This document shows, one piece after another, positions 1 to 64,000 of a stretch of DNA of 64,000 nucleotides; position 1 is the first letter of the stretch, and each line of letters opens with the position of its first letter. The DNA comes from Christensenellaceae bacterium (GTDB lineage: Bacteria; Bacillota; Clostridia; Christensenellales; CAG-138): the NCBI GenBank assembly GCA_022510765.1, contig JAFLSU010000001.1:70551-134550 (forward strand), in the 5' to 3' direction. The position numbers were made by a program, and so were the translations under genes. The notes under the pieces are model-generated. The model made no database searches. It was given only the letters and a program-made list of their open reading frames with translations, and had not been told where the DNA came from.

Positions 1-57
1 TATTATACACTGCATACCTTGGATTGGGCAATAGCAGGTATACAAAAAACAATTTAT

Positions 58-90
58 CCAAAAACGGCTCCCGTTTGCTTGGGAGCCGTG
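58..90 (-). terminator. Rho-independent terminator downstream of rho
   Basis: The 9-bp stem ACGGCTCCC (64-72) pairs with GGGAGCCGT (81-89). On the minus strand it is followed by a T-run (A-run 60-64 on plus), about 20 nt after the rho stop at 113. Confidence 0.6.
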
Positions 91-112
91 CAATTCAATT
101 CATTTGCGGCTG

Positions 113-2329
113 TCATCTGCGCAATGGATTGCGCCCGGAAGGAATATAGCCATCCTTTTCATACATGCCGATGTAATTTTTGAACTTCGCGGTAAATTCC
201 TCGTTGGAATCGGTCTTTTCAAGCATATTGATCACCTGTTCGGTCACCTCTGCGTTGTTTCCGTTGGAAAGTATACGACGCATTGAATCCACGCAGTCGC
301 GCTCATCCTCGGTAAGCAGCAGCTCATCCTTACGGGTACCCGACTTATAGATATCGACCGCTGGGAAGATGCGCTTCTCTGACAGCTTTCTGTCGAGATG
401 TATCTCCATATTGCCCGTTCCCTTGAATTCTTCATAGACCATATCGTCCATGCGTGAACCCGTCTCAACGAGTGCGGTCGCAATGACGGTGAGACTTCCG
501 CCTCCTTCAATGTTTCGCGCAGCACCAAAGAAGCGCTTGGGCTTGTGCAGCGCACCGGGATCCATACCGCCGGAAAGCGTTTTGCCGCTCGAATTGATGG
601 TGAGGTTATATGCCCTTGCAAGCCTTGTGATGGAGTCCATAAGCACTACAACATCCATGCCCATCTCTACAAGACGCATCGAGCGTTCCATTACCATTTC
701 GGCCACCCTGGTATGATGCTCGGGAAGCTCATCGAAGGTGGAATAAACGACCTCTCCCTTGATGGAACGCTGCATATCCGTAACCTCCTCAGGACGCTCG
801 TCGATAAGAAGGACGATGAGATGCACATCGGGGAAATTGTCCGCAATGCCGTTGGCTATGGACTTTAGCAGGGTCGTTTTGCCCGCCTTAGGCTGGGAAA
901 CGATCATTCCGCGCTGCCCTTTACCTATCGGCGCAATTAGGTCGATAAGGCGTATAGCGAGATTCTTCTCCTGCCCAGCGGGTTTCTCAAGGGTAAGCCT
1001 TTCATTGGGGAATATGGGGATAAGCTCCTCAAACGGCTTCCTTGCCGCCGCTTCCTCAGGCGAAACGCCATTTATCGATGTGATATACATGAGCGCAACA
1101 TATCGGTTATTGTCGCGTGTCTGTCTGGTCTTCCCTGCTACGAGATCTCCGGTGCGCAGCCGAAACCTGCGTATCTGAGAATTTGATACGTAAACATCGT
1201 TTGCTCCGGGATAATAGTTATCTATGCGAAGGAAACCGTATCCATCGGGCATGAGCTCGAGAATGCCCTCCGCTTCCTCGCACTCGCCCGATTCGATTAT
1301 CTCGTTGAGCGCAGGATTGATCGAAGGGTTTAGCTGAGGATTAATCGGTGCGTATTCGGAACCGAAATAACCGTCCGGTTTGGTATAATCGCCCGGCTGC
1401 TGAGGGAACCCTGCCTGCTGCGGAAATCCCTGCTGCTGAGGGAAGCCCTGCTGATAACCCGTTTGCTGATAGCCTTGCTGCTGAAGACCGGGCTGTTGAT
1501 ACCCTGGCTGTTGCATACCGACTTGTTGGAATCCCTGTTGCTGGAACCCCTGCGGAAAACCGGCTCTTGGATACCCCGAATTGTTGAAATCGGCAGCCTG
1601 ATTATAAAAATCATTCGGATTATAACTGTTTGTGCCGTTTCCGGAGCCGCTGCGATTCTGATAAGTATCATCACGCCGATTCCTATTGTTATTGCTGCCG
1701 TAGATTTCGCGTCTGCCGCGATTGTTGTTGTTAAAACCCGCGAAACTTTCACGCCTGCCAGCAAAACTATCGCCGCCATAGCTCTTAGGATAATTGTTTT
1801 GCTGCTGATAACCCGTTGTGCGAGCGGGTGCATAGCCCAGAGTGTAGCCACTCCTTACATCCTGCGTTGCCGTCTGCGGATTAATGGTGTTCTGCTGTGA
1901 ATGCATTCCAGACTGCCCGGGAGCAGAATAATCCTGCTTCGTCTCGGTCTGCGAAGACGCGGCGGTCGGAACTGTCTGTGAAGGAATCGAGGATGGAACC
2001 GTTTGCTCAGAAACCGTTTGCGGGAAAGTCTGTTCGGAAGCCTTAGAAGATACAGCCTTCTCGGAAGCCGTCTGCGAGACGGGCTGCGCGTCATCCTTGC
2101 CAGTCTCCCGACTCTGTTGGGAAACGGATTCGGAAGCCGGACTCTCTTTGTAGTAATCGTCATCCGAATATACTGTGAGCTTTATCTGTGCGGGACGCAC
2201 GATCCCGCCGTTCATAATGATGTCCACAAGCTCCGATTTGCGATATTTTGTAATCGACTTGACCCCTTGGGCCTTGGCTATCTCTCGAAGGCTTTCCAAG
2301 CTCTTCTCAAGCAACTGTTCTCTTGTCAT
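113..2329 (-). CDS. rho: Transcription termination factor Rho with a long Q/N/G-rich N-terminal insertion
   Basis: 738-aa ORF. It has a Rho_N-like start (MTREQLLEKSLESLREIAKAQGV..KYRKSELV), an RNA-binding segment (GILELMPDGYGFLR), a Walker A (GKGQRGMIVSQPKAGKTTLL) and a Rho C-terminal region (RIFPAVDIYKSGTRKDELL). Residues about 55-345 are low-complexity S/T/Q/N/G-rich. Confidence 0.95.
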   Translation of the reverse strand: MTREQLLEKSLESLREIAKAQGVKSITKYRKSELVDIIMNGGIVRPAQIKLTVYSDDDYYKESPASESVSQQSRETGKDDAQPVSQTASEKAVSSKASEQTFPQTVSEQTVPSSIPSQTVPTAASSQTETKQDYSAPGQSGMHSQQNTINPQTATQDVRSGYTLGYAPARTTGYQQQNNYPKSYGGDSFAGRRESFAGFNNNNRGRREIYGSNNNRNRRDDTYQNRSGSGNGTNSYNPNDFYNQAADFNNSGYPRAGFPQGFQQQGFQQVGMQQPGYQQPGLQQQGYQQTGYQQGFPQQQGFPQQAGFPQQPGDYTKPDGYFGSEYAPINPQLNPSINPALNEIIESGECEEAEGILELMPDGYGFLRIDNYYPGANDVYVSNSQIRRFRLRTGDLVAGKTRQTRDNNRYVALMYITSINGVSPEEAAARKPFEELIPIFPNERLTLEKPAGQEKNLAIRLIDLIAPIGKGQRGMIVSQPKAGKTTLLKSIANGIADNFPDVHLIVLLIDERPEEVTDMQRSIKGEVVYSTFDELPEHHTRVAEMVMERSMRLVEMGMDVVVLMDSITRLARAYNLTINSSGKTLSGGMDPGALHKPKRFFGAARNIEGGGSLTVIATALVETGSRMDDMVYEEFKGTGNMEIHLDRKLSEKRIFPAVDIYKSGTRKDELLLTEDERDCVDSMRRILSNGNNAEVTEQVINMLEKTDSNEEFTAKFKNYIGMYEKDGYIPSGRNPLRR

Positions 2330-2435
2330 GGCAATCTCCCATTTGACTATTTTTTCTCAATGAACCTGGTTTTGGTGACAGTACATATTCTATATAATAC
2401 AACGGTCCCTGTATTTACCATTATCTCACATGTAA

Positions 2436-2464
2436 ACCATACATCGAAAACACGGTTTTGTCAA
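2436..2464 (-). promoter_or_regulatory. Candidate sigma-A promoter of rho
   Basis: On the minus strand, TTGACA (2464-2459) is followed by a 17-nt spacer and TATGGT (2441-2436), about 100 nt upstream of the rho ATG. Confidence 0.45.
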
Positions 2465-2855
2465 TAGCAATTTTTTAAACTTTTGCGATAGATTGTGTCG
2501 ATTTTCGAAAAGTTTCGAAAATACGGCCTGTTTAGACGCTCAAAAACGCAGTTTTATGGCAAGAGGCACCGGATACTGAGGTCGAAACGTCTTAAATTCA
2601 AAATCCATCAGAATTGTTCGCTCAAGCTTTTCGGGGCATTGACAAATCCATATTATAATTATATCATTCTATTCGTTGGAGTATTCCACTGCCGCCAAAA
2701 ATTGTTTTTTGACAAAATATCGACCGTACCAAACGCTGTTTGACGGTCGATGCCAGCGGTTGCGCATACCAAATGGCGGCTGTTGTTTCGCAGTGCGAAG
2801 ATGAACCGATACGACGGATAAAACCATACAAATACGCAAAGGAGCATTAAATTAA

Positions 2856-3440
2856 ATGCGTTTGATCATTGCTTCAAATAACGCGAATAAGGTTCGCGAA
2901 ATCAAAGAGATCCTCGGTGCCCGATTCGATGAAGTGCTGTCCATGCGCGAAGCGGGTATAGTCCTCGATGTTGACGAGGATGCCGATACTTTCATGGGTA
3001 ATGCCCGCAAAAAGGCTGAGGCGGTAAGGCAGCTCGCGCCTTCCGACGCGGTTCTTGCGGATGATTCGGGTCTGTGCGTTGACGCGCTTAACGGCGCGCC
3101 CGGCGTGTATTCGGCAAGGTATGCGGGCGACGGTCACGATGATGCCGAAAACCGCAAAAAACTGCTTAATGCACTGGCTGATGTTCCGTTTGAAGATCGC
3201 GGGGCACATTTCGCATGCGCGATGGTGCTGCTCGGCGAAAATATCGACGACATTGAAGCATATGGGCGCGTTGATGGCAAGATCATGTTGGAAGAACGCG
3301 GCGAAAACGGCTTTGGTTATGATTCCCTGTTCCTTTACGAACCGTTCGGCCTTAGCTTTGCGGAAATCGATGCCGAGCGTAAAAATGCAGTAAGTCATCG
3401 CCGCAATGCCCTGATGCTGGTGCTTTCCGCGCTTGGATGA
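2856..3440 (+). CDS. rdgB: Non-canonical purine NTP pyrophosphatase (RdgB/HAM1 family)
   Basis: 194 aa. MRLIIASNNANKVREIKEIL, the GFGYDSLF segment and SHRRNAL are typical of the Ham1/RdgB family. An AAAGGAG RBS sits upstream. Confidence 0.9.
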   Translation: MRLIIASNNANKVREIKEILGARFDEVLSMREAGIVLDVDEDADTFMGNARKKAEAVRQLAPSDAVLADDSGLCVDALNGAPGVYSARYAGDGHDDAENRKKLLNALADVPFEDRGAHFACAMVLLGENIDDIEAYGRVDGKIMLEERGENGFGYDSLFLYEPFGLSFAEIDAERKNAVSHRRNALMLVLSALG

Positions 3441-3518
3441 GCCAATATGGCTAAGGTGAGGGGAGTCGAACAGCATCGGTAAACGCAGTGCTTATTAAAA
3501 GCACCAGATTTATTAAAT

Positions 3519-4013
3519 ATGAAGAAGATTGGCGTAATAAGCGATACCCACAGTAACTGTACAGCAATTGATCGCTGCATATTAAAAGCACCCGATGTGG
3601 ATATGTGGCTTCATCTTGGAGATTTCCTGCTCGATGCGGAAGAATTGCAGCTTCGAAGCGGGAAGCCGGTTCACGCAGTAAAGGGAAATTGCGATCTTAT
3701 CTGCCCCGCTTCCTTAAAACCCGTTGATACAGAAATAGTTGTTTCGATTGAAGAGACTAAGCTCCTGCTTGTGCATGGACACATGCATGGAATCGGGGAT
3801 TATCCGAATATGAAAGCTGCCTACAGAGCCGAGGAACTTGGCTGCAACGTGCTTCTTTACGGACATACCCATGTTTCTGAGGTGGATGCGTATGGGAATC
3901 TACTCATAGCAAATCCGGGAAGCCCTTCGAGACCACGCCAAGGGCGAAAACCCTCGTTTGCAATACTCGAAGTAAATGGCGGAAAGGTGAGTGCGCATAT
4001 CGTCACGCTGTAA
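3519..4013 (+). CDS. YfcE/MJ0936-family metallophosphoesterase
   Basis: 164 aa with the calcineurin-like motif series DTH (ISDTHSN), GD (HLGDF), GNCD, VHGH and GHTH. The rdgB-adjacent position matches the ysnA-ysnB arrangement in Bacillus. Confidence 0.85.
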   Translation: MKKIGVISDTHSNCTAIDRCILKAPDVDMWLHLGDFLLDAEELQLRSGKPVHAVKGNCDLICPASLKPVDTEIVVSIEETKLLLVHGHMHGIGDYPNMKAAYRAEELGCNVLLYGHTHVSEVDAYGNLLIANPGSPSRPRQGRKPSFAILEVNGGKVSAHIVTL

Positions 4014-4108
4014 GGCTTAGCGGTCTTCCGCTTTTATGCTCAAACCCACCTTCAAATACGCTCGTTTTTACCATTGCAAACGCCGGACTTATCTGTTATA
4101 ATTTTTAT

Positions 4109-5578
4109 ATGAAAAAGCTGTATACTTCATTTGGTATCGGCAGGCGTAATTTCTTTGCGTGGGCATCGGCATTGTGCATGCTGCTGTCTCTAACGGCAAG
4201 AATCGTTTATTACAGTCTCTCCGTTGAAGGAGCGGAGGGCGTCGGAACGACTTTTTTTGCCTTTTTCTTTTTGATTGTACCAATCATTGCCAACGCATGG
4301 TTCATTTGCGCACTGCTCGTACACGGTGAAAACCGCCTCTACAAAACAATATCCCCCGTCTACCTCGGCGCGGTCTTTTTCACAGCAAGGATCTGCACCC
4401 TGTATGCGAGCCCCGCAAATTACATCGTCACCTCAAGGTGGCATGTCGCGCTCTGCATCATTTTTTACATCGCCGCCTGTGTCATTTACAGGTTGACCGT
4501 CAATGCGGGCGGGATCAAAAACCGCATTCCGGCTTTGCTCATCTTTTTACTTCCGTTTATTTATCACATAGCAATCGAAGATTTCCCGAGATTTGCGGAG
4601 CATCCCGAGATTTCCTATTGGCTTGCTGAGATTTCAATATTGCTGATGATGCTTTCGATCATCCTTGTCGTTATCGGCATGAGAAAGCTCCAAAGCGAAA
4701 TGCCCTTGCCGATGCGAGGCGACCGCTGCGACGGACGTAGGCTTCGTTCGCTCGATCCAATATCCGGCGTTGGCGTATACATTATGCCCGATCGCAACGG
4801 AGCAAGTAATCTGTTTATGGATTGCTTCGAATGCTCCAATGCGGAAAAGTACATAAGGCAGAAGCGCGACGAGGGACTGTCAAGCTTTGGCTACACCCAC
4901 TTGATATTGGCTGCATATGTGCGTACCGTTTCGCAGCGTCCTGCGGTCAACCGATTTATCAGCGGTCAAAAGATATATTCCCGTGGCGATGAGATTGAAG
5001 TCTCGATGGCGATAAAGAAGGAAATGACGACCGATGCCTCCGAAACCATTATCACCATATATTTTTCACCCGAGGATACCGCAAAGGATGTCTACGAAAA
5101 GTTTAATGCGGAACTTGAAAAAGCAAAGGGATCGAGTGAGCTAGACAGCAGCTTCGACAAGCTTGCGGGGCTTCTCAACCTAATCCCGGGCGTGTTTATG
5201 AAGTTCACTGTTTGGCTTTTCAAAACCATGGATTATTTTGGAATGCTCCCCCGCTGGCTGCTGAGGCTCAGTCCGTTCCATGCGTCCTTGTTCATTACAA
5301 GCATGGGTTCGCTCGGCATTCCGCCCATCTATCATCATTTATATGATTTTGGAAATATCCCGATCTTCGTCGCGTTCGGGATCAAGCGCAGGGAGAACGA
5401 GCTTCAAGCGGATGGCTCGATCGTGCAACATAAGTACATCGATTTTTCCGTCGTTACTGACGAACGCATTTGTGATGGCTTCTACTTTGCTTCGTCAATA
5501 AAGCAGATGAAGCGTTTCCTTGCGAATCCCGAAAAGCTCGATGTTCCGCCCGAAACAATTGTTAGGGATGTTGACTGA
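4109..5578 (+). CDS. Polytopic membrane protein with a C-terminal 2-oxoacid dehydrogenase acyltransferase (E2 catalytic, CAT-like) domain and no lipoyl domain
   Basis: 489 aa. The N-terminal roughly 195 aa contain several hydrophobic helices. The C-terminal roughly 285 aa end in ..FSVVTDERICDGFYFASSIKQMKRFLANPEKL, which resembles the E2 motif ..S.DHR.IDG...A.FL..L...LE.P..L. Confidence 0.7.
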   Translation: MKKLYTSFGIGRRNFFAWASALCMLLSLTARIVYYSLSVEGAEGVGTTFFAFFFLIVPIIANAWFICALLVHGENRLYKTISPVYLGAVFFTARICTLYASPANYIVTSRWHVALCIIFYIAACVIYRLTVNAGGIKNRIPALLIFLLPFIYHIAIEDFPRFAEHPEISYWLAEISILLMMLSIILVVIGMRKLQSEMPLPMRGDRCDGRRLRSLDPISGVGVYIMPDRNGASNLFMDCFECSNAEKYIRQKRDEGLSSFGYTHLILAAYVRTVSQRPAVNRFISGQKIYSRGDEIEVSMAIKKEMTTDASETIITIYFSPEDTAKDVYEKFNAELEKAKGSSELDSSFDKLAGLLNLIPGVFMKFTVWLFKTMDYFGMLPRWLLRLSPFHASLFITSMGSLGIPPIYHHLYDFGNIPIFVAFGIKRRENELQADGSIVQHKYIDFSVVTDERICDGFYFASSIKQMKRFLANPEKLDVPPETIVRDVD

Positions 5579-5600
5579 GTTACAAAAACAAATATGTTTC

Positions 5601-5640
5601 AAAAAGGGGTTATGCAAAAAGCCGCATAACCCCCTTTATA
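5601..5640. terminator. Bidirectional intrinsic terminator between convergent genes
   Basis: The 10-bp stem GGGGTTATGC (5606-5615) pairs with GCATAACCCC (5624-5633). An A-run lies 5' and a T-run 3'. Confidence 0.6.
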
Positions 5641-5736
5641 ATCACTGTTAATCTTTATGTATTTGATCTTATTCTACTTTATTATAATGCGGTTTCAATG
5701 TACGCTGATCGGAATTAAGCTGAATCTCGTTCGGTG

Positions 5737-6534
5737 TTAACTTTCGGTTATCTTTCGGGATACGTTCTTAAACATTTTGCTTGCATCGTCTATTCTAAAC
5801 CCGTAAAACTTCACTCGCAGACATGAACCCTCCCCAAGCTGCCAATAGAGAACAAGCGTTCCTTCGCCTTCAAATTCTCCGACCTCGCCAACCTTGAGCT
5901 TGTACGGAGCAGATTCAATAATTGTACATTCAAAATACTTTTCCTCGCCTGAAGAATCGGTGCCTTTGGAAGCAATGCGCTTTGACTCGTTATCTATAAG
6001 TGTACTCATATAGTCGGGAAGTTCCGACGGAAGCAATGTAGAAATTGATGTAAAATCTGCATCATCGGGTATGCCAGCATAGTTGCAGCGCGTATAGAAA
6101 GTCGGAATGGTACTGTAAGATGGTTCCGACGTTTCCTTACTCACATTGCCGGTAATCTGGGGATTGATGTCGCTAGTTGGTAAACCCTGAACTCCCGAAT
6201 TAGTAACCTCACTGGGACGGATGGTGTTCATAGCCTCCTGCGTCTTATGATGACTGAAATTCAAACCAACGCCACCGATTATAGCCGCCGCTCCAAAGCA
6301 TACGAGCAGAGCGGCGGCCGCCATGAGCAGATACTGCTTTATCCTGCTGCGCTTTTGCTCGGAAGCAAGCACTCTTTTCTTGATACCTGAAAAATCAACC
6401 TCGGCATTGATTTGGTCGGCAACGGAATGAAGAACGGCATCGATCTTCGCCAGCTCCTCAGCATCGCACAAATCGAGCATATTCTCAAAAAGCTCGTTGG
6501 TCTGTGTTATGTTTTTGCATCTGTCATCGTTCAT
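5737..6534 (-). CDS. Putative anti-sigma factor (single-pass membrane protein)
   Basis: I call the start at the internal ATG (MNDDRCKN..), which overlaps the sigma-gene stop by 11 nt (ATGAACGATGA). It has one TM helix (YLLMAAAALLVCFGAAAIIGGVGL) and an extracytoplasmic domain of unknown family. The function is inferred from context. Confidence 0.6.
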   Translation of the reverse strand: MNDDRCKNITQTNELFENMLDLCDAEELAKIDAVLHSVADQINAEVDFSGIKKRVLASEQKRSRIKQYLLMAAAALLVCFGAAAIIGGVGLNFSHHKTQEAMNTIRPSEVTNSGVQGLPTSDINPQITGNVSKETSEPSYSTIPTFYTRCNYAGIPDDADFTSISTLLPSELPDYMSTLIDNESKRIASKGTDSSGEEKYFECTIIESAPYKLKVGEVGEFEGEGTLVLYWQLGEGSCLRVKFYGFRIDDASKMFKNVSRKITES

Positions 6535-7135
6535 CGTATACGACCTCCGACCCGAGCAGCCCTGCCAACAGGGTTCTTGCGCGCACAAGGCGCGATTTAA
6601 CGGTACCCTCACTGATACCCGTATTCTGTGAAATTTCACGAACGGTCATTTCGGAGAAGTAGTGCAGCAAAACGACCTCTTTATATATATCATCAAGCTT
6701 GTCTATTGCCTGACGAACGGCCATTCGCTGGAGCTTATCTTCGACCTCGATATCCGGCAGCGCGTCCGAATCTGCAACATCGTCTCCGAGCGGTTCATCT
6801 TTCAAAAGCTCCCGCGTAGATTTTCGCGTCGTGTCGAGCGCAAGGTTTGTGGAAACCTTGTAAAGCCATCCCTTAAGCTGCGCGTCGTTAAGCTCGGACA
6901 GCTTACCCATGTGGCGAATGACCTTCTCAAACACCGATTGGGTAATGTCCTCAGCCGTTTCACAATTGGATACGACCTTATACGCCGCCCAGTAGACGAG
7001 ACGTGAATAATCATTATAGATCATGTCGAAATTGCGCTCAGCCAATTCCCACTCTCCATTAATATAACGCACAACGCCGAACAACGGTTGCATTATTTTT
7101 AAAAAACATTGTATCGCCCGAAATCGCTTCTTCAA
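6524..7135 (-). CDS. ECF-type sigma-70 family RNA polymerase sigma factor
   Basis: It has a region 2 (YNDYSRLVYWAAYKVVSNCETAEDITQSVFEKV) and a region 4 HTH (LLHYFSEMTVREISQNTGISEGTVKSRLVRAR). The start codon is uncertain: TTG at 7135, ATG at 7093, or later. Confidence 0.85.
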   Translation of the reverse strand: MKKRFRAIQCFLKIMQPLFGVVRYINGEWELAERNFDMIYNDYSRLVYWAAYKVVSNCETAEDITQSVFEKVIRHMGKLSELNDAQLKGWLYKVSTNLALDTTRKSTRELLKDEPLGDDVADSDALPDIEVEDKLQRMAVRQAIDKLDDIYKEVVLLHYFSEMTVREISQNTGISEGTVKSRLVRARTLLAGLLGSEVVYDER

Positions 7136-7224
7136 GCGTATTCACGGTATTATACCATGCCCGCACTATGACAGGCAAACTTACGGTTTAATTTTAAAGA
7201 ATCGAAAACGATTCGTTCAATTTT

Positions 7225-8112
7225 TTAGTTCTCTCCACGTTCATGGATTATAAAATCGAAATAGCCTTCCATTCCGTCCTTCGTGCTTACGGTGATCTCG
7301 GCTGCACAGACGCTATCCATCGCGAACGCGAGTATCGCCGCGCCATACAGAATGACGTCATGGCGCTCTACAAGCAGCGGATTTCCCCTGCGCGCCGGCC
7401 CGAGATCGTGCAAATGCCCGATGAGATTCTCAACATCATCGCGGGTCAGAACCGAACCGTCCACGCGAGTCGAATCGAATTTATCAAGCCCGAGCTTGAG
7501 CGCGGCAAGCGTCGTTATGCTACCGCCCACGCCAGCGCACTTTGCGAGAATAAGCTTTGGAACACGCACTATGGAACGAATATACTCAGTAAGGGCTTCG
7601 CGCTGAAAAGACCAGTTATCATCGCAGTCCGCCGAACCCGTGCGCGCAAGCGCAATATCCTTTCCGCGCACACAGCCGATTGGATAGCTTATACCAAATC
7701 CTTCCGACATGATTTGCGTCGATGCTCCGCCTACGTCTATGAGCCCTCCGCCATGGGGCGCGGCGGCACGATAGGCATACTCTGCCTCCCTTTCGCCCGA
7801 AAGCACATCCGGCATCACTCCCGATGCGGCATACACGGCGGCAAGGAATTCATCACGATTGCTCGCATCACGCACCGCGCTCGTTGCATATGCAACGGGA
7901 TAATAGCCTGCATGTCTCGCATTTGCTGCAAGAGCTGCGATCACCGAAACGCTGCGCGCCATACTCTTTTGACTCAATCTGCCGCTGCTCGCAAGTCCGG
8001 AACCGAGGCGCGTGGTGATAACCTTCTTGTCCCCGCCCCCCTGCTCCATATAGCGTATCGAATTGGAGCCGATGTCTATAACCGCATACATGCTATGATT
8101 CACATTGCTCAT
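7225..8112 (-). CDS. Ppx/GppA-family phosphatase (exopolyphosphatase-like)
   Basis: YAVIDIGSNSIRYM is the phosphate-1 motif of the ASKHA fold, and DVGGAST is the second motif. The start is set at the second ATG (MSNVNH), which has GGAGG upstream. Confidence 0.85.
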   Translation of the reverse strand: MSNVNHSMYAVIDIGSNSIRYMEQGGGDKKVITTRLGSGLASSGRLSQKSMARSVSVIAALAANARHAGYYPVAYATSAVRDASNRDEFLAAVYAASGVMPDVLSGEREAEYAYRAAAPHGGGLIDVGGASTQIMSEGFGISYPIGCVRGKDIALARTGSADCDDNWSFQREALTEYIRSIVRVPKLILAKCAGVGGSITTLAALKLGLDKFDSTRVDGSVLTRDDVENLIGHLHDLGPARRGNPLLVERHDVILYGAAILAFAMDSVCAAEITVSTKDGMEGYFDFIIHERGEN

Positions 8113-8263
8113 CTCCGAGGTGTCCTCCCCCATGCTCTAAAAAACAAAATCGGCCGAACCGACCCCTTTTATCGAGATCCGACCGAACTCACATCATTCT
8201 TACGCAAACACCCTATAACGCCATGAAGTAATGCCATGCCTCCATACTGAAAAACGCTTCGGC

Positions 8264-8671
8264 CTATGGTGTCGCACCACCTTCTTGGGGCGTGACACCT
8301 TCCGGAGCCATGCTGCTTTCCGGAGTTTCAGACGGCAAGGTTGTTATGTGCTGCGGAACAATGGTCGGTATGGGAGCATTCGGGTCATCGACATCAACAC
8401 GAATATCGCCCTCAAGCATGAAGCCGAGGTTTTCACGCGCATAACGAAGCAAAAACTCCACGCTGCCCGTGTATTCGAGCATTTCCTCCATGCCATCGTA
8501 TTTTAGGAGCAGCTCGTTAAGCTGAGCGGTTAGCCGCTGCTTTTCTTCCTCCAGCTCACGAAGCTTTTCCCTTTGGGCGGGGATTACGGACAACAGGACG
8601 ACTATGAGCACGATCACCGCAACTGCTGCGGAAACCCATAGCGCAATGCGAATCTTTTTTTTCTTCGTCAT
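8264..8671 (-). CDS. Septum formation initiator family protein (FtsB/DivIC-like)
   Basis: 135 aa. A basic N-terminus is followed by one TM helix, a coiled coil (QREKLRELEEEKQRLTAQLNEL) and the conserved YARENLGF-type segment. Confidence 0.8.
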   Translation of the reverse strand: MTKKKKIRIALWVSAAVAVIVLIVVLLSVIPAQREKLRELEEEKQRLTAQLNELLLKYDGMEEMLEYTGSVEFLLRYARENLGFMLEGDIRVDVDDPNAPIPTIVPQHITTLPSETPESSMAPEGVTPQEGGATP

Positions 8672-8923
8672 GTGCCTACCCCCCTAAATGCTTTGCGGCA
8701 TGGTTCGTGCCGTGTGCTAATATTATGCATCAAATTTTCTGCGATTGCAAGTGATAATGCAAAAATTGCAGAAAAATGGACGTAAAATGCCAAAAAATGG
8801 TTGCAAAAAGCAATAGGAGGCATATGCGATCAAATCGTTGGTATTACGATGGCGTTTTCGCATGTGCTAAATGCATCTAATGAGTACGGACTCACAAACC
8901 CATACACTTCGTATCAGCACTCA

Positions 8924-9481
8924 TCAGGAGTACCAATTGCTACTGTCCTTCAGTTTAATCTTTGCCTTAGGTGCTTTACGCTTGATAAACTCTATGAATT
9001 CCAAAGGAGTGCCCTTTACAAATCCGCCTTTATGCGCAACGAGAAAAAGATTCTGCGGCAGCCAAATTTTAAAAAGATCCTTAGTTTCAGACAGCTTCCG
9101 AATCTGTTCATATTTGAACTTTTCAATGCCTCCGTTATACTGATTGACGAAGATTATGCAATCCTCCGTATAATAAATCCATTTCTCAGGATCTTTTGCA
9201 TTGTATATTACTAAATCCCTTTTGGCTTCCCGGCGTGCAATAAGCATGGACCGGAACACGAACATATGTAGTGCATACAGTATGCATAAAGATAAAAAGA
9301 GCAGAGCAAGAGTGATGTAGCCATAGTAAAGCATACTTATGGATTCGTATAGGATTACTCCGCATAAAAACCCAATAATTATGTCGTCAATAGGTCTGAG
9401 TTTGCCGTACATTTGTCTCTTGACACGCTTGGTCTCCTTAAATCGGTTTTCAAATACCGAAACGCTTGAGTAATCCTCCAT
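8924..9481 (-). CDS. Hypothetical membrane protein (two TM helices plus a C-terminal YcxB-like region, tentative)
   Basis: 185-aa ORF with two adjacent hydrophobic helices (IIIGFLCGVILYESISMLYYGYITLALLFLSLCILYAL). I recognised no catalytic motif. Confidence 0.5.
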   Translation of the reverse strand: MEDYSSVSVFENRFKETKRVKRQMYGKLRPIDDIIIGFLCGVILYESISMLYYGYITLALLFLSLCILYALHMFVFRSMLIARREAKRDLVIYNAKDPEKWIYYTEDCIIFVNQYNGGIEKFKYEQIRKLSETKDLFKIWLPQNLFLVAHKGGFVKGTPLEFIEFIKRKAPKAKIKLKDSSNWYS

Positions 9482-9616
9482 AACTGCCTCCTTGGAGATT
9501 ATTGTTTATAGTATACATCATAATACCACAGTTTTCAACATTGACACAATCAAAATGAAGAACGGTGTAATAACCGTCCTCCATTCAGCTCATGTTATCG
9601 GCTTATATTCTGCGCA

Positions 9617-10591
9617 TTACGGCTCAAACACCGCACCGTTCACCATGAATCGAACCTCGTCGATGCTGCCAAACTGCTGCGCCGTGAGAAGCACAACGCT
9701 GCTGGCAAGGTCGTAAAGCCCCACGGTCTGGGTGATCTGCTCAAAATCTGATGAAAGATTTACGGTCAGTATGCCGTTTTCGATCGTTGCCGCAAGCACC
9801 AAGGTGTTCTCCGGGAAGCAGCTCCTTAGTCCATTGAGCTTCGTTCCCTCCGCAAGTGCTTTGATGCTCGAATACAGATCCACCGCGTTCTCGGTATACC
9901 TCGTCACCGGAACGCACATGCTCCCTGATTCATTTGGAAAATACAGCAGCATGGGCTTCGCGCTTCCCGATGTAGCAAGCTCGGAATTCTCCGGATTTAT
10001 GGCGAAACGCCCCTGATTTTTAGGCAGATTTGAACCGTTTTGTGTTTCCTCATCATTTCCATCAATATAGATCGTAACATCATCCACGGTCGAAAACTCA
10101 ACAAGCGTATTCACTATCGCCATGAACATCGCCTGCTCATCCTCCGCCGATTGGAGCGTTGGCATGTTGATAAGATTTACGACTGCCGTTCCATTGATGA
10201 TATTGAGTTCTATCTCCGTTCCTTCGGGGATGACGGGTCTTAGTCCCTGCTTTTGCAGCTCAAGGCGCATTTCTGGTGTTGACACCAGGCGGCTGAGGCA
10301 GGCTTTAGCTATCCCTTCCTCCATCGGTATTTCCATCGAGACTGGCAGCATATAGCCTTCATCCGTTCTGTAATACAGCGTCGCACGCCTGAAATCGCTC
10401 GGCGTCGGCGAAGCCTGCCCATCCGGCGTAATGGACGGTTCGGGCGTGGTCATTCCCGCAGGGGTATCTGATGCATTTGCCGTTGCATCGGGCGGTTCCA
10501 CCGGGGTAGTACCCTGACCGCAGGCCGTAAGCCCAAACACCAAAGCCAACACTAATGCGAGTGCAATGATCGCTTTATACGAATTAAACAT
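9617..10591 (-). CDS. GerMN-domain lipoprotein (GerM-like, sporulation/germination associated)
   Basis: The start is at MFNSYK, preceded by GGAGG. It has a lipobox (LVFGLTAC). Two GerMN-like halves are suggested by ..ATLYYRTDEGYMLPV.. and ..MLLYFPNESGSMCVPVTRY... Confidence 0.7.
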   Translation of the reverse strand: MFNSYKAIIALALVLALVFGLTACGQGTTPVEPPDATANASDTPAGMTTPEPSITPDGQASPTPSDFRRATLYYRTDEGYMLPVSMEIPMEEGIAKACLSRLVSTPEMRLELQKQGLRPVIPEGTEIELNIINGTAVVNLINMPTLQSAEDEQAMFMAIVNTLVEFSTVDDVTIYIDGNDEETQNGSNLPKNQGRFAINPENSELATSGSAKPMLLYFPNESGSMCVPVTRYTENAVDLYSSIKALAEGTKLNGLRSCFPENTLVLAATIENGILTVNLSSDFEQITQTVGLYDLASSVVLLTAQQFGSIDEVRFMVNGAVFEP

Positions 10592-10710
10592 AGTTTTCCT
10601 CCATATGCTGCGGCAAATCACGCCGCATTCGTTATCTGTCAAAGTATATTTACGAAGCGTTCATTTAATGCTGTCAATTGTGCAAAACATGTGTTATCAT
10701 ACGAACGGCT

Positions 10711-12102
10711 ATGAAAAAATTTGTATCCACAATCAAATCACTGTTCAGCAAGGACTTTCTGAGGGTGATGCTTCCGCTCGCCTTGCCCATCGCCCTGCAA
10801 AACCTTCTCATGAGTTCCTTGCAGCTCGTGGACACGCTCATGGTGGGTCAACTTGGCGAGGACGCGATCTCCGCCGTCGGTTCAGCAGGACGCATTGCAA
10901 ATTTTACGAACGTCATCCTGTTCGGTTTCGCATCAGGTGGAGCCGTGTTCCTTGCTCAGTACTGGGGCAGCGGCGGGCATGATAAAATGCGTCGCACTTA
11001 CGGTCTAATCTTGCTGTGCGATCTTCCAATTGCCATTGTGTTTGCCGTATGCTGTATGCTATATCCCGAGAGCATAATGCGAATACTTACCAACGATGCG
11101 GCTATGATCTCAAACGGCGCGGAATATCTGCGCATCGCCTGCATTTCATACTTCGGGCTTGCTCTCAGTCAAACGTTCAGCACGGTTCTCAGATGCACCG
11201 AGGAGGTCAAACTGCCCCTCATGGCAAGCTGCTGCTCGGTCGCCGCAAATGCGGTTTTGAACTATGTACTGATCTTCGGCAAGCTGGGGCTTCCCGCGCT
11301 CGGCATCAAGGGCGCAGCGATAGCGACCGCAGCTTCCGCGCTGATAAACCCGCTGGTGCTTTTCGCGGCATCCGCATTAAAAAAGAATATCCTTTTAAGC
11401 TCTATAAGGGAAATGCTCAGCTTCGACCTCCGTTTCGTTAAGCAGTTCTTTGTCCGCGCCCTGCCCGTCGTTGCGAACGAAGCCATCTGGATCATCGGAA
11501 CGACCGGATACGATATGGTCTTCGGCAGAATGGGTTCGGATAATTACTCCGCTCTTACGATCTTCCGCACGCTTGAAGGCATTTCATACACCATCTTTAT
11601 CGGAATCTGCAATGCGTGCAACGTTATGGTCGGAAAGGCTATCGGCGAGGGCGACCATAAAAAGGCGGTCGAGTACGCCCATAGATTTATGATTCTCGTA
11701 CCCATACTCGGGCTTGGAGTCGGGCTTATTGCCATTTCACTCAGCGACCCCATCCTCAGTCTATTCGCTCTAACACCCGGGGTGCACAATACGGCGAAGC
11801 TGCTTATCCTGATATTCGGTATCGAAGTCGGGATACGAAATATTCCATACATTTCCGTCGTCGGAATCTTTCGCGCGGGAGGTGACACCAAGACGGGCAT
11901 GCGCTATGACGGACCCATACTGTACTTTTTTGCCCTTCCGCTTACGGCGGTCTGCGGGCTGGTGTTTAAGCTTGATTTCGTACTCGTTTATATCATAATG
12001 ATTCTCAGCGAAGACCTTATCAAAAACTTCCTCTGCATACGCAGGGTTTTGAGCAAGAAATGGATCATGCCCGTTGAAGGGCTTAGGCAAGCCGGGGAGT
12101 AA
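10711..12102 (+). CDS. MATE family efflux transporter
   Basis: About 463 aa and about 12 TM helices. The typical MATE N-terminus is present (LPLALPIALQNLLMSSLQLVDTLMVGQLGEDAISAVG). Confidence 0.9.
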   Translation: MKKFVSTIKSLFSKDFLRVMLPLALPIALQNLLMSSLQLVDTLMVGQLGEDAISAVGSAGRIANFTNVILFGFASGGAVFLAQYWGSGGHDKMRRTYGLILLCDLPIAIVFAVCCMLYPESIMRILTNDAAMISNGAEYLRIACISYFGLALSQTFSTVLRCTEEVKLPLMASCCSVAANAVLNYVLIFGKLGLPALGIKGAAIATAASALINPLVLFAASALKKNILLSSIREMLSFDLRFVKQFFVRALPVVANEAIWIIGTTGYDMVFGRMGSDNYSALTIFRTLEGISYTIFIGICNACNVMVGKAIGEGDHKKAVEYAHRFMILVPILGLGVGLIAISLSDPILSLFALTPGVHNTAKLLILIFGIEVGIRNIPYISVVGIFRAGGDTKTGMRYDGPILYFFALPLTAVCGLVFKLDFVLVYIIMILSEDLIKNFLCIRRVLSKKWIMPVEGLRQAGE

Positions 12103-12135
12103 AACGGGTTTTCCATGCAAGGTTCAATAATGAAG

Positions 12136-12170
12136 AAAGGAGCCATGCCGAAAGCACAGCTCCTTTTTCG
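12136..12170. terminator. Bidirectional terminator between the MATE and DUF1292 genes
   Basis: The stem AAAGGAGC (12136-12143) pairs with GCTCCTTT (12159-12166) and is followed by TTTCG. Confidence 0.55.
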
Positions 12171-12194
12171 TTGAATCACGGTAAATGAAGCGGA

Positions 12195-12563
12195 TTACTC
12201 CTTGTCGCAGCCGCAATCGCATTCTTCGCCGCATTCGCAGCAATCGTCACAATCGCAATCCTCATCGCAGCAGCAGGCATCATCTTCAAGCCTTGCCTGT
12301 ACGATTTCGATGAGTGCGTCCATATCTTCCTCGGCCGGGGATACGAATTCCTCGGTATCCTCTTCCTCGTTCACTACTATCTGCATGATGTAGATGTTTG
12401 CTTCGCAATCGCATTCTTCCTCATCACCGCACTCGCATTCGTCATTGTTATCGATAAGAACGGCGTACTCCTTGCCCTCATAATCGAAATAGTCGATAAC
12501 GTCAAGCTCGAAATCGTTGCCGTCGTCATCGGTGAATACAACAAAATCTCTTTCTTCTTCCAT
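12195..12563 (-). CDS. DUF1292-family protein with Cys/Asp/Glu-rich insert and tail
   Basis: 122 aa. The N-terminus FVVFTDDDGNDFELDVIDYFDYEGKEYAVL fits the DUF1292 pattern. It contains ECECGDEEECDCE and a C-terminal DDACCCDEDCDCDDCCECGEECDCGCDKE. Confidence 0.8.
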   Translation of the reverse strand: MEEERDFVVFTDDDGNDFELDVIDYFDYEGKEYAVLIDNNDECECGDEEECDCEANIYIMQIVVNEEEDTEEFVSPAEEDMDALIEIVQARLEDDACCCDEDCDCDDCCECGEECDCGCDKE

Positions 12564-12605
12564 TTTGGTAACTCCTTTTGTTTATGTTTTAATATTACCG
12601 ATACG

Positions 12606-12634
12606 ATTGTACTTCATTCCCCGAAAGATTGCAA
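12606..12634 (-). promoter_or_regulatory. Candidate promoter of the DUF1292 gene
   Basis: On the minus strand, TTGCAA (12634-12629) is followed by a 17-nt spacer and TACAAT (12611-12606). The -35 element lies inside direct-repeat copy 1. Confidence 0.45.
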
Positions 12635-12657
12635 CCAAAATTTTCTAAATTCCATGT
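12624..12657. repeat. 34-bp direct repeat, copy 1 (AAAGATTGCAACCAAAATTTTCTAAATTCCATGT)
   Basis: It matches 14306-14339 at 33 of 34 positions in the same orientation. Confidence 0.9.
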
Positions 12658-12856
12658 AGAATGGTGTCACCTGACTTATTGACGGCAGCGGCAATACAGT
12701 GGTAGAATGCGCATAGCGAAACAGCAAGCATGTGCTTTGCATATGTCTACTGAGGAAGGCTGAAGAACTTTCATCTTTCGATAACAAGCATAATATATCA
12801 AGCGTTAAAGGCGCTATTTTCGGGAATTGTTCCCTAATTATTAGGAGGTGTCCTAT

Positions 12857-13363
12857 ATGGAGATTTATGTAGCTCGAATTGAAGGGAGCTATCGTGGGTT
12901 TGACCGAGCGGTTGGTCCACTCAAGCTTAATCCGAAAAGAAACCGTAATGTGAAAAAGAACTTGAACCGGCTGATTACAATGTACTTGGACTTTGTTTCT
13001 GCTGAGGTAAAGTTTTGGGAAGACTGCATCATAGAAGATATACTAAATGCTGCAAAGGTGTTTTACGATGCTCTTAAGCGATGTGAATACGACTGCGAGA
13101 TTATTGCTCACGATACAAACCCCATTGATAAGATATGCGATGTAGAGCTTTCTCTTTTGGGGATAGATGTATCGGCAGACGGAGAATCCGCATTAATAAA
13201 GCTGCCAAATTCGTTTCCGAGTAATATTCTCAACGAATTTGGTCTTTTCAACAGTCTTTCAGACTTTGAAAGATCAAAATGCTTTATACCTCTACTCCAA
13301 CAGCAGATACCCATTGAGCTCTGCTATGTATACAGGCTTAATTATAAAGAAGCAGGTTGTTGA
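12857..13363 (+). CDS. Hypothetical protein (cassette gene A)
   Basis: 168 aa from the ATG, 8 nt after AGGAGG. I recognised no domain. Its N-terminal 40 aa are paralogous to the fragment at 14151. Confidence 0.6.
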   Translation: MEIYVARIEGSYRGFDRAVGPLKLNPKRNRNVKKNLNRLITMYLDFVSAEVKFWEDCIIEDILNAAKVFYDALKRCEYDCEIIAHDTNPIDKICDVELSLLGIDVSADGESALIKLPNSFPSNILNEFGLFNSLSDFERSKCFIPLLQQQIPIELCYVYRLNYKEAGC

Positions 13364-13619
13364 TAAATATGAAAGATGAAGTATAATAATAAAGGGTTGA
13401 ATTAAGCTCGAAGTTAATAACATTATCTTTAAGCTTAAATTGTTGGTTTCGCTGTGGGTATAATTAACCTGATTGGCCGATTTGTTGCGCTTGCGCCTGC
13501 TCTGTTGATTTGTGTAGCGGTGTTTGGAGTGGCAGCATCGCTTTTGGGAGTGGGCAGACTTGCAAGATTGCGGGGAGAAACAGTTGATATATAAATTGGT
13601 GACTATGAAAGGATGAAGT

Positions 13620-14096
13620 ATGAGTACATTAGCTTTCAGTGTGGGGATGATTGCGCCCTGTGTTTACATGAATTTTTGTTTTTACGAAAGATATGGCAGT
13701 TCTAAAAAGCATTGCAATATATTTTGCATGGCAAACTATGTTGCCGCAGGCTTAATAGTATTATTGTCTGCCATATTTAAACTGTCGGTCGAATTCGCAG
13801 CGTTGTCTTGCTTGGTTCTGCTTGTATGCTGTTACATTGGTCGATTGTGCTTTCGTAACAAGGACGAACTACCTGATCATTTGAATGCTGTATCTGCATG
13901 GATAGGTCTCATCACTCGCATCTGCATTGTTGTATTGCTATCGTGTATTGGGTTTTTCAGGCAAAAAATGCTTGACACATTATTTGGACAGGGACGGTAC
14001 AGTATCGTTTATTGTGCCATGTGGATTCTTGCCATAGCACTCCCAACGTTTGCAGATGTTAAAGACATTTTGCGCTCAATGCGAAAACAGCAATAG
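13620..14096 (+). CDS. Hypothetical polytopic membrane protein (cassette gene B)
   Basis: 158 aa with 4-5 hydrophobic helices, Cys-rich (LVLLVCCYIGRLCF). An AAAGGA RBS lies upstream. Confidence 0.6.
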   Translation: MSTLAFSVGMIAPCVYMNFCFYERYGSSKKHCNIFCMANYVAAGLIVLLSAIFKLSVEFAALSCLVLLVCCYIGRLCFRNKDELPDHLNAVSAWIGLITRICIVVLLSCIGFFRQKMLDTLFGQGRYSIVYCAMWILAIALPTFADVKDILRSMRKQQ

Positions 14097-14150
14097 TTTT
14101 TGCTTTGGGGTTTATTCACGCTAAGGCAACGCAGAGTAAAGGAGAGTATA

Positions 14151-14279
14151 ATGCGAATTTCAGTTATGCCGGTTGAAGGACTCTACCATGGCGTTGACAG
14201 GGCGATAGCCCCAAAGCACCTTCAAGTAAAAAAGAATTTTAAGCAGATATTAGAGATATCGGATCAACTGTTAACGTAA
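14151..14279 (+). pseudogene. Truncated paralog of cassette gene A (42 codons)
   Basis: MRISVMPVEGLYHGVDRAIAPKHLQVKKNFKQIL aligns with MEIYVARIEGSYRGFDRAVGPLKLNPKRNRNVKKNLNRL of the 12857 gene. It has its own AAAGGAG RBS and stops 27 nt before repeat copy 2. Confidence 0.5.
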
Positions 14280-14305
14280 GCAATGCATTGGTAAGGGCAA
14301 AGCAT

Positions 14306-14339
14306 AAAGATTGCAACCAAAATTTTCTAAATCCCATGT
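14306..14339. repeat. 34-bp direct repeat, copy 2
   Basis: AAAGATTGCAACCAAAATTTTCTAAATCCCATGT has one mismatch against copy 1. Confidence 0.9.
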
Positions 14340-14424
14340 CTATGTTTTGAGCATTATAAAAAACGCAAACATTTCGCAAGGCAAATCGTATTTTTCAAAA
14401 AATTGTATAATATGCATTGATTGC

Positions 14425-14453
14425 TTGAAAACCGTGCAATTTAGCGATACAAT
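14425..14453 (+). promoter_or_regulatory. Candidate typA promoter
   Basis: TTGAAA (14425-14430) is followed by a 17-nt spacer and TACAAT (14448-14453). A 9-bp-stem hairpin, TCGGAAAGC/GCTTTCCGA, follows in the 5' UTR. Confidence 0.4.
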
Positions 14454-14519
14454 GTTCTCTTGTTAATGTTCGGAAAGCGATAGCTTTCCGAGATTTCCGG
14501 GAATGGGAAGATTTGATTT

Positions 14520-16361
14520 ATGAACGATAAAATAAGAAATATTGCAATCATTGCGCATGTAGACCACGGCAAAACCACCCTTGTCGACCAGTTGCTCAGG
14601 CAGAGCGGTGTTTTCCGCGCTAATGAACAGGTTCAAGAGCGCGTTATGGACTCCAACGACCTTGAACGTGAGCGTGGAATAACCATACTTTCAAAGAATA
14701 CCGCTGTAAATTATAAGGATTATAGGATAAATATTGTTGATACGCCGGGTCATGCGGACTTTGGCGGTGAAGTCGAGCGTATACTTAAAATGGTTGACGG
14801 CGTGCTGCTTTTGGTCGATGCGTTCGAAGGCTGTATGCCGCAGACGCGCTTCGTGCTTCGGAAAGCCTTGGAGCTTGGCAAGGTTCCAGTCGTGGTCATC
14901 AATAAGGTCGATAGACCGGGTGCCCGCCCGTACGAGGTCGTTGATGAAACCTTGGGATTGTTCATCGAGCTTGGCGCAAACGATGAGCAGCTTGAATTCC
15001 CCATCGTCTACGCCTCTGCGAGGGACGGCGTATCTGGGTTTGAACCAGATGAGCTAACGCCTAATATGCAGCCCATCTTCGATACGATAATCAAGCATGT
15101 GCCTGCGCCGGGCGGAAATGAGGATGAACCGCTTCAGCTTTTGATTTCAACCATCGATTATGACGATTATGTCGGGCGCATCGGCGTTGGCAGAATAGAG
15201 CGCGGAGTCGCTTCACGCAATCGCACGGTCATAGTCTGCGCCGAAGGCGGTACTCCGAGGGAAGCGAAGCTGTCCCGCCTGTATCGCTTCGAGGGGTTAA
15301 AGCGCGTTGAAGCCGAGCGTGTCAGCGCAGGCGATATCGTTGCCATCGCAGGCATCTCCGGCATCTCAATCGGAGAGACGGTCTGTGATCCAACGAAGGT
15401 TGAGCCGCTGCCCTTCGTCCAGATAGACGAACCGACCGTAAGCATGGAATTCATCGTCAATACTAGTCCATTTGCAGGGCGTGAAGGCAAATACGTTACC
15501 TCACGCAACCTGCGGGATCGCCTGTTTAAGGAGGTCGAAACGAATGTATCCATGCGCGTCGAAGAGACCGACACGCCCGATGCGTTCAAGGTGAGCGGAC
15601 GAGGAGAATTGCACCTTTCCATACTCATCGAAACCATGCGCCGTCAGGATTATGAGTTTGCCGTATCGCGCCCCAAGGTCATTATGAAACGCGACAAGCA
15701 GGGACATCTGCTTGAGCCCATCGAGGAGCTTACCATCGATGTTCCTCAGGAATACATGGGTACGGTAATGGAGGGGCTTGGCGCACGAAGAGCGGTTCTT
15801 GTAAATATGATAAATGAAAACGAAGGCAGCGTCCGTCTCATTTTCGACGTTCCGGCACGAGGAATAATGGGCTACCGCAGCGAATTGCTTACCGATACAA
15901 GGGGCAACGGCGTTATGAGCCATGTCTTCAAAGGCTATGAGCCGTATACTGGTGAGATCGCGGAGCGCACAAGAGGTTCTCTGGTGGCTTCCGAGTCCGG
16001 TGAAGCGAATTCGTATGGTCTTTTTAATACTCAGGAGCGCGGGAGACTTTTTGTAAGCCCGGGCGATCCGATTTATGAAGGTCAGATCGTTGGTGAATGC
16101 TCAAGGAATGAGGATATCGTTGTAAATGTTTGCAAGAAGAAGCATGTAACCAATATGCGCGCATCCGGCTCGGACGAAGCGCTGCGCCTTACGCCTCCGC
16201 TTGAGTTCAGCCTTGAGCAGTGTCTGGAATTTATTCGTGACGATGAGCTTGTGGAGGTGACTCCAAAGAGTATCCGCATGAGGAAGCGCTTGCTTACGAA
16301 GGATCAGAGGATAAAGGATTTCAATCGACGTCAGGCTCGCGGCGTTGACGGAGAAGAATAA
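14520..16361 (+). CDS. typA: Translational GTPase TypA/BipA
   Basis: 613 aa with the G-motifs [18 protein letters not shown] and NKVD. The length and the C-terminal domain are typical of BipA. Confidence 0.95.
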
Positions 16362-16394
16362 TACGCCAATCTAAGTCAGGGGGAAGTTTGAAGG

Positions 16395-17117
16395 GTGGAA
16401 GCGTTGATAAGCAGTCTAGCACAGGCGATCGAGTCAAGCATTTGGCTTGCTCCCGTGATCGCGCTCGTTTCGGGAGTGCTGACCTCTCTCATGCCATGTT
16501 CGCTTTCGACGATTCCCCTTATCATTGGCTATGTCGGCGGTGCGGAAGCTGTCGAAGGCAAATCCGCAAGGGCACTGCGTCTTAGCTTGCTCTTTGCGCT
16601 TGGATCCACTGTTTCGTTTTGCGTTCTTGGTCTGCTTGCTTCAGCGATAGGCGATTGGCTTGAACGTGCCGAGTGGGTTTTGCACCTTATCATGGGCATT
16701 CTGCTCGTTCTGATGGCGCTTCAAATGTGGGACGTGATAGAATTGATACCTTCTTCCAATTCAATTCTGACCCGCAATCGCATTAAAGGCGGTTTCGGCG
16801 CACTGGTTTCCGGCGTAATTGCAGGGCTCTTTGCATCCCATTGCGCACTGCCTGTCGTTATCACATTGATGGCGATAGCCGCAAATCACAGCGGCAGCGG
16901 GACGTGGTTTGGCGCACTGCTTCTGCTGTTGTTCGCCATTGGGCATGGGGTTTTATCGGTCATTGCGGGTACGAGTGTCGGCTTTGTTCAGAAGCTTATC
17001 TCGAGTGCCAAGTATGAGCGAGTCAGTAAAATTGTAAGAATAATTTTAGGCGTAATCATAGCTCTTGTTGCCCTGTACCTTTTCATAGAGGTAGTTTTGG
17101 AAGATCTTATCGTGTGA
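16395..17117 (+). CDS. ccdA: Cytochrome c biogenesis protein CcdA-family thiol-disulfide transporter
   Basis: 240 aa and 6 TM helices, with conserved Cys residues in TM1 (LTSLMPCSL) and TM4 (FASHCALPV). Confidence 0.85.
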   Translation: MEALISSLAQAIESSIWLAPVIALVSGVLTSLMPCSLSTIPLIIGYVGGAEAVEGKSARALRLSLLFALGSTVSFCVLGLLASAIGDWLERAEWVLHLIMGILLVLMALQMWDVIELIPSSNSILTRNRIKGGFGALVSGVIAGLFASHCALPVVITLMAIAANHSGSGTWFGALLLLLFAIGHGVLSVIAGTSVGFVQKLISSAKYERVSKIVRIILGVIIALVALYLFIEVVLEDLIV

Positions 17118-17160
17118 TACCCGATATTAGTAATCTGCATAAGAAAAAGAAGGTAAAGTT

Positions 17161-18285
17161 ATGTATTCCCTTGATGAAACCGCCAGAGCATGGGCAGAGA
17201 TCGACCTCAAAGCGCTCAAACACAACCTCGATTACGCCAAGCAGCGTGTCGGACGCAAGGTAATATGCGTCCTGAAGGCTGACGCTTATGGGCATGGTGC
17301 GGTTGAATGCGGCAGGTATTTGCAGCAAAACGGAGCCGATATGTTCGCGGTTGCCGCCCTGTCGGAAGCGGTCGAGCTAAGAGAAAACGGCATTACGATA
17401 CCTATACTGATTTTGGGCTATACACCCGCAGTGTATGCGGATATACTTGGCTCTCTCGATATTCAGCAGACGGTCATCGATGAAGCCCATGCATACGACC
17501 TCAACGAATCAGCTAAAGAATGCGGCCAAACCGTCAAGGTTCATATCAAGCTGGATACCGGCATGTCGCGTTCTGGCATATATGCTCAGGCAAACCATAA
17601 CCTCGCAATCGATGCCGCCGAGCGCATATACTCTATGAGCAATCTGGATGCCGTCGGAATGTATACACATTTCGCCGCCGCCGATAATCCCGCGGAGCGT
17701 GACTATACAACTTTTCAATATCGGAATTATTCCATAGTTTATAACGGACTTGCGGAGCGCGGCATTCGTATTGAAAACTGTCATGTAAGCAACTCAGCCG
17801 CTATCCTAAATAGTCCCATTCATTTTGATTCTATCCGTGAGGGCATTATGCTTTACGGGATGTATCCCGACAGCCTGCCCGTTGAGGACGGCGTACTAAG
17901 ACCTGTAATGACGCTGAAAGCCCGCGTTGCACAGGTCCGGGACTTTCCCGCTGGAACCACCGTTGGTTATGGCCGCACTTATCGATCGGATACGCCTTTT
18001 ACAAGCGCGGTGATCACCGCAGGCTACGCCGACGGCTACCCAAGAAGACTTTCAAACAAATCATATGTAGTTATAAACGGAAGCCAATATCCGCAGATAG
18101 GCAGAATTTGTATGGATGTCCATATGGCGGACGTGACAGGAGGAAATGTCAAGCAAGGCGATGAGGTCGTTCTTTTTGGCAACGGTGGCATGAGCATCGA
18201 GAGCGTTGCACAGATCGTAGGTACAATAAATTACGAACTAACATGCTTAGTCACTGAAAGGGCGCGTAGGGTTTACATTAAATAG
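17161..18285 (+). CDS. alr: Alanine racemase
   Basis: 374 aa. It has the PLP-lysine motif VLKADAYGHG and the C-terminal GRICMD... typical of Alr. Confidence 0.95.
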   Translation: MYSLDETARAWAEIDLKALKHNLDYAKQRVGRKVICVLKADAYGHGAVECGRYLQQNGADMFAVAALSEAVELRENGITIPILILGYTPAVYADILGSLDIQQTVIDEAHAYDLNESAKECGQTVKVHIKLDTGMSRSGIYAQANHNLAIDAAERIYSMSNLDAVGMYTHFAAADNPAERDYTTFQYRNYSIVYNGLAERGIRIENCHVSNSAAILNSPIHFDSIREGIMLYGMYPDSLPVEDGVLRPVMTLKARVAQVRDFPAGTTVGYGRTYRSDTPFTSAVITAGYADGYPRRLSNKSYVVINGSQYPQIGRICMDVHMADVTGGNVKQGDEVVLFGNGGMSIESVAQIVGTINYELTCLVTERARRVYIK

Positions 18286-18359
18286 GTTAACAAAGCGCAT
18301 GACGTATGAAGTTCAAAGTTATTAACCGAAATCATATATCGTTTCATCTGCATTTGGCA

Positions 18360-18388
18360 TTGCAATTTTAAAGATAATGTTGTATAAT
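18360..18388 (+). promoter_or_regulatory. Candidate promoter of tRNA-Ser
   Basis: TTGCAA (18360-18365) is followed by a 17-nt spacer and TATAAT (18383-18388), about 90 nt upstream of the tRNA. Confidence 0.5.
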
Positions 18389-18479
18389 GCCATGCGCAAG
18401 ACGAAGGATACTAACGTGACTATACTGAGCTATGCTCAATGTCATGCGGCATCCTCTGCCAATTGAATATTGTTTATAC

Positions 18480-18568
18480 GGAGAGGTATCGAAGTGGTCA
18501 TAACGGGGCTGACTCGAAATCAGTTTGCGCGAGAGCGCACATGGGTTCGAATCCCATCCTCTCCGCCA
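18480..18568 (+). tRNA. tRNA-Ser (anticodon CGA), CCA-encoded
   Basis: It folds by hand. The acceptor stem is GGAGAGG/CCTCTCC. The T-arm is ATGGG-TTCGAAT-CCCAT. The anticodon stem is GCTGA/TCAGT with loop CT-CGA-AA. A long variable arm (TTGCGCGAGAGCGCAC) is typical of Ser, and the 3' end is GCCA. Confidence 0.9.
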
Positions 18569-18609
18569 AAACAGCACCGTAATTTTGATACCAAGATTGC
18601 GGTGCTTAT
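18565..18609. repeat. Direct repeat copy 1: tRNA-Ser 3' end plus its terminator
   Basis: GCCAAAACAGCACCGTAATTTTGATACCAAGATTGCGGTGCTTAT recurs at 19397-19440 with about 5 substitutions and 1 indel. Confidence 0.8.
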
Positions 18610-18613
18610 TTTT
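18573..18613 (+). terminator. Intrinsic terminator after tRNA-Ser
   Basis: The stem AGCACCGTAAT pairs with ATTGCGGTGCT (one mismatch) and is followed by TATTTTT. Confidence 0.65.
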
Positions 18614-18639
18614 AACCCCAATTTACGGGAGGCACAGAT

Positions 18640-19314
18640 ATGGGAAGTAAATATTACGAAGCCTATGATAATCGTTTCAGGCAGATCCATGAACAGAATT
18701 TACAATGGTTCAGTGAATCTCCGTCCCCCATCGTAGCGGAAACCATCCGCACCTTTTCCATTTCCCCTCAGAGCAAACTATTAGAGATTGGCTGCGGCGA
18801 GGGGCGCGACGCATATTCGCTCCTCCGGCAGGGATTTGATCTTTTAGCAACCGATGTGTCTGCGGAAGCAATCGCATTTTGCAGGCGGAAGTTCCCCGAT
18901 TTTGCAGCGCATTTTCAAGTCACGGACTGCATCGCCGGAACGCTCGGCAGGACATTTGATTTCCTCTATGCGGTGGCTGTTCTCCATATGCTCGTTTTGG
19001 ACGACGACCGAAATGCATTTTATCGCTTCATCCGTGTGCATTTGGCTCCCACTGGGATCGCCTTGATCTGCACGATGGGCGACGGTACCTTTGAAAGGCA
19101 GACCGACATACACACCGCGTTTGACCTGCACGAGCGAATCCATGAACCGTCCGGAAAAGCCGTGCAAATTGCTGAGACCTCCTGCCGGATCGTCAATTTC
19201 CAGACCTTTGAAGAAGAGCTGATGCGAAACGGTCTAAACATTGTCAAAGAAGGCGTGACCGCTGTCGAGCCGGACTTTCCGCAAATGATGTTCGCTGTAG
19301 TTAAGAGGCATTGA
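18640..19314 (+). CDS. Class I SAM-dependent methyltransferase
   Basis: 224 aa with motif I LLEIGCGEGRD and a post-I acidic residue (LLATDVS). The gene is bracketed by the duplicated tRNA 3' flank. Confidence 0.85.
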   Translation: MGSKYYEAYDNRFRQIHEQNLQWFSESPSPIVAETIRTFSISPQSKLLEIGCGEGRDAYSLLRQGFDLLATDVSAEAIAFCRRKFPDFAAHFQVTDCIAGTLGRTFDFLYAVAVLHMLVLDDDRNAFYRFIRVHLAPTGIALICTMGDGTFERQTDIHTAFDLHERIHEPSGKAVQIAETSCRIVNFQTFEEELMRNGLNIVKEGVTAVEPDFPQMMFAVVKRH

Positions 19315-19396
19315 AACTACCAATTGACCCCCGTTTTTATGAAAGTCAACCCCCTAACGAAAACTGGGAGCCTTTGTATCAAAATTAAAGTCCTTA

Positions 19397-19440
19397 GCCA
19401 AAACGGCACCGTAATTTTGATACAAAGTTACGGTGCTTAT
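19397..19440. repeat. Direct repeat copy 2 (degenerate tRNA-Ser 3' end plus terminator hairpin)
   Basis: The sequence is GCCAAAACGGCACCGTAATTTTGATACAAAGTTACGGTGCTTAT. The hairpin GCACCGTAA/TTACGGTGC is preserved by compensatory changes. Confidence 0.8.
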
Positions 19441-19503
19441 CATTTATAAAGAAAACAATATATCAGAGAGTGCGTCTCGGTGAAAGGAGTTCGCATCACC
19501 ATA

Positions 19504-19764
19504 ATGTTTAGAAACAAGGATATTATTTCCGCACACAAATTCTGTGCAAATAATATGGCTTCACTTCGGAAAGATAAGGTATGTGGTTGCTTTTACTGCA
19601 TGAAGATTTTTTCATCGGATAAAATTGAAAGCTATATCGAGGAAAATTGGGACACTGCAATATGCCCGTACTGCGGCATCGATTCTGTTATCGGTGAAAG
19701 CTCGGGGTACCCTATAACCAATGATTTTTTGCAGCAAATGAAAACATATTGGTTTGAAAGCTAA
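19504..19764 (+). CDS. Small Cys-rich (zinc-ribbon-like) hypothetical protein
   Basis: 86 aa from the ATG (MFRNKD). It contains VCGCFYC ...TAICPYCGIDSVIG, that is two CxxC-like knuckles. The start is uncertain (GTG at 19480 or ATG at 19504). Confidence 0.55.
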   Translation: MFRNKDIISAHKFCANNMASLRKDKVCGCFYCMKIFSSDKIESYIEENWDTAICPYCGIDSVIGESSGYPITNDFLQQMKTYWFES

Positions 19765-19950
19765 GCGATTTTAATTTGTAGGCACAATTTAGAAGCGAGG
19801 CGATTTGATGTTCGGAAAAGGATTTTGGAAAAAGTACTCGGCCTTTGAAACTCTATGACCTCAGATTGCTTTAACCAAAACAATGACAGATAATATTGCT
19901 CATTTGAAAACAAATAATGTTGAATACCATATTGTAGCAGGAGGTTATTT

Positions 19951-20043
19951 ATGTTTTCGGGCAGTGGACATGATAATACTCATCCGATTGTGCTTATAAA
20001 AGTCAAAGCTGCCAGATCGATATCGACCTGGCAGCTTCAATAG
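19951..20043 (+). CDS. Possible 30-aa micro-ORF
   Basis: AGGAGG lies 6 nt before the ATG. The product would be MFSGSGHDNTHPIVLIKVKAARSISTWQLQ. The 3' part overlaps a 10-bp-stem hairpin. There is no other support. Confidence 0.25.
   Translation: MFSGSGHDNTHPIVLIKVKAARSISTWQLQ
19994..20037 (-). terminator. Candidate terminator downstream of the AP2 gene pair
   Basis: The perfect 10-bp stem AAGCTGCCAG (20006-20015) pairs with CTGGCAGCTT (20028-20037). On the minus strand it is followed by TGACTTTTATA. Confidence 0.5.
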
Positions 20044-20156
20044 CTAAAAGTTCTGAAGATGGTATCCCTGTCTCAGGCCCTTTGCATATCTCAAACTTTC
20101 AGTCACTTTATGTATGTTGAAAGCATGTTTACATATGGCATATATATCCTTCGTTT

Positions 20157-20915
20157 CTACACAGAAATCGCTTCATTCATATTCGTTATGACATTAAACT
20201 CTCCATTGACCTTCTCCACCTCATAGAGCAGAGGATTTTTCTCAGCCCATTCTGGGTCGGTTTCGGCCCGTTTCTGCCATTTGCGGTAAGCCGCAGTAAA
20301 GCCGAGATGCAGAACCGCCTCAGCATCCAGTCGGGCTTGCACAGCCTCGTCAAATGTTTTGTACGTGCCAAGATAATAATGCTTTCTCTTAAATCCAATC
20401 TGCGCGGCATAAGTATCATGTTTTGTTTTCACAACACCACGAAATCCGCTGACATTATTTTTACGGTTTTTCGGCACAGCTAATTGTTCCAGGCATGTGC
20501 CGCTAACGTAATGTAAGCGGGAGCGCATTTCCGGCAGAGTTTCTTTCATTTTTAAGCATCCGCAGCTCTCTGTGGAACCATTTTTCAAATTACCGGCGTC
20601 TACCGAATGTAAGTTTCCGCAGTCACATTGGCACAGCCACTGAACATAGCCATTTTTATCTTTCGCTCTTCTCAGGACTGTAAGTTTGCCGAACCGCTGA
20701 CCGGTCAAATCTTCAATGCGCCGATATTTCTTTCGTTTCTCAGAGTCGCAGCCACAATCCATAATTGCACCGGAAGTCAACTGCCTGGTCGTCGCAAGAA
20801 TCTCACCGGCACAGTCGCATCGGCAGAGCCAGAGTTGCCTGCGGTTTTTATCTTTCTTTGCTTCTGCAACCGTCAATTTACCAAATCGTTGTCCGATCAG
20901 ATTTCCGTCACTCAT
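20157..20915 (-). CDS. DNA-binding protein with 2 Cys-rich (Zn-ribbon-like) repeats and a C-terminal AP2 domain
   Basis: 252 aa from the ATG, 8 nt after AGGAGGG. It has two repeats of G-Q-R-F-G-K-L-T-V..W-x-C-x-C-D-C..L..G...C-G-C. The C-terminus, SGFRGVVKTKHDTYAAQIGFKRKHYYLGTYKTFDEAVQARLDAE, matches the AP2/ERF-type pattern (G.rGV......w.A.I......yLG.f.t.eeAa.A). Confidence 0.8.
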   Translation of the reverse strand: MSDGNLIGQRFGKLTVAEAKKDKNRRQLWLCRCDCAGEILATTRQLTSGAIMDCGCDSEKRKKYRRIEDLTGQRFGKLTVLRRAKDKNGYVQWLCQCDCGNLHSVDAGNLKNGSTESCGCLKMKETLPEMRSRLHYVSGTCLEQLAVPKNRKNNVSGFRGVVKTKHDTYAAQIGFKRKHYYLGTYKTFDEAVQARLDAEAVLHLGFTAAYRKWQKRAETDPEWAEKNPLLYEVEKVNGEFNVITNMNEAISV

Positions 20916-20978
20916 CTGCTCAACCCTCCTGATAGTTGCAACAAATCTTCGCACTAAACCTGTGTTCTCAATATCTAT

Positions 20979-22163
20979 CTACTCTTTCTTATTGCCCTCG
21001 GCAACGTCGCCTACATTCGAGTATCCGTTGTAATACCAGTCAAGAAACCGCTCGTACATTTCTTCTCCGCGCTTCCTTGCTTTTACAGCGTCCTGAATGT
21101 CGGAGTATGAACCCAGATAGTAAGTCTTTCCTTTGAAGGTAATCTGAGCCGTCCACATTCCGTTGCCGTTCAGATAGACTCCGTTATGCCCGCTGGTATT
21201 GGATTTGATGGTTGATTCCATCCGCCTTTCAATCAAGCGGACGGATGTTCCGCCTACAAACTGCATATTTTTTTGATAGACTTCCCGCTGTAGACAGCCG
21301 CAGCTCTTTGTATGTCCATAGAGCAGATTTCCGTGTCGAACAGTTGTCTGGTTGCCGCACTCACACTGACATCGCCAATAGCCAATATCATCTTTCCATT
21401 CCGCAAACCCAATAACAGTAAGCCGGCCAAAGATTCTGCCGGTCAAATCAACGAGTTCACGGGGTTTGGAGCGCAAATCACTTTGTGAGACATCTGAGTT
21501 CGTTCCATCGGGTTTGTAATCTTGAATCCCAGCGGAGCTGATAAGCGCTAGACGTCTCTTCTGTTCGCCTGACAACTGCTTTCTGGCGAGATAACGCTTA
21601 CAACCGCAGTTTGTGATCTGACCGGACTGAAGACGAGTTTGCCCCACATCGATTTCCACACCGCACTCACATTTGCAATGCCAGTAGTGCAGACCAGACC
21701 TTTTTCCGGCATACTCCATTACCACAAGGGAGCCAAACTGCTTTCCCACATAATCCTTCAATGGGGGATGACTCAAACAGCCGCAGCTTTTTTTATAGCC
21801 TTGGGTGAGCTGCGTACTGATCGCCAAGCACTCATTTCCACAATCACACCGACATCGCCAGACGGTACCGCCACTTGAACCACGCTCGTTGGTTGGCTCA
21901 AGACAGATCAGTTTTCCGAACCGCTGTCCAGTCAGATCTTTCTGCCCGGACTTGACCTTGATGCCGCTACAGCCGCAGTCCCTGACCGTGGCGCGTTGCA
22001 GTTGTCGTGTATCCAGCAATATCTCGCCGCCGCAGTCACAGCAACATTTCCAGACAGAATAACGATGCCGATATAGCGGAGTCCGTTCCTGCACAGTTAG
22101 TTTCCCAATGCGGTATCCGATCTCGATTTTGGGTCGTTGTATAGTCAGATCTGTTTTATTCAT
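20979..22163 (-). CDS. DNA-binding protein with 4 Cys-rich (Zn-ribbon-like) repeats and a C-terminal AP2 domain
   Basis: 394 aa from the ATG (MNKTDL), preceded by AGAGGG. It has four copies of the same roughly 50-aa repeat (for example LTGQRFGKLICLEP..VWRCRCDCGNE..LTQGYKKSCGC). The AP2 segment is SGHNGVYLNGNGMWTAQITFKGKTYYLGSYSDIQDAVKARKRGEE. It is a paralog of the downstream gene, including the RBS region. Confidence 0.8.
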   Translation of the reverse strand: MNKTDLTIQRPKIEIGYRIGKLTVQERTPLYRHRYSVWKCCCDCGGEILLDTRQLQRATVRDCGCSGIKVKSGQKDLTGQRFGKLICLEPTNERGSSGGTVWRCRCDCGNECLAISTQLTQGYKKSCGCLSHPPLKDYVGKQFGSLVVMEYAGKRSGLHYWHCKCECGVEIDVGQTRLQSGQITNCGCKRYLARKQLSGEQKRRLALISSAGIQDYKPDGTNSDVSQSDLRSKPRELVDLTGRIFGRLTVIGFAEWKDDIGYWRCQCECGNQTTVRHGNLLYGHTKSCGCLQREVYQKNMQFVGGTSVRLIERRMESTIKSNTSGHNGVYLNGNGMWTAQITFKGKTYYLGSYSDIQDAVKARKRGEEMYERFLDWYYNGYSNVGDVAEGNKKE

Positions 22164-22494
22164 TGGTCTCAACCCTCTTTGCTACAACCACAACCCCTCC
22201 ATTCGACGTACCCATCGAACTGATAAAGTTTTTTGCTTTCATCGTGATCGCCCCAAAAGGCAGTGGCTAATGGATATGAGCCTTCCGTCGCCTATGTTCT
22301 CCTCTATTCATACATATATTTCTCACACTATTTCTTCCCAGTGCACCGTACTGTAACACGGGCTTCGCATACTATCGTACAGGTGAACAATTTTAACGCC
22401 CATTCGCCGCTCTGCATTTCTTCTACCACAGTTTTTGAAAGCATCTCTACCTTGGCAAAAGATCAATGCAATCATGGCGGCATTTGCTTTGCAC

Positions 22495-25400
22495 TCAGCT
22501 ATTGGAAATGCGTTTTTTGCGGGAAATACTTCCGAGATTAAGCACGGCACCGGTTAACAGAAGCCCGCCCAAAAGATAGAATGGCAACGTGCCGATTCCA
22601 CCGGCAGCAGGGAGATCATATAAACTGGGTTTATCGCTCAATACCATGCTTTCCAAATTGTTTACATTTAACCATTTAATGTCAGGATATTGTTGCTCAA
22701 ATTCTTCAATCTCCTCATCACTAAAATAGAAATAATACTTGTTAGGATCAAGATAATAACCAGCCGGCGCAGTTAACTCTTGCAGATAATAAACCACATT
22801 CGGGGCCAAAATTATACCTTGATTAAAATTCGTACGGAACTCAAATATTCCCTCATCATTCGTCGTTCCTGTTGTAATTTCGTGACCGTCAGCACTATAT
22901 AAACCATACCTCGCACCAGGAAGCCTGGTCCACTCACTCGATCCGAGTCCCACACCTCTTTCATCAATTTTTTCGATTGTAAGATGTATTCTGTACCATA
23001 CAGAACCACTATCAATGTCCATCTCACCGTTAGTTTCAGATGAAACACCAAAATTAGAAAAGCGTAAGATTGCTATATTACCGTAATAAATTCGCCCAGT
23101 TTCTTCTTCATCGAATTCAATCATTACATCATATTTAATGGTATACTCATGAGCACCCGGTTGCTGCAAATAAATAGTTAGTACCCTTGTATCGTTATCC
23201 CATTCGTAGGTATAATCTTTTTCATAGGCCAGTCGCGTATTATCCTCATCAATAACCAACGACCCCAGAACAAAAAACATATTTTTCATTTCATCCACGA
23301 TTTTAAGCTTTGCTTCCTCGCCTTCGCCTACATACTCGCCCAAATTAACTTTGCCACCCTCATTAATAACGATGGTATAACTACCAAAGCAGCTTTCGTT
23401 ACCAGAAGGCGAGCTCGTCTCAGTCTTTTTAATTAGTTTAGGAATAGGTAGTTTTATCTCAGATCTAGCTGCCGTAGCAGTACCATTACGTAAACGTGCC
23501 TCATTAATATATTCATCTTCTGTACTATCCAAAATTTTAACTTCATCGTATGTACCCAGTCCATATGTATCTGTTGCATACGTTATTATCAAATCAGCAT
23601 CTTCCATTAAACTCCAATGTGTACACCAATCCTCTCCACCTTCGAGATTAAACTGATCCTTTAAACTATATCTACAATTCTCTTCTTTACGGTTTACTAA
23701 ATAAAGCCAACCTACCGAATTGCAATAATAAGCAATCGTATCATCTTCATTAGCATCACTTACCTCCGGTAACACAAAACTTTCCCCATCATATCGAATT
23801 GCAACACTAGCACCATTCAAACGCCAAGTATAAGTCGATTCATCACCCAATTTCTCTTGGTCAACTATATTCCACTGACCATAATTTAGCCCATTATACT
23901 TAGGAATCGACGCTGTAATCATAAAATGATACTTGCCATCGTTCAGGTCAAGCTTCCCTGTTTTCTTTATTTCTGGCTTCGTCAAGCTTTCTCCACCTTC
24001 AGATGGAATCTCAAAGTCAAAATTTAACCAAAATTCTACACCCATAGCATCACTTGAATTTTCTTCAAACGTAATAGCAAGCAGACCATCTTTCTCAACT
24101 ACATAAGTGCCAATAACATCATTGCCAAGCTTAACCTCGCCAGCAACCTTTCCTTTAATTTCAAAAACTTCTTTCGGAAGCTGGCAGGTATAGACGCCCG
24201 ATTGAAATCCGTTATGATCAGTCGAATAAATATACATTGAGAACTTGTACTTCCCGCCAGGATACATGTTATAATGCCCCTCGTCATCTGGGTATATTTC
24301 TACATTGTTTTGTTCGTCTATTTTCCAGATGATTTTGTAGTTAAACTTTCCTCCTATGGAACGAATATATTCTTCCAAATTTCTTCCCTCAACAACATCT
24401 GCCAACACAAACGGTGAAAAGTGGTCTGCTGTAAAAGTTACTTTCGTTACAACTCCATTCTCACCAGTCGCGATTTCTGCTTCCAGATTTTCTGGTGTCT
24501 CTTCATCCTGCAAGTGGAACAACTTCCAGTCACCCGTATTAATAAATTTTTCAACCGGTGTTTGGAACTCCAAGGACACTGTTACATTACCATTTAACTG
24601 CACCTCATCTCCATCTACATTCACGAAGGAAATATCATAAGGATAGATTGCCGCTAACGCGAGCATCATTCCTGGCTGCTCCGGTTGTTGCAAGGCATTT
24701 TGTAAGGCCTGTTTTATCTTATCCAGCTGTTCTTGATGTTCTTGACCCTCGATCTGACTCACTCGCAACGACGCACCCTCGGGCACCGCATTACCATTGT
24801 CATATACAGATACTGTCACATTACCAATATTAACGGTTAAGTCAGTGTCCTCATTAGTAATTGCGGGTACTTCTGAATTCTCATCGGAAGGTTTCGGCTG
24901 CTCCTCAGTAGGTTCATCCAACTCTACCTCACGGAAACAGCCGTCTCCGTGGACATGCTCATAAAGCACTGTTTTCTCGCAGATCAACTGACCATCCAAA
25001 TCGTAACAATTCTCCGGACTATGGGTATGCATCTCCAGCTCACCACAAATCAACATCCCTGTTTCATCGTAGCAGCTTTCCTGATGCTCGTGGGGTGCAA
25101 TTTCAGGCAGTTGGCAGAGCAGACTTCCTTCCTCGTCCCAACAACCTTCGGTATGTACGTGAACCACATAATCTGCTTCTCCGCAGATTAGCTGTTCCTC
25201 TTCGTCGTAACATTCAGTTCCATGCTCATGAACAATGAGAGGGCAGTCCAGCAGCAGATTGCTGCCTACCTCTGCATCGCCGCTTGAATCGATAAGGTTG
25301 TCATCATCATTCGGATCTTCCTCCGCCGCTATCTCCCGGAAACAGCCGTCCCCATGGATATGCTCATAAAGCACTGTTTTTTCACAGATCAACTGACCGT

Positions 25401-26157
25401 CCAGATCGTAGCAATTCTCCGGACTATGGGTATGCATCTCCAGCTTATCGCAAATCAATATCCCCATTTCATCGTAACAGCTCTCTTGATGCTCATGGGG
25501 TGCGATTTCAGGCAGTTGGCAGAGCAGGTTTCCGGTCTCATCCAAACAACCTTCGGTATGTATGTGAACCACATAATCTGCTTCTCCGCAGATCAGATTC
25601 TTCTCTTCGTCGTAACATTCCGGCCCATGCTCATGAACGCTGAGAGGACAGTCCAGCAACAGATTACTGCCTGCCTCTTCCTCTGCCTCATGGAAACATT
25701 CGTCTCCGTGGACGTGCTCAAAAAGTGCTATTTTTCCGCAGGTCAACTGACCGTCCGCGTCGTAACAATTCTCCGAACTATGCGTATGCAGCTCCAGCTC
25801 ACCACAAATCAACATCCCCGTTTCATCGTAACAGCTTTCCTGATGCTCATGGGGCGCGATTTCAGGCAGTTGGCAGACCAGGTTCCCCGCCTCGTCCCAA
25901 CAACCTTCGGCATGCGCGTGAATCACATAATCCGCTTCCCCACATATAAGCTGCTCCTCTTCGTCGTAGCATTCCGGCCCATGCTCATGAACGATGAGAG
26001 GGCAGTCCAGCAACAGGCTATTGCTTGCCGCCGAGAACCTTGGCAAAGTTATTATATAGACCAATGCCAGCATCATCGCCACCACGCGTATCCAAACGGA
26101 GCGCCCCTTGCGCTTTTTGGAGGACGCATTTTGCGCCTGATTTTCAAATTTCATCAT
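22495..26157 (-). CDS. Sortase-anchored cell-surface protein (adhesin-like) with an N-terminal Cys/His-rich tandem repeats and a C-terminal Cna-B/SpaA-type domain
   Basis: The start is at MMKFEN (GAAGGA RBS), giving 1,220 aa. A signal/TM segment (WIRVVAMMLALVYIITL) is followed by three repeats of about 120-135 aa. A Cna-B-like domain is present (LPGARYGLYSADGHEITTGTTNDEGIFEF...YYLQELTAPAGYYLD). The C-terminus has LPAAG, then the hydrophobic stretch GIGTLPFYLLGGLLLTGAVL, then a basic tail RKKR, which reads as an LPXTG-like sorting signal. Confidence 0.85.
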   Translation of the reverse strand: MMKFENQAQNASSKKRKGRSVWIRVVAMMLALVYIITLPRFSAASNSLLLDCPLIVHEHGPECYDEEEQLICGEADYVIHAHAEGCWDEAGNLVCQLPEIAPHEHQESCYDETGMLICGELELHTHSSENCYDADGQLTCGKIALFEHVHGDECFHEAEEEAGSNLLLDCPLSVHEHGPECYDEEKNLICGEADYVVHIHTEGCLDETGNLLCQLPEIAPHEHQESCYDEMGILICDKLEMHTHSPENCYDLDGQLICEKTVLYEHIHGDGCFREIAAEEDPNDDDNLIDSSGDAEVGSNLLLDCPLIVHEHGTECYDEEEQLICGEADYVVHVHTEGCWDEEGSLLCQLPEIAPHEHQESCYDETGMLICGELEMHTHSPENCYDLDGQLICEKTVLYEHVHGDGCFREVELDEPTEEQPKPSDENSEVPAITNEDTDLTVNIGNVTVSVYDNGNAVPEGASLRVSQIEGQEHQEQLDKIKQALQNALQQPEQPGMMLALAAIYPYDISFVNVDGDEVQLNGNVTVSLEFQTPVEKFINTGDWKLFHLQDEETPENLEAEIATGENGVVTKVTFTADHFSPFVLADVVEGRNLEEYIRSIGGKFNYKIIWKIDEQNNVEIYPDDEGHYNMYPGGKYKFSMYIYSTDHNGFQSGVYTCQLPKEVFEIKGKVAGEVKLGNDVIGTYVVEKDGLLAITFEENSSDAMGVEFWLNFDFEIPSEGGESLTKPEIKKTGKLDLNDGKYHFMITASIPKYNGLNYGQWNIVDQEKLGDESTYTWRLNGASVAIRYDGESFVLPEVSDANEDDTIAYYCNSVGWLYLVNRKEENCRYSLKDQFNLEGGEDWCTHWSLMEDADLIITYATDTYGLGTYDEVKILDSTEDEYINEARLRNGTATAARSEIKLPIPKLIKKTETSSPSGNESCFGSYTIVINEGGKVNLGEYVGEGEEAKLKIVDEMKNMFFVLGSLVIDEDNTRLAYEKDYTYEWDNDTRVLTIYLQQPGAHEYTIKYDVMIEFDEEETGRIYYGNIAILRFSNFGVSSETNGEMDIDSGSVWYRIHLTIEKIDERGVGLGSSEWTRLPGARYGLYSADGHEITTGTTNDEGIFEFRTNFNQGIILAPNVVYYLQELTAPAGYYLDPNKYYFYFSDEEIEEFEQQYPDIKWLNVNNLESMVLSDKPSLYDLPAAGGIGTLPFYLLGGLLLTGAVLNLGSISRKKRISNS
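24922..26025 (-). repeat. Three tandem coding repeats (about 357-405 nt units) in the adhesin gene
   Basis: Protein units begin near residues 69, 188 and 323 of the long ORF (SNLLLDCPL..). They are near-identical at the protein level. The mirror ORFs at 24949-25191 and 25354-26190 on the plus strand reflect the DNA repetition. Confidence 0.9.
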
Positions 26158-26304
26158 GACGGTGTTCCTTCTTTCTTTAAAACAATTTAACAAAGCCATA
26201 TCAACGTTCTTCATCCGTATATTTCTCAAAATATATGAGAAAATAATATCGGGTGAGGAAGCGGCGGCTTCGTCTGTCGTCTGCTTTGATGATTGAGGCA
26301 GAAT

Positions 26305-26326
26305 ATTTCGCAGAGTTCTTCACTCT
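26305..26326. repeat. Inverted repeat, left arm (ATTTCGCAGAGTTCTTCACTCT)
   Basis: It is the exact reverse complement of 27743-27764 (22 of 22). Confidence 0.95.
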
Positions 26327-26337
26327 GCACATTCAGC

Positions 26338-26366
26338 ATTATAGCATAAGTGCTTGGCTTTTGCAA
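26338..26366 (-). promoter_or_regulatory. Near-consensus outward-facing promoter inside the IR-bounded segment, directed at the adhesin gene
   Basis: On the minus strand, TTGCAA (26366-26361) is followed by the 17-nt spacer AAGCCAAGCACTTATGC and TATAAT (26343-26338). It lies 11 nt inside IR-L, and transcription would run through IR-L to the ATG at 26157. Confidence 0.55.
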
Positions 26367-26547
26367 GAGGGTTCACAAAAAAGCCACTTATATTTTTGGC
26401 TTTTCTTCATGATGAGATACGAATTATGAGATTTTTCCATTGAGAGACAGCGATTATCGGAGCAATCGCCGTCAAAGCCGCCGTCATACGAGAGTAAATT
26501 CGCACCGCTGAAATAATAGATAAAATCTTCAAAAGGAGGACATTATT

Positions 26548-27666
26548 ATGTCAAGGAAAGGCGAAAACATTTACAAGCGTAAAGACAACCGCTGGGAGGC
26601 ACGGTATATCAAGGGTTACACAGCGGAAGGAATCATTCGTTATGGCTATTGCTATGCAGCAACGTATCGAGAAGTAAAAGAAAAGGTGACGGCCGCAAAG
26701 GCTGCCTTGATGAATAATCTCACTCCGGAACCAGTGAGCATCAGACGTCGGTTCGGTCTTTACTGCGACGAATGGCTCCGATTGAATCGCAGTCGTGTCA
26801 AGGAATCCACTTATGTCAAGTATATAACGAACATAGAAAATCATATTAAACCAAAGCTCGGCGGGTGCTTTGTGCAGGGGCTTTCTTCACTGATTGTTGA
26901 GGAATTCAGCCATGATTTGCTTTATGAAAAGGAATTATCCCCAAAAACAGTTCGGGACATTTTGATGCTTCTTCATGCTATTCTCAAATATACGCAGAAA
27001 CAGGTGCCGAATATGCCTTTGGTAGAAGTGGTCTATCCAAAGGACATAAAAAAGGAAATGAGGGTATTAAGCCGAGACGAACAAACGCGCTTGGTTCAAT
27101 ATCTGCTTTTAGATATGGACGAATGTAAATTTGGCGTATTGCTTGCGCTGCTGACCGGACTGCGGATAGGTGAAGTATGCGCACTGCGCTGGCGGGATGT
27201 CTCTTTGACAGACAAGCTGATGTGCGTTTCTTCTACTATGCAGCGACTTAAAAATCTCGATGAGAATGCACAGCAAAAAACAAAAATTATCATCAGCAAT
27301 CCAAAAAGCAACACATCTGCCCGACAGATCCCATTGACCGATTATACCGTGAAGCTCTGTAAAGTCTGGGAGGTTCGTGATCCCTCTGCGTTTGTTCTTA
27401 CGGGAGAGACTGACCGCTATATTGAGCCTCGCACATTGCAGTATCGCTTAGAGCGCTATACCAAGGATTGCGATCTTTCCGGTGTCCATTTTCATGTGAT
27501 GCGACACACTTTCGCTACCCGATGTGTTGAGGTTGGTTTTGAAATTAAGTCCCTTTCCGAAATCTTAGGTCACACAAGTCCGAAGTTCACGCTAGAGCGG
27601 TACGTTCATTCTTCTTTGGAGTTGAAGCGTGACAACATGAGCAAGCTGGGGGCTATCGGTTACTGA
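26548..27666 (+). CDS. Tyrosine-type site-specific recombinase/integrase with an N-terminal AP2-like arm-binding domain
   Basis: 372 aa with an AAGGAGG RBS. The N-terminus is ENIYKRKDNRWEARYIKGY...YGYCYAATYREV (Tn916-Int-like arm-binding pattern). The catalytic set is TGLRIGEVCALRW (R), HVMRHTFAT (H-x-x-R) and LGHTSPKFTLERYVH (H...Y). Confidence 0.9.
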   Translation: MSRKGENIYKRKDNRWEARYIKGYTAEGIIRYGYCYAATYREVKEKVTAAKAALMNNLTPEPVSIRRRFGLYCDEWLRLNRSRVKESTYVKYITNIENHIKPKLGGCFVQGLSSLIVEEFSHDLLYEKELSPKTVRDILMLLHAILKYTQKQVPNMPLVEVVYPKDIKKEMRVLSRDEQTRLVQYLLLDMDECKFGVLLALLTGLRIGEVCALRWRDVSLTDKLMCVSSTMQRLKNLDENAQQKTKIIISNPKSNTSARQIPLTDYTVKLCKVWEVRDPSAFVLTGETDRYIEPRTLQYRLERYTKDCDLSGVHFHVMRHTFATRCVEVGFEIKSLSEILGHTSPKFTLERYVHSSLELKRDNMSKLGAIGY

Positions 27667-27742
27667 TTTATCGCCGTCAGATTGCTCCGTCAAAAACATC
27701 GAAAAACTCCTGATTTCAGCAATATTTTCCTTTGCAAATAAT

Positions 27743-27764
27743 AGAGTGAAGAACTCTGCGAAAT
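27743..27764. repeat. Inverted repeat, right arm (AGAGTGAAGAACTCTGCGAAAT)
   Basis: It is the exact reverse complement of 26305-26326. Confidence 0.95.
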
Positions 27765-28047
27765 TAGATATTCACAAAGGTTAGTTTTTAACAGAACTAC
27801 TCAAATTGATGAATATCATGAAGTGGAGCAAGCATGTTGATCTCTCTTGAGGGGAACAACGTGTTTTTCTCTTGTGCCACTTTTTATTTTCCTTTTCGTG
27901 GGTGTTCAAAGCCAAGGGGGCTAACTCTGCCAGCGGGGAGAGTTCATGCACAGGTGGCAGCGTCCTTTTGCTACCCATGGCTAAAAACCAAAAAGCAAGG
28001 CTCTCAGCATTCACTGCGCCAAGAGACTTGTTTACATATTCAACACC

Positions 28048-28334
28048 TTAATCCAGCAGATACAGGTGCAGCAAGTCCTCCCGGCTTTCCTCCCGAAGTC
28101 GTTCCACAGCATACCGAAGCCTTCCTCTGGCGTGGGGATTTCTTCGGCACAAGATATCCGGCGCCATTGCGCCTGTTTCTTTGGGTCTGGACCATTTGGT
28201 CAAGCTATGATGCGTTCTGTTATAATCGTTTTCATTTCCTCAACCGTGATGTTCCTTTCACAGGCCAATTTTTCAAAGATAGTTTCTTGATTTTTTATAT
28301 CAATCACCTCCACAAATAATGATAGTACTCCCAT
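28048..28334 (-). pseudogene. Decayed small MGE-type gene (in-frame TGA plus a frameshift)
   Basis: The minus-strand reading is MGVLSLFVEVIDIKNQETIFEKLACERNITVEEMKTIITERIIA-TGA-PNGPDPKKQAQWRRISCAEEIPTPEE. A frame change is then needed to continue ..RYAVERLREESREDLLHLYLLD. The AW.NPDP...W....PTPEE pattern recalls small Spo0A-C-like proteins of clostridial conjugative elements. That family assignment is from memory only. Confidence 0.35.
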
Positions 28335-28498
28335 TAGCTATTCAAGCCATGACTGCGCTGCCTCGTTATATAACGGATTTCGCATTTGACATGAATAACA
28401 TATTCTCTTTTTGGGTATTATAGTATCTACCGATAAATCCTATTATATCACCTTTTTGGGGATTATGATAGATAAAAATGGGTAGGTTGGAGGTTTAC

Positions 28499-28804
28499 AT
28501 GGATGCTCAAAAGCGAATACGTGAATTGATGGAAGAACGTGGCTGGTCAGGATATAAACTTGCAAAGGAAGCGAACCTTTCGCATTCCACCGTTTCAAAT
28601 ATATTTAACCGAAATAACGCACCGACGTTACCGACCATAGAGGCGGTGTGCAGAGCTTTTGGCTTAACACTGGAGCAGTTTTTCTCGGACGGCGATTGCC
28701 CGACAAAGATGACCGAGGAGCAACGCAATCTATTCGCAATGTGGAGTTCGATGACAGACGAGCAGAAAGAGGCTCTGCTCCACTTGATGAATACTATGAA
28801 ATGA
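28499..28804 (+). CDS. XRE-family helix-turn-helix transcriptional regulator
   Basis: The start is at MDAQKR, 5 nt after GGAGG. The HTH is WSGYKLAKEANLSHSTVSNIFNRNNAPTLPTIEAVCRAFGLTLEQFF. Confidence 0.8.
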   Translation: MDAQKRIRELMEERGWSGYKLAKEANLSHSTVSNIFNRNNAPTLPTIEAVCRAFGLTLEQFFSDGDCPTKMTEEQRNLFAMWSSMTDEQKEALLHLMNTMK

Positions 28805-28882
28805 AAAAGCACGTTGGTTCCACCAATGAACACAGCATGCTTTCAATCCTATATTGGGATAAACGAATTCTCTTCTAGCTTT

Positions 28883-29398
28883 TCAGACTACCTTTTTCGC
28901 CCAAGCTGCAACAGTGCTTTCCGATTTTGAGGCATCAGCACCGTGGACAGCCAGCCCCATGCCAAAGGTCGCACCCGCGCAGAGCTTCTTCAAATCACGC
29001 TCACAGCTTCCGAGACCGCTGCCTTCATGGGTCATAACGGCCATTACCTTTTTGCCGGTGAAATCCAGCTTTTCAAGCTGCGTGAAAATCGCCATCGGGA
29101 AAGTTCCCCACCAGCAAGGACCACATACGAACACGTTGTCATATTCAGCAATGTTGTCCAGATACTTTTTCAGTTTCGGCCTTGCCTGTTCACGCAGCTC
29201 TTTTTTCGCCTCGTCAATGCAAACATAATAATCCTCAGCATAGGGCTTTATTGTGTCAATCTCAAACAGATCGCCGCCGACAGCTTTTTGAATGAACTCA
29301 GCAACAATTTCCGTGTTGCCTTTGGCGATGTTCTTGATACCGCCATTCCAGTAATTCTCACCTTTGCGGGAATAGTAGATGATCAGGTTCTTTTCCAT
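28883..29398 (-). CDS. Flavodoxin-family protein
   Basis: 171 aa. LIIYYSRKGENY.. is a flavodoxin-like FMN phosphate-binding start, and the typical W-rich FMN loop is present (CGPCWWGTFP). Confidence 0.8.
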   Translation of the reverse strand: MEKNLIIYYSRKGENYWNGGIKNIAKGNTEIVAEFIQKAVGGDLFEIDTIKPYAEDYYVCIDEAKKELREQARPKLKKYLDNIAEYDNVFVCGPCWWGTFPMAIFTQLEKLDFTGKKVMAVMTHEGSGLGSCERDLKKLCAGATFGMGLAVHGADASKSESTVAAWAKKVV

Positions 29399-29419
29399 AG
29401 TAAATTCCTCCTTAAATAT

Positions 29420-30172
29420 TTATTGGTTTGCGGCGTCATTCACACATCGTAGGGCGTTCAGGCTTCTCGGATAGCCGATATAGGGCAAACATTGAGAGAT
29501 AATCTTAATCAGAAACGCCTTGTCGTTTCCGATCCTCATATTTGCCGCCGCATGGCTCGTTAGCTGCGGCTCGCAGCCTCCCTGTGCGGCAAGAAAACAA
29601 AAAGTGATCACTTCACGCTGCTTGTAATCAAGTTCGGTGCGGGTGTAGTAGTCGCCAAAGCAGTTATCCGCCAGCCAATAATTGATGTGACGGGACTCGA
29701 TCGGGCCGGACTTCCAAAAGTCACGCATTCCCTCACCGAAGATGTCCACCTGCGCCTGTGTCCCAGCTTCACGGCGATTTTCTGTCGTAGTGGTTGCCTG
29801 TCCCGGAAGGGGCAGTTCGATATTCCGCGCTTGAAATACCTCATTGGTAATCTTCAAAAACGGAAATATCCGACCCATGCCAAGATAGGCTGCTGCCTGA
29901 TAGACGATCTCTTTGATCTCCACCGGCGTCACACCGAAGTTCATTGCTGCAGGTAACATGACACGAAATTCATCGCTTCCCTGACACCCGAGCAGCGTTG
30001 CCAAAATAGCCATAAAGCGTGTTCTGTCATCCAGATCGTCCTGATTTACTACCTCGTCAAAGGCGAAGTTATCAAACCGCTCGATAAACTCCGGGTCAGT
30101 GCGAAGAAAGTCTGACACATATTCGGGAAACATTTTTTCGTGATACTCTTTTGAGTTTTGTGTAATACTCAT
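29420..30172 (-). CDS. Carboxymuconolactone decarboxylase (AhpD-like) family protein, two-domain
   Basis: 250 aa with two CMD-like halves (..DLDDRTRFMAILATLLGCQG.. and ..LDYKQREVITFCFLAAQGGCEPQLTSH..). Confidence 0.8.
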   Translation of the reverse strand: MSITQNSKEYHEKMFPEYVSDFLRTDPEFIERFDNFAFDEVVNQDDLDDRTRFMAILATLLGCQGSDEFRVMLPAAMNFGVTPVEIKEIVYQAAAYLGMGRIFPFLKITNEVFQARNIELPLPGQATTTTENRREAGTQAQVDIFGEGMRDFWKSGPIESRHINYWLADNCFGDYYTRTELDYKQREVITFCFLAAQGGCEPQLTSHAAANMRIGNDKAFLIKIISQCLPYIGYPRSLNALRCVNDAANQ

Positions 30173-30188
30173 TGTAAAACCCTCCGTT

Positions 30189-30752
30189 TTATTCTCCTGT
30201 CATGCTTTCCATTTCGGGGGCATAGTCCACATAGTTGAACTGTATCTGAACAACCTCGATCTGCGGGTATTACGTCAGTATCTGCTCCAGCACATCGGCT
30301 GTATCATGGAAGGAAATGCCGAAATGCTTGAATTTGCCCTCTGCTTTTAATTCCAGAGCAGTTTCATAGGCTTTGCAGCGTTTGAAGAAGGCGAAGTTTT
30401 CAGCATTCTGAGCGTGCATGAGGTAGAAATCAAAATAGTCCACACCGCAGGCCGCAAGCTGCTGCTCAAAAAATGGACGAATATCCTCCTGCTTTTTGAA
30501 AAAGAAATTAGTCAACTTGTCGGTTAAAATGTACTTGTCACGGAAGTAACGGCTTGTCAGGCATTCCCGCAGTGCCGTTTCACTCTTGCCGCCGAGGTAT
30601 CCGTGGGCAGTGTCAAAGTAGTTAAAGCCGTTTTCTATAAATGTGTCCACCATAGCGCACATCTGAGTTTGATCGACCTCGCCGTCCAGCATGGGCAAAC
30701 GCATACAGCCGAAACCGAAATTTTTCTTAACGTCTGTAAAATAGCGATTCAT
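30189..30752 (-). pseudogene. Aldo/keto reductase, truncated (nonsense codon plus 3' deletion)
   Basis: The N-terminal 160 aa are AKR-like (FGFGCMRLP..., FDTAHGYLGGKSE, DFYLMHA). An in-frame TAA at 30270-30272 is followed by 25 more AKR-like codons (YPQIEVVQIQFNYVDY..). The gene then ends, and the C-terminal roughly 150 aa expected for an AKR are missing. Confidence 0.7.
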
Positions 30753-30911
30753 TTTGCGGTTCCTCTCTTTCAATGAGTTGCTTTTATTTCCTCACCTTTT
30801 ACATTATATGGATTCGTCCTTTGCGGAACAATTCGAGTTTCGGGGGTTTCGTATAAGTAAAAGCTAATATGAAAAAAGAGCCTGTGCATAGCAAGCTCTT
30901 TCGGCATAAGT

Positions 30912-31802
30912 TTATTCGGCTTTGTCAAACTGCTCTTTCAATATTTCTGCAAATTCTTCGATATAAAAGCCTGAATTATCAGCTTTCCAAAATGCGCAGT
31001 AGTTTCTCTGGATCGGCTTCCCGTTCTTGCAGAGCGACAGGCGGACAATCGTTTCCGCATATAGTGTGGGAGGAGAACCGCCCTCAATGGGCAGATAACC
31101 TTTTCCTCCAACAACCATTAGTCGCGCTTCCTCAAGATTGTCAGCGAATAAAAATTGGCTTGTGATCCCATAAATTTCACGGTAATAGCTCTGTTCATTT
31201 TCCCGCTGTTCTTTAGAAGCAATCAGTATACAAGGGGTGTGTCGCAGATCACCAACATTCACATATCCCATATTAGCGATTGGGTTCCTTACGGAAATCT
31301 CAATGTTGCAGCCGGTAGTTGTTAGAATGGTATTAACATATTCACTGGAAAAAGCTCTCCGCTGATCATTCAGCACCAAATCTACATTATCCGTCCGAAG
31401 CAGCTCGTATAAATCCTCATGGTTTCCGGTTTTCATATCGACCGGAACATCCGGGTGCTTTGCCGTAAACGCAGCCACTGCTTTCTGAAATTCAGTACCG
31501 CCGTAACCTTTCAGATACCCAATGCGTAAGGTGAAATCATCACCGTGGTCGATCTGTGAGGTTTCCCGACATAGCCTTTCAAAGTCTGCTGTTATAAGCA
31601 GGCTTTGCCGATAAAAATGCTCACCCGCCGGCGTCAGTGAGAAGCGTCGGCTTTTCCGCTTTAGCAGTGTGACGCCAAGCTCCCGTTCTAATACTTGCAC
31701 CTGTTGTGAGATGGCGGACTGTGATATGTAACATTCCTCGGCGGCTTCGCTGAAGCTGTTACACCGAACAACAGCCTGAAAATATTTAATCTGCTTTAGC
31801 AT
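30912..31802 (-). CDS. LysR-family transcriptional regulator
   Basis: 296 aa with an N-terminal wHTH (LKQIKYFQAVVRCNSFSEAAEECYISQSAISQQVQVLERELGVTLL) and a LysR substrate-binding domain. Confidence 0.9.
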   Translation of the reverse strand: MLKQIKYFQAVVRCNSFSEAAEECYISQSAISQQVQVLERELGVTLLKRKSRRFSLTPAGEHFYRQSLLITADFERLCRETSQIDHGDDFTLRIGYLKGYGGTEFQKAVAAFTAKHPDVPVDMKTGNHEDLYELLRTDNVDLVLNDQRRAFSSEYVNTILTTTGCNIEISVRNPIANMGYVNVGDLRHTPCILIASKEQRENEQSYYREIYGITSQFLFADNLEEARLMVVGGKGYLPIEGGSPPTLYAETIVRLSLCKNGKPIQRNYCAFWKADNSGFYIEEFAEILKEQFDKAE

Positions 31803-31901
31803 TAAGATTTTCTCCTTGTGACAGCCTTTTATGTCTTAAATCACTTGGTTTCTTTGCATCACTCGGAATCATCCAGGAACGGCCAAAACGCTGCACACCG
31901 T

Positions 31902-32807
31902 CTATACGATTTTCCTCACATAGTTTTTGAACCCATCGCTCCGATACCAAGTCGGTATTGGGTTTTCCATGTGATTATGCCAAATCAGAATCTCTCTTGC
32001 TTGATCGAGCATGGTATTTATTTCGTTTTCTCCAAATGGTATCGCCCAATAAACGGATGAAAGCGTATTGCTTGAAATATAGAGTGCAAGCAGTTTCCAA
32101 AACTCAATCGGAACATTTCCGTCAAAATAGCCATCGACCATGCCCGAAGCAAACAAGTGGGATCTCTGCGCGCACCATACGATACGATTGAACTCCTCCC
32201 ATGGATCACCGTAATCATTGCGATTGAAGTCGATTATTTGAAGATGTCCGTCTGCATCTATCATCATGTTTCCGATATGGTAATCACCATGCTGATAAAC
32301 CTGCGGGCGATTTTTAATTAAATGTCTGTTTGAATCTATATAGTTTATAAAGGCTTCGCCGCCCTCATACTTTATCGGACATTCATTATACCTCTTGATT
32401 TTGTTATCCATCTTGCGATTGAATCGAATTTCCCAATCCTCCTGAGTTTCGGGCGCAGGTATGGAATGTATTTTCTTGAGGATTTGTCCCGCCTCAATTC
32501 CATAGGAATACTGCTGTGCGGCAGGGAGGAATGGAATAAGTTCTTCAGCGTCTACGCCATCTATCCAGCTCTGAATGGAGTATACGCCCTCGTCCGAAAC
32601 TCCGAATTCTATAGGCTTGCACATCGGAACGCCAAGTTTCGCCACCTCTTTCATCATATTAAATTCAAGCAGTTTGGCATCGTACTCCACGGGTGCCGAT
32701 ATGCACAAAAGGTATTTTACTCCCGTACCATCGGTCACGCAGTACTTCTTATCCTTCGACCAGCCTTTGTTGATAGGCTCCTTCTTAGTAAAGCTCAATT
32801 CACTCAT
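31902..32807 (-). CDS. Phosphotransferase enzyme family protein (APH/choline-kinase fold)
   Basis: The start is at MSELSF (GGGAG RBS). It has the catalytic loop YQHGDYHIGNMMID and the DFN metal-binding motif (IIDFNRNDYGDPWEEF). The substrate cannot be told from the sequence. Confidence 0.75.
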   Translation of the reverse strand: MSELSFTKKEPINKGWSKDKKYCVTDGTGVKYLLCISAPVEYDAKLLEFNMMKEVAKLGVPMCKPIEFGVSDEGVYSIQSWIDGVDAEELIPFLPAAQQYSYGIEAGQILKKIHSIPAPETQEDWEIRFNRKMDNKIKRYNECPIKYEGGEAFINYIDSNRHLIKNRPQVYQHGDYHIGNMMIDADGHLQIIDFNRNDYGDPWEEFNRIVWCAQRSHLFASGMVDGYFDGNVPIEFWKLLALYISSNTLSSVYWAIPFGENEINTMLDQAREILIWHNHMENPIPTWYRSDGFKNYVRKIV

Positions 32808-33000
32808 CCGTTGCTCCCACCTAAGGCGCATATTTGTTATAAATGAACAAATTCATTATAACATGATTGGAATAAATCTGTACAGTATGATTTTCCGCTC
32901 GGCTTCACCCATGGGATACATCGGGTTTAGCTCCGCTTGACAAAATCAAGCGTTTGGGATAACGTTATGAAAACTTTTATTGAGAAAGGCGCTGCATCGC

Positions 33001-33492
33001 ATGTTAATAAGAAAGGCACGGCCGGATGACTTACCCCAAGTTCTTCGGATTTACGACCATGCAAGGCGGTTTATGGCGGCAAACGGCAATCCCCGCCAAT
33101 GGGGCGATTCCTATCCTTCTGCGGAGCTGACTGAGCAGGATATTTTGGCAGGACGCTGCTATGTTGGGATCGGCGGAAACGGAACGCCCTGCTGTGCTTT
33201 TGTATTTATAATTGGAAACGATCCTACATATGCACTAATATATAATGGTGAATGGGTCAACGATCTCCCCTACGGTACCATCCACCGCCTTGCAAGCGAT
33301 GGCTCGCAGCGCGGCGTTTTCGCCGAATGTCTTGCCTTCTGTCTGCGGCTCATAAGCAATATCAGAGCCGATACCCATGAGGATAATCGTATTATGCAAA
33401 AGCTACTTGAAAAGCACGGCTTCGTCCGCTGCGGAAACATCATCGTCGCCAACGGAAGCTGTCGCATCGCTTATCAGCTTGTTTCGGGCTGA
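33001..33492 (+). CDS. GNAT-family N-acetyltransferase
   Basis: About 163 aa. MLIRKARPDDLPQVLRIY is followed by a CoA-binding-type segment (HRLASDGSQRGVF) and a C-terminal LEKHGFVRCG. Confidence 0.8.
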   Translation: MLIRKARPDDLPQVLRIYDHARRFMAANGNPRQWGDSYPSAELTEQDILAGRCYVGIGGNGTPCCAFVFIIGNDPTYALIYNGEWVNDLPYGTIHRLASDGSQRGVFAECLAFCLRLISNIRADTHEDNRIMQKLLEKHGFVRCGNIIVANGSCRIAYQLVSG

Positions 33493-33547
33493 ACACAATA
33501 TAATGTGATTATCCCTATTGCATAGACACAGTATGTTGTGGTATAAT
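33493..33547 (+). promoter_or_regulatory. nrdD promoter with two candidate NrdR boxes
   Basis: Box 1 is ACACAATATAATGTGA (33493-33508) and box 2 is ACACAGTATGTTGTGG (33526-33541). Both resemble the 16-bp NrdR palindrome acaCwAtATaTwGtgt, and their centres are 33 bp apart. TTGCAT (33518-33523) is followed by an 18-nt spacer and TATAAT (33542-33547). Box 2 overlaps the spacer. Confidence 0.5.
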
Positions 33548-33633
33548 ATGTTTGCATCCGAATTTGAGCCTGCTCGATCGGGTTCGGAATCGGATATATT
33601 TTAACATTTACACATACCTGCGGAGGAATATAT

Positions 33634-36048
33634 ATGTACCGTGTAGTTAAAAGGGACAATACGATCGTAGATTTCGATCTGTCCAAAATTAAGAACGCCA
33701 TGCTCCTCGCCTTCGAGGCGCAGGAGAAGCCCTGCCATCCCGACATACTCGACCTTCTGGCTCTCAAGGTCACGGCGGATTTTTCCGCCAAGGTCAAGGA
33801 TGAGCTTATCGCCGTTGAGGATATCCAGGACAGCGTGGAGTCCGTCCTCATCCAGGCGGGCTATGCCGACATCGCCAAGGCATACATCCTCTATCGCCGT
33901 CAGCGCGAAAAGCTGCGCAATATGAAAAGCACATTCCTCGACTACCGCGATACCGTTAACAAGTACGTTAACGTTACCGATTGGCGCGTCAAGGAGAATT
34001 CAACCGTCACCTATTCCGTCGGCGGTCTTATCCTTTCCAACAGCGGCGCAATCACCGCTAACTATTGGCTCTCCGAAGTATATGACGACGAGGTCGCCAA
34101 TGCCCACCGCAACTGCGACTTCCATCTGCATGACCTGTCGATGCTGACGGGCTACTGCGCGGGATGGTCGCTCCGTCAGCTCCTCGAGGAGGGTCTGAGC
34201 GGCGTTGCGGGCAAGATCACCTCGTCCCCCGCAAAGCATCTGTCCACACTCTGCAACCAGATGGTCAATTTCCTCGGCATCATGCAGAACGAATGGGCGG
34301 GCGCGCAGGCGTTCAGCTCCTTCGATACCTACCTTGCGCCCTTCGTAAGAACCGATGGGCTTACCTATGATCAGGTAAAGAAGTGCATCGAAAGCTTCAT
34401 TTACGGTGTCAACACCCCGTCCCGTTGGGGCACCCAAGCGCCTTTCTCCAACATCACTCTCGATTGGACGGTTCCCGATGACCTCAGGGATCGCCCCGCC
34501 ATCGTCGGCGGCAAGCCCATGGATTTTACCTACGGCGACTGCAAAAAAGAGATGGATATGATAAACAAGGCGTTCATCGAGACCATGCTCGAGGGCGATG
34601 CCCACGGACGCGGATTCCAATATCCCATCCCCACCTACTCCATAACCAAGGATTTCGATTGGTCCCCCACCGAGAACAATCGTCTGCTCTTTGAAATGAC
34701 AGCAAAGTACGGCACTCCGTATTTTTCCAATTATGTGAACAGCGATATGGAGCCGAGCGATATACGTTCCATGTGCTGCCGTCTCCGTCTTGACCTTCGC
34801 GAGCTGCGCAAAAAGAGCGGCGGTTTCTTCGGCAGCGGCGAAAGCACCGGCAGCGTCGGCGTGGTAACTCTCAACATGCCCAGGCTTGCATATCTTTCCG
34901 AAAACGAGGAAGAATTCTTTACAAGGCTTAACAGGCTGATGGACATTGCGGCGCGCTCCCTTCATGTAAAGCGTACCGTCATCACCCGCCTTCTGGAGGA
35001 GGGTCTGTATCCTTACACCAAGCGCTATCTCGGCTCGTTCGACAATCATTTTTCGACCATCGGGCTTGTCGGCATGAACGAAGCATGCCTGAACGCAAAG
35101 TGGATAGGCAAGAATCTGTCCAACACCGACGCGCAGGAATTTACAAAGAGGGTACTCAACCACATGCGCACTCGCCTTGCCGACTATCAGGAGATCTACG
35201 AGGGCGAACTGTTTAACCTCGAGGCGACCCCTGCGGAATCCACCACCTACCGCTTCGCCAAATACGATGTCGCACACTTCCCGGGCATCATCACGGCGGC
35301 GGAGGCCGGCGGAACGCCGTACTACACCAACAGCTCTCATCTGCCCGTCGGCTACACGGAAGATATTTTCTCCGCACTCGACATTCAGGATGAGCTGCAA
35401 ACGCTTTACACCTCGGGTACGGTATTCCATACCTTCCTCGGGGAGAAGCTGCCCTCCTGGCAGAGCGCGGCGACGCTCGTGCGCAAGATCGCAGAGAATT
35501 ATAAGCTTCCTTATTATACTATGTCCCCCACCTACTCCGTCTGCAAGAACCATGGCTATCTCACAGGAGAACAGCATATTTGCCCGCACTGCGGACGCCA
35601 GACGGAGGTTTACAGCCGCATAACCGGCTACTACCGTCCGATTCAGAACTGGAACGATGGCAAGGTGCAGGAGTTTAAGGAGCGCAAGGTCTACAGCATA
35701 CTCGACTACAAGGAGCATAAGCAGAAGCTCTCCGAAAACAGTGCGTCCGAGAGTGAAAGCGCGGCTGCGGAATCCGTCGCGACTGACTCCACCCCGATTA
35801 CTTCATTGATGCTTTTCACCACGAAGACCTGTCCCAATTGCAGCACGGCGACCAGCATCCTTGATAGGGCCGGGATTCCCTTCGTGAAGATGGACGCTGA
35901 GGAAAATCCCGAACTTGCCATTCGGTATGAACTCCGTCAGGCTCCCACGCTCGTTATAACAAACGGCGACAGCTTCGAAAAGTATGTTGGTGTAGGCTCC
36001 ATCAATAGTTACGTCCAAAGCATAAATAAGGAGACGGTCAACGCATAA
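33634..36048 (+). CDS. nrdD: Anaerobic ribonucleoside-triphosphate reductase (class III, NrdD) with a C-terminal fused thioredoxin/glutaredoxin-like domain
   Basis: 804 aa. It has an N-terminal ATP-cone (YRVVKRDNTIVDFDLSKIKNAM), a C-terminal Zn site and glycyl-radical motif (CPHCGRQTEVYSRITGYYRP), then a 114-aa extension. The extension is a Ser/Glu/Ala linker followed by LMLFTTKTCPNCSTATSILDRAGIPFVKMD...APTLVI (CxxC thioredoxin fold). Confidence 0.9.
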   Translation: MYRVVKRDNTIVDFDLSKIKNAMLLAFEAQEKPCHPDILDLLALKVTADFSAKVKDELIAVEDIQDSVESVLIQAGYADIAKAYILYRRQREKLRNMKSTFLDYRDTVNKYVNVTDWRVKENSTVTYSVGGLILSNSGAITANYWLSEVYDDEVANAHRNCDFHLHDLSMLTGYCAGWSLRQLLEEGLSGVAGKITSSPAKHLSTLCNQMVNFLGIMQNEWAGAQAFSSFDTYLAPFVRTDGLTYDQVKKCIESFIYGVNTPSRWGTQAPFSNITLDWTVPDDLRDRPAIVGGKPMDFTYGDCKKEMDMINKAFIETMLEGDAHGRGFQYPIPTYSITKDFDWSPTENNRLLFEMTAKYGTPYFSNYVNSDMEPSDIRSMCCRLRLDLRELRKKSGGFFGSGESTGSVGVVTLNMPRLAYLSENEEEFFTRLNRLMDIAARSLHVKRTVITRLLEEGLYPYTKRYLGSFDNHFSTIGLVGMNEACLNAKWIGKNLSNTDAQEFTKRVLNHMRTRLADYQEIYEGELFNLEATPAESTTYRFAKYDVAHFPGIITAAEAGGTPYYTNSSHLPVGYTEDIFSALDIQDELQTLYTSGTVFHTFLGEKLPSWQSAATLVRKIAENYKLPYYTMSPTYSVCKNHGYLTGEQHICPHCGRQTEVYSRITGYYRPIQNWNDGKVQEFKERKVYSILDYKEHKQKLSENSASESESAAAESVATDSTPITSLMLFTTKTCPNCSTATSILDRAGIPFVKMDAEENPELAIRYELRQAPTLVITNGDSFEKYVGVGSINSYVQSINKETVNA

Positions 36049-36062
36049 GGTTGACATAAGCT

Positions 36063-36992
36063 ATGGCATTGTATGACATTATAATAGTCGGAGCGGGTCC
36101 TGCGGGACTTACTGCGGCGCTGTACGCGAGGAGGGCCGGCAAAACGGTCCTCCTAATTGAAAAGGAAACCTTCGGAGGACAGATCACGCTGTCCCCCCAC
36201 GTTGAAAATTACCCATTCGCACGCCCAATGAGTGGGAGCGAGCTTGCTCAGGTGCTTGTAGATCAGGCGATGAACCTCGGAGCTGAGGTCGAAGTGGACG
36301 CGGTCAATTCCGTCAGCGAAAACGCAAACGGCACACTGACCATTAAGACCGATTACTCGGAATTCACATGCCGCGCGTTGATAATCGCAACCGGACTCAA
36401 ACATCGCAGGCTCGGAGTCCCCAACGAGGATAGCTTCATCGGCGGAGGGATTTCATTCTGCGCAGTATGCGATGGAGCGTTTTTTAAGGATCGCCCCGTT
36501 GCAGTCATCGGCGGAGGAAATACCGCAGTTCAAGATGCGATCTATCTTTCAAAAACATGCAGCAAGGTCTATCTCATCCACCGCAGGAGCGAATTCCGCG
36601 CGGAAAAGCGGGTTGTAGATGGACTTTCCGCGTGCAGCAACATCGAACTCGTTCTCGACAGCGTCGTCACCGAATGCCTTGGAGAGCATCGGCTCGAAGG
36701 ACTTAGGGTTCAGAATAAATTGAGCGGCGATGTTCGAGATATAGCGATTGACGGAGCGTTCGTCGCCATCGGACAGGAGCCAAACAATGCCGCATTTTCA
36801 GAACTCGTGAAGCTCGACGGAAGCGGCTTCATCATTGCGGGCGAGAGCTGCACGACCGACCGACCGAACATCTTCGTCGCAGGTGATTGCAGAACTAAGG
36901 CCGTCCGTCAGCTCGTTACGGCTGGTGCGGATGGAGGCGTCGCGGCGCTTGCGGCCTGTTCCTATATCGATGCAATGGGGATAACGGCATAG
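36063..36992 (+). CDS. trxB: Thioredoxin-disulfide reductase-like flavoprotein
   Basis: 309 aa with the FAD motif IIVGAGPAGLTAALY, the redox-active CAVCDG and the NADPH motif VIGGGNTAVQDA. It starts 12 nt after nrdD. Confidence 0.9.
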   Translation: MALYDIIIVGAGPAGLTAALYARRAGKTVLLIEKETFGGQITLSPHVENYPFARPMSGSELAQVLVDQAMNLGAEVEVDAVNSVSENANGTLTIKTDYSEFTCRALIIATGLKHRRLGVPNEDSFIGGGISFCAVCDGAFFKDRPVAVIGGGNTAVQDAIYLSKTCSKVYLIHRRSEFRAEKRVVDGLSACSNIELVLDSVVTECLGEHRLEGLRVQNKLSGDVRDIAIDGAFVAIGQEPNNAAFSELVKLDGSGFIIAGESCTTDRPNIFVAGDCRTKAVRQLVTAGADGGVAALAACSYIDAMGITA

Positions 36993-37013
36993 TATTGAGT
37001 ATTCGACAACTTT

Positions 37014-37058
37014 AAGCAATTAAGACTTATTTTCGATAGGTCTTAATTGCTTAATTTG
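37014..37058 (+). terminator. Intrinsic terminator after trxB
   Basis: The perfect 13-bp stem AAGCAATTAAGAC (37014-37026) pairs with GTCTTAATTGCTT (37040-37052) and is followed by AATTTGG. Confidence 0.65.
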
Positions 37059-37114
37059 GACAAGCCGATCCATTAATTCTAAATAGTTTTTGATGATTTA
37101 TTTTGGAGTTTTCT

Positions 37115-37417
37115 ATGTCAAGCGAACTTAAAAACGAAGAGAATTTGCCCAATAATGGGAAGCCGCATTACGCGTATTATTGCAATACAGAATGTGAATT
37201 TTTCCCCTGCCACACCGTATCCGACCCGAAGTTTTTTAACTGCCTTTTCTGTTACTGTCCGCTATATGCGCTTGGCGATAAATGCGGAGGGAATTTCAAG
37301 TACATAGAGGGCGGAATAAAGGATTGCTCAAACTGTACCCTGCCCCACAGCCCCGCAGGGTACGCCTATGTTACAAAGAAATACCCCGAGATCATGGAGA
37401 TAGCGAAGCGGGATTAA
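37115..37417 (+). CDS. Cysteine-rich small domain protein
   Basis: 100 aa from the ATG. The Cys pattern YYCNTECEFFPCH...FNCLFCYCPLY...KCGG...DCSNCTLPH is typical of the 'cysteine-rich small domain' family that is often fused to cobalamin or methyltransferase proteins. Confidence 0.65.
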   Translation: MSSELKNEENLPNNGKPHYAYYCNTECEFFPCHTVSDPKFFNCLFCYCPLYALGDKCGGNFKYIEGGIKDCSNCTLPHSPAGYAYVTKKYPEIMEIAKRD

Positions 37418-37421
37418 GGGG

Positions 37422-38762
37422 TTAATTCCCCCTCCCCGCTCTCGAATTCTTAATAGGCTTCATCGCGGGGTTGCATATCAGATGCCCACTTTCCTCAAAC
37501 CGTGAGCCATGGCAGGAGCAATCCCAGGTATGCTCCCATTTATTCCATTTGAGCGCACAACCAAGGTGCGGGCAGCGTTTCGTCGTTGGCGTTAAAAAGT
37601 TTATGAGCGTTTCACCGAGATTGACGAAGAGCTGTTTTCTAATCATGCTTCTCGATGGATCAAAGACCTCCTCGTATTCGTTATGCCTGCCCAGGATCAT
37701 ATCCCCTATGACCCATGAAGCCACCATGGAGCTTGTCATCCCCCACTCATTAAATCCCGTCGCTACATACAAATTTGGCATGTTCTTACTGTATCGCCCA
37801 ATGTATGGAACCCCGTCCAAGCTCATGCAATCCTGCGTTGCCCATGCATACTTTTCACTTGCCCTTGGGAAGCATTCCTTAGCGAAAGCTCTCACGCGCT
37901 CGAAGCCAAAGTCCTTCTTGTACTTGCCCGTTCGGTGATCTCCTCCTCCTACCAACAGCAGTTTTCCATAGTTGCGTAGATAAATGCCGCCCTCGGCCAT
38001 ATCGACGTATGTCCCTTCAAGCTGCTCCGCGTTCTCGTATGCAATCACAAAGGAACGGTTCTGATACAACTTCATAAAATGCATTCCGTGTGCATTTATA
38101 AACGGAAAATGCGTAGCAATGATGATATTGTCCGCGCGGATCACGGCATCATCCGAATATGCCGTATTGCCCTCCACGGTATGGATGAAGGTATTTTCGT
38201 ATATATTCATCCCCTTTGCAAGCCCATACAGCAGTTTCATAGGATTCATTTGCGCCATCCCATCATATTTTACTGCGCCGGCCATCCGATACGGCAGCTC
38301 CGTACTGTGCTTGAATTTCGCGTCAAACCCAAGCTTTTTTACAAGAGCCGCTTCCTTTTTAAGCTCCTTTGCCTCCGTAGACTCACGGGTCACCATAAAT
38401 GAGGGCTTGTATTCAAAATCGCATGGTATGCGTTCCGAAAGTTCGTGAAACGCTTCCACCGCTTTAAGATTCGCATGCAGATACAGCTTCGCGGTATCAG
38501 TATCGAAACTCTGTTTGATTTCGGTATACAGTGTATCATGCTGCGCGGTCAGAACAGCGGTAGTTCCGACGGTAGTGCCGCTGCCGATCGAGCTTGCCTC
38601 GACAAGCATATAGTTGGCTCCAATTTCCCTTAGACGGTTTGCAATCAGTATCCCAGCCATGCCTCCGCCGATAACGAGCACATCGGTTTTGTATTCTCCT
38701 GATGCTTGCTCAAATTTTAGCCTGCTCTCCGCGCTAACGGACTCATTCCACAAATATTTCAT
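37422..38762 (-). CDS. FAD-dependent oxidoreductase with a C-terminal Rieske [2Fe-2S] domain
   Basis: The start is at MKYLWN. It has the dinucleotide motif DVLVIGGGMAGIL and a C-terminal CPHLGCALKW..WDCSCHGSRF (Rieske CxH...CxxH). Confidence 0.85.
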   Translation of the reverse strand: MKYLWNESVSAESRLKFEQASGEYKTDVLVIGGGMAGILIANRLREIGANYMLVEASSIGSGTTVGTTAVLTAQHDTLYTEIKQSFDTDTAKLYLHANLKAVEAFHELSERIPCDFEYKPSFMVTRESTEAKELKKEAALVKKLGFDAKFKHSTELPYRMAGAVKYDGMAQMNPMKLLYGLAKGMNIYENTFIHTVEGNTAYSDDAVIRADNIIIATHFPFINAHGMHFMKLYQNRSFVIAYENAEQLEGTYVDMAEGGIYLRNYGKLLLVGGGDHRTGKYKKDFGFERVRAFAKECFPRASEKYAWATQDCMSLDGVPYIGRYSKNMPNLYVATGFNEWGMTSSMVASWVIGDMILGRHNEYEEVFDPSRSMIRKQLFVNLGETLINFLTPTTKRCPHLGCALKWNKWEHTWDCSCHGSRFEESGHLICNPAMKPIKNSRAGRGN

Positions 38763-38870
38763 AGCTTTCCCCGAATTCGGTTTTTTCTTTAGTATGCACA
38801 ATTTAGGTCGAGGTAATCGGAATTATGCCCAATTCAAACCGCAGCAAACGGGACGAATCAAAAATAATTG

Positions 38871-39002
38871 CTACCGCTTGATCAAGACGCAAAGGCAGGC
38901 AAGCAGCGCGATAATTATAGCCACGAGCAGCCATTGGGGCGAGAGAAACAGCAGCCCGATGGCCGTCGCTGCTCCGAGCAGGCATACGAGTATCCGCAGC
39001 AT
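38871..39002 (-). CDS. Possible 43-aa small membrane protein
   Basis: AGGAGG lies 9 nt before the ATG. The product, MLRILVCLLGAATAIGLLFLSPQWLLVAIIIALLACLCVLIKR, would form two hydrophobic helices. It is directly upstream of the oxidoreductase gene. Confidence 0.4.
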   Translation of the reverse strand: MLRILVCLLGAATAIGLLFLSPQWLLVAIIIALLACLCVLIKR

Positions 39003-39484
39003 CAAATCAGGCCTCCTGCGTCTCCACCTTGCGCGCCTGTTGCATGGTCTGAAACAAAATATCATAGCTTTCCACCTCCGCATTCCTCTACAGTAATGTA
39101 TTCGCATGAACAGCTCTACTGAACATATTTCCGGCAACAAATTTTTGAATTCGCAAAAATTTTTTGTGTTTCACTATTGTAAATGAGTGGTGAATAATGT
39201 TAAAATAATGATGCATAGGTATATGCAACAGAAATATATGCAACATAAATTTCTGTTTAAAGTATTGCCTTTGTAAAATATTCATCGACTCCGAGAAATC
39301 GGTTTTAATAGGTGATCTTTCCCATGCAAAGCTCCATTGCCTCTTGCACACCAGATGAAGGTGGGCTATGCTTTATCGGAGGTCACTGTCCACACTTTTC
39401 CGCATGGGCGCGGCCATCGCCCCGAGCGGTATCCGTTCATTACCAAGAAAGGAAGCTTCGAACAGCGAAGCAACGGTCAAAAAT

Positions 39485-40525
39485 ATGCATTTGTTTGAAT
39501 TCAACGATGTCGGTATCGATCTGGGTACCTCAAGCGTTTTGGTCTATGTAAAGAATAAGGGTATTGTTCTTCGTGAACCCTCCGTTGTTGCCGTAGAAAA
39601 GTACACCGGTCGTATCTATGCCGTCGGAGAGGAAGCCCGCCGTATGCTCGGCAGAACTCCCAGCAATATCCTTGCCATCCGCCCACTCAGGGACGGCGTT
39701 ATATCCAACTTTGACATAACCGAAAGGCTTTTGCATCACCTCCTTAAAAAGGTTGTTGGAACCAGGCTTTTCTTTAAGCCCCGCGTTGTAGTGTGCGTTC
39801 CCTCCGGAGTTACGGACGTTGAAAGGCGTTCCGTCCTCGATGCTACCGAACGGGCAGGTTCGCGCCATACCTACTTCATTGAGGAACCTCTTGCCGCCGC
39901 CATCGGTGCGGGCATCGACATATCCCAGCCCCGAGGAAATATGGTCGTGGACATCGGCGGCGGTACCACCGATGTCGCCATAATTTCGCTCGACGGCTCG
40001 GTTCTCAGCGAATCCATAAAGGTTGCGGGCGATAAGTTTGACGAGTCCATCGTCCGTTACATGCGCAAAAAGCATAATCTTCTGATCGGTGAACGTACCG
40101 CAGAGGAAATGAAGGTTCGTATCGGTTCCGCATATCCGCGCAAGGAGCAGGTCTTTATCGATGTTAAGGGGCGCAACTTGATTTCAGGTCTGCCCCAAGC
40201 GCTTACCGTCGGTTCCAATGAAATGATCGACGCGCTCGAGGAGCCGCTCCAGACAATAATCGAAACGGTTCGCACGCTCTTTGAAAAGACGCCGCCCGAG
40301 CTTGCAAGCGATATTGCCGAGAACGGCATTTGCCTCACCGGAGGCGGTGCGCTGCTGTACGGCATGGATAAATTCGTATCCGAGCATACCAAGGTGCCGT
40401 GCTACGTTGCGGAGGATCCGATCTCCTGCGTGGCTATCGGAACGGGCAAGTCGCTTGACAGTATCGACAACGTCCATATCAGCCCGCTTTATGACTATAG
40501 GTCGGGCGATTATTTCGAGGCTTAA
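39485..40525 (+). CDS. mreB: Rod shape-determining protein MreB/Mbl
   Basis: The start is at MHLFEFNDVGIDLGTSSVLVY. The actin-fold motifs DLGT, VVCVPSG and DIGGGTTD are present. The ORF upstream of 39485 has no MreB similarity. Confidence 0.9.
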   Translation: MHLFEFNDVGIDLGTSSVLVYVKNKGIVLREPSVVAVEKYTGRIYAVGEEARRMLGRTPSNILAIRPLRDGVISNFDITERLLHHLLKKVVGTRLFFKPRVVVCVPSGVTDVERRSVLDATERAGSRHTYFIEEPLAAAIGAGIDISQPRGNMVVDIGGGTTDVAIISLDGSVLSESIKVAGDKFDESIVRYMRKKHNLLIGERTAEEMKVRIGSAYPRKEQVFIDVKGRNLISGLPQALTVGSNEMIDALEEPLQTIIETVRTLFEKTPPELASDIAENGICLTGGGALLYGMDKFVSEHTKVPCYVAEDPISCVAIGTGKSLDSIDNVHISPLYDYRSGDYFEA

Positions 40526-40617
40526 GGCGAGGGGAGTCGAACCCCAACTTGATATTTTCATAGGGCGGCGCAATCCGCCCATGTTTGTATACTTGAAAGT
40601 ACAAAACGAGGTGTGGA

Positions 40618-42180
40618 ATGATTGATTATAAAAAGCTGCAAAACGGCAGCGACATACGCGGCGTTGCCATAGAGGTTGATGGCGGAAAACCCGTTGATTT
40701 GACGAGCGAAAGCGTTACTCGAATAGGCTCCGCATTCGCGCTCTGGGTCTCCAAAAGGCTTAACAAGCCTATTTCCGAAATACGCATTGCGGTCGGAAGG
40801 GATTCTCGTCTGTCCGGCGAAAAGTTGACCGAATGGTTCATTGACGGCCTTACTTCCGTTGGCGCAAGCGCCTTTGACGGCGGCATGTCAAGCACCCCCG
40901 CCATGTTTATGTGCTGTGTGAATGAGCTTTCGTTCGACGCCGGCGTTATGATAACGGCGAGCCACCTCCCGATGGAACGCAACGGATTAAAGTTTTTTGT
41001 TTCAACTGGCAATGACGAACATTGCGAAAAATCCAATCGCTATGCCACTGGGCTGGAAAAGGCCGATATTGCCTCGATACTGTCATCAGCAGAGACTGGC
41101 GATTTTGCTGGTGAAGCTATGAAGGATAAACGCGTTGTGGACATTATGACTCCATACATCGATGGTCTTAAAAAGAAGATTTTGGATGGGCTGGGCTGTG
41201 TTGACGGCGATACGCCGCTTTCGGGTCTTAGAATCGTTGTTGACGCGGGCAACGGTGCGGGCGGGTTCTTTGCAGAACGTCTGCTTGCTCCGCTCGGCGC
41301 GGATATTACGGGAAGTATTTATCTTGAGCCTGACGGCAATTTCCCGAACCATCAGCCCAATCCCGAGAATGCGCAGGCTATGGAATGTATTTGCGAAGCC
41401 GTGCGCTCGAACAAGGCGGATCTTGGCATCATCTTTGACACCGATGTTGATAGAGCCGGTGCGGTGATCCCGATGGATGGGGACGCTTTCGCGCTTGACC
41501 GCAACAGGCTTATAGCCATGATGAGCGCGATCCTCTCCAAACAATACGGATCCATCACGGTCGTTACCGACTCCATAACCTCGACCGGGCTTACAAAATT
41601 CATTGATTCGCTTGGCTGCCGCCATCATAGGTTCAAGAGAGGCTATCGCAATGTTATAAATGAAGCGCAGAGGCTCATGGCTAATGGTGAAAACGCGATT
41701 TTCGCAATGGAAACGAGCGGCCATGGCGCGCTTGCCGAAAACTATTTCCTTGACGACGGAGCGTATATAATCGTTAAGCTGCTGATAGAGTTGGTTCGTG
41801 CAAAGCGTGCAGATTCATCGTTAAGCGACCTGATCTCGACGCTTAATGAGCCTGTCGAAAGCGCGGAAGCAAGGCTTGCGGTTAATATTGACAATTATTC
41901 CGATTATACCGAAAACGTTCTAGCGCATGTTGAAAAGCATTTTGCCGGTAAGGCGGGCTTTACCATCGTGCAGCCTAACTTCGAGGGCGTGCGCGTAAAT
42001 GCCGACGCGGCGCATGGCGATGGCTGGTTCCTCATCAGGCGCAGTCTGCATGACCCCATCATGCCCTGCAATCTCGAAAGCAATTCCGAGGGTGGGCTGA
42101 AAGCACTTTCAAATGCACTGTACGAGTGCATATCTGCGTTCGATAAACTCAATAAAGAACCTCTATGCAGGCTTATGTAG
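40618..42180 (+). CDS. Phosphohexomutase (phosphomannomutase/phosphoglucomutase family)
   Basis: 520 aa with the active-site loop ITASHLPMERNG, the metal-binding loop FDTDVDRAG and the sugar-binding METSGH. Confidence 0.85.
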   Translation: MIDYKKLQNGSDIRGVAIEVDGGKPVDLTSESVTRIGSAFALWVSKRLNKPISEIRIAVGRDSRLSGEKLTEWFIDGLTSVGASAFDGGMSSTPAMFMCCVNELSFDAGVMITASHLPMERNGLKFFVSTGNDEHCEKSNRYATGLEKADIASILSSAETGDFAGEAMKDKRVVDIMTPYIDGLKKKILDGLGCVDGDTPLSGLRIVVDAGNGAGGFFAERLLAPLGADITGSIYLEPDGNFPNHQPNPENAQAMECICEAVRSNKADLGIIFDTDVDRAGAVIPMDGDAFALDRNRLIAMMSAILSKQYGSITVVTDSITSTGLTKFIDSLGCRHHRFKRGYRNVINEAQRLMANGENAIFAMETSGHGALAENYFLDDGAYIIVKLLIELVRAKRADSSLSDLISTLNEPVESAEARLAVNIDNYSDYTENVLAHVEKHFAGKAGFTIVQPNFEGVRVNADAAHGDGWFLIRRSLHDPIMPCNLESNSEGGLKALSNALYECISAFDKLNKEPLCRLM

Positions 42181-42222
42181 TACCCTAAATTAATTATGAT
42201 GTTTTCACATTGTTAAACGACT

Positions 42223-42990
42223 ATGGAACTTTTTGACACACACGCACACCTTTCGGACGAAGCGTTCGATGTAGACAGGCACGAACTCATCCCAAAGCTG
42301 CCTGAAGCGGGGGTCACCCGCATAATAGACGTTGCCTGCGATGTCCGTACGGCGGATCGCACGGTCGAATTGCTTGACCTCTATCCCTTCATATACGGCA
42401 CCATAGGAATGCACCCGCATGATGTCTCATGCATGGACAACGCGATGATGGACAGGATCGTTAAGTACATAAAACATCCCAAGATGCTTGCAGTCGGGGA
42501 GATCGGGCTTGATTATCATTATGATTACTCTCCGCGTGAGCAGCAGCGCAAATGGTTTGCCGAGCAGCTCGAGCTTGCAAAGCAGCTCGGGTATCCCGTT
42601 GTGCTGCATATCCGTGAGGCTTTTGGGGATTGCATGGACATCCTTAAGGCGCATAGGGATGGACTGCGCGGCGTGATGCACTGCTACTCGGGCAGCGTTG
42701 AAACCGCATATGAATGTCTCGACCTCGGGCTGAAATTCAGCTTCGGCGGTGCCGTGACCTTCAAAAATGCCAGAAAGTCGGTCGAAGTTGTCGAACGGCT
42801 GCCCTTGGACAGCATATTGCTCGAAACCGATTGTCCATACATGACCCCCGTCCCGCACAGGGGAGAGCGGAACGACCCAAGCTTCATTCGCCTGACCGCC
42901 GAACGGATCGCCGAGATACGAGGGCTGTCCGTGGAGGAAATTGCGGACATAACGTACAAGAATGCTAATATGGCATTTGGGCTAAAGTAG
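42223..42990 (+). CDS. TatD-family metal-dependent hydrolase
   Basis: 255 aa with MELFDTHAHL, EIGLDYHY, VLHIREA, MHCYSG and ETDCPYM, which together form the TatD signature series. Confidence 0.9.
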   Translation: MELFDTHAHLSDEAFDVDRHELIPKLPEAGVTRIIDVACDVRTADRTVELLDLYPFIYGTIGMHPHDVSCMDNAMMDRIVKYIKHPKMLAVGEIGLDYHYDYSPREQQRKWFAEQLELAKQLGYPVVLHIREAFGDCMDILKAHRDGLRGVMHCYSGSVETAYECLDLGLKFSFGGAVTFKNARKSVEVVERLPLDSILLETDCPYMTPVPHRGERNDPSFIRLTAERIAEIRGLSVEEIADITYKNANMAFGLK

Positions 42991-43006
42991 GAAAGGCTGA
43001 AATTCA

Positions 43007-43897
43007 ATGAATGATACCGAGCTGAAGTACATATTGGAACGAATCGATCCGAGCATTGAATGTCGCGTCACCTCATTTACAAGATTCAAGCATGAGGAGG
43101 ATGACGAGCTTTACGATGTTTGGAAGGTCGAAACGCCCGACGCAAGCTTCGTGCTGAAATGCGCTAATGAGTGCGAATTTGAAGCCTATAAAAGCTTTTT
43201 TGAGGCGAATCCCTGCTATGCGCCAAAGCTTTTTGGGACTACGGCGTATGATGGTAAAAGCTTTATCCTGATTGAATACATTGATGGCGAAAACCTTGTT
43301 CGCTGCCGTAGGGAATCCCTTCGAGCTGCGCTTGACGCACTCATCAAAATGCAGTCCGATTATTGGGAAAATGCTGAATTTGCATCATGCTGTCAATCCT
43401 TTGACAAGGCACTTGCACATTGCCAAAACCGAGCTAAGTATCTGTTCGATGCCGAATTGGAGAGAGTCTATGCGGAGTTTCTTCGCATCTATCAGGAAAT
43501 TCCCCGAACCCTTTGCCATAATGATCTATTGCCGTTCAACGTGATCGTGGAAAACGAAAAACGCGCTGCGTTCATCGATTGGGAGGTCTGCGGCATACTG
43601 CCCTACCCCGCCTCGCTTGCAAGATTGCTTGCGCACGGAGCGGATGATGGGAGCAGCATGTTCGAGATTGTAGGTTCCGATAGGGAGTTTGCAATCAGGC
43701 ACTACTATGATGGATTATTGGCGGAAAAAGGCATTGGTTATGAAGAATACAGGAGGACGCTTGCCTATTTCATGTTCTACGAATACTGCGAATGGGTGTA
43801 CGTTGGGAATAGGTTCGATGCGACCGATGGCGACAATTACAAACGCTATTTCAAGCTTGCGAAAGCCGCTGCGGAGCTGTTGCTGCAAAAAACTTGA
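43007..43897 (+). CDS. Phosphotransferase family protein (APH/ChoK fold)
   Basis: 296 aa with the catalytic loop LCHNDLLPFNVIV and FIDWEVCG (a DxE/D metal site). Confidence 0.7.
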   Translation: MNDTELKYILERIDPSIECRVTSFTRFKHEEDDELYDVWKVETPDASFVLKCANECEFEAYKSFFEANPCYAPKLFGTTAYDGKSFILIEYIDGENLVRCRRESLRAALDALIKMQSDYWENAEFASCCQSFDKALAHCQNRAKYLFDAELERVYAEFLRIYQEIPRTLCHNDLLPFNVIVENEKRAAFIDWEVCGILPYPASLARLLAHGADDGSSMFEIVGSDREFAIRHYYDGLLAEKGIGYEEYRRTLAYFMFYEYCEWVYVGNRFDATDGDNYKRYFKLAKAAAELLLQKT

Positions 43898-43925
43898 TTA
43901 GAAAAAATGTGCGGAGGAATTGAAA

Positions 43926-44558
43926 ATGGACGGTAAAACCATATGGTCTGTTGCGAGTGCCATTATAGTCAGCCTCGGCGGTGCGGGTGTGATAATAAGC
44001 GCAGTGCTGGGCTTTACGTTTCGCTTTGTCGTAAACCGCATGGAAAAGAATTATCAGCAGCGACAGTCCAAGGAGCTTGAAAAATATCGCTATTTGCTTG
44101 AAAACCACCGATATATCACCAAATCTCAATACGACAGAGAGTTTGAGATCTATCGATTGCTATCCAAGCATTTCTTCATGCTGCTTGTTGTGCTTTACAC
44201 CTTCACATCCGAATACATAGATTGTAAAATACCCGGTACAAGCACCGAACTGGATGAAAAAACTGCGGAATTTCAGCATTTAGCAAAGGTCTTGACCGAT
44301 GCTCAGAGTGTGCTTTATGAAAACGCTCCGTTCATCCCGCAAAACATTTTTACACAATATGTTGATATATATTGGAAATCAAATGAATTGTTCTGGGTCT
44401 ATAATAACCGAATTAAGGACTGGTCGCTTGGCAAAATAGGAAGGGACGACCTTGTGACTGAGGAGGAGCAAAGCAAGTTTTCCGAAATTGAAAAGGAAGC
44501 GGAAGCTTTGACCATCGAGCTCCGAAATTATCTTTCCTCTTTGGCGGTTGCAGAATAG
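43926..44558 (+). CDS. Hypothetical membrane-anchored protein
   Basis: GGAGGA lies 7 nt before the ATG. It has a single N-terminal TM helix (VASAIIVSLGGAGVIISAVLGF) and I recognised no domain. The stretch is locally AT-rich. Confidence 0.5.
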   Translation: MDGKTIWSVASAIIVSLGGAGVIISAVLGFTFRFVVNRMEKNYQQRQSKELEKYRYLLENHRYITKSQYDREFEIYRLLSKHFFMLLVVLYTFTSEYIDCKIPGTSTELDEKTAEFQHLAKVLTDAQSVLYENAPFIPQNIFTQYVDIYWKSNELFWVYNNRIKDWSLGKIGRDDLVTEEEQSKFSEIEKEAEALTIELRNYLSSLAVAE

Positions 44559-44648
44559 GATCTCGTTTTTACAAATAATAAATTTGTTTATCAAGCTCAG
44601 GCAGCGAAGCTGTTAAGCTTAGACCATCAAACGTACCAACGATGCTTT

Positions 44649-45365
44649 TTAATCCAGAATATAGGTATCGTAGGAATCCTCATCGCGGGTACAGAAAAAA
44701 GCCTTTAATTCCATCGCGGACGGGTCACAATCATCGCACTCAAAAGCAATGCTATCATATCGGGTCAACATCCGTGAAAGTAGTGCCTGCGCAAAGCTGT
44801 GAAAATCAGATTGACTGACCGTACCCACATAAGCTATCTCATTCCCCTCGGTGAAAGCAAAGTGAACGATTTCGCCATTCTCCTCTCGAAGCAGTACCGT
44901 GCCAGGCAGAGTGTTGTAGAACTGTTCCTTGCTTGCCGTTAATGGACTGACCGCTTCATGGGTTTTAACATAGCTATTATAAAGTAATTCACAGCATACC
45001 CGGTAGGCTGTATCGCTCGGCAGAATCTCGGTCAATAGAACATCTTCTTTTACAGAAGTTTTAAGTTCCGCAGCCGTTACTTCCATTTCATAGCACCGAC
45101 GCTTGCGCTCAAAGCCGCCGGAAGTCAAAAAAGCACATTTCTCCTCATCCCGCGAATGGAGCATTGCCTGTAATGGACAGGCAAGTTCTCCGCTCAGCAG
45201 CTCAAAAAGCTCCCTTGCGATTGCGGGATCATACTGCTCAAGGTTCAAATCCAAATAACAATTCTGTGCATGAAAGGGATTGCGGCGAACTGAAATGCAG
45301 CCGATCCTTACACCCGAATTAAAAAACTCATAACTGTGGCCAAGCTGACGCACTATGGATACCAT
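44649..45365 (-). CDS. Hypothetical protein, possibly an acyl-CoA N-acyltransferase (GNAT-like) fold
   Basis: 238 aa. The only hints are GNAT-like strand/helix endings (..AFLTSGGFERKRRCYEMEV.. and ..ECDDCDPSAMELKAFF..). It is co-directional with the SDR and AOS genes. Confidence 0.35.
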   Translation of the reverse strand: MVSIVRQLGHSYEFFNSGVRIGCISVRRNPFHAQNCYLDLNLEQYDPAIARELFELLSGELACPLQAMLHSRDEEKCAFLTSGGFERKRRCYEMEVTAAELKTSVKEDVLLTEILPSDTAYRVCCELLYNSYVKTHEAVSPLTASKEQFYNTLPGTVLLREENGEIVHFAFTEGNEIAYVGTVSQSDFHSFAQALLSRMLTRYDSIAFECDDCDPSAMELKAFFCTRDEDSYDTYILD

Positions 45366-45425
45366 CGGAAGTCCTCCGTTATCAAGAAAGCTCCATTGCT
45401 CTCATCAAATCTATTAAGGAAGGCA

Positions 45426-46220
45426 TCAGCCGTTTGCGTACATTTTGCCAACTATCCAGTTGGAAAGCCTGCTTGGAAGGATTTTCCCAAGCAAACAGCA
45501 CGCGCTGTACTGAATTCCAACGGAGCTAACGGGCTTCGGATTCTTTTGCTTTGAAAGGGCGTACATACGTTTAGCGATCGCAATGGGGGGCATTCCGTTT
45601 CGCTCGTCATGCTCCATCGTGGCAACGGATTTTTGGAGTGCGGAATAACTGTCCGCGCCCTGATCGCTCTTTATTCTTGCATCGGTAAAGCCCGTCTTTA
45701 TATCCCCGGGGAGCACGGCGGCAACCTTTACCCCATACGACCGAACCTCGTTCGCAAGCGCAAGCACTAAGGAATTGAGTGCGGCCTTGGTTGCGGAATA
45801 GTAGGCTTGGAACGGTATTGCAAGCGCACCCGCGACGGAGCTTGTGACTATGATGTGCCCCCTTCCCCGCTCACGCATATGCGGCAGCGCAGCCTTTATG
45901 CAGTTCATCGTGCCGAACACGTTGACATCGAATTGCTTTTTAGCGTCGCTCATTTCGGTGAACTCCACCGCGCCGGAGATCCCGAAGCCCGCGTTGCAGA
46001 TGAGCACATCGATTTTGCCTTCTTTGAGCACTATGGAATCGATGGCATTCTGGACGGCGGATTCGCTTGTAATGTCGGCTGTCAGGCTCCTGACACCGCT
46101 TTCGGGACAGGTTCGTCTGCTGATGCCGAAGACGATGTCTCCCTTATCTTTGAAAAATTTTGCGGCAGCAAGTCCAATTCCGCTCGATGCGCCTGTAATG
46201 ACCGTAACCCTTTTATTCAT
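45426..46220 (-). CDS. Short-chain dehydrogenase/reductase (classical SDR)
   Basis: 264 aa with TGASSGIG, NAG and the catalytic S...YSATK. Confidence 0.9.
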   Translation of the reverse strand: MNKRVTVITGASSGIGLAAAKFFKDKGDIVFGISRRTCPESGVRSLTADITSESAVQNAIDSIVLKEGKIDVLICNAGFGISGAVEFTEMSDAKKQFDVNVFGTMNCIKAALPHMRERGRGHIIVTSSVAGALAIPFQAYYSATKAALNSLVLALANEVRSYGVKVAAVLPGDIKTGFTDARIKSDQGADSYSALQKSVATMEHDERNGMPPIAIAKRMYALSKQKNPKPVSSVGIQYSACCLLGKILPSRLSNWIVGKMYANG

Positions 46221-46247
46221 ACGCCTTTTCCGATTTGCTCGACCAAG

Positions 46248-47417
46248 CTATTCTTCCGATACTATTCTCTTTATAATATCCATCGCCTCATCCAAAAGCT
46301 CCGTGGTGAGATTTGCCATATAGCTTGTTCGGAGCAGGCACTCTCCCGGAGGCGTAGCCGGCGGAAGCACCGGGTTTACATATACGCCCGCGTCATAAAG
46401 CTCCTTGGCCTTACGCAGGGTGCGCATTTGATCATATGTGTAGATGGGTATTATAGGGGTGATGCTGTCACGGATCTTTACGCCCCGCGCACGAAGTCCA
46501 TCTCGCATATATGCAGCAAGCGACATCAGCTTTTCGGGCAGCTCTGGATTATCGCGCAGAATATGGAGCGCTTCTATCGCCGTTGCGCAGTTTGCTGGCG
46601 GTATCGAAGCACAGAAAATGAACGGGCGGGAGCTGTGTCGAACATAGTTCACGACCCTTTCATCGCCCGCCATGTAGCCGCCGAGGGAAGCCAGGGATTT
46701 GCTGAAGGTTCCCATGATTATATCGACCTTGTCGGTAAGTCCGAAATAATCCGCAGTTCCCCTGCCGCCTCTTCCGAGTACGCCGAGACCGTGCGCATCG
46801 TCAACCATGACCCTCGCCTTGTACTTTTCCGCTAGCGCAACTATCTCGGGGAGCTTACAAATGTCGCCGCTCATGCTGAAAACGCCGTCGGTAACGATGA
46901 GTTTGCCCGAATCAATGGGGACGCTGGCAAGTGCGGTCTCAAGCTGTTCCATATCGCTGTGGTTATAGCGGATGGTCTTTGCGTAGCTCAGCTTGCAACC
47001 GTCATAGATGCTTGCATGATTTTCCTTATCGCAGAAAATATAATCGCCCCTGCCCGCGATCGCGCTGATGATGCCAAGGTTGCTTTGGAAACCCGTAGAG
47101 AACGTCATAACTGCTTCCTTTTCAAGGAATTCCGCAAGCTCTGCTTCGAGCTGAATATGCATATCGAGCGTTCCGTTCAAGAAGCGGGAACCGGAGCAGC
47201 CCGAGCCGTATTTTTCGATCGCGCGAACGCCAGCTTCAATGACTCTGGGATCGGACGTAAGTCCAAGGTAATTGTTCGAGCCGAGCATGATGCGCCGCAT
47301 ACCCTCCATGACGACCTCAGGCCCCTGCCGTGATTCCAACTGATGAAAATAAGGATAGATGTCCTGCGCCTTCGCCGCTTCGACGAGCTCCACCCTGCAT
47401 TTTTCAAATAAATCCAT
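46248..47417 (-). CDS. Alpha-oxoamine synthase family PLP enzyme, most similar in pattern to serine palmitoyltransferase
   Basis: The start is at MDLFEK (TGGAGA RBS). It contains SNNYLGL, DDAHGLG and the PLP-lysine GTFSKSL. The C-terminal YVNPVLPPATPPGECLLRTSYMANLT resembles the Sphingomonas SPT sequence YVNMARPPATPAGTFLLRCSL more than E. coli Kbl or BioF, from my recollection of those sequences. Confidence 0.85.
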   Translation of the reverse strand: MDLFEKCRVELVEAAKAQDIYPYFHQLESRQGPEVVMEGMRRIMLGSNNYLGLTSDPRVIEAGVRAIEKYGSGCSGSRFLNGTLDMHIQLEAELAEFLEKEAVMTFSTGFQSNLGIISAIAGRGDYIFCDKENHASIYDGCKLSYAKTIRYNHSDMEQLETALASVPIDSGKLIVTDGVFSMSGDICKLPEIVALAEKYKARVMVDDAHGLGVLGRGGRGTADYFGLTDKVDIIMGTFSKSLASLGGYMAGDERVVNYVRHSSRPFIFCASIPPANCATAIEALHILRDNPELPEKLMSLAAYMRDGLRARGVKIRDSITPIIPIYTYDQMRTLRKAKELYDAGVYVNPVLPPATPPGECLLRTSYMANLTTELLDEAMDIIKRIVSEE

Positions 47418-47632
47418 ATAAATCTCCAAATAAACAAACTGTTAACCATGTTAACTGAGTATATAAAAATTTTAATATTTTTTTGCAAAGATGTCAAGCC
47501 ATGGAAGTCGTAATTGGGAATTCACTGCAACTTATATATCACCGAATAACGCCTCATTCACTTGCCACCTTAGGCGCAATATAGTAAAATATGGGATGAA
47601 CGAAGAAAAACTCTTTCGGAGGTAAAAATATT

Positions 47633-48541
47633 ATGGCAATCACTTCCTTTGATGAACTCGTCGCAAAGGTAAAATCCGGCAAAAAGCCCACCGTTGCGCT
47701 CGTATGCGCAAACGACGCTCACGCGCTCGAAGCAGTTATCCACGCTAAGGATTTGGTAAACTCCATCCTTGTTGTTGAAGGCGATAAGGTCGATGAACTC
47801 AACGGTATTCTCACCTCTCTCGGGCAGGATCCCGCAGATTTCGAAATCGAGATCGTTCCCGAGGGGATGCACCCCAGCGTATGCGCCGCACAGCTCATTC
47901 ATGCGGGCAGAGCAAACTTCCTTATGAAGGGCAAGATCATGACCGGCAATCTCCTCAAGGGCGTACTCGCTCCCGAGGCCGAGCTGCGGACGGGCTCGCT
48001 TATGAGCCACGTCATGCTGTTTGAGGTTCCAGGATACCATAAGCTCCTCTGCGTCACCGACGGCGGCATGTGCACCTACCCCGACCTCGAGAAGAAGGCG
48101 GGCATCGTTAGGAATGCTGTTGACTTCTTCCACAAGATCGGTATCGAAAAGCCCAATGTTGCAGCCCTTTGCGCGATAGAGACCATCAACCCCAAGATGC
48201 AGGAAACCGTCGACGCGGCTGAGCTTAAGCGTATGAGCCTTGAAGGTGAACTCGAAGGCTGCTACGTTGAAGGCCCCATAAGCTACGACCTTGCGATGGT
48301 GCCTGAGCTTTCAGCCGTCAAGGGCTATACTGCATGCCCCTGCTGCGGCGATTTTGACATCCTGCTCGTTCCAGAAATTGTTGTTGGCAACGTCCTCGGT
48401 AAATGCCTTACCTACACCTGCGGCGGCCGCATGGCAGGTCTTATCATGGGTTGCAAGGTTCCGATCGTCCTCACCAGCCGTGGCTCCAGCGCCGAAGAAA
48501 AGTATTATAGTCTCGCAATGGGCGCGGGCTTCGTGAGCTAA
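47633..48541 (+). CDS. ptb: Phosphate butyryltransferase
   Basis: 302 aa of the phosphate acetyl/butyryltransferase family, immediately upstream of butyrate kinase, with a GGAGG RBS. Confidence 0.85.
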   Translation: MAITSFDELVAKVKSGKKPTVALVCANDAHALEAVIHAKDLVNSILVVEGDKVDELNGILTSLGQDPADFEIEIVPEGMHPSVCAAQLIHAGRANFLMKGKIMTGNLLKGVLAPEAELRTGSLMSHVMLFEVPGYHKLLCVTDGGMCTYPDLEKKAGIVRNAVDFFHKIGIEKPNVAALCAIETINPKMQETVDAAELKRMSLEGELEGCYVEGPISYDLAMVPELSAVKGYTACPCCGDFDILLVPEIVVGNVLGKCLTYTCGGRMAGLIMGCKVPIVLTSRGSSAEEKYYSLAMGAGFVS

Positions 48542-48577
48542 AACGCACGGCATAAAAATCGATACAGGATAGTATTT

Positions 48578-49651
48578 ATGGAAAGAATTCTTGTTATAAA
48601 CCCAGGCTCGACTTCTACTAAGATCGCCGTGTTTGACGACGATAAGCAGATCATGTCCTTAACCATCCGTCATCCGCTCGATGAGGTGAAAGCTTTCACT
48701 TGGGTCATGGATCAGTTTGATTACCGCATGGGCCATATCGAAAAGGCACTTTCGGATAACGGCATCGATAAATCCAGCCTTACCTGCGTTATGGCGCGCG
48801 GCGGTCTTCTACCCCCCGTTCCGTCGGGTGCATTCACGGTCAATCAGGATATGATAGACTACTTTTATGCGGCCAAGGTCAATGTGCATATATCGAACCT
48901 TGCCTGCGTGCTTGCTGATGCGATTGCAAGACCCCTCGGCATCCCCGCCATGGTTTACGACCCGGTTGCGGTCGATGAACTTGAGGATGTCGCGAGAATC
49001 ACGGGCATGCCCGAAATTCCCAAGGCCAGCCGTGGTCATGTGCTGAACAGCAGAGCCATGGCAAGAAAGTGCGCAGAGGAGATACTCGGAAAGCGTTTGG
49101 AGGACTGCACCATCATCGTGGACCACATCGGCGGGGGCTGCTCGACTTGGCTCGTACACAAAGGGCGCTGCATCGACTGCTACAGCGATGATGACGCGGG
49201 CTTTGCGCCCGAGCGCTGCGGCAGGGTTCAGGCGATGGATTTTGCGATGCTCTGCTACAGCGGTAAGTTCACCAAGGATGAGATGAGCCGCTATATTCGC
49301 GGTAAATCAGGACTGTCCGCCCTGCTCGGCACCAGCGATGCGCTCGAGGTTGAGCGGATGATCGAAAGCGGTGACGAACACGCAAAACTCGTTTATGAAG
49401 CGATGGCTCGCAGCCACGCTAAGGGCATTGCGGATCTCGCAAGCGTCGTATGCGGTAAGGTCGATAGGATCGTTATCACCGGCGGCCTTGCCAACAGCAA
49501 GCTTTTGATGGATCTCATCCGTCCCCATGTGGACTGGATTGCACCCATGGAAGTCATGGCGGGCGAATTCGAGATGGAAGCGCTTGCTGCCGGCGGCCTT
49601 CGCGTTCTAAGAGGCGAAGAGAAGCCGCATGAGTTTCATTGGAATAGATAA
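48578..49651 (+). CDS. buk: Butyrate kinase
   Basis: 357 aa. MERILVINPGSTSTKIAVF is the ASKHA N-terminus typical of Buk, with ..HIGGG.. and ..ITGGLA... Confidence 0.9.
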   Translation: MERILVINPGSTSTKIAVFDDDKQIMSLTIRHPLDEVKAFTWVMDQFDYRMGHIEKALSDNGIDKSSLTCVMARGGLLPPVPSGAFTVNQDMIDYFYAAKVNVHISNLACVLADAIARPLGIPAMVYDPVAVDELEDVARITGMPEIPKASRGHVLNSRAMARKCAEEILGKRLEDCTIIVDHIGGGCSTWLVHKGRCIDCYSDDDAGFAPERCGRVQAMDFAMLCYSGKFTKDEMSRYIRGKSGLSALLGTSDALEVERMIESGDEHAKLVYEAMARSHAKGIADLASVVCGKVDRIVITGGLANSKLLMDLIRPHVDWIAPMEVMAGEFEMEALAAGGLRVLRGEEKPHEFHWNR

Positions 49652-49721
49652 GTAATGATAGTTGTATTGTCTCCGAACACTCGGGAATAATATAATGAAA
49701 ATAGTTTTTTAGGAGATCATT

Positions 49722-50027
49722 ATGGAAATTGAACTGACCAACCAAAATTTCGATACCGAGATAAATAAGGACACTCCCATCCTCGTAGATTTCTGGGCAA
49801 GCTGGTGCGGACCGTGCCGTATGCTTGCGGGAACTATCGAGCAGCTTGCAAACGAAAGCGACGGAAGCTACCGCGTTGGCAAGGTCAATGTGGATGAGCA
49901 GCCCGACTTAGCAAAGCGCTTCGGCGTTATGAGCATTCCGACCCTCATCGTATTTAAAAACGGCAAAGAGATCAACAAATCCGTTGGCGTTAAGCCCAAG
50001 GGTGCTATCCTCCAGATGCTTAAGTGA
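49722..50027 (+). CDS. trxA: Thioredoxin
   Basis: 101 aa with the WCGPC active site. Confidence 0.95.
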   Translation: MEIELTNQNFDTEINKDTPILVDFWASWCGPCRMLAGTIEQLANESDGSYRVGKVNVDEQPDLAKRFGVMSIPTLIVFKNGKEINKSVGVKPKGAILQMLK

Positions 50028-50054
50028 GCCGTCTGAACATTTAATGAGTTAATT

Positions 50055-50095
50055 GGGCGTGAAAAACAGTTTTCGCGCCCTTATTAAGTTTTATT
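50055..50095 (+). terminator. Intrinsic terminator after trxA
   Basis: The hairpin GGGCGTGAAAA-ACAG-TTTTCGCGCCC (50055-50080) is followed by TTATTAAGTTTTATTT. Confidence 0.65.
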
Positions 50096-50391
50096 TAAAT
50101 TCAGGTTTTAATTCGAATCTTCCCATTTCACCTCGCCTTACACACGCTCTGCCTTGTATACTTTCACCGACCGCGCATACGAAAGTAACGAATACATTAT
50201 ACTCTAAATCCGAACCGTTTCATTTTATCGATCAGCATGTTATAATGTAGTCATCTGCCGTGTGTGGAAGTGTCACAATTGACGCTGCGGCATATTATGT
50301 AAGTATACCAATGCCGATTTCATTGACAATCATTGAAATCGGCCGTGTATCCGATGACTATCAACTGCATCGATTTTGAAAGGGCAGGGCT

Positions 50392-51534
50392 ATGAATAAA
50401 AGAATTCTGCTGACGGGCGGCGGCTCGGCCGGGCATGTTACGCCGAACGTTGCATTACTCCCCGACCTTCGCAAGGAGGGCTTTGAGCTACACTATATTG
50501 GCATGGCCGACAGCATAGAGCAGCAGCTGATGGCGGAGCAGAAGGATGTTACTTTCCATACCATCGAATCGGGTAAGTTCCGCCGCTATTTTTCCATTAA
50601 GAATCTGACCGATCCGTTCAAGGTGCTGAAAGGTATTTCTCAGGCAAAGCGCATTATAAACAATGTCAATCCCAACGTGGTATTTTCCAAGGGCGGATTT
50701 GTCAGCGTCCCCGTCGTGATCGCGGCAAAGGGCAAATGCCCCGTCATCTGCCACGAATCCGACTACACTCCGGGGCTTGCGAACAGAATCGCAGGCAGGT
50801 TTGCGGATAAAATATGCGTAACATTTGAGGATACGCTTAAATGCAGCGGAAAAAAGTCCTATGAAGGAACGGATAAAAAGTCCCACAGTAAAACACGCAA
50901 AAAGCCGCACGGCGCACAGATGGTGCACACCGGAACCCCGATACGGCGCGAGCTGTTTAAAGGCGACCGCCGGCGCGGTCTTGACTTTTTGGGCTTTGAC
51001 GGCGAAAAACCCGTCATTCTCGTCATGGGTGGCAGCCTTGGCGCAGTCGCTCTGAACGATGGAATACGCGGCGCACTCGGCAGGCTTACCAAGCAATTTG
51101 ACATCGTACACCTCTGCGGCAAAGGCAAGGTCGATGAGAGCATCAGTATGCAAGGTTATCGGCAGTACGAATACATCGGCAAGGAGCTGCCCGACCTACT
51201 TGCTGCAACCACGCTCGTCGTCAGCAGGGCGGGTGCAAATGCGGTATTCGAGTTTTTGGCACTCGGAAAACCCGCCTTGCTCGTACCCCTTCCCTTGGAG
51301 GCCAGCCGGGGCGACCAGATACTCAATGCGGAATACGTCCGCAAAAAGGGCTATGCGATGGTGCTTCCTCAGGAGGAGATAACCCCCGAGGTGCTTTTCG
51401 ACAGGATAATGGAGCTGTACCTGAATCGGGATGCAATGATTGAAAGGATGCGTCTCGATCCGACGCTGGACGGCACCAAGGAAGTGCTTTCCGTCATACG
51501 CGAGTCCATTAGTGCATCCGAGCAGAACATATAG
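50392..51534 (+). CDS. murG: UDP-N-acetylglucosamine--N-acetylmuramyl-(pentapeptide) pyrophosphoryl-undecaprenol GlcNAc transferase
   Basis: 380 aa with the G-loop LLTGGGSAGHVTPN and the C-terminal donor-binding ..SRAGANAVFEF...P.....QILNA... It contains a Lys-rich insertion of about 25 aa. Confidence 0.9.
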   Translation: MNKRILLTGGGSAGHVTPNVALLPDLRKEGFELHYIGMADSIEQQLMAEQKDVTFHTIESGKFRRYFSIKNLTDPFKVLKGISQAKRIINNVNPNVVFSKGGFVSVPVVIAAKGKCPVICHESDYTPGLANRIAGRFADKICVTFEDTLKCSGKKSYEGTDKKSHSKTRKKPHGAQMVHTGTPIRRELFKGDRRRGLDFLGFDGEKPVILVMGGSLGAVALNDGIRGALGRLTKQFDIVHLCGKGKVDESISMQGYRQYEYIGKELPDLLAATTLVVSRAGANAVFEFLALGKPALLVPLPLEASRGDQILNAEYVRKKGYAMVLPQEEITPEVLFDRIMELYLNRDAMIERMRLDPTLDGTKEVLSVIRESISASEQNI

Positions 51535-51635
51535 GCAGTGGGATCGAGGCTCATCACGGGAGTTAAAGCAATATGCTCATTACGATGCGGATTCATTAAT
51601 GCACGGCTTGAACATATAAATTATGTGGAGTTGCG

Positions 51636-52844
51636 ATGCTGACACTACTGTCCAAAATTTTTATAAGGAATCGAACCGATTATGAAAAACCCGCCGTGAG
51701 GAGCGCGTACGGTGCGCTCTGCGGCGGCTTCGGTATTTTCTTGAATCTGCTGCTTTTTGCGGGAAAGCTTGCAGCGGGCATGTTAGCAAAATCCGTTGCC
51801 ATCACCGCAGATGCGTTCAATAACCTTTCGGACGCGGGGAGCTCCGTGATCACCCTGCTGGGTTTCAAGCTTGCCGGGCAGAAGCCTGATCCAGAGCATC
51901 CGTTCGGCCACGGTAGGATAGAATATATCTCCGGGCTGCTGGTTTCCGCAGCGATAATCCTCATGGGGTTTGAGCTGCTCAAAAGCTCCATAGACAAGAT
52001 ACTGAATCCCGCACAGATAGAATTCTCGCCCACGGTCATCGTGATCCTTGCCGTGTCAGTGTTCATAAAGCTCTACATGGCGGTTTACAACCGAAAGATT
52101 GGGAGAAAGATATCCTCCGCCGCCCTGCTCGCGGCCTCAACCGATTCGCTTTCGGACAGCGTTGCAACAAGCGTGGTGCTTGTTTCCACCGTTGTTTCGC
52201 AAGTCCTGCCCTCGGGCACGCTGGACAAAATCAGCTTTGACGGCTGGTGCGGACTGCTCGTTTCCATGTTCGTGCTGTATTCGGGAATCATGTCCATTAA
52301 GGATACCGTTTCCCCGCTGCTCGGGCAGACGCCGAACGCAGAATTCGTTAAAAGGATCGAACGGATAGTGCTTTCCTATGATGGGATCACTGCGGTTCAT
52401 GATCTTATAGTGCATGATTACGGCCCCGAACGCGTGATCATCTCGCTTCATGCGGAGATGCCTACCACCGAGCATTCCGATATTTTTAAGATGCATGACA
52501 TTGTAAACAGCGCGGAAAATCAGCTTCGCGATGAGCTTGGCTGTGACGCTACGATACATCTCGACCCGATAGTGATAGGCGATACGCATACGGATGAGCT
52601 TAAAGCCCAAACACTCGAATTACTTAATGAAATTGATTCGGAGCTGACTCTGCACGATTTCCGAATCTCCCCCACCCCTACGCATACGAAACTCATATTT
52701 GACGTGGTCGTGCCGTATGATTTCCGCCTTTCCGACGAACAGGTGCGAGCTCGTATCTGCGATGCTGTCAGCTCAATATCCATCCGAAACGATGAAGTCA
52801 AAAAATATAGCGCCACAATCACCATAGACCGTCCATACAGTTGA
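51636..52844 (+). CDS. Cation diffusion facilitator family transporter
   Basis: 402 aa and 6 TM helices. The metal-site motifs are DAFNNLSD (TM2) and STDSLSD (TM5), followed by a C-terminal cytoplasmic domain. Confidence 0.9.
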   Translation: MLTLLSKIFIRNRTDYEKPAVRSAYGALCGGFGIFLNLLLFAGKLAAGMLAKSVAITADAFNNLSDAGSSVITLLGFKLAGQKPDPEHPFGHGRIEYISGLLVSAAIILMGFELLKSSIDKILNPAQIEFSPTVIVILAVSVFIKLYMAVYNRKIGRKISSAALLAASTDSLSDSVATSVVLVSTVVSQVLPSGTLDKISFDGWCGLLVSMFVLYSGIMSIKDTVSPLLGQTPNAEFVKRIERIVLSYDGITAVHDLIVHDYGPERVIISLHAEMPTTEHSDIFKMHDIVNSAENQLRDELGCDATIHLDPIVIGDTHTDELKAQTLELLNEIDSELTLHDFRISPTPTHTKLIFDVVVPYDFRLSDEQVRARICDAVSSISIRNDEVKKYSATITIDRPYS

Positions 52845-52979
52845 TTTCAAATACATATTTAATGGGTTTTCGATCAATTTATGTTATACTGTTAAAATCA
52901 ATGCGCTTATGATATAATTGACAGGTTAAAGATGGGTTTTCTTTAACCTGTTTATGATTAACATGCGAGAGGTGGAATT

Positions 52980-54074
52980 ATGCCTGAAACAAGACCCTAT
53001 ATCACTTGGGAGACCATAGGGAATTTTATGAAGGAAGCGTTCATGGGCTATGGCGTACCCGAGCGGGATGCTGAGATCTGCGCGGACGTACTCATGGAGA
53101 GCGACCGACGGGGCATTGAAAGCCATGGTTGCAACCGTTTTAAGCCCATCTATATCGACCGCTTTGAGCAGGGTATCCTAAAGCCCGTCACCGAGATCGA
53201 GGTTTTGAAGGAAACTCCAACCACCCTCGTGTACGATGCGCATGACGGTCTCGGCATGGTCGCAAGCTATCGGATGATGCAGGAGCTCATTAAGAAATCC
53301 AAGATCTACGGCATGGCGATGGGCGCGATACGCAACTCCAGCCATTATGGGATAGCGGGATACTGGGTCACGATGGCAACCAAGGAAGGCATGATAGGCA
53401 TGACGGGAACCAACGCACGCCCGAGCATTGCGCCGACCTTCGGCGTTGAACCCATGCTTGGCACCAGCCCAATGACCATTGGGCTTCCAACGGATGAGGA
53501 ATTTCCGTTCGTTCTCGACTGTGCAACCGCCATCACTCAGCGCGGAAAGATAGAGTATTACGCGAGGAACGGTCAGCCCACTCCGGAGGGCGAGGTAATC
53601 GGTCGTGACGGAAAATACATGACCGACAGCGATAAGATCCTCGACGCGCTCGTAAATGGCGAAGCTTCGCTCCTGCCCATAGGAGGATACAAGGGCTATG
53701 GCTACGCAACGGTGATCGAGATACTCTCCGCCGCGCTCGCACAAGGCAATTACATGAAGATGCTCACCGGCATAAACGCGGACGGCACTCGAAAACCCTA
53801 TGGTCTTGGTCACTTCTTTATGGTATTCGACCCCTCCGCGATGATGGGCACGGAAGCATTCAAAAAGACCGCAGGCGACATTCTGCGCGCACTTCGTTCT
53901 TCCGAAAGGGCGCCCGGGCATGACCGCATCTATACGGCAGGTGAAATGGAATATCTCGCATGGATGGAGCGCAAGGACAAGGGTGTTCCCATTGGCGAAG
54001 GAATTCAGCGGGAGCTTGCCGCCGTGCGCGATAAACTTAACTTATCAAACTATATTTTTCCATTTGAAGGGTAG
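52980..54074 (+). CDS. Ldh_2-family (malate/L-lactate/sulfolactate dehydrogenase type 2) oxidoreductase
   Basis: 364 aa. SDRRGIESHGCNRF and ..GGYKGYGYA.. are typical of the Ldh_2 family. Confidence 0.8.
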   Translation: MPETRPYITWETIGNFMKEAFMGYGVPERDAEICADVLMESDRRGIESHGCNRFKPIYIDRFEQGILKPVTEIEVLKETPTTLVYDAHDGLGMVASYRMMQELIKKSKIYGMAMGAIRNSSHYGIAGYWVTMATKEGMIGMTGTNARPSIAPTFGVEPMLGTSPMTIGLPTDEEFPFVLDCATAITQRGKIEYYARNGQPTPEGEVIGRDGKYMTDSDKILDALVNGEASLLPIGGYKGYGYATVIEILSAALAQGNYMKMLTGINADGTRKPYGLGHFFMVFDPSAMMGTEAFKKTAGDILRALRSSERAPGHDRIYTAGEMEYLAWMERKDKGVPIGEGIQRELAAVRDKLNLSNYIFPFEG

Positions 54075-54082
54075 AAAAAACT

Positions 54083-55258
54083 ATGGATTACGCAAAAGAA
54101 TCTCTAAAGCTGCATGAGCAATGGAAGGGCAAGATCGAGGTCATAGCGACCGTGCCCGTCAAAACAAAGGAGGATCTCTCCCTCGCCTACACCCCCGGTG
54201 TCGCACAGCCCTGCCTTGAAATTCAGAAGGATATCTCTAAAAGCTATGAACTCACCCGTCGGCACAATCTCTGCCTCGTCGTTACCGACGGCACGGCGGT
54301 GCTCGGCCTTGGTGACATTGGTCCCGAAGCCGCCATGCCCGTAATGGAGGGTAAATGCGTTCTGTTCAAGGCGTTCGGCGGAGTTGACGCATTCCCAATG
54401 TGCCTTAAGACCAAGGATGTGGATGAGATAGTTCATGCAATCCACCTCGTTTCGGGCAGCTTTGGCGGCGTGAACCTCGAGGACATATCCGCACCGCGCT
54501 GCTTTGAGATCGAACGCAAGCTCAAGGAAGTTTGCGATATACCGATCTTTCATGACGATCAGCATGGTACCGCGGTCGTTACGCTCGCGGGTCTTACAAA
54601 CGCTCTTCGCATCGTAAATAAGCGCATGGATGAGATACGCATCGTCATCAACGGCGCGGGCGCGGCAAGCATCTCCATCGCACGGCTGCTGCTTTCGCGC
54701 GGCGCAAAGCATATCACGATCTGCGACCGCAAGGGCATGGTTTATTCCGGAAGACCCGAAGGAATGAACCCTGTCAAGGAGGAGATGGCGCTTCACACAA
54801 ATCTCGAACGCCGCAGCGGAAGTTTGGCGGACGCGCTCGTTGGAGCCGACGTGTTCATCGGCGTTTCCGCACCGAATACCGTCACCGCCGATATGGTGCG
54901 CAGCATGAACCATGATGCGATAGTATTTGCCTGCGCAAACCCGACCCCGGAGATCTTCCCAGACGAAGCTCGCGCGGCTGGCGCGCGCATCATAGCGACC
55001 GGCAGGAGCGATTATCCCAACCAGATAAACAATGTGCTTGCATTCCCGGGCATCTTTAGGGGTACCTTCGATGTCCGCGCAAGCGATATAAATGATCAAA
55101 TGAAGATTGCCGCAGCGGAAGCTATCGCGGGACTTATATCTGATGACGAGCTGAGTGAAGATTACATCATGCCACATGCATTCGATGAGCGTGTTGGAAA
55201 GGCAGTAGCCAAGGCCGTCGCTGAAGCAGCTCGTGAAAGCGGCGTAGCACGGATATAA
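54083..55258 (+). CDS. NAD(P)-dependent malic enzyme (oxaloacetate-decarboxylating)
   Basis: 391 aa with [32 protein letters not shown] and the NAD-binding INGAGAA. Confidence 0.9.
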
Positions 55259-55299
55259 CTAAAGTTGCAAGGTAATCTTTCAAAATAAGTGCATCAAAA

Positions 55300-55334
55300 A
55301 AGGCTCATTTGGGACGAAACTCCAAATGAGCCTT
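55300..55334. terminator. Bidirectional terminator between the malic enzyme and MATE genes
   Basis: The perfect 13-bp stem AAGGCTCATTTGG (55300-55312) pairs with CCAAATGAGCCTT (55322-55334), with an A-run 5' and a T-containing 3' flank. Confidence 0.7.
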
Positions 55335-55345
55335 CTGGTTGTTCA

Positions 55346-56722
55346 TCATGCTTTGCTTTCGATCTGCTGTGCTTCTCGATCCAATTTTGTGATGCGTCTG
55401 TTTAAAATCACCGCAACCGAAAGCGAAAGCGTATCCACTATCGGCTGCACCCACATGCACCCATAGAGCGGCATCAGCGCGTCCATGAGAAAATACAACG
55501 GAATATCCAATACTCCCTTTCGCATAATTGAAACCGTGAGCGATTCCTTAGCCTTGCCCATCGCTTGAAACTTGATTATCATTGGATAGCAGACGGACAT
55601 GAACGGCATCGCAAGCACCATGCGTCTTAGGAACGAAGCAGCGTACTCGACGGTCTGCGTATCGCCTATGAACAGCCCCGCAAGGGTATTTGCAAGCGTT
55701 TCGTACAGCACGACGCAGATGACCGCAAACCCAAGCGAAAGCATACAGCCGAACTTAAATGCGCTCTCGGTGCGCTCATAGTTCTTTGCCGCGTAATTAT
55801 AGCCAATCAGCGGCAGGAGTCCGTTTGCCACACCTATCGAGAAATACAACGGAAGCTGATCAAGCTTTTTCGTGATCCCAAGCCCTGCCACGGCTGCATT
55901 TGAATACTTTGAAACGAAGTTCATTTGAGCCGAAACCGCGACCACCGTCAGCGCATACTGCAATGCCGACGGGAAGCCTATCTTGAAAACCTCCCCCGCA
56001 TGTTCACGCGCATGCGAAAGCTCTCTTGGATGAATGTTAATGACCGTACCATCCCCTTTTCTCGCAATGTACACAAGAAAATATCCCATTCCGATGAGAT
56101 TCGAGATCGCGGTCGCAGCTCCAGCACCCGCCGCCCCCATATTGAATCCCCAAGGAAGAACGAATATCGGGTCAAGAATGATATTTATCACGCACCCAAT
56201 GGTTACACCGATGCTTGCGTTCGCAGCCTCGCCCTCCGCTCGAACGAGGTTGGCAAACATCGTGTTCATAACGGTAGGTACCGCACCGAGAATCAGCGCA
56301 TAGAACGCATAACCCGTCGCATAGGTCAACGTCCGCCCTCTTGCGCCACAAAGATGTAGTATTTGACTATTGAAAATAGCAACGATCCCAGAGAAGACCG
56401 CCGCACTTATGAGTGCGCTCCAGAAGCAGAACGAGGATACCTGCTTTGCCCTATCGTGCCGTTTTATACCCAATGAGCGTGCGATCAAGCTCGCTCCACC
56501 GATTCCAAAGAGGTTGCTCAGCGCCGTCAGCATCAAAAAAGCGGCATTGGACACCGTGACCGCCGCCGTTTGGTCGGGATTGTTCAACATGCCAACGAAG
56601 TAAGTGTCCGCAAGCCCATAGATGAGTGCGACCATCTGGCTCGCAACGGCGGGCAGTATCTGTAGAATTACCGCGCGCTTGACAGGCATATTTGAAAACA
56701 GCTCAGTTTTATCTATCTTCAT
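55346..56722 (-). CDS. MATE family efflux transporter
   Basis: 458 aa and about 12 TM helices, with the N-terminus ILQILPAVASQMVALIYGLADTYFVG. Confidence 0.9.
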   Translation of the reverse strand: MKIDKTELFSNMPVKRAVILQILPAVASQMVALIYGLADTYFVGMLNNPDQTAAVTVSNAAFLMLTALSNLFGIGGASLIARSLGIKRHDRAKQVSSFCFWSALISAAVFSGIVAIFNSQILHLCGARGRTLTYATGYAFYALILGAVPTVMNTMFANLVRAEGEAANASIGVTIGCVINIILDPIFVLPWGFNMGAAGAGAATAISNLIGMGYFLVYIARKGDGTVINIHPRELSHAREHAGEVFKIGFPSALQYALTVVAVSAQMNFVSKYSNAAVAGLGITKKLDQLPLYFSIGVANGLLPLIGYNYAAKNYERTESAFKFGCMLSLGFAVICVVLYETLANTLAGLFIGDTQTVEYAASFLRRMVLAMPFMSVCYPMIIKFQAMGKAKESLTVSIMRKGVLDIPLYFLMDALMPLYGCMWVQPIVDTLSLSVAVILNRRITKLDREAQQIESKA

Positions 56723-56734
56723 ATAGATTACTAT

Positions 56735-56780
56735 GCAAAATCAGGCGGCATTAAGCACCCGATTTCGGGTGCATGCCGCC
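56735..56780 (-). terminator. Compound terminator downstream of the phosphoglucomutase gene
   Basis: The inner perfect hairpin GCACCCG-ATTT-CGGGTGC (56755-56772) is nested in GGCGGCAT/ATGCCGCC (56744-56751 and 56773-56780). On the minus strand it is followed by CTGATTTTG. Confidence 0.6.
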
Positions 56781-56844
56781 CGCATTTGGTATCGCCTCTT
56801 TATGCGCCCGATTTCGGGTGCTGCAACCAATTCCGTATGCGTGC

Positions 56845-58581
56845 CTATCCGAGCAGCTTGGACACGATCGCATCGGCAGCACCCAGCAGGCTCTCCAAAC
56901 GTTCCTCCGTCGCGCTTTCGGAATCCGCCTTGGCTCCAACATAGAGCTTAAGCTTCGGCTCCGTGCCGCTCGGCCGAACGATTATCCACGCGTCCCCGGG
57001 GAGGAAATAGCGCAGCACATTCGATTTCGGAAGACCTATCTCGCTCTCCTCGCCCGTTGATCTGTCGATGCGCCTGTTTTCCGAAAAATCCTCGTAAACA
57101 ATGCATTCCTCTGAGCCAAACAACATCGGAGGCTCGCTTCTTAATCCCTTCATCGCGTTCGCGATGCGCTCCATGCCCTCCTTGCCCTCAAGGGTGTAGG
57201 ACTTGGTCTTTTCAGTAAAGAAGCCATAAATACTGAATATCTCGTCAAGTACGTCAAGCAGGGTCTTGCCCTTGGCTCCGTAGTAAACCGCTGCCTCGGA
57301 AACGAGCATCGCGGCGCATATCGCGTCCTTATCGTGCGCAAAGCCCCCCGCCAAGAAACCATAACTTTCCTCAAAGCCGAACAGGAATGTGCGCTCCCCG
57401 GTCGATTCCGCCAGGTCTATCTGCTCAGCAATGAAGCGGAATCCGGTCAGAACGTGTTTGATCTCAACTCCAAAGCTGCGGCAGATTGCATCAGCAAGAC
57501 CCGTGCTCACAAGCGATTTTACCACAAGCCCATTTTCGGGCAGCTTACCCTTCTCCTTCATGGTCCCCAGCAGATAATAGATGAGTATGCTTCCTATACG
57601 GTTTCCTGTAAGCGTTTGGAACTTTCCGTTCGCGTCCCGTACTGCAACGCCCAAACGGTCGGAATCGGGGTCGGTTCCGATAACGAGTCCTGCGCCAACC
57701 TCATCCGCAAGGCGGAAAGCGAGGGTGAACGCGTTCGGATCCTCTGGATTGGGTGCCTTCACAGTTGGGAAGTCCCCGTTTGGCTGCGCCTGCTCCTGCA
57801 CCACATATACCGAGTTCATGCCTATGCGCTTAAGCACCTCCGTAACCGGTACATAGCCGCTTCCGTGAAGAGGGGTATAAACAAGCTTGATCTCCCCTCC
57901 ATGTTCCCTCACCAGCTCGGGATTAAGCATAAGGCCGATTGTATTTTTATAATAGATTTCGTCAATTTCGCTGCCTATCAGCTTGATTAGTCCACTTTCT
58001 ATCGCTTCATCATAATTCATGTGCTTGGTGGAGAAATAGTCCAATCCGCGAATCTTTGAAAGAATTTCCTCCGCCTGCGCAGGTCCGCATTGACCGCCAT
58101 GCTCCCAATATACCTTATAGCCGTTATACTCTGGCGGGTTATGGCTTGCCGTTACCACGATACCCGCGATGCATTTAAGCTCACGTACCGTAAACGAAAG
58201 CTGGGGAACGCTATGAAGAGTAGAATAAAGATAGCACTTTACCCCGAACGCTGCGAGCGTGCAGGCCGCCTCTCTCGCAAAGCTATCTGAGCGATTTCTC
58301 GAATCGTAGGCTATGGCAACGCCGCGCTCCTTCGCGCCCTCAATATCGGAAAGATACTCGGCAAGTCCCGCACTCGCTCTACGCACCACATAGTCGTTCA
58401 TCCGGTTCGTTCCTGCGCCGATGATGCCTCGCAGTCCTGCGGTGCCGAACTCAAGCTCGGTATAAAAGCGTTCCTCCTGCTCCTTTTCATCGTTTGCTAT
58501 GCTCGTTAGCTCCGCTCTCGTGCTTTCATCAAGTCCCGGATAAGCCAGCCAGCGCTCGTACTCTCGTCTGTAATCCTGCAT
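56845..58581 (-). CDS. Phospho-sugar mutase (phosphoglucomutase, PgcA-like)
   Basis: 578 aa with the active-site TASHNPPEYNGYKVY, the metal loop GTDPDSDRLG and the sugar loop GFEESYG. Confidence 0.9.
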   Translation of the reverse strand: MQDYRREYERWLAYPGLDESTRAELTSIANDEKEQEERFYTELEFGTAGLRGIIGAGTNRMNDYVVRRASAGLAEYLSDIEGAKERGVAIAYDSRNRSDSFAREAACTLAAFGVKCYLYSTLHSVPQLSFTVRELKCIAGIVVTASHNPPEYNGYKVYWEHGGQCGPAQAEEILSKIRGLDYFSTKHMNYDEAIESGLIKLIGSEIDEIYYKNTIGLMLNPELVREHGGEIKLVYTPLHGSGYVPVTEVLKRIGMNSVYVVQEQAQPNGDFPTVKAPNPEDPNAFTLAFRLADEVGAGLVIGTDPDSDRLGVAVRDANGKFQTLTGNRIGSILIYYLLGTMKEKGKLPENGLVVKSLVSTGLADAICRSFGVEIKHVLTGFRFIAEQIDLAESTGERTFLFGFEESYGFLAGGFAHDKDAICAAMLVSEAAVYYGAKGKTLLDVLDEIFSIYGFFTEKTKSYTLEGKEGMERIANAMKGLRSEPPMLFGSEECIVYEDFSENRRIDRSTGEESEIGLPKSNVLRYFLPGDAWIIVRPSGTEPKLKLYVGAKADSESATEERLESLLGAADAIVSKLLG

Positions 58582-58889
58582 GAATTTGTCCCCTCCCTCA
58601 ACGTTTGCGCATTTTGACTGTACTACTCATTCGCGTTTGCGTCGTATTCGTTTTACGTTTTATATTATTCATTCCGTTTTGCGCTTAGCTTGAAAACGTC
58701 TACGCAAACCGCATTATATTTTAAGTCTATGACTTTTTCGATAAAACTATCAGCATACTGCCGTATTTATCTAAGTCCATGCCCAATTTTATCATGTATT
58801 CGTATCATTATCCACATTTAAATTGTGCTTTTTTCAAAAATAAGTATATATTTTAACGTGCTGGTTCTAAATTTCGTTCGTTATGAATT

Positions 58890-58953
58890 CAAACCGAAAG
58901 GGATACCCCGCGGGCTTTGCCAAATTTGGCAATGTCGCCTTTTGGGGTATCCC
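58890..58953 (-). terminator. Candidate terminator downstream of PFOR
   Basis: The 10-bp stem GGGATACCCC (58900-58909) pairs with GGGGTATCCC (58944-58953). The large loop contains the palindrome TTGCCAAATTTGGCAA. On the minus strand it is followed by TTTCGGTTT. Confidence 0.5.
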
Positions 58954-58991
58954 AACAGTATATCAGCTAACGAACAAATCGCTTAATGCTA

Positions 58992-62573
<3,582 letters not shown>

Positions 62574-62656
62574 CTACAGGTTCATAATCCAAACCATATT
62601 ATAGCTCTTGGATGTGGCAATTACAAGCCGAAAATGGCATTTATATGAAGTATATA

Positions 62657-62678
62657 GTGTGAAACTAAGGTTTCACAC
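62657..62678. promoter_or_regulatory. Palindromic candidate operator upstream of PFOR
   Basis: GTGTGAAAC-TAAG-GTTTCACAC has 9-bp arms. An extra half-site, GTTCACAC, lies at 62691-62698 within a 19-nt direct repeat (ACTAAGGTTTCACACCATA / ACTAAAGTTCACACCATA). The site is about 150 bp upstream of the start codon. Confidence 0.3.
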
Positions 62679-62778
62679 CATAAAACTAAAGTTCACACCA
62701 TAGCCGTCTTTTTCAGTGCAACAAGCTCACTAACTGCTTCTTTATTTGGTGTGGAGAAGCAGCGCTAGTCTGAGTTTG

Positions 62779-63522
62779 TTAAAATACTCCAAGTTTCTCT
62801 GCTGCATAGCTGCTATACCAACGTTTAACTGATAGCGCCCCAAGGATGAGTGTCAGAAGAAGAAGGATCGTTGCCGAGATCAGCGGATCACACAGCATGG
62901 GCTGTCCGAAACATCCACCGATTAAAGATGTCACATGCGCAAAGGGGTTAAAGCAATAAGCAAGCTTTGCAGACTGCGAAATGTTATCAAGCTCAGTATA
63001 AAAGGGCGTAATCATAACGATTATCATATACAGCATATTGATCATAGGCGACGCAATATTCGGATTGCGGAAAAGCCCGCCTAAAACCATCGAGGTAACA
63101 GAGAGGAACAGAAAAGCGAGTACCATTGAAGCAATCAGCAGAATCACGTTTATGCCGGTATGCGCAGTTAAATTAATAACAATCAAGACGATTAAGAAGG
63201 GAAGTCCGACCAAAGCATGGTATGCGCATCCGCCTACATGCACAAACAGTGGGCGAACCTTAAATGTTGCATACTGTTCGATGGTAGTAATCGAGTTACT
63301 GTTTGCTATCGTTGATGCCTGCATATTGATAAACAGCGAAAACAGCATCGAAGTGAACAGACCGATGGAATAAACTTCTATCGGCTGTGCGCTGCTCGCC
63401 GAGGCAAGGCTGATCAGTAAATAAGAGCTTGGAAATATGATAACAAGCATCAGATACTGCAACAGAAAGAATCGAAGATTTTTGAAATTGATCCACATGC
63501 TGGTGCTGATTGTATGTAACAT
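62779..63522 (-). CDS. ABC-2-type transporter permease
   Basis: 247 aa and about 6 TM helices. Its start is 1 nt from the stop of the upstream ATPase gene. Confidence 0.7.
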   Translation of the reverse strand: MLHTISTSMWINFKNLRFFLLQYLMLVIIFPSSYLLISLASASSAQPIEVYSIGLFTSMLFSLFINMQASTIANSNSITTIEQYATFKVRPLFVHVGGCAYHALVGLPFLIVLIVINLTAHTGINVILLIASMVLAFLFLSVTSMVLGGLFRNPNIASPMINMLYMIIVMITPFYTELDNISQSAKLAYCFNPFAHVTSLIGGCFGQPMLCDPLISATILLLLTLILGALSVKRWYSSYAAEKLGVF

Positions 63523-63523
63523 G

Positions 63524-64000
63524 TTAATTTATCTCCTGTTTCTTCAGCATAGAGAGCAGCCCGTCATAAAAAGCAGGGTGCTCACAAGTTAAACTGCATA
63601 TGATAACCGATTTTGTGAGATCATAAAGCAGATTTAGCATTTGGGCGATGTCTTGAGTAACGATTGAAAAATCATTACCTTCATTGCTATAGCTGCAATC
63701 GGCTTCATTCAATATGGTTTGCGCCTGTATTGCATTATCTACATTGATTGTGCAATGGCAGTATTCATTCCGAACCTCTTCGGGACGGCCTGAAAAAATT
63801 ACGGAGCCTTTTTGAAGCACGACAAGCTTCGTACAAAGCTTTTTTACCTCAGATATATCGTGCGATGACAAGAGGATTGCACAGCCCCTTTTCTGTTCAT
63901 CGAGTATAAGCTGCCAAATATGTTCTTTTGTCACGACATCAACCATGCTCGTCACTTCATCCATGACGAGGTTCGTTGCGTCCTGTACCAACATGCAGCC
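63524..64000 (-). CDS. ABC transporter ATP-binding protein (5' end outside the window)
   Basis: The ORF is open to the window edge. It has a Walker B/D-loop (LVMDEVTSMVD), an H-loop (LLSSHD) and a roughly 90-aa C-terminal accessory domain. Confidence 0.8.
   Translation of the reverse strand, partial: GCMLVQDATNLVMDEVTSMVDVVTKEHIWQLILDEQKRGCAILLSSHDISEVKKLCTKLVVLQKGSVIFSGRPEEVRNEYCHCTINVDNAIQAQTILNEADCSYSNEGNDFSIVTQDIAQMLNLLYDLTKSVIICSLTCEHPAFYDGLLSMLKKQEIN

Follow-up and report, generated by a model that had tools for sequence, protein, structure and literature searches.

What is the role of two small paralogous genes that lie behind a surface adhesin gene and, beyond it, a putatively invertible DNA cassette? 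In the window (the whole stretch of 64,000 nucleotides analysed here), the minus strand carries a block made of the adhesin gene, two genes coding for a long and a short AP2/Zn-ribbon protein, and a terminator-like hairpin. Upstream of the adhesin gene, perfect 22-nt inverted repeats (IRs) surround a tyrosine recombinase gene.

Organization of the adhesin-AP2 unit

The gene coordinates agree with those called by NCBI and ENA in the source MAG, and the arrangement of the three genes on the same strand, proposed in the preliminary description, is confirmed. The features of the unit are as follows:

22495-26157, minus strand: cell-wall adhesin, 1220 aa, sortase-anchored (Pfam SpaA, E 2.6e-9)
22164-22494, minus strand: spacer between the adhesin and AP2-long genes, without detectable terminator
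20979-22163, minus strand: AP2/Zn-ribbon long paralogue (AP2-long), 394 aa, four Zn-ribbon units and AP2 (phrog_374, E 8e-71)
20157-20915, minus strand: AP2/Zn-ribbon short paralogue (AP2-short), 252 aa, two Zn-ribbon units, AP2 and a conserved C-terminal extension (phrog_374, E 5e-46)
20003-20040, minus strand: intrinsic-terminator-like hairpin closing the unit, 17-bp stem, dG -28.5 kcal/mol, z -5.3 against shuffles

The adhesin comprises a signal-like N-terminus, three Cys/His repeats of about 135 aa, a SpaA prealbumin-like domain and a C-terminus bearing an LPAAG sorting signal, a hydrophobic stretch and a basic tail. It matches the NCBIfam SpaH/EbpB-type anchor region with an E value of 8e-11, below the cutoff. 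Its gene contains 405-nt direct repeats (24913-25971).

The strong hairpin noticed earlier does close the block, whereas no terminator-like site was found in the spacer, which folds no better than its shuffles (z +0.67); terminator calls, like the promoter calls below, are consensus matches. Moreover, in a related locus, L002, the AP2 gene starts only 10 nt past the adhesin stop codon. Because of these three features, the adhesin and the two AP2 genes are probably co-transcribed. On another hand, the closest relative, L001, has a strong hairpin (z -3.2) at the homologous spot between the adhesin and AP2-long genes. Thus, the AP2 genes may have their own promoter in some genomes.

A cassette carrying its own recombinase

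The region upstream of the adhesin gene is organized as follows:

26158-26304, minus strand: leader from IR-L to the adhesin start codon, as read from the sequence (5′ UTR of about 170 nt including IR-L)
26305-26326, no strand: IR-L, left inverted repeat, ATTTCGCAGAGTTCTTCACTCT, 22 nt, 100% complementary to 27743-27764
26338-26366, minus strand: P_out, predicted outward promoter inside the cassette, TTGCAA, 17 nt, TG-n-TATAAT, firing through IR-L to the adhesin gene
26465-26474, plus strand: ATCGCCGTCA, candidate arm-type accessory site, left copy
26499-26526, plus strand: weak promoter-like site for the recombinase gene, inside the cassette, TTCGCA-16-TAAAAT, 9/12, consensus match only
26548-27666, plus strand: tyrosine recombinase, 372 aa, Tn916/Tn1549/lambda-Int type (Pfam Phage_integrase, E 4e-25; Phage_int_SAM_3)
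27670-27679, plus strand: ATCGCCGTCA, candidate arm-type accessory site, right copy, same 10-mer in direct orientation
27743-27764, no strand: IR-R, right inverted repeat, 22 nt, 100% complementary to 26305-26326

The cassette is 1,460 bp long. P_out is the best sigma-70-like consensus match within 19300-28600 (10/12, with an extended -10 element). As assembled, it points at the adhesin gene, which is the ON state, and it appears to drive the adhesin gene and the two AP2-type genes. The leader holds one copy of a 25-nt repeat with TGAGAAATATA.

The recombinase is related to the integrase of Tn1549, as judged from comparison with PDB sequences (E 2e-11) and from Foldseek (6en2, E 6e-12). Its AF2 model (pLDDT 82) best matches Tn1549 Int and full-length lambda Int, and alignments A3 and A4 show no variation at residues R206, K253, H316, R319, H342 and Y352. 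An AP2-like domain had been suggested at its N-terminus. The fold is borne out by the model, in which residues 8-55 form the strand-strand-strand-helix topology of arm-binding and AP2-like domains, and a putative arm-binding domain may be assigned there. However, the N-terminus has no Pfam match, and comparison of the AP2 profile with that of the recombinase using hhalign detected no homology (probability 0.7%). A CNGTCAA motif occurs in direct orientation at both non-coding ends of many related cassettes, and the two ATCGCCGTCA copies may serve as arm-type accessory sites.

The recombinase is a member of a very large family, that of IR-recombinase-IR cassettes. Flanking IRs of at least 13 nt are present in 52 of 56 testable relatives, delimiting cassettes of 1.29-1.56 kb with the IR core TTTCGYAGAGTW, common to those of L064, L019, L086 and many metagenome loci. 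The outward promoter is found at the same position across the family, with a consensus score of at least 10 in 34/46 cassettes outward versus 6/46 inward (means over the 46 cassettes: outward 10.7, inward 8.9, shuffled 8.6). Near-identical loci from different metagenomes differ in the orientation of the cassette. Thus, a 1.48-kb cassette is inverted between collinear flanks in L100 and L098 as compared with L101, in L123 as compared with L105, and in L102 as compared with L103 and L105; the junctions of these pairs overlap by about 20 nt. Contigs of 1.3-1.6 kb, which corresponds to the cassette length, carry about a quarter of the top 120 recombinase homologues. The window's own copy, known from one assembly, would invert likewise.

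The AP2/Zn-ribbon proteins and their neighbourhoods

The two small genes are indeed paralogous (BLASTP E 2e-35, with several repeat-to-repeat alignments). A Cys-rich unit of about 64 aa (GxxFGxLTV...WxCxCxCG...SCGC) is present in two copies in AP2-short and in four in AP2-long, which gives four matches to the family HMM, and is followed by a single C-terminal domain. With PF00847, AP2-short scores under the Pfam threshold (E 0.12, 13 bits for a cutoff of 33 bits) and AP2-long has no match; homologues reach E 6e-6. Furthermore, the family profile matches plant AP2/ERF chains in the PDB (E 0.017), and the AF2 model of AP2-short (pLDDT 87) contains a three-strand-plus-long-helix module superposing on the AP2 domain of TEM1 (0.8-1.0 Å over 35 residues, probability 1.0). 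The assignment of an AP2 domain to both products, put forward from the sequence at the outset, is therefore supported by homologues, family profile and model, though below the Pfam threshold. Both genes are under purifying selection, with dN/dS values against the L001 orthologues of 0.138 (AP2-long) and 0.136 (AP2-short). The two proteins are predicted to bind DNA.

AP2-short has 3861 homologues at E≤1e-5, and the family, multi-copy and sometimes tandem, represents over 3,800 clusters, mostly from gut Clostridia. It is enriched beside pilus, adhesin and exopolysaccharide (EPS) operons. Among 68 genome loci selected by the AP2 gene alone, 15 have a surface protein gene immediately upstream in the same orientation (background 3.1%, p 2e-9) and 34 have one within -5 to +3 genes (22% expected), these statistics resting on crude ORF calling in the best 80 loci, related genomes among them. 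The neighbours code for sortases, LPXTG/DUF7601 pilins, SpaA and BspA-LRR giants, or EPS and teichoic-acid functions; with the same crude criteria, about half of the AP2 loci have no surface gene.

An IR-flanked switch with its recombinase is found at 17 of these 68 loci. Six are of the window's cassette type and eleven of a fim-like type, in which a recombinase of about 280 aa is followed by an inverton of 150-360 bp, adjoining AP2/Zn-ribbon genes in other genomes. With either type, the AP2 gene often directly adjoins the switch. Reciprocally, in loci selected by the recombinase, 261 kb of near sequence contain seven AP2 genes that begin at most 92 bp from a cassette IR and are directed away from it, as compared with only one AP2 gene in 387 kb of far sequence. 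The preliminary description had called for comparing homologues in other Clostridia, expecting IR-flanked recombinases or HxH-repeat adhesins beside them. The former do co-occur with the AP2 genes, as do surface adhesins, but HxH-repeat adhesins were not found as a general partner, such motifs occurring in only three linked surface proteins.

A proposed mechanism and its alternatives

Considering these data, a phase-variable operon may be envisaged, whose AP2/Zn-ribbon regulators couple other genes to the state of the switch. We give this model about an even chance. The 1,460-bp cassette (IR, outward promoter, recombinase gene, IR) would be flipped by its own recombinase. With the promoter end next to the adhesin gene, as in the assembled state, P_out would transcribe through IR-L into the adhesin gene and, since no terminator intervenes, on into the two AP2/Zn-ribbon genes as far as the hairpin at 20003-20040. 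In the flipped cassette, all three genes would be silent. The AP2/Zn-ribbon proteins, sequence-specific DNA-binding proteins with tandem Zn-ribbon modules and an AP2 domain, would then be made in the ON phase only and would tie to the switch the transcription of other surface-structure loci or of their own operon. They may be read as phase-variably expressed regulators, comparable to FljA in the Hin switch, to MrpJ or PapX in fimbrial operons and to UpxZ in the capsule loci of Bacteroides. AP2 relatives recur beside switches and surface genes in a large number of gut bacteria, which suggests a hitherto undescribed class of regulators subject to phase variation.

In a second model, less probable though a serious contender, the proteins would be dedicated activators or anti-terminators of their own surface operon, acting by positive feedback or processivity and on no other locus. 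They would then correspond in function to RlrA/EbpR of pilus islands, or to UpxY, whose gene heads capsule operons in Bacteroides. Indeed, each linkage involves one operon at a time, the AP2 gene opening the EPS or giant-adhesin operons of L008, L024, L033, L035, L045, L121 and L131 and closing the pilus operons of L009, L050 and L245, and long operons, with genes for up to 3,363 aa, might need processivity factors. This shift between first and last position argues against such a dedicated role, as does the fact that the AP2 pair is 76-80% identical between the window and L001, yet the neighbouring adhesins are completely different. Moreover, no anti-termination activity is known for an AP2 domain.

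It has also been proposed, in the preliminary description, that the AP2 proteins may recognize the same class of sites as the arm domain of the recombinase and could serve as directionality or accessory factors. Such accessory factors, on arm-type or IR-proximal DNA, would bias the switch in the manner of PapB, which inhibits FimB-mediated switching in E. coli. AP2 genes adjoin cassette IRs far above chance, the recombinase N-terminal domain has the same strand-strand-strand-helix topology, and accessory sites might be provided by the direct CNGTCAA repeats found at the two ends of cassettes. However, besides the lack of detectable homology between the two profiles, most AP2 loci have no recombinase or switch within 10 kb, and most cassettes, with their IRs and mostly an outward promoter, have no AP2 gene in the fetched flanks (one is present at only 8 of 52 IR-flanked loci). 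No AP2 gene lies near the locus pairs seen in both orientations, and AP2 genes also accompany the second, unrelated switch type with its recombinases of about 280 aa. The scarcity of switches at AP2 loci and of AP2 genes at cassettes, together with the absence of arm-domain homology, argues for regulators rather than recombination accessory factors, a role that now looks improbable.

The AP2/Zn-ribbon proteins find their strongest library matches in PHROG families that carry the annotation 'HNH endonuclease', they have distant relatives in viral contigs, and the family is repeated within genomes. The genes might thus be domesticated or decaying remnants of HNH-AP2 homing endonucleases lodged at operon ends, with no role in the adhesin module. 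This is very doubtful: neither HNH nor any other nuclease domain was found in the two proteins, their matches to the PHROG profile are confined to its repeated DNA-binding portion, and the viral relatives are at most 40% identical. Selection (dN/dS 0.14), the conserved family-specific C-terminal extension, and the non-random association with one class of functional neighbours and with switch boundaries also speak against this reading.

Finally, while the conserved outward promoter and the relatives in both orientations favour the phase-variable surface module of the preliminary description, its placement on a tRNA-linked island is not supported, and an integrated mobile island with the recombinase as its integrase is hardly credible in spite of the tRNA-Ser at 18480-18568, the duplicated tRNA 3′ end at 19397-19443 and the Tn916/Tn1549 integrase type, because the only tRNA-derived direct repeat (18565-18612, 19397-19443) encloses an 832-bp methyltransferase segment and not the block, the recombinase is bounded, as in 52 of 56 relatives, by inverted and not direct repeats (1.46 kb apart), no compositional break is seen, and in a related genome the same alanine racemase gene has an adhesin-AP2 unit nearby but no recombinase.

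Comparison with known systems

One of the closest known systems is the Salmonella H-segment (Hin, hix, outward promoter, fljB-fljA). This segment, like the cassette, contains the gene of its recombinase. As is proposed here, a promoter at one end reads outward into a surface-antigen gene, and a co-transcribed DNA- or RNA-binding regulator controls another locus. However, Hin is a serine invertase requiring Fis and an enhancer, whereas the window's enzyme is a Tn916/lambda-Int-type tyrosine recombinase with a putative arm-binding domain; FljA is unrelated to the AP2/Zn-ribbon proteins, and the window's host is a Gram-positive gut anaerobe.

In Proteus mirabilis MR/P (mrpI, mrpA-H, mrpJ) and E. 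coli fimS/FimB/FimE and pap/PapX/PapB, a tyrosine recombinase flips the promoter of an adhesin or fimbrial operon, as proposed here, but is encoded outside the invertible element. The operon ends with a transcription factor gene, and, as in the AP2 family, the paralogous regulators are numerous, each one belonging to a single fimbrial operon. These regulators are HTH instead of AP2 proteins, and the structures are chaperone-usher pili instead of a sortase-anchored protein.

In the capsular polysaccharide loci of Bacteroides (Mpi, UpxY/UpxZ), surface structures of a gut commensal are under invertible promoters, as is proposed here. The locus-specific UpxY and UpxZ, whose genes come first in each operon, establish a hierarchy between the loci, and AP2/Zn-ribbon genes occupy a similar position at the head of EPS operons in L008, L033, L035 and L045. 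UpxY is NusG-like and UpxZ an unrelated small protein, both distinct from AP2/Zn-ribbon proteins, and Mpi, unlike the window's recombinase, is a globally acting serine invertase.

In Clostridia, tyrosine-recombinase invertons controlling cell-wall proteins are known from the C. difficile RecV switches (cwpV, flgB, cmrRST) and from 'inverton group 139' with tyrosine recombinase group 35, and short invertons beside a tyrosine recombinase have been catalogued and shown to flip (PMC2784873, PMC11892184). Neither study mentions AP2-type proteins ('AP2' has 0 occurrences in PMC11892184) or describes recombinase-carrying 1.46-kb cassettes. RecV is encoded elsewhere and serves several sites, in contrast with a recombinase inside its own cassette, and cwpV is controlled by termination where promoter orientation is proposed here.

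The AP2 fold itself is common to the window's proteins, plant and apicomplexan AP2/ERF factors and phage HNH-AP2 homing endonucleases (phrog_374 and others), the latter also having repeated Cys-rich modules. Unlike these phage enzymes, the nuclease-free AP2/Zn-ribbon proteins are encoded by chromosomal genes under purifying selection, linked to surface-structure operons rather than to phage genomes.

Gene Organization and Predicted Transcription of the Adhesin-AP2 Unit

Two genes for AP2/Zn-ribbon proteins follow the adhesin gene of the window. On the other side of the adhesin gene lies a cassette composed of a left inverted repeat (IR-L, 26305-26326), an outward promoter (P_out), a tyrosine recombinase gene and a right inverted repeat (IR-R, 27743-27764). 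Every element that the preliminary description had placed here was recovered at its position. The genes and features of the region are as follows.

Genes and features of the region (window coordinates, strand, feature)
17161-18285, plus, alanine racemase
18480-18568, plus, tRNA-Ser
18640-19314, plus, SAM methyltransferase
19480-19764, plus, 94-aa Cys-rich ORF (CxxC...CxxC; match to phrog_30788, function unknown, E 4e-21)
20157-20915, minus, short AP2/Zn-ribbon protein (AP2-short, 252 aa)
20979-22163, minus, long AP2/Zn-ribbon protein (AP2-long, 394 aa)
22495-26157, minus, adhesin
26548-27666, plus, tyrosine recombinase
28478-28804, plus, XRE-type HTH gene

The AP2-short protein is J1E60_00405 at 100% identity, encoded on a 232,605-bp contig of a Christensenellaceae MAG. 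The strong hairpin that had been noted at the end of the block was confirmed (20003-20040, 17-bp stem, dG -28.5 kcal/mol, z -5.3), and it is predicted to form a terminator-like structure 3′ of the AP2-short gene. The adhesin and AP2-long genes are 322 nt apart, and a search of this spacer detected no terminator. Moreover, in a related genome only 10 nt separate the stop codon of the adhesin from the AP2 start. Taken together, these three observations make read-through from the adhesin gene into the AP2 genes likely in the window. Such read-through would not be a universal feature, because in L001, the closest relative, a strong hairpin (L001 positions 5496-5526, dG -25.6 kcal/mol, z -3.2) stands between the two genes. 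At the homologous place in the window (about 22250-22290) the hairpin has decayed, and the next ~110 nt of leader are conserved with L001.

The spacer also holds one copy of a 25-nt repeat (26210-26234 and 22307-22331, minus strand, 84% identical). This repeat contains the 11-mer TGAGAAATATA. The whole window has just two copies of this 11-mer, one preceding the adhesin start by ~55 nt and the other preceding AP2-long by ~145 nt. As the repeat is not conserved in L001, L002 or L064, it was dropped as a candidate operator. At the other end of the unit, the 94-aa Cys-rich ORF is convergent with the AP2 genes and has the terminator region in common with them. It was rejected as a part of the module because no homologue of it was found in any related locus.

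A Probable Invertible Cassette with a Predicted Outward Promoter and Its Own Recombinase

The two inverted repeats are 22 nt long, 100% complementary, and enclose the recombinase gene only. The best promoter-like site within 9.3 kb, as judged from its match to the consensus, lies inside the cassette (TTGCAA-17-TGnTATAAT, 26366 to 26338). This site, P_out, is placed between IR-L and the start of the recombinase gene, on the opposite strand to that gene, and aims through IR-L at the adhesin. The assembled orientation would thus be the ON state, with the junction GAGGCAGAAT-ATTTCGCAGAGTTCTTCACTCT-GCACATTCAGC; inversion is predicted to create GAGGCAGAAT-ATTTCGCAGAGTTCTTCACTCT-ATTATTTGCAAAGG. Directly outside IR-R lies a decayed small gene (27781-28320, minus strand), disrupted by a stop codon and a frameshift; its reconstructed 86-aa peptide has no match in Pfam. 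In the flipped cassette, the promoter would read antisense into this remnant, toward the XRE-type HTH gene.

The recombinase matches the Pfam families Phage_integrase (PF00589, E 4e-25) and PF14659, a SAM-like core-binding domain, and its catalytic set (R206, K253, H316, R319, H342, Y352) is invariant in two alignments of related recombinases. Its best structural matches are Tn1549 Int and full-length lambda Int. Residues 8-55 are modelled as a strand-strand-strand-helix. Since the first 70 residues match no Pfam family, the AP2-like arm domain that had been proposed here comes down to this predicted topology, and no profile homology to AP2 accompanies it. The domain set of heterobivalent integrases of the Tn916/Tn1549/lambda type is therefore present, the arm-binding part by predicted topology alone. 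The sites, being inverted and 1.46 kb apart, are not the directly repeated att sites of an integrase. A direct CNGTCAA motif marks the two non-coding ends of many cassettes (L085-L164), once ~35-100 nt ahead of the start codon of the recombinase gene and once 0-25 nt past the stop codon. In the window it takes the form ATCGCCGTCA, found in the same orientation at 26465-26474 and 27670-27679. It is a plausible candidate arm-type site for the N-terminal domain of the recombinase.

The cassette family was studied in the best 80 metagenome loci, fetched with an alignment of related recombinases. Perfect inverted repeats of at least 13 nt surround the gene in 52 of the 56 loci with enough flank; they delimit cassettes of 1.29-1.56 kb and have the core TTTCGYAGAGTW in common. 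An outward sigma-70-like promoter with a score of at least 10 is found in the same place in 34 of 46 cassettes, against 6 of 46 for an inward one, the mean scores being 10.7 outward, 8.9 inward and 8.6 in shuffled sequences. In near-identical human-gut loci from different assemblies, the flanks are collinear and the 1.48-kb cassette is inverted, with ~20 nt of overlap at the junctions (L100 and L098 against L101; L123 against L105; L102 against L103 and L105). The relatives seen in both orientations between metagenomes have recombinases ~56% identical to that of the window. The repeats of the relatives and these inverted pairs, as read from assembled sequences, indicate that the cassette family inverts in nature. 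For about one quarter of the 120 closest homologues of the recombinase, the longest contig measures 1.3-1.6 kb and so matches the cassette in length, as expected if assemblies break at the inverted repeats when both orientations are present in a sample. For the window itself, an exact-protein look-up for orientation variants of the cassette returned only the source contig (k141_611148 in assembly ERZ27293328 of the source sample); because a single contig carries this copy, its own inversion is what we infer.

A Conserved AP2 Pair Beside an Exchangeable Adhesin

The adhesin contains a SpaA domain (Pfam E 2.6e-9) and three Cys- and His-rich repeats of 405 nt each. It ends with LPAAG, then GIGTLPFYLLGGLLLTGAVLNLG, then SISRKKRISNS, i.e., a sorting motif, a hydrophobic stretch and a basic tail. 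These are the marks of a sortase-anchored (LPXTG-type) cell-wall protein, with a variant motif having A for T. No sortase gene was seen in the adhesin block.

The two smaller genes are indeed paralogous, as had been proposed (BLASTP E 2e-35). Their products contain a ~64-aa Cys-rich unit, in two copies in the short and four in the long paralogue, followed by one C-terminal domain. The assignment of this domain to the AP2 type is supported by fold and profile evidence, although it falls below the Pfam gathering score: PF00847 matches AP2-short at E 0.12 (13.2 bits, below the 33.3-bit cutoff), does not match AP2-long, and reaches at best E 6e-6 (26.9 bits) in homologues. A profile of the family retrieves plant AP2/ERF chains from the PDB (E 0.017; TEM1, WRI1, ERF096). 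In the AlphaFold model of AP2-short (pLDDT 87), strands 161-163, 169-175 and 178-185 precede a helix starting at residue 188, and the model superimposes on the AP2 domain of TEM1 with 0.8-1.0 A over 35 residues (probability 1.0). AP2-short is thus modelled with the three-stranded antiparallel sheet packed on a helix of AP2/ERF domains, and sequence-specific DNA binding is predicted for these proteins. Searches with Pfam, NCBIfam and PADLOC gave nothing above threshold and no match to a defence system. At E<=1e-5 the family counts 3,861 clusters, and NCBI labels some few of its members "transcriptional regulator."

Comparison with L001 separates the two parts of the unit. The AP2 pair is 76-80% identical between the window and L001 and is under purifying selection (dN/dS 0.14). 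The adjoining adhesins (22495-26157 in the window, 3-5489 in L001) are unrelated (BLASTP E>0.4), and N-terminal Cys/His motifs of the type C.HEH..EC occur in both. By this comparison, conservation resides in the AP2 pair and the adhesin is exchangeable, which fits a regulator better than an adhesin-specific partner. Adhesins with HxH...C motifs were considered as general partners of AP2 genes and rejected, as only three such cases were found. Tandem arrays of two to four AP2/Zn-ribbon paralogues, as in the window, are also seen in L068, L245, L041 and L056. In L245 the order is pilin, sortase, pilin, sortase, AP2 (346 aa), AP2 (311 aa).

Association of the AP2 Family with Surface Loci and Switches

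In order to look at the linkage of the family, 78 genome loci, some of them from multi-copy genomes, were fetched by the AP2 gene only. Their hosts are mostly Lachnospiraceae, Oscillospiraceae and Christensenellaceae. Linkage statistics were calculated on the 68 loci where ORF calls recovered the AP2 gene, after removal of redundant copies. A protein with a sortase signal or of at least 1000 aa is encoded directly upstream on the same strand in 15 of these 68 loci, against a background of 3.1% (p 2e-9), and within -5 to +3 genes of AP2 in 34 of 68, against 22% expected. According to Pfam, the neighbours include sortases, LPXTG/DUF7601/DUF5979 pilins, SpaA and BspA-LRR giants, and a VWA protein. 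In several loci first scored as having no surface gene, the AP2 gene heads a polysaccharide or teichoic-acid cluster, with genes such as CapD, Bac_transf, Wzz-kinase, LytR_cpsA_psr, GT1/GT2, pyruvyl transferase and Glyphos_transf.

An IR-flanked switch with a recombinase accompanies 17 of the loci chosen by AP2. Six have the cassette type of the window (L008, L009, L013, L019, L032 and L064), the IR core of L064 being almost identical to that of the window. The other 11 have a fim-like switch, in which a tyrosine recombinase of ~280 aa comes first, then a perfect pair of 14-21-nt inverted repeats 150-360 bp apart, and then an operon for a pilus, an adhesin or EPS; L247 is another example. With L247 counted, loci of this type are L010, L024, L026, L027, L033, L035, L045, L049, L050, L083 and L247, with repeats of 14-36 nt. 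AP2 either comes directly after the switch as the first gene or closes the switched pilus or adhesin operon. Conversely, in the set chosen by recombinase, seven AP2 genes start at most 92 bp from a cassette IR, with their 5′ end abutting it (261 kb of adjacent sequence), against only one AP2 gene in 387 kb of distant sequence. The comparative check therefore bears out the suspected three-way association of AP2 homologues with recombinases and surface genes.

Possible Roles of the AP2/Zn-Ribbon Proteins

From sequence and context, it may be inferred that a cassette with an outward promoter would switch ON or OFF the adhesin together with two co-transcribed AP2/Zn-ribbon proteins, and that these proteins would tie other transcription to the state of the switch. 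They may act in trans on other loci, or activate their own operon; of the three roles, an influence on switching is the least probable. In the preliminary description, the AP2 proteins were proposed, among other roles, to bind the same class of sites as the arm domain of the recombinase or to act as directionality factors in a self-contained module. The module idea is partly borne out, the three-way association being real, whereas this mechanism is disfavoured by several results. Within the fetched flanks, an AP2 gene is present in only 8 of the 52 IR-flanked cassette loci; no AP2 gene lies near the loci that were seen in both orientations; two unrelated types of switch are accompanied by the family; and comparison of the AP2 family profile with the recombinase profile by hhalign detected no relationship. 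In addition, a recombinase is absent from the surrounding 10 kb at most AP2 loci. Xis-like directionality factors are small basic winged-helix proteins whose genes adjoin that of the integrase and which the reaction requires in one direction. The AP2/Zn-ribbon proteins do not fit this description: they are multi-domain (Zn-ribbon plus AP2) proteins of 252 and 394 aa, and most cassettes have no AP2 gene. Finally, they have no nuclease domain such as that of HNH-AP2 homing endonucleases (phrog_374 and related families): the strong matches to PHROG "HNH endonuclease" families extend over the repeated DNA-binding stretch only (profile positions ~186-260 of 617), and no HNH family appears in Pfam at E<=10.

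A regulatory output of the switch thus remains the preferred role. More generally, we tentatively propose, as a possibility still short of even chances, that the AP2/Zn-ribbon proteins are widespread cellular AP2-type transcription factors of gut Bacillota, which serve as the regulatory output of invertons and give rise to a phase-variable regulon and a hierarchy of surface structures, the cassette being a portable module. In this proposal, each flip would switch on a surface structure along with a sequence-specific regulator reprogramming other loci. The cassette (IR, outward promoter, recombinase, IR; 1.3-1.6 kb) would be a portable ON/OFF module, spread by now over thousands of loci, and may have been under-reported if IR-based searches for invertons are confined to short segments.

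Comparison with Known Systems and Implications

Phase-variable operons such as Hin/fljBA or MrpI/mrp/mrpJ are alike in plan, but the unit of the window is built from different parts. The resemblance to Hin is one of architecture only: a recombinase inside the invertible segment, an outward promoter, then a surface gene and a regulator. Hin, Gin and Cin are serine invertases acting at hix-like sites with an enhancer, whereas the enzyme of the window is a tyrosine recombinase. The short fim-like invertons of Clostridia match in size and layout "inverton group 139 / invertase group 35," reported to flip in Clostridium sp. D5 and Intestinimonas, in a study where AP2 proteins are not mentioned (PMC11892184). 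Invertible promoters for surface structures are already known, and catalogues exist of Clostridial invertons adjacent to tyrosine recombinases. In the open-access literature, no description of the AP2/Zn-ribbon family or of its link with invertons was found. As far as the searchable literature goes, two points are new, namely the AP2/Zn-ribbon proteins as recurrent cargo or output of switches and the 1.3-1.6 kb recombinase-carrying cassette with a conserved outward promoter.

Phase variation of their surface structures is among the chief means that gut commensals have to deal with immunity, phages and changes of niche. It is well worked out in Bacteroides and enterobacteria but, to our knowledge, hardly so in Clostridia, which dominate the gut. 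If the proposal is true, a compact and recognisable switch cassette may be sought in any genome. The interest would lie mainly in the candidate regulator family, which numbers more than 3,800 clusters and, in Lachnospiraceae, Oscillospiraceae and Christensenellaceae, is linked to pili, adhesins and exopolysaccharides. The family would then offer bacterial cases in which AP2 domains serve as cellular regulators rather than homing-endonuclease or integrase modules, which would bear on the origin of AP2 as a transcription-factor domain of plants and apicomplexans. Cultured strains would offer testable systems, for example Merdimonas faecis BR31 (L027), where a fim-like switch is followed by the operon and this by AP2, and Christensenella intestinihominis AF73-05CM02 (L073).

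The tRNA-Ser Locus

The block had also been considered as part of a tRNA-linked island. This view is not supported: the repeat at the tRNA encloses the methyltransferase gene only, and no break in GC or composition was found at the block. The ~47-nt direct repeat (18565-18612 and 19397-19443) consists of the 3′ end of tRNA-Ser (GCCA) and its terminator hairpin, and no further copy of it occurs near 27.8-28.4 kb. In a related genome, an adhesin-AP2 unit lies near the same alanine racemase gene. The methyltransferase gene bracketed by the tRNA repeat matches the PADLOC model "mad2" (E 8e-13). Distinct from the adhesin block, this bracketed segment resembles a very small insertion or duplication at the tRNA.

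Follow-up and report, generated by a model that had tools for sequence, protein, structure and literature searches.

The question raised by this locus is what two adjacent genes, A and B, do, whose products join tandem cysteine-rich units to a C-terminal AP2-like domain, and what ties them to the genes around them. The window analysed here is a continuous stretch of 64,000 nucleotides from the genome of a Christensenellaceae bacterium. Both genes were defined as open reading frames with their translations, and the units by a regular-expression scan combined with an alignment of units; all lie on the minus strand:

20979..22163, minus strand: gene A, 394 aa from an ATG start; four CapR units, then a disordered linker, with the AP2 domain at the C-terminus
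21969..22118, minus strand: CapR unit A1, aa 16-65
21777..21929, minus strand: CapR unit A2, aa 79-129
21600..21746, minus strand: CapR unit A3, aa 140-188
21294..21440, minus strand: CapR unit A4 (AP2-proximal), aa 242-290
20157..20915, minus strand: gene B, 252 aa from an ATG start; two CapR units followed by an AP2 domain and, at the C-terminus, an extension specific to its clade
20748..20894, minus strand: CapR unit B1, aa 8-56
20556..20702, minus strand: CapR unit B2, aa 72-120

Gene A has an alternative TTG start 9 nt upstream of the ATG, which would give a protein of 397 aa. Protein A matches P0001 (annotated as hypothetical in a Christensenellaceae MAG) at 100%, protein B matches P0121 at 100%, and the AlphaFold models have mean pLDDT values of 77.5 and 83.9, respectively. 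The signature W-x-C-x-C-x-C ... C-x-C is present in six of six units, and the scan returns exactly the count of four and two units of about 50 aa that an earlier note on this DNA had given (the unit it used as an example corresponds to B residues 70-120). A search of the window outside A and B for further W-CxCxC...CxC units found none. When the six units are aligned with three from phage proteins, the Trp and the five cysteines that the note had called conserved are invariant across all nine, and the core is free of gaps; units A1 and A2 carry additional cysteines beyond the shared five. Compared unit against unit, A and B give BLASTP E values from 4e-07 to 5e-35. The nearest unit to A1 is B1 (48% identity), and A4 is 57% identical to B2 and 50% identical to the unit of a Listeria CasPRIB1-like protein. 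AlphaFold predicts three beta-strands and a short helix for each unit, with pLDDT mostly above 90; a Foldseek search of the PDB gave no meaningful match for the finger units, and matched the AP2 part alone. In orthologs that are 73-85% identical to A and B, every unit and every cysteine is kept. Three or four units are usual in the clade to which A and B belong, and related arrays have up to 11.

The C-terminal part of the two proteins comprises the following features:

21021..21197, minus strand: AP2-like domain of A, about aa 323-381 (modelled by AlphaFold with three strands and a long helix; PDB profile search; PHROG matches to the AP2 region)
20259..20459, minus strand: AP2-like domain of B, about aa 153-219 (Pfam AP2, PDB profile, Foldseek)
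20178..20258, minus strand: C-terminal extension of the B-type, with a helix, a beta-hairpin and the motif DPxW..NP..V..G.F.V (alignment A1 and AlphaFold)

Scores against Pfam AP2 (PF00847, gathering score 33.3 bits) are below threshold, at 13-18 bits in A and B and 20-27 bits in homologs; the isolated domain of B is matched at E=0.003, under the gathering cut-off. A profile search of the PDB retrieves AP2/ERF structures exclusively (WRI1 at E=0.005, TEM1 at E=0.02; WRI1 at E=0.013 for the domain of B). With the AlphaFold model, Foldseek places the AP2 domain of TEM1 first, with a probability of 1.00, an rmsd of 1.1 Å over 38 columns and 32% identity. Judged by the modelled fold, a three-stranded sheet packed on a helix, the C-terminal domain of both proteins is AP2-like, as had been proposed. 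The extension that follows it in B has near-invariant residues P221, W223 and P228 (in alignment A1, a label unrelated to the unit of that name) and AlphaFold strands at 231-236 and 239-244; its motif is found in 26 of the 120 proteins in the list of B homologs and in 0 of the 120 in the list of A homologs.

Assigning the unit to a family is less direct. A profile search with single repeats, a check that the earlier note had suggested, gave nothing: against the CapR homology domain of Pfam (PF21817, gathering score 24.2 bits) none of the six isolated units was matched even at E <= 10, and searches of whole A and B against Pfam and NCBIfam gave no CapR at any threshold, AP2 below threshold and no nuclease family. 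The identification therefore depends on the literature, on direct alignment to phage proteins of the CasPR type and on comparison of folds. (HHpred was likewise required by Sanderson et al. to detect the CapR domain, bioRxiv 10.64898/2026.02.23.707548.) A protein of a Streptococcus dysgalactiae phage, with two CapR units and an AP2 domain, clears the PF21817 gathering score at 25.9 bits and aligns with B over the full length (37% identity, E=3e-34); the CapR homology of the B units is thus transitive, since the protein that clears the profile is aligned with B from end to end. Listeria phage LP-LmcIH1-9 gp0024 (166 aa) served as a proxy for CasPRIB1 (QDA75636.1), with which it shares the Cys and Arg numbering (C33/35/37/56/58, R138/R149). 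Residues 237-370 of A align with this entire protein (its residues 5-156) at 39% identity and E=6e-27, and B aligns with it at E=2e-24 over residues 5-153. CasPRs have been retrieved by BLASTP to CasPRIB1 with E <= 1e-4 and query coverage of at least 70% (10.64898/2026.02.23.707548); against the proxy, both A and B give E values well below 1e-4 and coverage above 70%. From these alignments the unit of about 50 aa is identified as a CapR zinc-finger DNA-binding domain. The modelled fold, together with the requirement for the same cysteines in CapR (PMC8096241) and CasPRIB1 (10.64898/2026.02.23.707548), agrees with the view of the earlier note that the unit is a small cysteine-based, zinc-finger-like DNA-binding module.

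For both proteins, the best-scoring library families bear the label HNH endonuclease; phrog_374 is matched by A at E=9e-71 and by B at E=9e-46. These PHROG matches span the finger and AP2 regions exclusively, and the labels arise because these modules are common to phage homing endonucleases. No HNH, GIY-YIG or T5orf172 catalytic domain is found in A or B by Pfam, NCBIfam, PHROG coverage or the AlphaFold models, in which all ordered residues are assigned to fingers, linkers, AP2 and the small C-terminal hairpin of B. The label was rejected for this lack of a nuclease domain, and A and B are classed, by sequence, as nuclease-free DNA-binding proteins of the CapR plus AP2 ("CasPR-like") type.

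This type is not new, and the statement of the earlier note that such proteins are uncharacterised in bacteria does not hold. The CapR finger was named in 2021 (it is now PF21817), when Cys-to-Ser mutants were found to lack DNA binding (Netter et al. 2021, PMC8096241), and homing endonucleases with repeated CapR modules were described in 2023 (Barth et al., PMC10448857). The CapR plus AP2 architecture is that of the CasPRs, phage anti-CRISPR repressors that act as roadblocks, characterised in a 2026 preprint under the names CasPRIB1, CasPRIB2 and CasPRIIA1 (Sanderson et al., bioRxiv 10.64898/2026.02.23.707548). CasPRIB1 has a 30-bp binding site and stalls RNA polymerase; its Cys mutants and AP2-Arg mutants are inactive, and protein from zinc-supplemented cultures binds heparin better (10.64898/2026.02.23.707548). 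What the earlier note observed is thus largely explained.

The likeness to the CasPRs extends to the N-terminal CapR finger(s), an identical CxCxC-18/19-CxC spacing, helical linkers, the AP2 domain, the lack of a nuclease, the origin in Bacillota, 37-39% identity in full-length alignments, and the equivalent of CasPRIB1 R149, which the alignment places in both A and B. However, the characterised CasPRs have one or two fingers, where A has four and B two, and they lie in a prophage acr locus, whereas A and B lie in an adhesin operon behind a putative invertible promoter. In addition, members of the A/B clade are chromosomal, in Oscillospiraceae, Lachnospiraceae and Christensenellaceae, and R138 is not kept in A and B. 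The CapR of the Vibrio cholerae PLE (PMC8096241) is likewise a nuclease-free zinc-finger DNA binder derived from the DNA-binding modules of homing endonucleases; it represses transcription by direct DNA binding, and its cysteines are essential. Unlike A and B, it has one finger of the form CxxC...CxC and no AP2 domain, is borne by a phage satellite, and targets the capsid promoter of the helper phage. Phage homing endonucleases with CapR/DUF723/DUF4397 fingers (T5orf172 type) share the modular CapR arrays of variable repeat number, and in the HNH-AP2 ("IPA-HNH") enzymes AP2 is the DNA-targeting module (PMC10448857); A and B differ in having no HNH, GIY-YIG or T5orf172 catalytic domain.

The earlier note had also read the pair as a local duplication with a change in repeat number, pointing to paralogous ribosome-binding regions. 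Both of the strings it quoted are present, but the 10-mer they share, GAGGGTTGAG, is absent upstream of both orthologs in L004, the closest related locus. The proteins are 33-47% identical, and their DNA similarity amounts to one 44-nt patch at 82%. The pair is kept together in this second genome, A-type and B-type proteins fall into different sub-clades, and the C-terminal extension is confined to the B-type. On these comparisons, A and B are old paralogs rather than recent duplicates.

A surface adhesin gene and an invertible segment with a recombinase gene and a promoter-like site, neither of which the earlier note mentions, lie upstream of the pair. The features of this region are:

20003..20040, minus strand: strong terminator-like hairpin of the intrinsic type, 17-bp stem and T-run, 3' of gene B (consensus match)
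22495..26229, minus strand: surface adhesin gene, 1244 aa from a TTG or 1220 aa from an ATG at 26157, upstream of A and B and co-directional with them
26305..26326, no strand: left arm of a perfect 22-nt inverted repeat, ATTTCGCAGAGTTCTTCACTCT (inverted-repeat search)
26338..26366, minus strand: near-consensus promoter-like site TTGCAA-17-(TG)TATAAT, just inside the segment (consensus match)
26548..27666, plus strand: tyrosine recombinase gene, 372 aa, inside the segment (Pfam Phage_integrase, E=4e-25)
27743..27764, no strand: right arm of the 22-nt inverted repeat (inverted-repeat search)

The gene order on the minus strand is adhesin, A, B. The adhesin combines a SpaA fold domain with an LPAAGG sorting signal, and it contains three repeats rich in Cys/His. 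A gap of 331 bp separates its gene from A, in which no terminator-like site was found on the minus strand, and the hairpin beyond B is probably the end of the operon. The left repeat arm lies 76 bp upstream of the TTG start of the adhesin and 148 bp upstream of the ATG. The segment bounded by the repeats (26305-27764, 1.46 kb) holds the recombinase gene and a promoter-like site that, in the assembled orientation, reads out through the left repeat into adhesin, A and B. In shuffled controls, the longest exact inverted repeat averages 7.7 nt and reaches 12 nt at most. A search of metagenome contigs for the flipped junction gave 0 matches, as did an orientation-neutral control, the strain being absent there. 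The neighbours of the pair are the adhesin, the recombinase switch, a methyltransferase gene and a tRNA-Ser.

Promoter invertons that control surface structures include E. coli fimS with FimB/FimE, Salmonella hin, and the capsule promoters of Bacteroides fragilis, which are followed by UpxY/UpxZ regulators. The switch described here resembles them in having inverted repeats that flank a putative promoter, a recombinase gene beside or inside the segment, adhesin or pilus genes downstream, and a regulator, which is often the first gene past such a switch; a recombinase gene inside the invertible segment is a feature of hin as well. It differs in its size (about 1.4 kb, with an internal tyrosine recombinase) and in that CapR-AP2 proteins are the regulators predicted to be co-expressed; no description of such a pairing with a promoter inverton was found in the literature. 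PhaseFinder-style surveys reportedly cap inverton length well under 1 kb, and a switch of this size would be missed by them for that reason. General surveys of invertons have been published (PMC11892184).

Whether this arrangement is peculiar to the window was addressed by a survey of genomic contexts, which had also been suggested in the earlier note. The survey covers 80 loci, 33 of which have full flanks (at least 5 kb on each side). Among these 33, sortase-pilus/adhesin genes are present in 23 (70%) and a recombinase lies directly upstream in 15 (45%). Across all 80, the CapR-AP2 gene adjoins a switch in 28, and the recombinases are of two unrelated types. At nine loci (the window and eight others) exact inverted repeats of 16-24 nt with a common TCTGCGA core surround a homologous recombinase; that of the window is 58% identical to the recombinase of L047 and 46% identical to that of L045, a locus of Acetatifactor aquisgranensis DSM 110981. 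In both pairings of L037, with L087 and with L085, the DNA outside the repeats is colinear and the stretch between them is reversed, with breakpoints at the repeats, so that both orientations are seen across genomes at orthologous loci. A promoter-like site just inside the repeat is directed at the CapR-AP2 genes in three loci (the window, L037 and L061); in L087, where the segment is flipped, it faces away from the CapR-AP2 gene. The hexamers of L037 and L087 are the same as those of the window and occupy an equivalent position. At serine recombinase loci, an exact-match search for inverted repeats gave none, and a mismatch-tolerant search revealed a small inverton between the invertase and the CapR-AP2 gene in four of five. 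A BTAD "activator-domain" protein follows the CapR-AP2 gene in 25 related loci. Comparative genomics thus shows CapR-AP2 genes to be built into operons for adhesins or sortase pili, with an invertible DNA switch immediately ahead of them.

Taken together, these observations tilt us, by a modest degree, toward the reading that A and B are phase-variably expressed, sequence-specific transcription regulators in an adhesin operon. By analogy with CapR and the CasPRs, each finger would hold Zn2+ through its conserved cysteines, and the fingers and AP2 sheet would jointly read a long, asymmetric DNA site; the suggestion of the earlier note that the string of units plus AP2 reads an extended target is plausible on the same grounds. 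The bound proteins would then alter transcription, most likely by blocking RNA polymerase, either as a roadblock or by promoter occlusion. The segment promoter, in the assembled orientation, would drive adhesin, A and B up to the strong terminator, and since it points into these genes A and B are most likely made in the "ON" phase only, along with the adhesin. They may act in trans, coupling the state of the switch to other genes; candidate targets are other pilus/adhesin loci, their own locus and the switch. Given the 331-bp gap, A and B could have their own promoter, independent of the switch, and given the BTAD neighbours CapR-AP2 proteins could activate rather than repress. A broader proposal is that, in gut Clostridia, CapR-array/AP2 proteins serve as regulators at the output of phase-variable pilus/adhesin switches. 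Each invertible promoter would switch an adhesin locus on along with one or more programmable multi-finger repressors of its own, these would silence competing adhesin loci or other genes in trans by an RNA polymerase roadblock, and the phage CasPRs would be a co-opted offshoot. We regard this as speculative and on the whole unlikely; were it true, it would be a Gram-positive counterpart of the cross-locus control exerted by Bacteroides UpxY/UpxZ.

What appears to be undescribed is a very large chromosomal CapR-AP2 clade in gut Clostridia, mostly with three or four fingers and with up to 11 in relatives, and its place in sortase-pilus/adhesin operons directly behind putative invertible promoters of two unrelated kinds. 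If the phase-variable regulator reading is true, CasPR-like biology widens from phage counter-defence to host phase variation, the pili of abundant, genetically intractable gut commensals gain a candidate class of regulator, and the arrays offer a natural library of modular bacterial zinc fingers from which a DNA-recognition code might be derived.

A different reading takes A and B as true CasPRs, that is, repressors of a mobile element that counter CRISPR or other defences by binding inside cas or other host defence genes. The architecture and BLAST homology fit the operational definition of the preprint, which also includes CasPRs with multiple CapR domains and holds the evolution of other targets possible (10.64898/2026.02.23.707548), and an integrase gene, the tRNA-Ser, lower G+C and a small ORF of the phage family phrog_30788 are close by. 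However, A and B have no recognisable acr genes beside them and no genes for phage structure or lysis around them, and the 64-kb window has no CRISPR array and no cas gene among its ten largest ORFs. The "integrase" lies between inverted repeats and inverts in place at orthologous loci, the behaviour of an invertase rather than an element integrase. The clade is overwhelmingly chromosomal and pilus-associated (a single close relative lies on a "viral" contig, and that one is also in a pilus operon), and R138, a residue that CasPRIB1 cannot do without, is replaced by Ser in A, as in the Streptococcus protein, and by Thr in B. This reading is, on that evidence, improbable, and the tRNA-Ser, the lower G+C and the phage-family ORF leave room for a mobile-element origin.

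It is also conceivable, at a still lower level of probability, that the switch itself is the target of A and B, which would be accessory or directionality factors: bound close to the inverted repeats, they would bias inversion by the tyrosine recombinase, or lock it, and so feed back on phase. The position of the CapR-AP2 gene beside switches of two unrelated recombinase types would suit such a role, and AP2 proteins could compete with the recombinase for similar sites: the N-terminus of the recombinase, NIYKRKDNRWEARY, presumably resembles the AP2-like arm-binding domain of Tn916-type integrases. Against this, a Pfam search of the recombinase gives no arm-binding domain, no repeated motif was identified near the inverted repeats, and many CapR-AP2 genes come last in their pilus operon, with 8-10 kb between them and any possible switch.

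The idea that A and B are what decay has left of homing endonucleases of the HNH-AP2 or T5orf172-CapR type, with the nuclease lost and no current function, for which the phrog_374 matches speak, is scarcely credible given two intact ORFs, the conservation of units and cysteines in the 73-85% identical orthologs, thousands of nuclease-free homologs with the same architecture (and many invariant positions in alignments A1 and A2), conserved synteny with pilus operons and switches, and the activity of nuclease-free CapR and CasPR proteins in experiments.

For the surroundings of A and B, two further origins were considered and rejected. A conjugative element (ICE) was suggested by the sigma70_r4/HTH_16 and SNF2-methylase neighbours of L005, a setting that is not general across the 80 loci. 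A classical island, formed by tRNA-Ser and integrase, was dropped as the main explanation because inverted repeats lie on either side of the integrase gene and the DNA between them is found inverted in orthologs; an att-like search with the 3' end of the tRNA gave just an 18-nt repeat, which is part of a terminator hairpin that occurs in duplicate around the methyltransferase gene.

Genes A and B, two adjacent genes on the minus strand of the window, encode proteins in which CapR zinc fingers are combined with a C-terminal AP2 domain. Read in their direction, the region contains an HTH_3 gene and a 161-aa ORF (opposite strand), a tyrosine recombinase, an adhesin, A, B and a terminator, past which lie a convergent Cys-rich ORF, a methyltransferase gene and tRNA-Ser:

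18640-19314, SAM-methyltransferase gene
19480-19764, plus strand, 94-aa Cys-rich ORF
20003-20040, strong terminator-like hairpin after gene B
20157-20915, minus strand, gene B, intact ORF of 252 aa with two ~50-aa units
20979-22163, minus strand, gene A, intact ORF of 394 aa with four ~50-aa units
26229-22495, minus strand, SpaA-domain adhesin, LPAAGG-anchored, upstream of A
26305-26326 and 27743-27764, perfect 22-nt inverted repeat enclosing the entire recombinase gene
26548-27666, plus strand, tyrosine recombinase gene, divergent from the adhesin

A and B are co-directional and separated by 63 bp, and their products match at 100% two hypothetical proteins on a 232-kb contig of a Christensenellaceae MAG. 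The earlier note had counted four repeat units in A and two in B, and a pattern scan bears this out (consensus G-x-x-[FI]-G-x-L ... W-x-C-x-C-x-C-G ... C-G-C, ~50 aa); no further copies occur elsewhere in the 64-kb window. The similarity of the repeats far exceeds chance (BLASTP between units of A and B, E = 4e-07 to 5e-35), and all nine units of an alignment with a gap-free core keep the Trp and five Cys. AlphaFold2 models, built on input alignments of 40 sequences each, have a mean pLDDT of 83.9 for B and 77.5 for A and are confident in their ordered parts. Each unit is predicted to form three β-strands and a short helix, and the C-terminal domain three strands and a long helix; within A, the second and third fingers (A2, A3) are closely spaced, and a low-confidence linker of ~50 residues joins A3 to A4.

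Pfam/NCBIfam searches with the whole proteins return only AP2 on B at E=0.11, and no family there matches A or any isolated unit. In PHROGs, phrog_374, which carries the label 'HNH endonuclease', matches A (E=9e-71) and B (E=9e-46); the matches so labelled span the repeat and AP2 regions only, and A and B have no nuclease domain. The CapR finger takes its definition from the Vibrio PLE repressor CapR, whose Cys-to-Ser mutants no longer bind DNA (PMC8096241), and repeated CapR modules are known from phage homing endonucleases (PMC10448857). CasPRs, phage anti-CRISPR repressors defined by CapR and AP2 DNA-binding domains, bind within the cas8b or cas9 coding sequences and block RNA polymerase. 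The residues that all of them conserve and that are essential for function are C33/C35/C37, C56/C58 and, in AP2, R138 and R149 (10.64898/2026.02.23.707548). Listeria phage LP-LmcIH1-9 encodes, in its lysin-integrase (acr) locus, a 166-aa protein whose Cys (33/35/37/56/58) and Arg (138, 149) occupy the essential CasPR positions. Residues 237-370 of A (last finger, linker and AP2) align with this protein end to end (39% identity, E=6e-27), residues 67-199 of B align at 37% identity (E=2e-24), and the essential cysteines and R149 are conserved in A and B. Full-length B also matches a 200-aa protein with two CapR fingers and AP2 from S. dysgalactiae phage Javan117 (37% identity, E=3e-34), which itself exceeds the gathering threshold of Pfam PF21817, 'CapR homology domain'. 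For the C-terminal domain, the best PDB matches in Foldseek are to Arabidopsis TEM1 AP2 (probability 1.00, rmsd 1.1 Å, 32% identity), and a family profile run against PDB finds only the AP2 domains of WRI1 and TEM1; matches at E <= 1e-3 further include 114 structure predictions for viral proteins, many of them carrying AP2 or HNH names.

Taken together, the homology to CapR and the AP2 fold bear out the initial structural guess of Cys-rich units plus AP2, and the alignments identify A and B as homologs of experimentally validated DNA-binding repressors. The protein kind is already known and the first finding is mostly explained; the view that such proteins are uncharacterised in bacteria is outdated, since the architecture has been described in CasPRs (10.64898/2026.02.23.707548).

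The local duplication that had been proposed from the paralogous ribosome-binding sites is not supported as a recent event. A and B share 33-47% protein identity, and their DNA is similar over only one stretch of 44 nt; the pair is kept in another genome (locus L004; 73-76% protein identity, about 78% DNA), where the 10-mer common to the two ribosome-binding sites is not conserved. Finger similarity follows position (A1 is nearest B1, 48%; A4 is nearest B2, 57%), and a conserved C-terminal extension is present in B-type and absent from A-type proteins. By these comparisons A and B are old paralogs. Elsewhere, in L005 (7845-11068), three consecutive CapR-AP2 genes have 2, 3 and 4 fingers (259, 317 and 355 aa). 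This trio sits downstream of a CHAP/SpaA adhesin-sortase cluster and is followed by HTH_3, sigma70_r4/HTH_16, DUF5131 and SNF2/N6-methylase genes, a context resembling a conjugative element.

The family is large: a word-indexed search with A or B gives more than 7,000 hits per query among the matches listed, and an exhaustive search gives 71,184 representative clusters with a cut-off of E <= 1e-3 and 1,774 when this is tightened to E <= 1e-30. Among the matches listed, the closest 240 homologs have 2 (n=11), 3 (105), 4 (119), 5 (2), 6 (1) or 7 (2) fingers, so that within this clade four fingers are ordinary and two a minority. The longest array among the exhaustive-search representatives is 11 tandem CapR fingers in P0241 (895 aa), whose C-terminus fails to fit the AP2 pattern and looks helix-turn-helix-like; if it is, CapR arrays pair with differing terminal DNA-binding domains.

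The inverted repeat around the recombinase gene has counterparts elsewhere. Exact inverted repeats of 16-24 nt surround a tyrosine recombinase in nine loci, the window and eight others with a repeat-bounded segment of ~1.4 kb (L037, L047, L058, L061, L065, L074, L085, L087), and share a TCTGCGA/TCGCAGA core; in shuffled controls the best exact inverted repeat averages 7.7 nt and reaches at most 12 nt. Both orientations of the recombinase relative to the CapR-AP2 gene are found across loci. Between orthologous loci, L037 against L087 and L037 against L085, flanking sequence is colinear (72-78% identity) and the inner segment is inverted (65-70%, opposite strand), with breakpoints that coincide with the repeats. 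Just within the left arm in the window lies the region's best promoter-like site (TTGCAA-17-TG-TATAAT, 10/12 matches), which by consensus match faces outward, through that arm, into the adhesin gene. At the recombinase-5' end, a TTGCAA-17-TATAAT promoter match sits immediately inward of the repeat. In the window and L037 it is directed at the CapR-AP2 genes, and L061 has a similar site (TTGTCA-17-TAAAAT) with that direction; in L087, which is flipped, TTGCAA-17-TATAAT points away. The repeats, the two orientations, the inverted segments and the promoter-like site that turns with the segment support a switch.

Conserved linkage to surface-structure genes emerged from a survey of 80 related loci by ORF calling, seed-protein searches and seed-free clustering. 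These loci were drawn from a collection with one genome per species, and every one belongs to gut Clostridia (Oscillospiraceae, Lachnospiraceae, Acetatifactor and Dorea among them). Recurring neighbours are giant LPXTG/VWA/SpaA adhesins, SpaA and Cna_B pilins, sortases and signal peptidase. Immediately upstream of CapR-AP2 lies a tyrosine recombinase of ~373-400 aa in 24 of the 80 loci and a serine resolvase/invertase of ~200 aa in 11; directly downstream, a BTAD-domain protein is encoded in 25. Flanks of at least 5 kb on each side are available for 33 loci. Pilus/adhesin genes are present in 23 of these (70%) and a neighbouring recombinase in 15 (45%); counting adjacent BTAD genes too, 26 (79%) show one or more of these features. 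Two layouts dominate: adhesin - pilin - sortase - pilin - sortase - CapR-AP2, with gaps of 0-30 bp, and recombinase - CapR-AP2 - BTAD - 125-aa protein - giant adhesin - pilin - sortase. The ~125-aa protein, conserved and without a Pfam match, often follows the BTAD gene. In 4/5 serine-invertase loci, a small classical inverton (19-27-nt repeats, 88-158-bp spacer) lies between the invertase and CapR-AP2 genes:

L042, 9556-9762, small serine inverton
L054, 2021-2201, small serine inverton
L023, 2631-2756, small serine inverton
L078, 9812-10011, small serine inverton

CapR-AP2 genes are thus physically linked, in a conserved manner, to adhesin/pilus operons and invertible segments, and two unrelated switch types at one position are convergent evidence for their phase-variable expression. 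General inverton surveys tie Clostridia invertons to tyrosine recombinases, but one such survey (PMC11892184) makes no mention of pili, sortases or AP2 proteins; in the literature searched we found neither the link of this large chromosomal clade to phase-variable pilus/adhesin loci nor a 1.4-kb promoter inverton carrying a tyrosine recombinase.

These data suggest a model in which the invertible promoter would co-express the adhesin, A and B, the window having presumably been assembled in the 'ON' orientation. Each finger would hold zinc, and two to four fingers plus AP2 may together read a long DNA site; CasPRIB1, with one finger and AP2, requires 30 bp (10.64898/2026.02.23.707548). A and B would act in trans to control transcription, probably as repressive roadblocks of the CasPR kind. 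Several diverged CapR-AP2 paralogs occur per genome at different loci (57-90% identity), which fits locus-specific regulators and possibly cross-locus exclusion.

Alternatively, A and B might activate, jointly with a BTAD protein. This ~400-aa protein (e.g. L049 1028-2242, L087, L075), a candidate partner for the CapR-AP2 protein, has BTAD (bacterial transcriptional activator) as its sole Pfam match, and no DNA-binding domain was detected in it. A second alternative is that A and B control the switch itself. The recombinase N-terminus, NIYKRKDNRWEARYIKGY (26548-26620, plus strand), resembles the AP2-like arm-binding domain of Tn916-type integrases, a likeness that raises the possibility of DNA sites shared with, or competed for by, A and B; Pfam finds no arm-binding domain in this stretch at E <= 10. 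A third alternative is that A and B might be true anti-CRISPR or anti-defence factors, as their phage homologs might suggest. Elsewhere in the window, housekeeping functions account for all ten of the largest ORFs, none of which is a cas gene, and the 64-kb window has no CRISPR array. In IMG/VR only one contig has a close relative (63% identity; all others <=47%), and the genes on that contig form a pilus operon in the order LPETG adhesin - pilin - sortase - CapR-AP2.

Several further features were noted in the window. The adhesin N-terminal region (24850-26016, minus strand) has three Cys/His-rich repeats of ~120-135 aa (LLLDCPLxVHEHGxECYDEE...HGDxCF), beginning at nt 26016, 25662 and 25257, for which Pfam gives no match; its C-terminus has the LPAAGG sorting signal, yet the island has no sortase gene. 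The 94-aa ORF has no Pfam match and matches phrog_30788, a phage family with no assigned function, at E=4e-21. A terminator-like hairpin of ~50 bp occurs twice, at 18569-18625 directly after tRNA-Ser and at 19400-19450 after the SAM-methyltransferase gene, with the exact 18-mer GCACCGTAATTTTGATAC in both copies (at 18574 and 19406); this duplication around the methyltransferase gene resembles the trace left by a small insertion. Between the MatE and phosphoglucomutase genes (56751-56821), the 22-nt hairpin-forming sequence TTAAGCACCCGATTTCGGGTGC is present in two copies 49 nt apart, which are probably tandem terminators.

Follow-up and report, generated by a model that had tools for sequence, protein, structure and literature searches.

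A candidate metal-stapled Cys2His2 module array in an orphaned pilus-tip-type surface protein beside a probable invertible promoter

Sortase-assembled pili of Gram-positive bacteria carry tip adhesins such as RrgA, SpaC, Cpa and GBS104, and tandem zinc fingers and knuckles (C2H2, CCHC, PHD, LIM) are intracellular and mostly eukaryotic. Both sortase pili and zinc-stabilised mini-domains are well known. The G5-E repeats of Aap/SasG mediate zinc-dependent intercellular adhesion, and E. coli fimS/FimBE and Salmonella hin are invertible promoter switches. Surface proteins of C. diphtheriae (ZnuE/F/G and CmrA) bear zinc-binding HxD...HxH motifs (PMC12445094), and C. difficile cwpV/RecV is reported as an invertible switch (PMC3080850). 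So far as the searched literature and databases reach, no extracellular chain of Cys2His2 modules has been described from a pilus tip. We analysed a surface protein with such an array in a 64-kb stretch of Christensenellaceae DNA (the window; Table 1).

The same 1220-aa product is called on an ENA contig (P0001), and an identical NCBI record (MCH5278236.1) is labelled 'hypothetical protein [Christensenellaceae bacterium]'. Because an AAGGAA ribosome-binding site lies ~8 nt 5' of ATG 26157, this codon is the likely start rather than TTG 26229. The first-pass annotation had described a secreted, wall-anchored protein, and the sequence fits this reading: a signal peptide can be read by inspection, and near the C-terminus LPAAG, a putative wall-sorting signal, is followed by hydrophobic residues and then a basic tail. 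The repeat array lies upstream of a Cna-B/SpaA-like domain and this signal, as was also claimed; the domain matches the PDB collagen adhesin 6fwv as well (E 1.2e-7). The NCBIfam model for SpaH/EbpB major pilins (NF033902) reached 41.4 bits, below its curated cut-off of 95, and covered the C-terminal 236 residues only. The body between array and SpaA/CnaB-type domain has no Pfam match; its nearest relative is P0184, a protein in tip position of a pilus operon (30% identity over 928 aa by BLASTP).

Table 1. Features of the repeat-protein locus, in window coordinates.
Feature	Position	Strand	Basis or remark
Sortase gene 3' remnant, …WALKLFTCTIVCEARVTVRC, including TLxTC-type catalytic motif	22343..22438	(-)	tblastn
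Cys/His-repeat surface protein gene, 1220 aa	22495..26157	(-)	ORF list; open frame extends to TTG 26229
Sorting signal LPAAGGIGT, hydrophobic stretch, basic tail RKKRISNS, stop	22495..22614	(-)	C-terminal sequence
SpaA/CnaB-type Ig-like domain, residues 1100-1173	22711..22932	(-)	Pfam PF17802, 37.6 bits against cut-off 23.1
Body, no assigned fold, residues 437-1099	22933..24921	(-)	BLASTP to P0184
Unit 3, modules A-E	24922..25263	(-)	residues 323-436, TTG-ORF numbering
Unit 2, modules A-E and 18-aa acidic linker	25264..25668	(-)	residues 188-322, TTG-ORF numbering
Unit 1, modules A-E	25669..26025	(-)	residues 69-187, TTG-ORF numbering
Signal peptide region MMKFENQAQNASSKKRKGRSVWIRVVAMMLALVYIITLPRFSAA	26026..26157	(-)	translation inspected: basic n-region, 18-aa hydrophobic core, SAA-S end
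Inverted repeat left arm, 22 nt, perfect	26305..26326		between promoter and repeat-protein gene
Sigma-70-like promoter TTGCAA-17 nt-(TG)TATAAT (predicted)	26338..26366	(-)	best in scan, 10/12 matches, extended -10; reads towards repeat-protein gene
Tyrosine recombinase gene, 372 aa	26548..27666	(+)	Pfam Phage_integrase (E 4e-25) and Phage_int_SAM_3; inside inverted repeats
Inverted repeat right arm, 22 nt, perfect	27743..27764		same repeat as left arm

A scan of the open frame (22495..26229, minus strand) for C-x(3-9)-HxH-x(3-4)-C returned 15 matches at residues 76-431 (nt 24937-26004), against a mean of 0.1 and a maximum of 3 in 2000 shuffles of the array region. Scan and shuffles bear out the 15 C-x(4-7)-H-x-H-x(3-4)-C modules, in three units of five, that had been noticed at first. 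The array spans residues 69-436 (nt 24922-26025), exactly as first delimited, and its 30 Cys, 31 His, pI of 4.17 and net charge of about -82 agree with the earlier count of about 30 of each residue in an acidic background. Modules of ~23 residues follow the consensus C-x(4-7)-H-x-H-x3-C-[YFW]-D-x2-G-x-L-x, and five types make up one domain: A (CxxxVHxH), B (ADYVVHxH), C (LPEIxxHxH), D (LELHTH) and E (LxEHVHGDxCF). The start caps A-B-C (VLxC..VHxH, ADYVVHxH, LPEIxxHxH) and the end caps D-E (LELHTH, LxEHVHGxxCF) each occur three times in the window protein and at least once in relatives. Unit starts lie 354 and 405 nt apart, so that of the two spacings first given, 357 and 405 nt, only the second holds. 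Nor are the units near-identical, as had been stated, since pairwise identity is only 74-84% for protein and 84-87.5% for DNA. The proposal that they are recent or homogenised also fails: with a dS of 0.48-0.56 and a dN/dS of 0.14-0.26 from unit to unit, and longest identical stretches of 24-34 nt, we read the triplication as old and under purifying selection. All 30 Cys and all 30 motif His are retained across the units despite a dS of ~0.5.

The first reading could place the repeat in no family, and indeed neither Pfam nor NCBIfam yielded a match; nor did the PDB, whether compared by sequence or by fold, or the literature searched. A profile search with the unit recovered 2577 cluster representatives at E <= 1e-3, with matches usually beginning near residue 54, just past the signal peptide. 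We define the family as proteins with at least three tandem C-x(2-11)-HxH-x3-C-[YFW] modules right after the signal peptide; the window protein has 15, from residue 76. At the DNA level the pattern occurs in at least 119 species, chiefly Lachnospiraceae and Oscillospiraceae, and 116 of the 119 genome loci from this search hold at least three modules. The hosts are strict anaerobes of gut and rumen. Cultured carriers include Acetatifactor aquisgranensis DSM 110981, Anaeromassilibacillus senegalensis An867, Pseudoflavonifractor sp. MSJ-30 and Lachnospiraceae bacterium FE2018. Since the arrays of relatives lie N-terminal to CHAP, lectin, CBM26 and VWA domains, they are not a simple stalk between wall and head domain. 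The modules belong to a large, unnamed repeat family that sits outermost on pilus-tip proteins in anaerobic bacteria of gut and rumen.

Strict invariance in the array is confined to potential ligands. In 28 aligned homologous units (36-51% identity), 10 Cys and 10 His form the only invariant columns, and in 47 aligned A-B-C segments again only Cys and His columns are invariant. In a set of 3703 modules picked without reference to His, 98% have His six and four positions ahead of the second Cys, and the spacing from HxH to Cys is 3 in 98.6% of 4676 cores. The metal-binding knuckle, one of two readings offered at first, is on these grounds the best reading. The other, which we regard as unlikely, takes the modules as disulfide-stapled beta-hairpins. 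The Cys would then pair as C1-C2, or C2 with the next C1, and HxH would serve another end, such as weak intermolecular metal bridging or pH sensing. Cys numbers are even in most arrays, those without an initial Cys almost always have an additional one at the far end, and a predicted YDxxGxL hairpin is spanned by C-x8-C; there is also a chance-level likeness (E ~1) to the disulfide-closed CPxxWxxxxxxCF hairpin of NKR-P1B, which is N-terminal in C-type lectin-like receptors. However, both His are as invariant as the Cys, for which a disulfide alone cannot account, the strict gut and rumen anaerobes that carry the family live in a reducing extracellular milieu, and the sole thiol-redox gene nearby encodes a CcdA/DsbD-type transporter of reductant.

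AlphaFold2 predicted modules A-C with a mean pLDDT of 79.5 (blocks up to 88), each module having a helical turn that bears the second Cys and a Y...L beta-bridge; a five-unit model has an additional hairpin around the first Cys. The pTM of 0.44-0.49 fits expectation because the chain is extended. Two ligand groupings find favour in the array ends. The first Cys opens 81% of arrays and some end in C-x4-HxH with no second Cys; both features speak for C-H-H-C inside a single module. But of the 143 arrays that start with HxH, 121 carry an extra Cys at the end, which favours HxH-x3-C-x8-C. We lean, with moderate confidence, towards a model in which, in an anaerobe, a fibre at the distal pilus tip owes its stability to one metal ion per module, probably Zn, its expression being switched by the adjacent promoter segment. 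The array is the cell-distal N-terminal part of a secreted protein descended from a sortase-pilus tip subunit. A single module would be too small for a hydrophobic core and would fold around one ion, probably Zn2+, through its own two Cys and two His. About 15 such knuckles in a chain would give a thin, very acidic fibre, outermost on the protein, that would give the adhesin its reach or its point of contact. Metal staples would take the place of disulfides because the latter are unreliable in a reducing anaerobic habitat.

The gene context of relatives points to a pilus. In six of six, a signal-peptidase or recombinase gene is followed by the repeat-protein gene and then by a SpaA/pilinBB LPXTG backbone pilin and a sortase, and because the gene precedes backbone pilin and sortase we assign the relatives to the pilus-tip position. 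An S26 peptidase gene lies within 8 kb at 86 of the 119 loci. Metal scavenging and redox sensing had been suggested alongside adhesion; the gene contexts of the window and six relatives hold no pointer to either. We hold it very unlikely that the array is a surface sponge capturing or storing zinc (or Ni, Co or Cu) to feed uptake, like pneumococcal Pht or C. diphtheriae ZnuF/ZnuG/CmrA, for the neighbours in these contexts are pilins, sortases, signal peptidases and recombinases and no metal transporter or regulator adjoins. Multi-site His-motif zinc proteins do exist on surfaces (PMC12445094), and the family displays up to 15-32 Cys2His2 sites per protein. The conserved hydrophobic positions and the capping modules A-C and D-E nevertheless indicate a folded domain. 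Zinc in Cys2His2 sites is, besides, usually held too tightly for easy hand-over. We give an equally low chance to a 'zinc zipper' that would act in trans between neighbouring cells or pili, as in Aap/SasG G5-E, and drive aggregation. The placing of the tandem repeat, outermost on a surface fibre, would suit it, as would the charge of the array, which is so acidic that any self-association would require cations; against it, the four conserved ligands of each module suffice for a closed site in cis, and the array shows no similarity to G5-E.

The 64-kb window itself has neither a backbone pilin gene nor one for a signal peptidase, and it holds no intact sortase gene. Downstream of the repeat-protein gene lies a remnant of ~40 sortase codons, which tblastn matched to the second, small sortase that pilus operons encode (L036, E 5e-9; L128, E 8e-6; L005, E 1e-4), and AP2-like genes in the window are syntenic with relatives. 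We interpret the locus as a degraded pilus operon in which the repeat-protein gene is orphaned. With its pilus partner genes lost, the protein would be displayed alone, anchored to the wall if LPAAG is still cleaved and otherwise tethered to the membrane by its C-terminal helix. Because the pilin and sortase genes are lost and the sorting signal has Ala where LPXTG has Thr, the window copy may function differently or poorly. That it is an evolutionary leftover whose role has gone with the deleted operon and damaged signal is a doubtful reading. The missing partners speak for it, as does the rarity of the motif among 253 relatives (LPxAG in just 3, LPxTG in 188, mostly followed by GGxGT). However, the frame is intact over 1220 codons, the inter-unit dN/dS is low, the gene has a ribosome-binding site, a predicted promoter that is strong and a predicted inverted-repeat/recombinase switch that is intact, and two other relatives, with LPEAG, appear intact.

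The 22-nt inverted-repeat sequence occurs twice in the 64 kb, where no copy is expected. As in an inverton, its arms enclose an outward-reading promoter and a site-specific recombinase gene; we found no target-site duplication at the segment. This 1.46-kb segment beside the repeat-protein gene is a probable invertible promoter, and its inversion, carrying promoter and tyrosine recombinase gene, would switch expression of the repeat protein on and off. To judge by the probable invertible promoters beside such genes, the structures may be phase-variable colonisation factors.

Although Pfam, NCBIfam and the PDB lack the module, it turns up in thousands of protein clusters and, among the dominant Clostridia of gut and rumen, in at least 119 species. 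Should metal binding prove true, the modules would constitute a new domain family and would account for the cross-bracing of small extracellular domains in strict anaerobes that do without disulfides; zinc availability and redox state would then bear on how abundant commensals adhere. A bolder, quite improbable extension has the array serve the pilus tip as a mechanical element that is gated by metal and redox state: it would be folded and adhesive only with its ~15-30 thiolate-ligated metal sites filled, and would collapse on zinc withholding (for example by host calprotectin) or once its thiols are oxidised close to the oxygenated mucosa. In that case host nutritional immunity, together with the oxygen gradient, would directly tune where these commensal anaerobes attach, and the array would be the first bacterial extracellular zinc-finger-like fibre and a general disulfide substitute in anaerobes.

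Like the known tip adhesins, the relatives are encoded first among the structural genes of an operon that also specifies a backbone pilin and a class C-type sortase, and they share the Sec signal peptide, C-terminal SpaA/CnaB domain and LPxTGGxGT-type sorting signal. They differ in their distal part, a Cys2His2 module array here and a VWA or thioester domain there; the window copy differs further in having no operon partners and in its LPAAG. With zinc fingers and knuckles the array shares modules of ~20-30 residues, four invariant Cys/His with little else kept, and a predicted short hairpin and helical turn. A profile match to the MLL PHD3 finger was marginal (E 0.03), and no fold match was found. 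The C-x4-7-H-x-H-x3-C order and spacing, however, fit no Pfam zinc-finger model, the array lies outside the cell on a bacterial fibre, and its composition is not basic but strongly acidic. The classical C2H2 finger (C-x2-4-C-x12-H-x3-5-H) was rejected, as the order here is C,H,H,C and no zinc-finger Pfam model matched at E <= 10.

Pht, ZnuE/F/G and CmrA are likewise secreted or wall-associated Gram-positive proteins with multiple His-containing metal motifs, and ZnuG has a sortase signal. In contrast to the modules, with which they share no sequence similarity, their motifs have no Cys and bracket ~150-residue regions or form histidine triads, and their genes are zinc-regulated and adjoin ABC importers. 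The pneumococcal histidine triad (HxxHxH) was also set aside; the motif here is HxH with Cys, and Pfam Strep_his_triad did not match. Aap/SasG G5-E offers tandem repeats on an LPXTG protein and a zinc dependence that is putative here, but its repeats are ~128 residues long and free of Cys, its zinc bridges two molecules through His/Asp/Glu, and Pfam G5 has no match in the window protein. The linker C-Y-D-x-x-G-x-L-x-C has the YDxxGxL hairpin signature of YD/RHS and MORN_2 beta-hairpin repeats, which themselves have no Cys/His ligands. One homologue's array totals 34.3 bits on Pfam MORN_2, with no single stretch significant; the window array matched neither MORN_2 nor YD (RHS) at E <= 10. As in fimS/FimBE, hin and cwpV/RecV, inverted repeats bracket a promoter beside a surface-protein gene, with a recombinase gene beside or inside, a likeness drawn here from the sequence layout. 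The arrangement resembles that of hin in holding the recombinase within the segment, but the enzyme is a tyrosine recombinase here and a serine recombinase in hin.

Searching the translation of the long minus-strand open reading frame for the pattern C-x(3-9)-HxH-x(3-4)-C, we obtained 15 matches between residues 76 and 431; over 2000 rounds of shuffling, the same region averaged 0.1 matches and never exceeded 3. These matches ("modules" of about 23 residues) are organized as three units of five modules each (A-E), with unit starts spaced 354 and 405 nt apart and an 18-residue acidic linker as an extra in the second unit. The array (residues 69-436) contains 30 Cys and 31 His; its pI is 4.17, and it carries a net charge near -82. 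The 15-module array in three units described in the first-pass annotation is thus real and spans exactly what was claimed. AAGGAA precedes the ATG at 26157, which is probably the start of the gene and yields the 1220-aa product called on an ENA contig; the deposited protein MCH5278236.1, titled "hypothetical protein [Christensenellaceae bacterium]", is identical to it. A signal peptide is predicted at the N-terminus by inspection. The sole Pfam domain is a SpaA domain at residues 1100-1173, and the C-terminal end reads LPAAGGIGT, a hydrophobic stretch and RKKR, a sorting signal with Ala where Thr is normal. Haem c and Rieske sites were rejected for the array, which has no CxxCH and a spacing unlike the Rieske CxH...CxxH. 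We also rejected as spurious a 278-aa plus-strand ORF that is antisense to the repeat and itself repetitive; the codon pattern of the repeat almost certainly accounts for it.

The array, which the first-pass annotation could not place in a known family, lies outside any described one. Pfam and NCBIfam gave no match on it, either within the whole protein or when it was scanned alone at E <= 10; PDB sequence searches gave chance-level matches only (PHD finger, E 0.03; C-type lectin hairpin, E ~1); fold searches with two AlphaFold2 models gave no match; and full-text literature searches, including literal motif strings and Cys/His repeats on pili, found no description of the module. A word-index search with a single 119-aa unit was likewise empty, which we ascribe to an index limit because the full-length protein and a unit profile retrieve thousands of proteins. 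The former gave 2605 matches, the best 120 of which all carry 8-32 modules directly after the signal peptide, and the latter, run against 1.84 billion cluster representatives, gave 2577 proteins at E <= 1e-3, of which 1606 reached E <= 1e-10. Genomes were searched with a degenerate DNA pattern designed by hand for module C, which found at least 119 species genomes. Among the matches listed, 116 of 119 genomes have an ORF with at least 3 modules at the pattern site, and the hosts, several of them cultured strains (Acetatifactor aquisgranensis DSM 110981 is one cultured carrier), are mostly Lachnospiraceae and Oscillospiraceae/Ruminococcaceae of gut and rumen, with a few Erysipelotrichaceae, one Atopobiaceae MAG and one Dehalobacterium. 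The family is abundant in major gut anaerobes, unannotated and open to direct testing.

Conservation is concentrated in the putative ligands. Across 28 homologous five-module units (36-51% identity to the unit of the window), no column is invariant except those of the 10 Cys and 10 His, and in 47 A-B-C segments again only Cys and His are invariant. When 3703 modules were chosen solely by their two Cys and an aromatic residue following the second of them, 98% had His at -6 and -4, the exceptions being mostly spacing variants. Of 4676 cores, 98.6% have a spacing of 3 between HxH and Cys; the spacing is most often 8 between the second Cys and the next first Cys, and mostly 4 or 7 between the first Cys and the His. 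The five-module unit is a recognizable higher-order domain, with A-B-C and D-E as conserved types acting as caps and a variable number of generic modules inserted between C and D in relatives. P0184, the closest relative over the whole protein, has a single domain of seven modules, and the window's protein carries the minimal five-module version three times. Its units share 74-84% protein and 84-87.5% DNA identity, with dS of 0.48-0.56 (Nei-Gojobori), dN/dS of 0.14-0.26 and longest identical in-register runs of 24-34 nt, and all Cys and all motif His are kept across the three. The triplication is thus old, followed by long divergence under purifying selection, and the units do not bear out the initial description of them as recent or homogenized and able to expand or contract. 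A metagenome scan aimed at comparing copy number between strains gave no orthologues of the body of the protein (residues 437-1099, between array and SpaA domain), and we found no second allele of the gene. The array is an old, selected, secreted tandem repeat, invariant only in two Cys and two His per ~23 residues.

AlphaFold2 modelled a whole unit at a mean pLDDT of 70.8 and modules A-C at one of 79.5, the best ten-residue blocks reaching 88, with a pTM of only 0.44-0.49; the models suggest locally defined modules strung in an extended chain. They place the second Cys of each module on a helical turn, and the aromatic residue after it forms a bridge with the linker's Leu (YDxxGxL); the five-module model also has a short hairpin around the first Cys. 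We propose that each module would chelate one metal ion, most likely Zn2+: a module this small cannot hold a hydrophobic core, extracellular thiolates remain reduced in a reducing habitat, and Cys2His2 is the classic tetrahedral Zn ligand set. The Cys could instead staple hairpins by disulfides; with thiolates expected to stay reduced, we hold this reading to be unlikely. Two ligand registers can be considered for chelation. A C-H-H-C set within one module is favoured because the first Cys opens 81% of arrays and some arrays end in C-x4-HxH without a second Cys, and an HxH-x3-C-x8-C register is favoured because arrays starting with HxH nearly always gain an end Cys (121 with an extra terminal Cys versus 22 without). 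There is little chance, in our estimate, that the array is a zinc zipper acting in trans. Chelation along the array would produce a metal-stapled acidic fibre at the pilus tip, for reach or contact; that so many ligands serve as a metal sponge seems improbable to us.

The pilus assignment comes from the neighbourhoods of relatives. A SpaA/GramPos_pilinBB LPXTG protein and a sortase lie downstream of the repeat protein in 6/6 relatives examined, followed in most by a small CnaB/DUF5979 protein and a second sortase, and an S26 signal-peptidase homologue lies upstream in 5/6. Such a gene order is that of a sortase-assembled Gram-positive pilus operon, in which the first structural gene holds the tip-adhesin position. 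From this layout, the repeat protein of relatives appears to occupy the tip-adhesin position of a pilus operon. An LPxTG end, typically LPETGGxGT, is present in 188/253 relatives, and arrays are combined with CHAP, VWA, ricin-lectin, CBM26 and DUF7601 domains, the arrays being N-terminal and hence more distal. These data place the array at the predicted distal end of anaerobes' pilus-tip proteins. In three relatives (P0092, P0094 and P0101), a CHAP peptidoglycan hydrolase, CBM26 starch-binding or ricin-type lectin domains lie between or after Cys/His arrays, which hints at diverse targets, from the walls of other bacteria to starch in the diet. Signal peptides end in LILPAIT[ML]E or ALK[LM]YGQAM[ST]H (N-termini of P0184, P0099, P0180, P0109 and P0194, and others, e.g. 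P0045). These two conserved motifs, together with an S26 gene within 8 kb at 86/119 genome loci among the matches listed, suggest that a dedicated signal peptidase or chaperone processes these proteins, in the manner of SipA.

The copy in the window is orphaned: within the 64 kb we found neither a backbone pilin nor a signal peptidase nor an intact sortase. Directly 3' of its stop codon, a stretch of about 40 codons, including the LFTCT catalytic motif, aligns with the C-terminal end of the small sortase that comes second in pilus operons (best E 5e-9). The simplest reading is that a deletion took out the pilin and sortase genes. In the two paralogues beyond this fragment, Cys-rich W-x-C-x-C-x-C-G units are repeated internally and the C-terminus is AP2-like; neither has a Pfam family above threshold, and both match the same AP2-domain gene of a relative's pilus locus. 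The loss of pilus genes could mean that the repeat protein is a non-functional relic in this genome; its units retain the signature of purifying selection and its gene faces a strong candidate promoter, and we regard a relic as unlikely. Also nearby, 9 kb from the gene, is a CcdA/DsbD-type membrane protein; such proteins pass reductant to the outside, which would fit thiols being reduced outside the cell. After a tRNA-Ser(CGA) comes a 31-nt direct repeat around a methyltransferase gene, a segment that looks like a small inserted cassette. An island integrated at this tRNA was rejected, as no matching att-like repeat occurs near the recombinase.

Features of the repeat-protein locus and of related loci
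Feature	Location	Strand	Remark
CcdA/DsbD-type membrane protein	16395-17117	+	
tRNA-Ser(CGA)	18480-18568		
31-nt direct repeat	18565-18595, 19397-19427		94% identical
Methyltransferase gene	18640-19314		
AP2-like paralogue	20157-20954	-	homologue of pilus-locus gene in relative, E 2e-19
AP2-like paralogue	20979-22172	-	homologue of pilus-locus gene in relative, E 5e-26
Sortase remnant	22343-22438	-	
Repeat-protein ORF	22495-26229	-	
Cys/His array	24922-26025	-	
Spurious ORF	25354-26190	+	
22-nt inverted repeat	26305-26326, 27743-27764		
Probable invertible segment	26305-27764		
Sigma-70-like promoter, TTGCAA-17-TGnTATAAT	26366-26338	-	best in region; enclosed by inverted repeat
Tyrosine recombinase gene	26548-27666		enclosed by inverted repeat
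AP2-domain gene of relative	L127 20186-20767		
Inverted repeats of relatives	L125 9089-9363, L126 8574-8876, L127 6529-6831		
Recombinase homologue	L066 2688-3779		

Upstream of the gene lies a perfect 22-nt inverted repeat, with only two copies in the window and 0 expected by chance. From its position 11 nt inside the left arm, the promoter is directed outwards into the repeat-protein gene. We conclude that the bracketed segment is probably an invertible (phase-variation) on/off switch of this gene, which would be ON in the assembled orientation. An IS-like element was rejected, as the arms lack a flanking target-site duplication and the recombinase is of the tyrosine type. A conjugative-element adhesin beside a phage-type integrase was rejected because relatives' neighbours are pilus genes, not conjugation genes, and because the perfect inverted repeats bracket the recombinase together with the promoter. 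Three relatives (L125, L126 and L127) have 25-29-nt inverted repeats 225-247 nt apart and directly upstream of the pilus operon, preceded by a tyrosine recombinase gene that is shorter than the window's; each arm is palindromic (CATAAT...ATTATG), and the layout resembles fimS. Similar pairs occur in L014, L041 and L054. In an unrelated Clostridia MAG (L066), a homologue with 51% identity to the 372-aa recombinase of the window adjoins another Cys/His-repeat gene, so the recombinase-adhesin pairing recurs; this contig ends short of where the right-hand repeat could appear.

We class the repeat protein among pilus-tip proteins, with a Cys2His2 repeat domain not described before in the sources searched; its functional steps are inferred. 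It would work like the tip adhesins of sortase pili, although in the window's genome its gene stands outside a pilus operon. The YDxxGxL linker recalls YD/MORN hairpins, with a summed Pfam MORN_2 score on a homologue only. The array is unlike the surface zinc proteins Pht and ZnuF/ZnuG/CmrA, which are without Cys and adjoin importers (PMC12445094). Its logic is like that of tandem zinc fingers, from which it differs in ligand order, spacing, sequence and predicted fold.
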